Positions 1 to 12,091 of a stretch of DNA of 12,091 nucleotides are shown here, in pieces (position 1 is the first letter of the stretch; each line of letters starts with the position of its first letter). The translations under genes and the position numbers were made by a program. The notes under the pieces were generated by a model that was not told where the DNA came from, made no database searches, and saw only the letters and a list, made by a program, of their open reading frames with translations. This DNA is from Candidatus Rokuibacteriota bacterium (GTDB lineage Bacteria; Methylomirabilota; Methylomirabilia; Rokubacteriales; CSP1-6). The stretch lies in the NCBI GenBank assembly GCA_016184305.1, contig JACPCX010000091.1, positions 1 to 12,091 on the forward strand. Direction: 5' to 3'.

Positions 1-514
1 CATCGTCTTCTGCCTCATGTGGACTCACGGGCTGATGGCGGCGTATCTGCCGCTCTATGCGGAATCCCAGGGCACGAACCCGGGCCTCTTCTTCCTCGTG
101 CTCGCGCTGGTGGTGGCCGCCGTGAGGGGCTATGCGGGGCAGGTCTCGGACCGGCTGGGGCGCGCCCCGGTGGCGGCCATCGGCCTCGTTCTCACCGCCG
201 CGGCGCTGGCCGCCCTGGCAGCGGGTCGCGGCCCGTGGGGCCTCGTGCTCGCGGGCGCGCTTCAAGGCCTCGGCTTCGGGACAGCGCAGCCGCCACTCAT
301 GGCCTGGACCGTGGACCTCGTGCCGGCAGCCGAGCGGGGCAAGGCGATGGGCACCTACTACACGGCGCTGGAGCTGGGGATCGCCGCAGGCGCGATCGGC
401 TCGGGGATGATCCTGCCGCATGCCGGCTTCCGCCTCCTGTTCCTGCTGACGGCCGCGCTGCCGGCCACGGGCGCCGCGCTGGCCCTCGCGCGGGTGCGTC
501 GCGCCGCGCGATGA
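1..514 (+). CDS. MFS transporter, 3' part (gene starts upstream of the window)
   Basis: Frame is open from position 2 (IVFCLMWTHG...). It has several hydrophobic helices, an MFS motif A-like GQVSDRLGR and a late-loop ERGKAMGTY. TGA stop at 512-514. Confidence 0.9.
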   Translation, partial: IVFCLMWTHGLMAAYLPLYAESQGTNPGLFFLVLALVVAAVRGYAGQVSDRLGRAPVAAIGLVLTAAALAALAAGRGPWGLVLAGALQGLGFGTAQPPLMAWTVDLVPAAERGKAMGTYYTALELGIAAGAIGSGMILPHAGFRLLFLLTAALPATGAALALARVRRAAR

Positions 515-735
515 CCCGCTTCGCAGAGCTTGAGCGGAGCTGCGCCGAGGTCGCGAGGGACATCAACGGGTGACGTTCCCCCCCTCGGAGCCGGACGTGT
601 GCGCCCACCACGCTCGACCGGATCTGCTCGGCCCCGGGGCACCGCGCGCCGCCTCCGCCCGGATCTTGTGCATCGCGTGAGTCTCCTGGCCACGCTCGAA
701 TACGAGTGACATGGTCTCGCGATCAGCGGGCCGGG

Positions 736-1206
736 TCAGCGCGCGCGGAGGCCCGCGATCACATCGAGGACGCGCAGGATCTCGGCGCCGTCCCGCACCA
801 TGTGACGGTCGCCCGCCTGGCCCCAGCGGAGCGCACCGTCGCGGTCCACGATGAAGGTCGAGCGCCAGGCGACATTCCGCGCCTCGTCGAGCACGCCGTA
901 CGCGCGGATGACCGTCCGGTGGATGTCACTCAGCAGCGCGAAGGGGAAGCGGCGCGCCTCGGCGTAGGCGGCGTGCGAGAAGGTGCTGTCCGCGCTGATG
1001 CCGAGGAAGACGGCGCCGCGCTCCCGAAGCCGAGCGTCGACCTTGACCAGGTCGGTGATCTCCGGCGTTCAGATGCTCCCCCAGTCGAAGCAGTAGAAGA
1101 CGAGCACCACGTCCTGCCCGCGGAGGGCGGAGAGGGTGATGTCCGCCCCCGCCGTGGACGGCAGCGTGAAGTCGGGCGCCGGCTGACCGAAGCGCAACCC
1201 CGTCAT
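736..1206 (-). CDS. AhpC/TSA-family peroxiredoxin-like protein, probable selenoprotein (Sec46, in-frame TGA at 1069-1071), 156 aa
   Basis: Manual translation through the TGA: MTGLRFGQPAPDFTLPSTAGADITLSALRGQDVVLVFYCFDWGSI-U-TPEITDLVKVDARLRERGAVFLGISADSTFSHAAYAEARRFPFALLSDIHRTVIRAYGVLDEARNVAWRSTFIVDRDGALRWGQAGDRHMVRDGAEILRVLDVIAGLRAR*. Prx hallmarks lie on both sides of the TGA (GQPAPDFTL, GISAD, FPFALLSD, RSTFIVD). The TGA sits at the peroxidatic Cys position. The ATG overlaps the upstream stop (ATGA, 1203-1206). Confidence 0.88.
1024..1068 (-). promoter_or_regulatory. Putative bacterial SECIS element of the Sec-peroxiredoxin
   Basis: mRNA reads UGA-ACGCCGGAGAUCAC-CGACCU-GGUCA-AGGUCG-ACGCUCGGCUUCGG. 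A perfect 6-bp stem (hairpin at 1038-1054) closes a 5-nt loop starting with GG, 20 nt after the UGA. A lower stem CCGGAG/CUUCGG is possible. Confidence 0.75.
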
Positions 1207-2291
1207 GAGGGGATCGCCTCGTCCAGGAGGGGAAAGGCGCTGGTCGCGTGCGGGAGGACCACCGGCGTCGCCGGGTTCAGGTAGGAGCGGTCGAGCTGCG
1301 CCAGCCGCTCCACGCCCAGGAGCCCGAGGCAGATGCGGATCTCCTCCTCGAGCAGCTCCAGGGCGCGCACGAGACCCGCTTGCCCCGCGGCCGCCAGCCC
1401 GACGCAGGCGAGCCGCCCGATCCCGACCGCGGCTGCCCCCAGGGCGACGGCCTTGACGATGTCGGTGCCCCGCAGGAACCCGCCGTCCACGATGATCGTG
1501 GCCCGGCCGCCCACGGCCGCCACCACCTCCGGGAGCGCCTCGGTGGTGCCGCGGCCGTGATCGAGCTGTCGCCCCCCGTGGTTCGACACGTAGAGGCCGT
1601 CCACTCCGAGGTCGCAGGCCAGCGCCGCGTCCTCCGCGGTCGCGATGCCCTTCAGGATCAGGGGAATCGCGTGGGTGTCCTTGAAACGCTTGACGTGGTC
1701 CCACGTGAGACCGGCCTGGTAGTCGAAGCCGGTGGCGCGCACGCGCCAGGGCTTCACGAAGCGCCGGGCCAGATCGCGCTCGCGACGGCCGTAGACGGCG
1801 GTGTCCACCGTGAGGCAGAAGGCGGCGTAGCCGTGCTCCACCGCCCGTCTGACATGATCATCCACCCAGCCGACGTCGCCGCGCACGTAGAGCTGGAACA
1901 TGCGGAAGCCGTCGGCCGCGGCCGCGACGGCCTCGAGCCCCGGGTTGCAGACCGAGGACAGCATGAGCGGGATGCCGAACTCGGCGGCCGCCTTCGCGGC
2001 GGTGGCCCCGCCGCCCGGGGTGAAGGTCTCGATGGAGCCGACGGGGGCGACCAGGACCGGCAGGCGAACCGCCCGCCCGAACAGCGCCGAGGTGCAGTCG
2101 ATGCGCGAGACATCCCGCAGGACCCGCGGGCGAAAAGCGATGGAGTCCAGGGCCTGGCGGTTGCGCCGGAGGGTGGTCTCGGTCTCGGCGCCGCCGATGA
2201 GGTAATCCCAGGGGCCCGGCTCGAGGTTCTGGCGCGCGGCCTTGACGATCTCGTGAAGCGTCTGGAACCGCTCCTCCAGGTTGGACGTCAT
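1203..2291 (-). CDS. FMN-dependent alpha-hydroxy acid oxidase/dehydrogenase (glycolate oxidase / L-lactate dehydrogenase family), 362 aa
   Basis: Starts MTSNLEERFQTLHEIV with an ATGA overlap at 2288-2291. Family motifs: WDYLIGGAETETT, RPRVLRDVS, FQLYV, LTVDT, LILKGI, catalytic SNHGGRQLD, DGGxxRGTD. Confidence 0.93.
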   Translation of the reverse strand: MTSNLEERFQTLHEIVKAARQNLEPGPWDYLIGGAETETTLRRNRQALDSIAFRPRVLRDVSRIDCTSALFGRAVRLPVLVAPVGSIETFTPGGGATAAKAAAEFGIPLMLSSVCNPGLEAVAAAADGFRMFQLYVRGDVGWVDDHVRRAVEHGYAAFCLTVDTAVYGRRERDLARRFVKPWRVRATGFDYQAGLTWDHVKRFKDTHAIPLILKGIATAEDAALACDLGVDGLYVSNHGGRQLDHGRGTTEALPEVVAAVGGRATIIVDGGFLRGTDIVKAVALGAAAVGIGRLACVGLAAAGQAGLVRALELLEEEIRICLGLLGVERLAQLDRSYLNPATPVVLPHATSAFPLLDEAIPS

Positions 2292-2929
2292 CGGCCGCGA
2301 AGCTTGCGCGCCGCCTCGGCCCGCATCGTCTGCATGGCGCGCGTCTCCTGATCGGAGTACCGCTCCTCCTGCCAGGGGTCGGCCTGCATGTGATAGCCGT
2401 TGACCTCCCAGAAGCCCGGCGGGTTCACGTCCAGGAACTCGAAGCCGCGCAGCCACTTGGCGCTCTTCCAGAAGTAGAGCTTCGGCACCACGAGCCTGAG
2501 CGGGCCCCCGTGCTCGGACTCGAGGTCGCGCCCGTCGTGCTTGAGGGCCAGCAGCACGTCGTCCTGCACCAGCGCCTCGAGCGGCAGGTTGGTCGTGTAG
2601 TCGGGGTCGGCGTGGATCATCACGGCGCGGGCCCCGGGCTTGAGGCGGACGCGCTTCATGATCTCGCGGATGTGGACGCCCTCGAAGCGGTTGTCCAGCC
2701 GCGACCACCGCGTGACGCAGTGAATGTCGCAGGCCACCTCGGTCCGCGGCAGGGCGAGAAACTCCTCCCAGGTGAAGCGCACCTCTTCCTCGACCAGCCC
2801 GAAGCAGCGAAAGCTCCATCGCGCGGGATCGAAGCGCGGCGTGAGGCCGTAGGTGAGCACCGGCCACTTGTCGGTCAGCACCTGGCCCGGCGGAACGCGG
2901 TGCGCGAGATCGGGCGGCGTCTCCTTCAT
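2288..2929 (-). CDS. Sulfite oxidase-like molybdopterin-dependent oxidoreductase (MsrP/YedY-related, no obvious Tat signal)
   Basis: Motifs RVPPGQ, DIHCVTRWS (Mo-ligating Cys), YTTNLPL, EHGGPLRLVVPKLYFWKSAKWL, PGFWEVNGYH. Start chosen at MKETPP because AGGAG precedes it. An alternative in-frame ATG lies at 3031. Confidence 0.9.
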   Translation of the reverse strand: MKETPPDLAHRVPPGQVLTDKWPVLTYGLTPRFDPARWSFRCFGLVEEEVRFTWEEFLALPRTEVACDIHCVTRWSRLDNRFEGVHIREIMKRVRLKPGARAVMIHADPDYTTNLPLEALVQDDVLLALKHDGRDLESEHGGPLRLVVPKLYFWKSAKWLRGFEFLDVNPPGFWEVNGYHMQADPWQEERYSDQETRAMQTMRAEAARKLRGR

Positions 2930-3041
2930 CCGGATCGCTCCTCTGGCTGTCATCGTGGGGCTCCGCGGGGTCTTGGCGCGCGACATGACGAGCCAGACCG
3001 CGAAGCGGCCGACGGCGTCCTTCAGCCCCATGCGCCAGCGC

Positions 3042-3101
3042 TCATCCCGCGAAGCGGTACCCCTGGCCGTGCACGGTCAGAATATACTGCGGGTGGCCAG
3101 G
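3042..3101 (-). pseudogene. Remnant resembling the extreme C-terminus of an OmpR/PhoB-family response regulator (PGHPQYILTVHGQGYRFAG*)
   Basis: Nineteen codons plus TGA directly behind, and in frame with, the radical SAM TAG. They match the winged-helix terminal beta-hairpin pattern P-x-x-P-x-Y-I-x-T-V-x-G-x-G-Y-R-F. Confidence 0.6.
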
Positions 3102-4103
3102 CTACAGACTCCATTTCACGCCGCAGCCGCGGCACGGCTCGGGCGGCGCCTCGGTCTGGATGGCGCCCCGGAACTCGAGATAGCGCGGGCCCCACCAGAT
3201 CTCCGCGAGCGACTGACGGAAGAGATTGCCGAGGACGATGCCGTCGTAATGTGCCGTGATCCACGGAGCGATGCAGCAGGGCAGCACGTTCCCGTGCACG
3301 GTCACGTACACGAGGCTCCAGGGACGGCGGCAGGCGCTCCAGGGCCGGTCCTCCTGGGCCGGGTTGAGGCTCACCTCGGGCGCCACCGCTCCGGACGCGG
3401 AGAAGACGATCCCGGCGGCCCGGGCGGCCGCCGCCGCGTGCTGGATCAGCGCCTCCTCACGCTCGACGAGCCGTCCGTGGAGCGACTGCTCCGCCGTGGC
3501 GAGGCCGAGGCCGTTGTAGACCAGCCGCTGGAGGTTCACGCCCTCGGCACCGACCCGCGAGGCCAGCGGCACGAGCCCGGCGATCTCATCGATATTGGCC
3601 TTGAGCGCGGTGAACCAGAGGGACACGCGCGGGCGCGCCGTCCCGGCCTCGCGCTTCGCCGCCGCGAGCCCGCTCACGTTGCCCACGACCTTGTCGAAGG
3701 CGTCCACGCCCCGCACCTTGTCGTAGGTCGCGGCGGTCGCGGCATCCAGCGACACTCGGATCTCGTCCAGTCCGCTCTCGATGAGCGCCGTGCGGAGCCG
3801 GGGCGAGAGCGTGATCGCGTTGGAGTTGAAGAGCACGGTGGCGCCGCGGCCCTTGAGGTGGGCGATCATGCGCGGCAGGGCCCGGTTCAGGAGCGGCTCG
3901 CCGATGCCGTGGAGCAGGACGCGCTCGAGGACCGGGAACTGGTCCACGACGCGGCGGAACTCCTCCCAGCCGAGATCCTTCTGCGGCTCGCGCCCCCCGA
4001 AGGTGAGGATGCACGTCTGGCAGAGCGAGTTGCAGCGGCTCGTGGTCTCCAGATACAGCGAGCGCGGCAGCGGAGGCTTCACGGCCAGCGCCTCGCCGCT
4101 CAT
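3102..4103 (-). CDS. Radical SAM protein with C-terminal SPASM/Twitch-type auxiliary Fe-S domain, 333 aa
   Basis: Starts MSGEALAVKPP with an ATGA overlap at 4100-4103. CxxxCxxC = CNSLCQTC, plus HGIGEPLL and VSLDA. C-terminal CRRPW...VHGNVLPCC...LGNL...PEPCRGC. TAG stop. Confidence 0.92.
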   Translation of the reverse strand: MSGEALAVKPPLPRSLYLETTSRCNSLCQTCILTFGGREPQKDLGWEEFRRVVDQFPVLERVLLHGIGEPLLNRALPRMIAHLKGRGATVLFNSNAITLSPRLRTALIESGLDEIRVSLDAATAATYDKVRGVDAFDKVVGNVSGLAAAKREAGTARPRVSLWFTALKANIDEIAGLVPLASRVGAEGVNLQRLVYNGLGLATAEQSLHGRLVEREEALIQHAAAAARAAGIVFSASGAVAPEVSLNPAQEDRPWSACRRPWSLVYVTVHGNVLPCCIAPWITAHYDGIVLGNLFRQSLAEIWWGPRYLEFRGAIQTEAPPEPCRGCGVKWSL

Positions 4104-5359
4104 GCCGAGCGCTCCGCGAGCGCGTCGAGCGCCCGCCGGCGGTACAGCCACCAGCCAGCGCCCGCGGCGAGCGGTGCCGCCTCCACGGCGCGGGCCCACC
4201 AGGGAATGGCCCACGGGTCCTGGAGGAAGAAGGTGTAGGCCATGGCCAGGGTCCCGGTGAAGGCGATCCACGGCAGCGACGGCACGACGGCCAGGACCGG
4301 GACGAGCCACAGCGCGTACCAGGGGAAGAGGTTCGGCGACAGCAGCAGGACGCCGCCGATGACGGGCAGCGCGCGCGCCGGCAGCGGAGCCTCGCGCCGG
4401 CACAACCCCATCCAGAGCACCCACACGGCGAGCGCCGCCGCCTCGAGCCCGGGAAAGTGGACCACCGAGCGGAGCAGACCCGGATTGAAGTACTCCTCCT
4501 CGAGATAGCGGGGCAGCGAACCCAGCACGGAGAGTCCGCCGGACGCCACCGGCGCGTACCCGAGAACCAGCACCGCGCCGAAGCCGCACAGCACCGGGAG
4601 CGTGCCCGGCCCGAGCAGGAGTGGGAGCAGCGCGGCCGGGTAGAGCTTCAGCAGTGTCCCCGCCGCCAGCAGGCCGCCTGCCAGAGCGTGCCGCCCGGCC
4701 ACCGAGGCCCACAGGGCCCCGACGACCGCCGGCACCACCATCGCGTCCAGATGCCCGCTTCCCCAACCCTCGACCAGCACCAGAGGATTCCAGGCGTAAA
4801 TCACTGCCCGTACGGGAAAAATACGAAGGGCCCTCAGCAGCCCAATCAAAACCACGAGACCGATCAGCTCGAAGAGCCCGAGGGCCGCCTTCATCGCCAG
4901 GACACTGTCGGGCCTGACGGCGTAGACGGCGCGAAAGAAGGCCTCGGCGCCCGGGGGATAGATGGTGTGCCACGCCGGGTGGTTCAGATGCGGATAGATG
5001 GCCGCATCCCGCAGATGCGACAGCGCCGGCGCCTCCGGCGGATGCAGGTACGGGCTGATCCCCGCAACGGCGACCCGCGCGTCCCAGACGTACCGGTACG
5101 CATCGGTCGACAGCGTCGGCACGGCTGGCAGCAGCGCCAGGCGGGCACCGCCGGCCACGATGAGGACAAGAAGCATTCCCCTGCCCCCGCGCGACTCGTG
5201 GAGCGCCCACGCGCCCAGCGCGTAGCAGGCAAACGCGCCCGCGAAGAGGAGCAGGAAGGTCACCGGCGCCTGGGCGAGGTTGGGCACGCGGGCCAGCCCC
5301 GCACAGGCAGCCACGAGACCGGCGCCGGCCAGGGCCGCTGCCTGCCTCTTCGCGCTCAC
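4100..5359 (-). CDS. Polytopic membrane glycosyltransferase, GT87/DUF2029-like (GT-C fold), about 419 aa
   Basis: GTG start overlaps the GT2 stop (GTGA, 5356-5359). Motifs LSTDAYRYVWD, ISPYLHPP, TIYPP, YAWNPL, SGHLD, KLYP and FPWYALW, with many TM segments. Confidence 0.8.
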   Translation of the reverse strand: MSAKRQAAALAGAGLVAACAGLARVPNLAQAPVTFLLLFAGAFACYALGAWALHESRGGRGMLLVLIVAGGARLALLPAVPTLSTDAYRYVWDARVAVAGISPYLHPPEAPALSHLRDAAIYPHLNHPAWHTIYPPGAEAFFRAVYAVRPDSVLAMKAALGLFELIGLVVLIGLLRALRIFPVRAVIYAWNPLVLVEGWGSGHLDAMVVPAVVGALWASVAGRHALAGGLLAAGTLLKLYPAALLPLLLGPGTLPVLCGFGAVLVLGYAPVASGGLSVLGSLPRYLEEEYFNPGLLRSVVHFPGLEAAALAVWVLWMGLCRREAPLPARALPVIGGVLLLSPNLFPWYALWLVPVLAVVPSLPWIAFTGTLAMAYTFFLQDPWAIPWWARAVEAAPLAAGAGWWLYRRRALDALAERSA

Positions 5360-6036
5360 CGACGCAACTCGGCGGCCGCCCGGAGGGCCGCCTTCAGGAA
5401 ACCGTAGCCCGCGCGCACGCTGCCGACGAGCGTCCCCGACACCTTCGAGCGCCCTGCCCGCCGGGGCGCATGCGACACGGGCACTTCCACGATCCGCCCG
5501 CCGAGCGCGGCCACCTTCACGACCATCTCCACCGGCCACCCGAAGGCGCGGTCGCGCATCTGCAGGCGATGGAGCAGATCGGCGCGGATGGCGCGCAGCG
5601 GGCCGAGGTCGGTGACCCGCACACCGAACCTCCAGGCGACGTAGCGCGCCACCAGGCGCGTCCCCAGCAAGGCATGCGCAGGATGCCCGCCCGAGAACCG
5701 ACGGGCGCCGAGCACGAGGTCGGCGTCGCCCCTTGCCAGCGGAGCCAGGACATCCGGCAAGTCCTCCGGCCGCTGGCTGCCGTCACCGTCGAGAAACGCC
5801 ACCACGTCGGTGTCGCGAGCGAGCGCGCTCACCCCGGCCCAGCAGGCCGACCCGTAGCCGCGGCGCGGCTCCGTCACCACGCGGGCGCCGCTGCGGGCAG
5901 CCACAGCCCCGGTGCCGTCAGTGGACCCATTGTCCACCACCACGATCTCGGTGACGGCCCCGCGCGGCACGCGGCGAATCAGCTCGCCGATGACCGCGGC
6001 CTCGTCCAGAGCGGGAATGACGAGGGTCGCCCGCAC
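5356..6036 (-). CDS. Glycosyltransferase family 2 (polyprenol-phosphate hexose synthase/DPM1-like), about 226 aa
   Basis: Motifs VIPALDE, IVVVDNGSTDGT, RRGYGSAC, DxD in FLDGDGS, DLVLGAR, TDLGPLRAIR, FGWPVEM, GRSKVSGT. GTG start 5 nt after the DoxX stop. Confidence 0.92.
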   Translation of the reverse strand: MRATLVIPALDEAAVIGELIRRVPRGAVTEIVVVDNGSTDGTGAVAARSGARVVTEPRRGYGSACWAGVSALARDTDVVAFLDGDGSQRPEDLPDVLAPLARGDADLVLGARRFSGGHPAHALLGTRLVARYVAWRFGVRVTDLGPLRAIRADLLHRLQMRDRAFGWPVEMVVKVAALGGRIVEVPVSHAPRRAGRSKVSGTLVGSVRAGYGFLKAALRAAAELRR

Positions 6037-6041
6037 GTGCG

Positions 6042-6599
6042 TCAGACGAGCCAGCGCAGGAGCCTGGCAGCCCGGCTTCCTCGCGCGGCCGCCCGCTCGA
6101 GCGGATCCACGAGAAAGGCGTCCACGCCGACGCTGCGCCCGGCCCCGGTGAGCATGAAGATCGCCGCGAACATGATGAGCATGGCGTAGGTCCAGCCCCA
6201 TTCGTGAGGGACGCTCAGGATGCCGACGGTGATGTTCGCCGCCATGCCGAGGGCGACGAGCGCGCCGAGCCGCGTGGCGAGACCGAGGATCAGCGTCGCG
6301 CCGATGAACATCTCGGTGAGGAGCGTCATCCAGCCGAAGACGGTCCAGTTCGGGATCATCACGCTGACGAGGAAATCTCGATAGGCCCCCACGGTCGGGT
6401 ACTGGATCTCCTGCTGCACCCAGTACCAGAGCCCGCCCCCGGACTTCCTGCCGAAGTCGTCCGACGGCACCTTCCACCTGGACTGCTGCCACCAGAGGAG
6501 GCCGTAGACAATGCGCGCCAGCCCGAGCGGCCAGAGCGGGGCCACGGCACTCCCCCACCCTGCCCGCTCCCGTCCGTCCGTGCCCTCCGCGTCGTTCAT
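6042..6599 (-). CDS. DoxX/DoxD-like (TQO small subunit family) membrane protein, 185 aa
   Basis: AAAGGAG RBS before ATG 6599. Motifs LARIVYGLLW...K, EMFIGATLILGLATRLGA and GAGRSVGVD. About four TM helices. Confidence 0.8.
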   Translation of the reverse strand: MNDAEGTDGRERAGWGSAVAPLWPLGLARIVYGLLWWQQSRWKVPSDDFGRKSGGGLWYWVQQEIQYPTVGAYRDFLVSVMIPNWTVFGWMTLLTEMFIGATLILGLATRLGALVALGMAANITVGILSVPHEWGWTYAMLIMFAAIFMLTGAGRSVGVDAFLVDPLERAAARGSRAARLLRWLV

Positions 6600-6650
6600 G
6601 AGGAGGCTCCTTTCGTGGGCATGCCCATCGTACGCGGCCCGGGCCATCGA

Positions 6651-6668
6651 GATGTCACCTGGATGTCA
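6651..6668. promoter_or_regulatory. Direct repeat GATGTCA-N4-GATGTCA (11-bp period), candidate OmpR/PhoB-family operator upstream of doxX
   Basis: GATGTCA occurs at 6651-6657 and 6662-6668. On the minus strand it contains TTGACA (6669-6664). A TACGAT -10-like hexamer lies at 6632-6627. Confidence 0.45.
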
Positions 6669-6746
6669 ACAGTGCGCCCGCTCGCCGACCATCGTACAGG
6701 GCTCCGCCCCGGGAATCGACAGGTGCCCAGCCCGGGTCAAGAATCA

Positions 6747-6775
6747 TTGGTCGGCCCTCGGCGACACCCTATAAT
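6747..6775 (+). promoter_or_regulatory. Sigma70-type promoter for the NYN gene
   Basis: TTGGTC (6747-6752), 17-nt spacer, then a perfect TATAAT (6770-6775) in otherwise GC-rich DNA. Confidence 0.65.
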
Positions 6776-6858
6776 GGAAACCGCGCGGGGGTGGGCATGG
6801 GGCCGCCCCTGGAGCAGCGACACCGCGGCACCCGCTGGGGGGGGGAAGGACAGGACGG

Positions 6859-7620
6859 ATGAGTGATGACCGGAAACTGGCGATGTTCATCGACTTCGAG
6901 AACATCGTCCGAGGCGTGAAGGAGGCCCAGTACAAGGGGTTCGAGATCAAGCTGGTGCTCGAGCGGCTCGTCGAGAAGGGCAAGATCATGGTGAAGCGGG
7001 CGTATGCCGACTGGAACCGCTACGCCGAGTACAAGCGCCCCTTCCACGAGCACGCCATCGAGCTGATCGACGTGCCCCAGAGCCGCTACAGCGGCAAGAA
7101 CTCGGCGGACATCCGGATGGTGGTGGACGCCATGGACCTGGCGTACGCCAAGCAGCACGTGGACACCTTCGCGCTGGTGTCGGGGGACTCGGACTTCTCC
7201 CCGCTCGTGTCCAAGCTCAGGGAGAACGATCGCTACGTGATCGGCCTCGGCGTCAAGTCCTCATCGTCGGAGCTCCTGGTCGGGAACTGCGACGAGTTCA
7301 TCTTCTACGAGGACCTGATCCGCGACTCCAAGAAGACCACGGCCCTGCGCGGGCTACCGGAGAAGAAGGCCGAGGCGTTCGCCCAGCTCATCGAGGCAGT
7401 CCTGGCGCTGCAGCGCGAGAACAAGGACACGCTCTGGGGCTCCATGGTCAAGCAGACCATGATCCGCAAGAACCCCGCGTTCAACGAAAGCTACTACGGC
7501 TACTCGACCTTCTCGAAGCTGCTGGAGGAGGCCGCCAAGCAGAAGATCGTCACGCTCGAGAAAGACGCGAAGAGCGGGACGTACATCATCACCTCCATCG
7601 AGGAGGGGCGCGCCGCTTGA
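6859..7620 (+). CDS. NYN domain (LabA/DUF88, PIN-like RNase) protein with C-terminal OST-HTH/LOTUS domain, 253 aa
   Basis: Acidic motifs FIDFEN, KRAYADW, KNSADIRMVVDA, SGDSDFSPLV. C-terminal PAFNESYYGYSTFSKLLE is LOTUS-like. Confidence 0.92.
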   Translation: MSDDRKLAMFIDFENIVRGVKEAQYKGFEIKLVLERLVEKGKIMVKRAYADWNRYAEYKRPFHEHAIELIDVPQSRYSGKNSADIRMVVDAMDLAYAKQHVDTFALVSGDSDFSPLVSKLRENDRYVIGLGVKSSSSELLVGNCDEFIFYEDLIRDSKKTTALRGLPEKKAEAFAQLIEAVLALQRENKDTLWGSMVKQTMIRKNPAFNESYYGYSTFSKLLEEAAKQKIVTLEKDAKSGTYIITSIEEGRAA

Positions 7621-7648
7621 CGGCGTGCGGGGCCGGCGCGACCGGCGG

Positions 7649-8017
7649 TCAGCGCCGGGTGATGATGGCGATGCGGCCCCGGTCGCTCACGAAGGCCGTG
7701 GCGACCCAGCTGGTCGCGCTCACGAGGAGCGCCCCGCCCACCGCGGACCAGAAGCCGGCCACGTAGAAGCCGTTGACCACGACCGCCACGAACCAGAAGC
7801 ACAGCCCGTTGAGCACCAGCAGGAAGAGGCCCAGCGTGAACAGCGTGATGGGGAGCGTGAGGACCAGCAGGACGGGGCGGATGACGGCGTTGACGATCCC
7901 CAGCAGGAGGCCCGCCCCGAGGGCCGGGACGAGGCCATCCACCTCGATCCCGGGGATCACCGAGCCGGCGAGCACGATCGCCAGCGTGTTCATGACCACC
8001 CTCAGCAGGAATCCCAT
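7649..8017 (-). CDS. 4-TM phage holin-like membrane protein (YvlD/DUF360, holin superfamily IV), 122 aa
   Basis: Signature GIVNAVIRPVLLVLTLPITLFTLGLFLLVLNG and GFWSAVGGALLVS. No phage genes nearby. Confidence 0.88.
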   Translation of the reverse strand: MGFLLRVVMNTLAIVLAGSVIPGIEVDGLVPALGAGLLLGIVNAVIRPVLLVLTLPITLFTLGLFLLVLNGLCFWFVAVVVNGFYVAGFWSAVGGALLVSATSWVATAFVSDRGRIAIITRR

Positions 8018-8114
8018 GGCCGCTCCCTGCGCCGGATCGCGCCGACGTCTTGCCTCGTCACCGGGTCTCGCGTATCCTGAGCCTGTCGCCGCACATCATT
8101 GCGATGGAAGTCTA

Positions 8115-8134
8115 CTATAGCGTCCTATAGCGTC
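8115..8134. repeat. Perfect 10-bp tandem duplication CTATAGCGTC-CTATAGCGTC
   Basis: Directly visible at 8115-8124 and 8125-8134, in the divergent holin/dsbA intergenic region. Confidence 0.9.
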
Positions 8135-8153
8135 GCACCCACGAAAGGGAACA

Positions 8154-8762
8154 GTGACTCGCATCCTGACCCTCACCGCCATGACCGTGGCGCTGTGGGC
8201 CGCCGCGTGCTCGGGGCAGCCGGATCCGCTGGCGGCCGGCGCGCTCACGATGGACCCGCGCCTCATCCGGGGCGCGGCCGCGGCCCCCGTCACTATCGTG
8301 GAGTTCTCCGACTACCAGTGACCCTACTGCAAGCGCGCCCAGCAGGTGCTGGGCCAGATCCTGGCGGAGTTCCCCGGCAAGGTCCGCCTCGTCTTCAAGG
8401 ACTTCCCGCTGGAGTTCCATGCAGGCGCCCGGCCCGCCGCCGAGGCGGCCCGCTGCGCCGCCCAGTCGGGGCGCTACTGGGAGTACCACGACCTGCTGTT
8501 CCTGGCGCAGCCCGAGTTCTCCCGCGAGGATCTCATCCGCTACGCCGCGCGCCTCGGACTCAACCGGGAGGCCTTCACCGCGTGCCTCGACAGCGGGCGG
8601 TTCAGGAAGGACGTCAACGCCGATCTCGCCGAGGGCGGGGCGCTTGGCGTGCGCGGGACGCCCACGTTCTTCATCAACGGCCGGCGCCTCGTGGGCGCCC
8701 ACCCCATCGAGACGTTCCGGGAAGCCGTGCAGGACGCGCTCGAAGATGGCGGTCGCAAGTAG
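8154..8762 (+). CDS. DsbA-family thioredoxin-fold oxidoreductase, probable lipoprotein and selenoprotein (Sec56, in-frame TGA at 8319-8321; UxxC = UPYC), 202 aa
   Basis: GAAAGGGA RBS, then GTG at 8154. Translation MTRILTLTAMTVALWAAAC-SGQPDPLAAGALTMDPRLIRGAAAAPVTIVEFSDYQ-U-PYCKRAQQV runs in frame into the listed 8346..8762 ORF (VRLVFKDFPL, AAEAARCA, cis-Pro GTPTFFING). EFSDYQ-x-PYC is the DsbA CxxC site. Confidence 0.9.
8322..8354 (+). promoter_or_regulatory. Putative bacterial SECIS element of the Sec-DsbA
   Basis: mRNA reads UGA-CCCUACUGCAAGCGC-GCCCAGC-AGGU-GCUGGGC. A perfect 7-bp stem (hairpin at 8337-8354) closes the loop AGGU, 22 nt after the UGA. Confidence 0.78.
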
Positions 8763-8796
8763 CCGCCTCGGCAGCCCCGACCCAGGGAGAGCCCGC

Positions 8797-9129
8797 ATGC
8801 CCGCAGCAGCAGTGAGCCTGTTCGTCAACGCAGCCGACGTCCCCTGGACGGAGCGCCGCCCGGGAGTATTCTGGAAGGTACTCTGGGAGGACCCGGACGG
8901 CCTCCACAAGGCCATTCTCATGCGCTACGCGCCCGGGGCGGCGATCCCCCGTCACCGCCACGTCGGCGACGAGCAGATCTTCGTCCTGGAAGGAGCCGTC
9001 GCCGATGACACCGGCGTCTGCACCGCAGGGAACTATGCCCGGCGTCCCCCGGGCTGCGAGCACACGATCGTGAGCGAGACCGGGGCCGTGGTCTTCGCCG
9101 TCACATCAGGCCCCACGGAGGTAATCTGA
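8797..9129 (+). CDS. Cupin domain protein (ChrR-like), 110 aa
   Basis: GGGAGAG RBS. Cupin metal-site motifs PGAAIPRHRH..DEQIFVLEG and PPGCEHT. Confidence 0.85.
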   Translation: MPAAAVSLFVNAADVPWTERRPGVFWKVLWEDPDGLHKAILMRYAPGAAIPRHRHVGDEQIFVLEGAVADDTGVCTAGNYARRPPGCEHTIVSETGAVVFAVTSGPTEVI

Positions 9130-9130
9130 A

Positions 9131-9382
9131 ATGCAGAGACGCGCACCGCATATCCGGCGAGCCCTTGGCCTGAAGATCCGGTTGCTCCGGCGCGATCGCG
9201 GCTGGAGCCAGGAGGCGCTCGGACAGCACTCCAACCTCAGCGGGAAGTTCATCGGCGAGGTCGAGCGCGGGGAGAAGTCCATCTCCGTGGACAGCCTTTA
9301 CCGAGTCTCCGTCGCGCTCAAGGTACCACTGAGGAAGCTGGTGGACCTGCCGGCACGACCGCAGCAGTCAGCGCGGGGGTAG
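9131..9382 (+). CDS. XRE/Cro-C1 helix-turn-helix transcriptional regulator, 83 aa
   Basis: LGLKIRLLRRDRGWSQEALG...IGEVERGEKSISVDSLYRVSVAL is a typical HTH_3 pattern. It starts 1 nt after the cupin stop. Confidence 0.9.
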   Translation: MQRRAPHIRRALGLKIRLLRRDRGWSQEALGQHSNLSGKFIGEVERGEKSISVDSLYRVSVALKVPLRKLVDLPARPQQSARG

Positions 9383-9497
9383 GCCGCCCGGCACTCGCCG
9401 CGGCACCCGTCGCGCGTGTCGGTTGCGCGCGGACGCGGGCGCGTCTGGAGGAAAACTCCTTGCAGCCCCCTGGGGCACTCCAGTAAGGTCACAGGAC

Positions 9498-9779
9498 ATG
9501 AGTACCGAAACGCTCTGGCTGTCGGTGGGGTTCCTCGGGCAGGCATTCTTCTCGATGCGGTTCCTCGTGCAGTGGATCGCCTCCGAGCGCAAAAAGGAGA
9601 GCGTCATCCCGGTCTCGTTCTGGTTCTTCTCGATCGGCGGCGGGCTGACGCTCCTCATCTACGCGGTGTACCGGCTCGACCCCGTCTTCATCATCGGACA
9701 GGGCGCCGGGCTCTTCGTCTACCTCCGCAACCTCTTCCTCATCCGCCACAAACAGCGTCTGGCCGCGGCCGGCGTCTGA
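9498..9779 (+). CDS. Small membrane protein with lipid A biosynthesis N-terminal (LAB_N) domain, 93 aa
   Basis: AGGA RBS before ATG 9498. Motifs GFLGQAFFSMRFLVQWIASE, SVIPVSFWFFS, DPVFIIGQ, YLRNL. Confidence 0.88.
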   Translation: MSTETLWLSVGFLGQAFFSMRFLVQWIASERKKESVIPVSFWFFSIGGGLTLLIYAVYRLDPVFIIGQGAGLFVYLRNLFLIRHKQRLAAAGV

Positions 9780-9795
9780 CCCGGGGAGACCGTCC

Positions 9796-11022
9796 ATGGA
9801 CTCGAGCATCCAGTGGGGAATGCCGCAGACGCGCCCGATCCTGATGATCCCGGGCCCGACGGAGCTGCCGTGGCCGGTCATCCAGGCCATGAACCAGCCG
9901 CCGACCATCCAGTACGATTACAACTTCGACGTGAAGGTTCTCGAGCCCATCACGCTGAGCCTCCGTGAGGTCTTCCAGTCGCCCCGCGGCGAGGTGATCG
10001 TCATGCCCGGCTCGGGGCGTACCGCGCTCGAGGCGGCGGCGCTGTCCGTGATGGAGCCGGGCGAGCCGGTGGTGGTCATCGTCGCGGGCGTGTTCGGCGT
10101 GCTGATGCGGGAGATCATGACGCGCGTGGGCGCCGAGGTCACGGAGTTCGCCGTGGAATGGGGGCAGCCCATCGACCTCCAGCGCCTCGAGCGCGAGATC
10201 GAGCGCGTCCGGCCCAAGGCGGTCACCCTCGTCCACAACGAGACCTCCACGGGGAGCACCTACCCCGCGGCGGCCGTGGCGGCGCTCGCGAAGCGACACG
10301 GCGCGCTCTTCCTGCTGGACACCGTGTCCTCGCTGGCCGGGCTCGACGTGCGCACCGACGAGTGGGGCGTGGACCTGAACATGACGGGCTCGCAGAAGTG
10401 CCTGGCCGCCCCGCTGGGCATGTCGCTGGTCGCGGTGAGCCCGGCCGCGTGGGACGCCATGGAGCGCCGCAAGCACAAGGCCGGCTCCTTCGTCTACGAC
10501 CTCCTGCGCTGGAAGGAGCAGTGGATCCCGACCTCGCGCGGGGGCCATGTGCCGGACGGCAGCCCGCGGCGGCAGCCGGTGTCCATCCCGACCCACCTGA
10601 CCGCGGCGCTCGGCGAAGCCACGCGCCTCATCCTCGCGGAGGGCCTGCCCCACCGCTTCCGCCGCCACGCCGTGGCGGGCCGGGCGTTCCGCGCCGGGCT
10701 CGATGCCATGCGGATCGAGATGTTCCCGGACCCGACCCTCCTGTCCGACACGGTGGCGTGCTTCAAGGCGCCGGCCGGGATCGACCCGGCGGCGGTGGTC
10801 AAGACCATGCGCGACCGCTACGGCATCCTGATCGGCACCGGGCTCGACAAGCTGCGCGCGACGGCCCTCCGCGTGGGGCACATGGGCATCACGTCGAGCC
10901 CGCTGTACGTGCTGCCGACGCTCTCGGCGCTGGAGATGACGCTCCGCGATCTCGGCTACACGGCCGAGGCCGGCGCCGGGGTGGCCGCCGCCCAGGCCAT
11001 CTTCTCGGCGCAGTCCTCGTGA
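9796..11022 (+). CDS. Class V PLP-dependent aminotransferase (alanine-glyoxylate / serine-pyruvate aminotransferase family), 408 aa
   Basis: Motifs LMIPGPT, GSGRTALEAA, VHNETSTG, DTVSSLAG, PLP-lysine GSQKCL and LRVGHMG. Confidence 0.93.
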   Translation: MDSSIQWGMPQTRPILMIPGPTELPWPVIQAMNQPPTIQYDYNFDVKVLEPITLSLREVFQSPRGEVIVMPGSGRTALEAAALSVMEPGEPVVVIVAGVFGVLMREIMTRVGAEVTEFAVEWGQPIDLQRLEREIERVRPKAVTLVHNETSTGSTYPAAAVAALAKRHGALFLLDTVSSLAGLDVRTDEWGVDLNMTGSQKCLAAPLGMSLVAVSPAAWDAMERRKHKAGSFVYDLLRWKEQWIPTSRGGHVPDGSPRRQPVSIPTHLTAALGEATRLILAEGLPHRFRRHAVAGRAFRAGLDAMRIEMFPDPTLLSDTVACFKAPAGIDPAAVVKTMRDRYGILIGTGLDKLRATALRVGHMGITSSPLYVLPTLSALEMTLRDLGYTAEAGAGVAAAQAIFSAQSS

Positions 11023-11865
11023 TCGTCGTCCCGGACGACTTCCCGTCGGTCTTCGCCGGCAGCGCCGCCCACGAGCGGGCGAAACAGCTCGGCGAGGTGC
11101 GCGTTTACTCCGAGCGCGGGGCCGACGACGAGGCCGAGCTGATCCGGCGCATCGGCAAGGCGCGTGTGGCCGTGAACATCCGGGCGCATGCCCGCTTCAC
11201 CGACGGCGTCTTCATCGCCTGCCCCACCCTGAAGATGGTCTCCGTCTGGGGCACCGGCACTGACAACGTGGACCTCAATACCGCCGGCATGCGCGGCGTC
11301 ACCGTCTGCAACACCCCCGGCGTCAACGCCTTCGCCGTCGCCGAACACGCGCTCACGCTCATGCTGGCCGTGGCGCGGAAGATCACGATCCTCGACCGTG
11401 AGATGCGCGCCGGCAAGTGGCCGCGCGAGATGCTCACCCAGCTTCTGGGCAAGACGCTCGGCGTCTTCGGGATGGGCACCATCGGCAGGCGGATGGCGGC
11501 CCTCGGGCGGGGAATCGGGATGGGCGTGCTCGGGTGGAGCGCCACGGGGGATGAGGGGCGCATCCGGGCCGCGGGGGCGACGCCCTGCGGCAAGGAGGAG
11601 ATCCTGCGTCGGGCCGACGTGGTGAGCCTCCACATGCGGCTCACCTCGGAGACGCGGGGCTTCATCGGCAAGAAGGAGCTGGCGGTCATGAAGCCCTCGG
11701 CGATCCTCGTCAACACCGGACGGGGCGCGCTGGTGGAGCGTGACGCCCTGCTGGCGGCGCTGCGGGAGCGGCAGATCATGGGGGCCGGGCTCGATGTCTT
11801 CCACCAGGAGCCGCTGCCGCCTCAAGGGCAAGCCCACCGACATCGTCGTCGCCCCGGTCCGCTGA
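11019..11865 (+). pseudogene. D-isomer-specific 2-hydroxyacid dehydrogenase (SerA/hydroxypyruvate reductase-like) with a frameshifting internal deletion near the 3' end
   Basis: GTG start overlaps the aminotransferase stop (GTGA). Motifs GTGTDNVD, CNTPG, AVAEH, GVFGMGTIG, VSLH, VNTGRG, GLDVFHQEPLP. After 11820 the frame becomes non-protein-like with no stop inside the window, which is why the ORF track omits it. A normal-looking tail LKGKPTDIVVAPVR* lies in the +1 frame at 11821-11865. Confidence 0.8.
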
Positions 11866-11895
11866 CCCGCGCCGGGCCGGGGCGCGTCGGATCCC

Positions 11896-12091
11896 TCACG
11901 CCTCCGCGAGCGCCTCCCGCAGGACCTCGGCGGGGTGCTTGGCGCGCCGGCCGGCGAGGTGCTCGATCTGCTGGCGGCAGGAGATGCCGGGTGCCACCAC
12001 CTCGGTGTCGGCCGCCGCGGCCTGGACGGCGGGGGCCAGGCGGCGATTGCCCAGCGTCACGGACAGCTCGTAATGCTCCTTCTCGAAACCG
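11896..12091 (-). CDS. C-terminus of an FAD-linked/Fe-S (CCG-domain) oxidoreductase (YdiJ/GlpC/GlcF-like); gene starts beyond the window
   Basis: Minus-strand translation GFEKEHYELSVTLGNRRLAPAVQAAAADTEVVAPGISCRQQIEHLAGRRAKHPAEVLREALAEA* has the G-x-S-C-R-x-Q-I and H-P motifs. TGA at 11896-11898. Confidence 0.85.
   Translation of the reverse strand, partial: GFEKEHYELSVTLGNRRLAPAVQAAAADTEVVAPGISCRQQIEHLAGRRAKHPAEVLREALAEA

Follow-up and report, generated by a model that had tools for sequence, protein, structure and literature searches.

Does a minus-strand frame that is interrupted by a TGA codon encode a single selenocysteine (Sec)-containing protein, and what would such a protein do? The question is raised by positions 736..1206 of a 12,091-nucleotide stretch of DNA from a Candidatus Rokuibacteriota bacterium (GCA_016184305.1, JACPCX010000091.1:1-12091), which is called the window here. 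An original prediction, made from the sequence alone, held that this frame is a hidden peroxiredoxin (Prx)-like selenoprotein gene, that its UGA is recoded as Sec at the peroxidatic position, and that standard gene callers would split or miss it.

Results

Gene structure and protein family

The predicted selenoprotein gene, of the AhpC/TSA (Prx-fold) type, occupies 736..1206 on the minus strand and has 156 codons and a stop; it is defined by its translation, the Pfam family PF00578, an AlphaFold2 model and 34 distinct orthologues. From the ATG at 1206-1204, 45 sense codons ending in ...FYCFDWGSI precede the TGA at 1071-1069, and 110 more sense codons follow it before a second TGA at 738-736. 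The original prediction was correct in these coordinates and counts. The second TGA (736..738, minus strand) is the true stop codon as judged by the translation and by the orthologues, which end a few codons from 738-736 (TAA, TAG or TGA) or a few residues beyond. Their start residue is also the same as that of the window gene (M/V/L-T-G-L-R-F-G-Q-P-A-P-D-F). The ATG start (1204..1206, minus strand) overlaps the TGA stop (1205-1203) of the upstream gene in the sequence ATGA at 1206-1203. Translation with table 11 ends the frame at 1069 and gives an ORF at 1069..1704 (minus strand). A second intact TGA-containing redox gene, which is DsbA-like, is present in the same window.

The read-through product matches Pfam AhpC-TSA (PF00578; 4.3e-36, 124 bits against a cut-off of 26) over residues 7-128, a stretch that spans the TGA, and it also matches Redoxin (4.1e-18). 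When the product was aligned by phmmer with solved peroxiredoxins (2ywn, 5ijt and 1qmv), the TGA codon fell on the peroxidatic Cys, exactly where the original prediction had put it; the best solved-structure match was the Sulfolobus Prx-like protein 2ywn (9.1e-21). The AlphaFold2 model, made with 37 aligned orthologue rows, has a mean pLDDT of 92.4 and a pTM of 0.89, and its helix 47-62 starts right after residue 46. Foldseek places the model among peroxiredoxins such as Bcp4, Prx1/2, tryparedoxin peroxidases and AhpE, with TM values of 0.81-0.93 on the query. The Prx fold that had been proposed was therefore recovered both by Pfam across the TGA and by the structural model. In the NCBIfam search no Prx equivalog cut-off was reached, the best being PrxU (NF040737) with 70.5 bits vs 270, and there was no match to NF045827 at E <= 0.01.

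Conservation of the TGA codon

Codon 46 (1069..1071, minus strand), the TGA that we read as Sec at the peroxidatic position on the basis of the alignments, is TGA in all of the 34 distinct orthologue DNAs, which come from Rokubacteria/Methylomirabilota MAGs and share 60-90% protein identity. Three duplicates that had been fetched by both search routes were removed from this set, and one member (L038) comes from an unpublished genome (G012), without which the count is 33/33, and no conclusion depends on it alone. Two distant homologues (L078 and L080) have Cys in the codon-46 column. The alignment thus gave what the original prediction had expected of homologues at this codon, namely Cys or TGA.

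A search of 41 related genomes, the window's own included, gave 53 matches at E <= 1e-20, and 48 of these matches have an in-frame TGA. Among the near-full-length matches with 60-99% identity, the in-frame TGA was found in 17/17; one match (G014) has two in-frame TGA codons, the second of which is its stop. The five matches lacking TGA consist of two partial pieces, one in G016 and one in G001 whose front reads N, and three paralogues of about 40% identity (two in G023 and one in G030). Another 20 usable orthologues came from a second search, in named public genomes; the titles of these records give Candidatus Rokubacteria/Rokuibacteriota and Methylomirabilota/Methylomirabilia, with single MAGs of Nitrospinota and Binatia.

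A hairpin downstream of the TGA codon

A bSECIS-type hairpin was found at 1038..1054 (minus strand), with the 5' arm at 1054-1049, the apical loop at 1048-1044 (GGUCA) and the 3' arm at 1043-1038. The distance from the UGA to its start is 14 nt. Its stem has 6 bp in the window and 7 bp in most relatives, where the loop has 3 nt; the distance from UGA to loop is 20-21 nt (20 in the window). The 17-nt hairpin has a folding energy of -8.2 kcal/mol (z -3.74). According to the bSECIS model in Fig. 2 of a recent review (PMC13188914), the loop has 3-9 nt, the stem has 4-16 bp, G is found in the first two loop positions, the loop lies 16-37 nt from the UGA and the MFE is <= -7.5 kcal/mol. The hairpin agrees with all four constraints published in that figure.

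RNAalifold, applied to 17 gaplessly aligned orthologues, independently predicted exactly the helix of hairpin 1054-1038. Pair counting for this helix showed that 97.5% of 119 cells were paired and that compensatory changes, affecting both sides, occurred in three of seven pairs; when the partner was slid by 1-3 columns as a control, pairing was only 15-47%. The covariation score was 0.244 vs 0.141 +/- 0.021 in shuffles and was reached by 0/500 shuffles, a count that is not a probability, and the signal is in part confounded by coding constraint and by the shared ancestry of the sequences. Among 31 distinct 34-nt segments, six pairs were standard in 31/31. The third pair was A-U in 17, G-U in 9, G-C in 5 and never A.C, and the seventh pair was G-C in 15, C-G in 8 and mismatched in 8. 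The first base of the loop was G in all 31 segments. The 42-nt and 76-nt stretches after the UGA, in this G+C-rich DNA, had folding energies no better than those of shuffles (z -0.15 and +0.08), so it is conservation and covariation that argue for the hairpin. A SECIS-like hairpin had been part of the original prediction, and its agreement with the bSECIS constraints and its compensatory changes bear this out. This short mRNA stem-loop, with its G-first apical loop, would act as the recoding signal, and SelB carrying Sec-tRNA(Sec) would recognise it by the standard bacterial mechanism.

Active site and predicted function

The original prediction had invoked the Prx motif F(Y/F)PxxxT/SxxCxxE. 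Its peroxidatic Cys column is indeed the one occupied by TGA, but the canonical Pro is replaced by Cys39 and the canonical Thr/Ser by Gly43. Codon 39 (TGC; 1090..1092, minus strand) is aligned with the Pro of 2ywn and human Prx2, that is, with the Pro site (-7) of PxxxTxxC, and it encodes Cys in 34/34 orthologues (TGC in 30, TGT in 4). Codon 43 (1078..1080, minus strand) is aligned with the catalytic Thr of 2ywn and Prx2 (-3), and Gly is invariant there in 37/37 alignment rows. Position -2 is variable (S, G, R, T or N). Codon 115 (862..864, minus strand) encodes the conserved catalytic Arg of peroxiredoxins; it is aligned with the Arg in the AYRGLF stretch of Prx2 and is invariant in 37/37 rows. 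R138 is aligned with the Arg of the GRS stretch of Prx2. The active site reads U46-T-P-E49, with E49 invariant, and the motif is C-x6-U-T-P-E. There is no Cys, Sec or Ser at +3 and no Cys at -3 from Sec, and no thioredoxin-type motif (CxxC/UxxC) is found in the gene. The nearest Cys-type homologues outside the phylum (L078 and L080) retain both Pro and Thr. In solved peroxiredoxins the side chain of this Pro packs against the peroxidatic residue. Without the catalytic Pro and Thr of a canonical Prx, the protein can be called a peroxidase with less confidence than such a Prx.

In this genus the gene is the last of three genes that overlap by 4 nt. The first is a molybdopterin oxidoreductase domain protein gene (2288-3031), and this precedes a gene of the FMN-dependent alpha-hydroxy-acid dehydrogenase/oxidase family (1203..2291, minus strand; Pfam FMN_dh 1.1e-105), whose end overlaps the start of the Prx gene. 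Such a gene order with oxidoreductases fits a predicted role in removing peroxide made by an oxidase. Among 39 orthologue loci, the FMN gene and the Prx gene are adjacent only in the window and in two loci of the same genus (L027 and L077), and we rejected the idea that this pairing is an operon conserved beyond the genus.

Sec46 would be located at the N-terminus of helix alpha-2, the site of the peroxidatic Cys in peroxiredoxins, and this placement makes selenolate peroxidase chemistry the most likely function. The protein is probably a peroxidase that reduces hydroperoxides in a thiol-dependent manner: the selenolate of Sec46 would attack the hydroperoxide to yield a selenenic acid, which would then be reduced by thiols. 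Cys39 may be the resolving residue, an assignment to which we give a little less than even odds; it would form an intramolecular Se-S bond with Sec46, and a thioredoxin-type partner would subsequently reduce this bond.

The main alternative is a selenoprotein with the AhpC/TSA fold that is not a peroxidase; it would be a selenol/thiol-disulfide oxidoreductase with a protein or a small molecule as its substrate and Cys39...Sec46 as its redox couple. Replacement of Pro by Cys39 and of Thr by Gly43 in every orthologue is consistent with this, because these residues define peroxide activation, and so is the score for PrxU, which is well short of an equivalog. A review describes the PxxxTxxU motif as highly conserved and crucial for catalysis by Sec-Prx, and it lists several 'Prx-like' selenoproteins of unknown function (PMC13188914). 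However, Sec is placed exactly at the peroxidatic column, Arg115 is invariant and R138 is aligned with the Arg of GRS in Prx2. The fold is that of a Prx, with TM up to 0.93, and a thioredoxin-type motif is absent. In addition, in this genus the gene is translationally coupled to that of an FMN dehydrogenase/oxidase, itself placed after a molybdopterin oxidoreductase gene. This alternative is for these reasons rather unlikely. We favour a Prx-type redox role, and that the gene both encodes Sec and has this role is highly probable.

Selenocysteine machinery

The window's assembly (G000) comprises 239 contigs with a total of 3.2 Mb and has a completeness rating of 88.8%, and its congeners have 4.7-5.4 Mb. 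It contains SelD (345.7 bits against a cut-off of 125), whose gene has one in-frame TGA. Its translation has U in the N-terminal glycine-rich segment, which we take to be the place where Sec-type SelD proteins carry Sec. SelD is among the selenoprotein families listed in Table 1 of PMC1794560. Family models for SelA (PF03841), SelB (PF09107 and TIGR00475) and tRNA-Sec (RF01852) found none of the three in this incomplete assembly. Aragorn reported 25 tRNAs in all and no tRNA-Sec, and SelA, SelB and tRNA-Sec of the congener G003, used as queries, gave nothing. An odd 96-nt 'tRNA-???' that aragorn placed on contig C36 of G000 was considered as a mis-called tRNA-Sec and was dropped, since it had no Rfam match at E <= 1. 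The search for machinery that had been proposed together with the original prediction thus succeeded for selD, which is itself Sec-encoding, but G000 yielded no selA, selB or selC.

In related genomes the machinery is present. SelA was found in 27 of the 31 genomes searched, including 3/3 congeners. Among five genomes examined, SelB was above its cut-off in all (3/3 congeners) and tRNA-Sec in four (2/3 congeners); the fifth (G001) has a truncated tRNA-Sec match, which lies right at the beginning of the selA- and selB-bearing contig. The order selC-selA-selB lies within about 5 kb in every case and forms one cluster in the congeners. In G003, for example, contig C2 carries tRNA-Sec at 43285-43378, selA at 45043-46137 and selB at 46195-48078. 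When a 19.9 kb stretch of G003 was compared with G000, only its first ~5.5 kb matched, at contig starts (C36 and C146), and nothing matched around the cluster.

The failure to find selA, selB and tRNA-Sec in G000 by family models, aragorn or congener queries might be taken to mean that selA/selB/selC have been lost, that the UGA terminates translation in this organism and that only a 45-residue peptide is made from a relic gene. Because the three genes are clustered within ~5 kb and G000 is smaller than its congeners, one missing contig would explain their absence. The gaps in the assembly are probably larger than its completeness figure implies, since the congeners reach 4.7-5.4 Mb; its mere 25 tRNAs point the same way. 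Furthermore, G000 keeps an intact Sec-type selD and the intact DsbA-like TGA gene, and the Prx gene shares 89% identity with the G003 orthologue and shows no damage after the TGA. A relic is accordingly very improbable. The reading of the UGA at codon 46 as Sec is supported by the TGA in 34/34 orthologues, the covarying hairpin, the Cys homologues and selD, and we assign a probability of about 0.95 to insertion of Sec at this codon, as originally predicted, in a genuine Sec-encoding gene.

Integrity of the reading frame and public annotation

If the TGA were a nonsense mutation or a sequencing or assembly error, or if the gene were a pseudogene, the frame would be broken as it is under table 11, and damaged copies do exist at two related loci (L050/L079 and L076). 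The TGA is, however, common to 34/34 distinct orthologues, whose assemblies are independent of one another. Columns of the protein alignment are invariant both before and after it, from A10 to R145, and pairwise differences after the TGA are 0.18/0.16/0.45 at codon positions 1/2/3, a divergence pattern which indicates that the post-TGA stretch is a translated frame. Logan contigs from three independent DNA runs (groundwater 2020, soil 2016 and soil 2019) span 1069-1071 and list no variant there; strain variants in these contigs are at 1059, 1052 and 1044. One RNA-library run gave a single 199-nt contig (1175-1373) with 10 differences, which is not evidence of the gene's transcription. The original prediction had named TGC or TGT in reads or close relatives as the sign of an error or a recent mutation, and neither was seen in the three DNA runs or the 34 orthologues. 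Owing to the conservation of the TGA, the coding signature and the agreeing DNA runs, nonsense mutation, pseudogene and sequencing error are excluded for practical purposes.

We also examined how this gene appears in public data, using the best 120 of 1264 matches from a search of a collection of 5.8 billion proteins. Of these 120, 111 are 89-108 aa long and cover 55-69% of the query, and nine cover 96-99%. Their source names are AhpC, peroxiredoxin and redoxin domain-containing protein. Three fragments that were inspected start at internal codons after the TGA. In line with the expectation that gene callers would split or miss the gene, 111 of the best 120 public matches are thus fragments. 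The nine near-full-length entries have Trp (eight) or Leu (one) at the Sec column, and several of the Trp-bearing entries continue through the terminal TGA; because they read on in this way, we regard them as table-4 calls on short contigs.

That the organism translates TGA routinely as Trp or Gly (NCBI tables 4 or 25), so that residue 46 is not Sec, has next to no probability, since the eight full-length gene calls with Trp, which alone speak for it, overrun the true C-terminus through the second TGA as code-4 artefacts do, the window gene and both upstream genes end in TGA, the tRNA-Sec of congeners is above the Rfam cut-off beside selA and selB, and the column is the catalytic Cys in homologues.

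Discussion

PrxU of Eubacterium acidaminophilum is reportedly the founding Sec-peroxiredoxin, described by Sohling et al. in 2001. The Prx selenoprotein family had 12 bacterial members in the list of Zhang et al. (2006; PMC1794560). Bacterial selenoproteome tables, such as those of that paper and of the review (PMC1794560, PMC13188914), regularly include Prx and several Prx-like families, in agreement with the statement in the original prediction that Sec-containing AhpC/TSA proteins are known. The window gene is therefore of a kind that is already known, an AhpC/TSA selenoprotein with a C-x6-U active site. What is new is the detail of that active site, in which an invariant Cys takes the place of the canonical Pro and an invariant Gly that of Thr.

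The window protein shares with the Sec-Prx family (PF00578, TxxU) the AhpC/TSA domain, Sec in place of the peroxidatic Cys, a UGA followed by a hairpin within the gene, and the existence of Cys homologues. It differs from that family in that it is short (156 aa) and has Cys39 and Gly43 where the PxxxTxxU motif has Pro and Thr, and it differs from PrxU (NF040737) in lying below the equivalog cut-off. Its best sequence and fold matches are small 1-Cys or atypical 2-Cys Prx proteins, namely the Sulfolobus Prx-like/Bcp proteins (2ywn and 3hjp) and M. tuberculosis AhpE (1xvw, 4x0x and 5c04). These resemble it in fold (TM 0.85 for 3hjp and 0.84 for 5c04), in length (~150-160 aa) and in the order of secondary structures. 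However, all of them use Cys, and their identity to the window protein is 25-34%; in the alignments the canonical Pro and Thr are present in 2ywn and human Prx2, unlike in the window protein.

The Prx-like selenoproteins related to the thioredoxin fold and AhpC/TSA are, like the window protein, mostly bioinformatic predictions of uncharacterised function. The Prx-like thiol:disulfide oxidoreductases of the UxxC/UxxU type differ from it, since it has no Cys or Sec at +3. Assignment to the UxxC Prx-like oxidoreductases, to the UxxS AhpC/TSA family or to Prx-SUH was rejected on the sequence motif and the NCBIfam search. In the same phylum, a Methylomirabilota MAG has 63 predicted selenoprotein genes (Deng et al., as cited in PMC13188914); that selenoproteome resembles the present case in having many TGA-recoded redox genes. 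The main text of the BSepDB paper (PMC13326102) has no mention of peroxiredoxin, Prx, AhpC or Methylomirabil, and, judged by title, none of the papers found on Rokubacteria and selenocysteine deals with such a gene.

The unusual active site suggests a bolder idea, which we put forward tentatively and regard as rather doubtful: the Rokubacteria/Methylomirabilota subfamily may form a class of peroxiredoxins with a mechanism of its own. Sec, being already ionised and strongly nucleophilic, would make the activating Thr (now Gly43) and the shielding Pro dispensable. The freed Pro site would be taken by Cys39, which would resolve the selenenic acid through an Se-S bridge within the active-site loop; the local unfolding on which Cys-based 2-Cys peroxiredoxins depend would not be required. 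If this is true, the subfamily would amount to an experiment made by nature on the advantage that Sec gives an enzyme over Cys.

The gene is further evidence of Sec decoding in this lineage. Because the public entries are mostly fragments or read-throughs with TGA as Trp, the antioxidant and selenium-dependent capacity of a phylum that is widespread in soil and groundwater is under-counted. With Cys for Pro and Gly for Thr around Sec, the protein also provides a testable case of whether Sec relaxes the active-site requirements of thiol peroxidases.

Genes neighbouring the Sec-Prx gene

The Sec-Prx gene (736-1206, minus strand), in which codon 46 is TGA, is the last of three genes on the minus strand, consecutive members of which overlap by ATGA. 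The first gene (2288-3031) encodes a molybdopterin oxidoreductase domain protein and the middle one (1203-2291) an FMN-dependent dehydrogenase. The ATGA overlaps couple the two oxidoreductases to Sec-Prx, which is predicted to remove peroxide. The molybdopterin-binding and FMN-dependent family oxidoreductases of the trio may be producers of peroxide. Among the 39 orthologue loci, adjacency of the FMN-dependent dehydrogenase gene and the peroxiredoxin gene was restricted to the genus. The other Pfam matches in the window were a radical SAM/SPASM protein (3102-5210, minus strand), an NYN-domain protein (6859-7620, plus strand), a 4-TMS holin-family membrane protein (7649-8017, minus strand) and a ChrR-type cupin domain (8419-9129, plus strand).

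A DsbA-like gene with an in-frame TGA

The gene at 8154-8762 on the plus strand looks like a second hidden selenoprotein gene in the window. It encodes a DsbA-like thioredoxin-fold protein of 202 amino acids with a lipoprotein-like N-terminus, and TGA at codon 56 falls within a U-P-Y-C motif. The table 11 ORF comprises only the portion after the TGA (8346-8762), and its Pfam matches begin at profile position 37 of Thioredoxin_4 and position 86 of DSBA. In a search of 21 related genomes, each of the three congeners had the TGA, as did several other members of the family, and TGA-free homologues were also found.

An in-frame TGA is also carried by the selenophosphate synthetase gene selD of the assembly from which the window comes (G000, contig C18, 28407-29345, minus strand; score 345.7 bits, cut-off 125), where it is situated in the N-terminal glycine-rich segment. 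In the same assembly, aragorn called a 96-nt 'tRNA-???' on contig C36 (complement of 33411-33506) with a four-base anticodon, catg. An Rfam search at this locus gave no match at E <= 1, and the call may be false.

Variation among Sec-Prx homologues

Some orthologue copies were damaged and were excluded from the alignments. In L050 (G016, contig C32) and L079 (a DeepCast Rokuibacteriota MAG), the frame breaks off at about residue 56 and is picked up near residue 103 in a different frame, and L076 has a 4-nt gap at residue 125; these could be pseudogenes or assembly indels. The full-length public homologue P0013 has Leu at the Sec column, not the Trp of a table 4 call, which could be a true substitution or an artefact.

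At least three paralogous AhpC/TSA-like groups with TGA at the peroxidatic column were found in the same taxonomic order (loci L044-L055 and further search rows). The local motifs differ, as in ...LDWTPGUTKE... and ...FTPVUT..., and Pro at -7 is absent from all of these TGA-carrying groups. From these sequences, a whole set of Sec-Prx-like genes seems to be present in the lineage.

Follow-up and report, generated by a model that had tools for sequence, protein, structure and literature searches.

Selenoproteins of the DsbG-like kind have been predicted since 2005. DsbG-like (COG1651, with a UxxC motif) and DsbA-like selenoproteins are tabulated in PMC1088965, PMC1794560 and PMC2398784, and the Sargasso Sea and GOS surveys list a DsbG-like selenoprotein family (PMC1088965, PMC2398784). 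A 2026 review ties the DsbG-like group to NCBIfam NF041057, the Rcas_1661 family thioredoxin-like (seleno)lipoprotein, and describes most predicted selenoproteins in the group as functionally uncharacterised. The same review points to a genome in the Methylomirabilota for which 63 selenoprotein genes are predicted (PMC13188914). Exported and lipoprotein selenoproteins have been described as well (10.1101/2022.07.06.499078). A literature search for selenocysteine in Rokubacteria returned no relevant paper by title. The DsbA-like family presented here and the VKOR fusion discussed below may already be listed in the 63-gene genome paper or its supplements.

The stretch of Rokubacterial DNA analysed here (the window; 12,091 nt) carries one gene for an exported disulfide-shuffling enzyme at 8154-8762, with an internal TGA that is almost certainly read as selenocysteine (Sec). 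Its product is a further member of this known kind. With TGA taken as Sec, the region is a single 202-codon frame that contains EFSDYQ-U56-PYC59, WAAA-C19, C101, C144 and G-T169-P170-T-F (Table 1). The initial annotation had noted that the listed open reading frame, 8346..8762, lacks a CxxC motif and that reading through the TGA at 8319 restores a UPYC site. The 138-aa frame is indeed without the motif, and read-through yields one frame of 202 aa. The GTG start of the shorter frame falls inside the loop of the SECIS hairpin (8344-8347).

Both halves around the TGA are coding, since GC at the third codon position is 0.95 upstream and 0.93 downstream of it; in the upstream part, the remaining two forward frames give 0.67 and 0.60. 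The GTG start at 8154 is supported by two congeners, which have an ATG there; the ribosome-binding site proposed together with it is imperfect and is spaced by only 4 nt. Termination at the TGA had been expected to leave a 55-aa lipopeptide. This length applies to the precursor, and 37 aa would be left after cleavage at C19. In public records (NCBI, ENA, JGI, Logan), only the 138-aa tail is found, as a 29-member cluster without signal peptide or active site. The nearest named relative, from a Candidatus Rokubacteria genome, shows 90% identity across the catalytic domain. In RNA runs, only 0.05-0.16 of the words were present.

Table 1. Features of the selenoprotein gene in the window and loci of the VKOR-thioredoxin fusion.
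Feature	Position	Strand	Basis
DsbA/DsbG-like (Thioredoxin_4/DSBA) selenoprotein gene, 202 aa	8154..8762	+	GTG start, TAG stop; domain matches, model, fold searches
Putative ribosome-binding site AAAGGG, imperfect	8144..8149	+	seen in the sequence; spacer of 4 nt
Signal peptide (Arg3, hydrophobic stretch) to lipobox-like WAAA-C19 (Cys19 codon 8208-8210)	8154..8210	+	pattern match only
TGA, Sec56, attacking residue of UPYC	8319..8321	+	same column as the leading Cys of CxxC in PDB relatives; 38 distinct loci with TGA
Cys59, resolving cysteine	8328..8330	+	invariant in 25/25 rows; role inferred from thioredoxin fold
Bacterial SECIS-type hairpin GCCCAGC-AGGT-GCTGGGC	8337..8354	+	loop begins 22 nt past the UGA and has G as its second base
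Cys101, helix 2 of the helical insertion	8454..8456	+	invariant in 25/25 rows; helix from model
Cys144, helix 5	8583..8585	+	invariant in 25/25 rows; helix from model
Thr169-Pro170, cis-Pro loop, T-P type	8658..8663	+	TPT invariant in 25/25 rows; cis geometry expected from fold
VKOR-Trx fusion loci	L061:1072-1860 (G002); L247 (G003); L057-L060; L261-L272	- (L061)	TGA at first Cys of Trx motif in 18 of 19 loci checked

The active-site codon was compared across 190 loci (30 from 41 related genomes, 80 from genome contigs and 80 from metagenome contigs). It is covered in 189 of them and reads TGA in 43 and TGC or TGT in 146, which places the TGA at this codon beyond chance; because each scan used two patterns, one of which required Cys, these counts are not natural frequencies. 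The proposed Cys/TGA interchange at codon 56 is thus seen in the alignment. After merging of duplicates, 38 distinct TGA loci and 143 Cys loci remain, and the TGA is not a peculiarity of this strain. The active site of the TGA loci is UPYC or UPFC in 26 cases and UPHC in 10. TGA and Cys orthologues occupy one syntenic locus with the same gene neighbourhood, and two of the Cys orthologues lie in selA-positive genomes (G009 and G019).

In a quick tree of 99 rows, midpoint-rooted and unfinished, with 22 database rows assumed to be Cys without their DNA, a single group (SH-aLRT 96) takes in 35 of the 37 TGA rows, intermixed with Cys lineages. The TGA label requires eight changes on this tree. A single origin of Sec with repeated reversions to Cys would fit, and is compatible with the common hairpin. 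Outside the main group, an Acidobacterial homologue (L139) and a distant paralogue in G013 (L040) have TGA at the same codon with other downstream sequence; these are possible independent gains of Sec. One further orthologue (G006:C76:110414-111008) is split over two frames, with TGA in the first piece, through a frameshift or an assembly error.

The read-through product matches PF13462 (Thioredoxin_4, E 3.6e-34) and PF01323 (DSBA, E 7.5e-27), both over the cut-off. Its best NCBIfam match is NF041057 (E 7.6e-34), with 117.3 bits against a cut-off of 190; it is thus not a member of that family, though it resembles it. This cut-off is passed in none of the 41 genomes, and Cys paralogues (up to 172) outscore the clade of the window protein. 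The fold group, the UxxC motif and the lipoprotein theme are shared with the NF041057/DsbG-like family, whereas the window protein belongs to a separate Rokubacterial orthologue group with a hairpin of its own. The "DsbA-like form 1/2" selenoproteins (PF01323, COG2761/FrnE type) also have a DSBA domain and Sec at the first CxxC position, but represent a different subfamily. Two separate, signal-less FrnE-type DSBA proteins are encoded in the assembly, on contigs C63 (L239, DYL-U-PWC) and C200 (L244, DLL-U-PYC), and more FrnE-type TGA copies occur in congeners and other family genomes.

For residues 31-202, the predicted structure reaches a pLDDT of 96. Together, this model, the domain matches, the fold searches and the invariant TPT uphold the DsbA-like fold that had been proposed, with the elements of COG1651/DsbA-like proteins: a thioredoxin fold, a helical insertion, a CxxC-type site opening helix 1 and a cis-Pro loop. 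The top matches in the fold search are TsdA, 3GYK, Wolbachia DsbA2, the ScsC proteins and BdbD, and ScsC and BdbD are tied (Z 22.5 and 22.4). Corynebacterium diphtheriae TsdA (7UNN/4PWO) and Bacillus subtilis BdbD (3EU3) were found with a Foldseek E of 1.3e-12, TM of 0.88-0.89 and Z of 21-22. Both have a CPxC-type site, and TsdA also has a T-P loop. However, identity is about 30% or less, their active sites are of the Cys form, and the alignment shows no counterpart of the C101-C144 pair in TsdA. The ScsC proteins (Salmonella 4GXZ, Proteus 6MHH/4XVW, Caulobacter 7RGV), Silicibacter 3GYK and Wolbachia DsbA2 (6EEZ) superpose with Z of 21.5-23.0 and rmsd of 1.8-2.1 Å. For ScsC proteins, activity as oxidase and as reductase is reported (PMC11634996). 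In comparison with them, the window protein has no N-terminal oligomerisation segment and no scs operon nearby, and its attacking residue is Sec where theirs is Cys.

Mycobacterium tuberculosis DsbA (Rv2969c) and Wolbachia alpha-DsbA1 (Z 16.6-19.6) have a structural disulfide between helices 2 and 5, as the window protein probably does, and likewise a T-P loop. They differ in being Cys-type enzymes with about 20% identity, and the mycobacterial enzyme is linked to VKOR, which here is patchy and fused to Trx. The structural disulfide of Mt-DsbA, C140-C192, joins helices 2 and 5 (PMC3853704). C101 and C144, the pair already suspected to be structural, lie in the same two helices of the model. 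A PDB search with a helical-domain fragment for a direct alignment of C101 and C144 gave no useful match, so the argument for their disulfide comes from helix placement. On this model, a closed C101-C144 structural disulfide is highly probable.

Export had been claimed in the initial annotation and is well supported at the sequence level, since a hydrophobic, signal-like stretch is seen in the inspected TGA orthologues whose sequence extends sufficiently upstream. The precursor would very probably pass through the Sec translocon. The membrane anchor claimed alongside has evidence on both sides. A lipobox-like WAAA-C19 is present and the assembly has two Lgt genes, but the loose lipobox pattern is found in only 8 of the 38 TGA loci (and in 14 of 120 database homologues). 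Most other TGA loci end their signal in A-x-A-Q, sister sequences exchange C-S-A-Q for A-V-A-Q, and the C-S-G-Q present here could serve as a signal-peptidase-I site. Lipidation at Cys19 in the window protein and its genus is rather likely on the sequence pattern, as a lineage-restricted property and not a family trait.

The protein is best explained as a monomeric exported thiol-disulfide oxidoreductase of the DsbA-like/COG1651 ("DsbG-like") type, in which Sec replaces the attacking Cys. Envelope proteins with disulfides or oxidised thiols would be the targets of the Sec56 selenolate, and Cys59 would then resolve the mixed bond. For its daily job, we put about an even chance on the isomerisation and repair of envelope disulfides, with electrons supplied by a CcdA-type carrier directly or via TlpA, and with new disulfides coming from a VKOR-Trx fusion where this is present. 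Several observations point in this direction. DsbB was found in none of 25 family genomes, VKOR occurs in 41 of 93 and brings its own Trx domain, and a CcdA-type domain or protein is present in all 41 genomes searched. The T-P loop and the fold matches to ScsC, TsdA and DsbA2 agree with such a role, as does Mt-DsbA, with the same extra disulfide and T-P loop, which in one study acted as an isomerase but did not oxidise hirudin (PMC3853704). Counting against it, both CcdA genes of the assembly (G000) adjoin TlpA-like genes, so that CcdA needs no other partner there. The tie between BdbD and ScsC and the UPHC loci also count against it.

The same selenoprotein could instead act mainly as a donor of disulfides to the envelope, reoxidised by VKOR-Trx or, in genomes with no DsbB or VKOR match, by oxygen, peroxide or small disulfides. 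We consider this a serious possibility, at somewhat less than even chances, and prefer isomerisation and repair fed by CcdA. No other exported DsbA-fold protein was found in G000, and only about 15 residues separate the signal from the catalytic domain, which leaves no room for a dimerisation domain. UPHC is an oxidase-type motif; UPYC and UPFC, on the other side, prevail among the TGA loci. The use of Sec in the VKOR-fused Trx domain speaks for a donor role, and the fact that VKOR brings a Trx domain of its own speaks against it. Substrate-oxidising BdbD and TsdA are among the top fold matches (PMC9974433), and the oxidase activity of ScsC can depend on environmental oxidation (PMC11634996). 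The nearest characterised relatives thus act both ways (PMC9974433; PMC11634996).

Cysteine parity was examined in the predicted proteome of G000. Among Cys-containing exported proteins, by a crude prediction, 61 of 112 have an even number of Cys, where a share of 0.36 is expected (z 5.3), while 359 of 838 cytoplasmic proteins are even, where 0.45 is expected. The G000 envelope probably makes disulfides, because this bias is present in exported and absent in cytoplasmic proteins. It speaks for a donor role, although genes and signals were called heuristically and metal-binding Cys pairs are included. Se-S bonds generally exceed S-S bonds in stability and would make a poorer disulfide donor, which weighs against the donor role.

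The genes around the locus name no redox partner among the conserved neighbours listed, which are NYN, a 4-TMS holin-like protein, often DoxX, a cupin or Rieske protein, XRE, LAB_N and an aminotransferase. Between them, 7649-8017 and 6859-7620 of the window encode the conserved NYN/LOTUS and 4-TMS holin-like proteins; related loci are L026, L027, L032, L083 and L151-L159. In many relatives a divergent DoxX-like membrane gene lies directly upstream. Elsewhere in the assembly, L251 (G000:C70:1046-1660) encodes a ResA/TlpA-like protein with a signal-like stretch and FTTT-U-PNC. It is probably an exported Sec oxidoreductase, judging from its sequence, and would be a natural partner of CcdA.

VKOR was found in G002 and G003 and not in G000 and G001, and a G000 contig stops where the VKOR-bearing G002 contig continues. 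The fusion has its own TGA, at the first Cys of the Trx motif (YGAYW-U-PAC), in 18 of the 19 loci checked. A hairpin is common to the TGA loci of this fusion, and the single Cys form is without it. In a search of the phylum, 34 of 53 genomes with a match have one TGA inside. The words "VKOR" and "vitamin K" do not occur in the text of the 2026 selenoproteome review (PMC13188914). No NCBIfam seleno-family matches the fusion, and the titles listed in a literature search on selenocysteine in bacterial VKOR were unrelated. The Sec VKOR-Trx fusion is thus a candidate for an uncatalogued selenoprotein. Cyanobacterial VKOR-Trx fusions form disulfides; our literature search found no paper on this. A link between the Sec form and the absence of VKOR, compared by eye, was not seen: TGA forms occur both with and without VKOR.

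The initial annotation had further suggested that Se-S chemistry shifts the enzyme from oxidase toward isomerase or reductase activity. Such a shift is not supported, since the one locus is occupied by a Sec form in some genomes and by a Cys form in others, selA-positive ones included, and Sec is found as well in the Trx domain of the phylum's VKOR fusions, which are of the disulfide-forming type. Sec would rather accelerate the exchange and leave the job unchanged, as the Cys versions occupy the same locus.

The assignment of the TGA to Sec draws on the hairpin downstream. It has a 7-bp stem and an AGGT loop (-13.5 kcal/mol) and lies within the published bacterial SECIS model for loop, stem and spacing (PMC13188914). 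A stem CCAGC....GCTGG with a purine-G loop is present in 36 of the 38 TGA loci and in none of the 143 Cys loci, three of which have the stem alone. This, with the recurrence of the TGA, bears out the original selenoprotein proposal. A looser model (-6.5 kcal/mol) finds 37 of 38 TGA and 10 of 143 Cys loci. Silent sites are frozen in the TGA loci: Arg is CGG in 25/25, Leu is CTG in 36/36 and the third base of the next codon is G in 36/36, where CGG makes up 35% of Arg codons and CTG 41% of Leu codons across the assembly. In 14 aligned TGA loci, 93.9% of cells are paired, against 9-50% in slid controls. Five of the seven stem pairs are invariant and just the two outer ones change on both sides; covariation is thin because the core pairs never vary. 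Folding energy was dropped as evidence, being no better than that of shuffles (z +0.33 to -1.02 in five folds), so that the support comes from conservation. Two Cys forms (L022 and L160) keep the hairpin stem with a Pro codon in the loop. Their stems are possibly SECIS relics, or an ancestral codon pattern that preceded the SECIS element. We strongly infer that SelB and Sec-tRNA would bind the hairpin and decode the UGA as Sec.

The selenium genes of the assembly bear on whether the TGA is a true stop, with selABC lost from the strain and the locus a recent pseudogene or the source of a short lipopeptide only. The presence of selABCD had been left to be confirmed. G000 (3.2 Mb, 88.8% complete) carries a Sec-type selD with its own in-frame TGA, but selA, selB and tRNA-Sec (selC) were not found in it. 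A lowered ARAGORN threshold, set for a divergent tRNA-Sec, returned only noise, and blastn with a congener's selC gave no match in the assembly. Two more family genomes, 98% (G010) and 95% (G012) complete, have a TGA-type selD and also returned no selA, selB or tRNA-Sec in the searches. These are probably assembly gaps as in G000; G010 also carries the TGA DsbA-like gene.

Against a true stop, selA is over the cut-off in 36 of 40 relatives, and in the three congeners, whose assemblies are larger (4.7-5.4 Mb), selA adjoins selB in 3/3. A canonical tRNA-Sec is whole in two of these and clipped by the contig start in the third, with selA, selB and selC in one cluster. The congener with the clipped selC is 97.5% identical to the window across 3.5 kb. 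On its cluster contig, the first 15 kb, including the cluster, have no match in G000, and the remainder matches at 93-98%; the break lies about 3 kb short of a G000 contig end, not exactly at the end. In four runs that contain the window (shares 0.87, 0.87, 0.87 and 0.60), 30 of 30 bins of the congener's selC-selA-selB stretch are covered, and the longest pieces over this stretch have 97-99% identity. No contig in these four runs joins the cluster to the window. The missing selA, selB and selC are likely a binning gap, since all three congeners and the window-holding runs contain the cluster.

About 15 other Sec candidates in the assembly, Sec-selD included, keep their frame across the TGA; the two FrnE-type proteins are counted here. 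Of the in-frame TGA genes, further ones of which came from a codon-model scan, 13 were scanned against models and all match peroxiredoxin, ResA-like, AhpD-like, rhodanese, UGSC or CYCXC models, two of them over the cut-off. On this evidence a true stop is very improbable. The window itself has an AhpC/TSA peroxiredoxin-like candidate on the opposite strand (739-1206, TGA at 1069-1071, DWGSI-U-TP) with a SECIS-type hairpin. Least probable of all is a reading of the UGA as Cys or Trp through a changed code or special tRNA, which would agree with Cys at codon 56 of orthologues, but TGA terminates ordinary genes elsewhere in the window, congeners have a canonical tRNA-Sec with selA and selB, and the hairpin tracks the TGA.

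The Sec reading repairs a gene that is kept as a 138-aa fragment in NCBI, ENA and JGI records. It also shows the SECIS element shaping the protein, as the loop imposes Arg or Gln where Cys forms often carry Pro. A wider picture, which we regard as speculative and rather doubtful, is that envelope disulfide handling in Rokubacteria and their kin runs on selenium through the Sec-DsbA-like protein, the Sec VKOR-Trx fusion and an exported Sec-TlpA. In the many family genomes with no DsbB or VKOR match, the Sec-DsbA protein would then be a partner-free donor, reoxidised via its selenolate. As a lead, the possible Sec-dependent VKOR-Trx enzyme of the disulfide-forming type may outweigh the DsbA-like find itself. 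The natural pairs of Sec and Cys orthologues at one locus offer a clean test of the role of Sec in an oxidising compartment.
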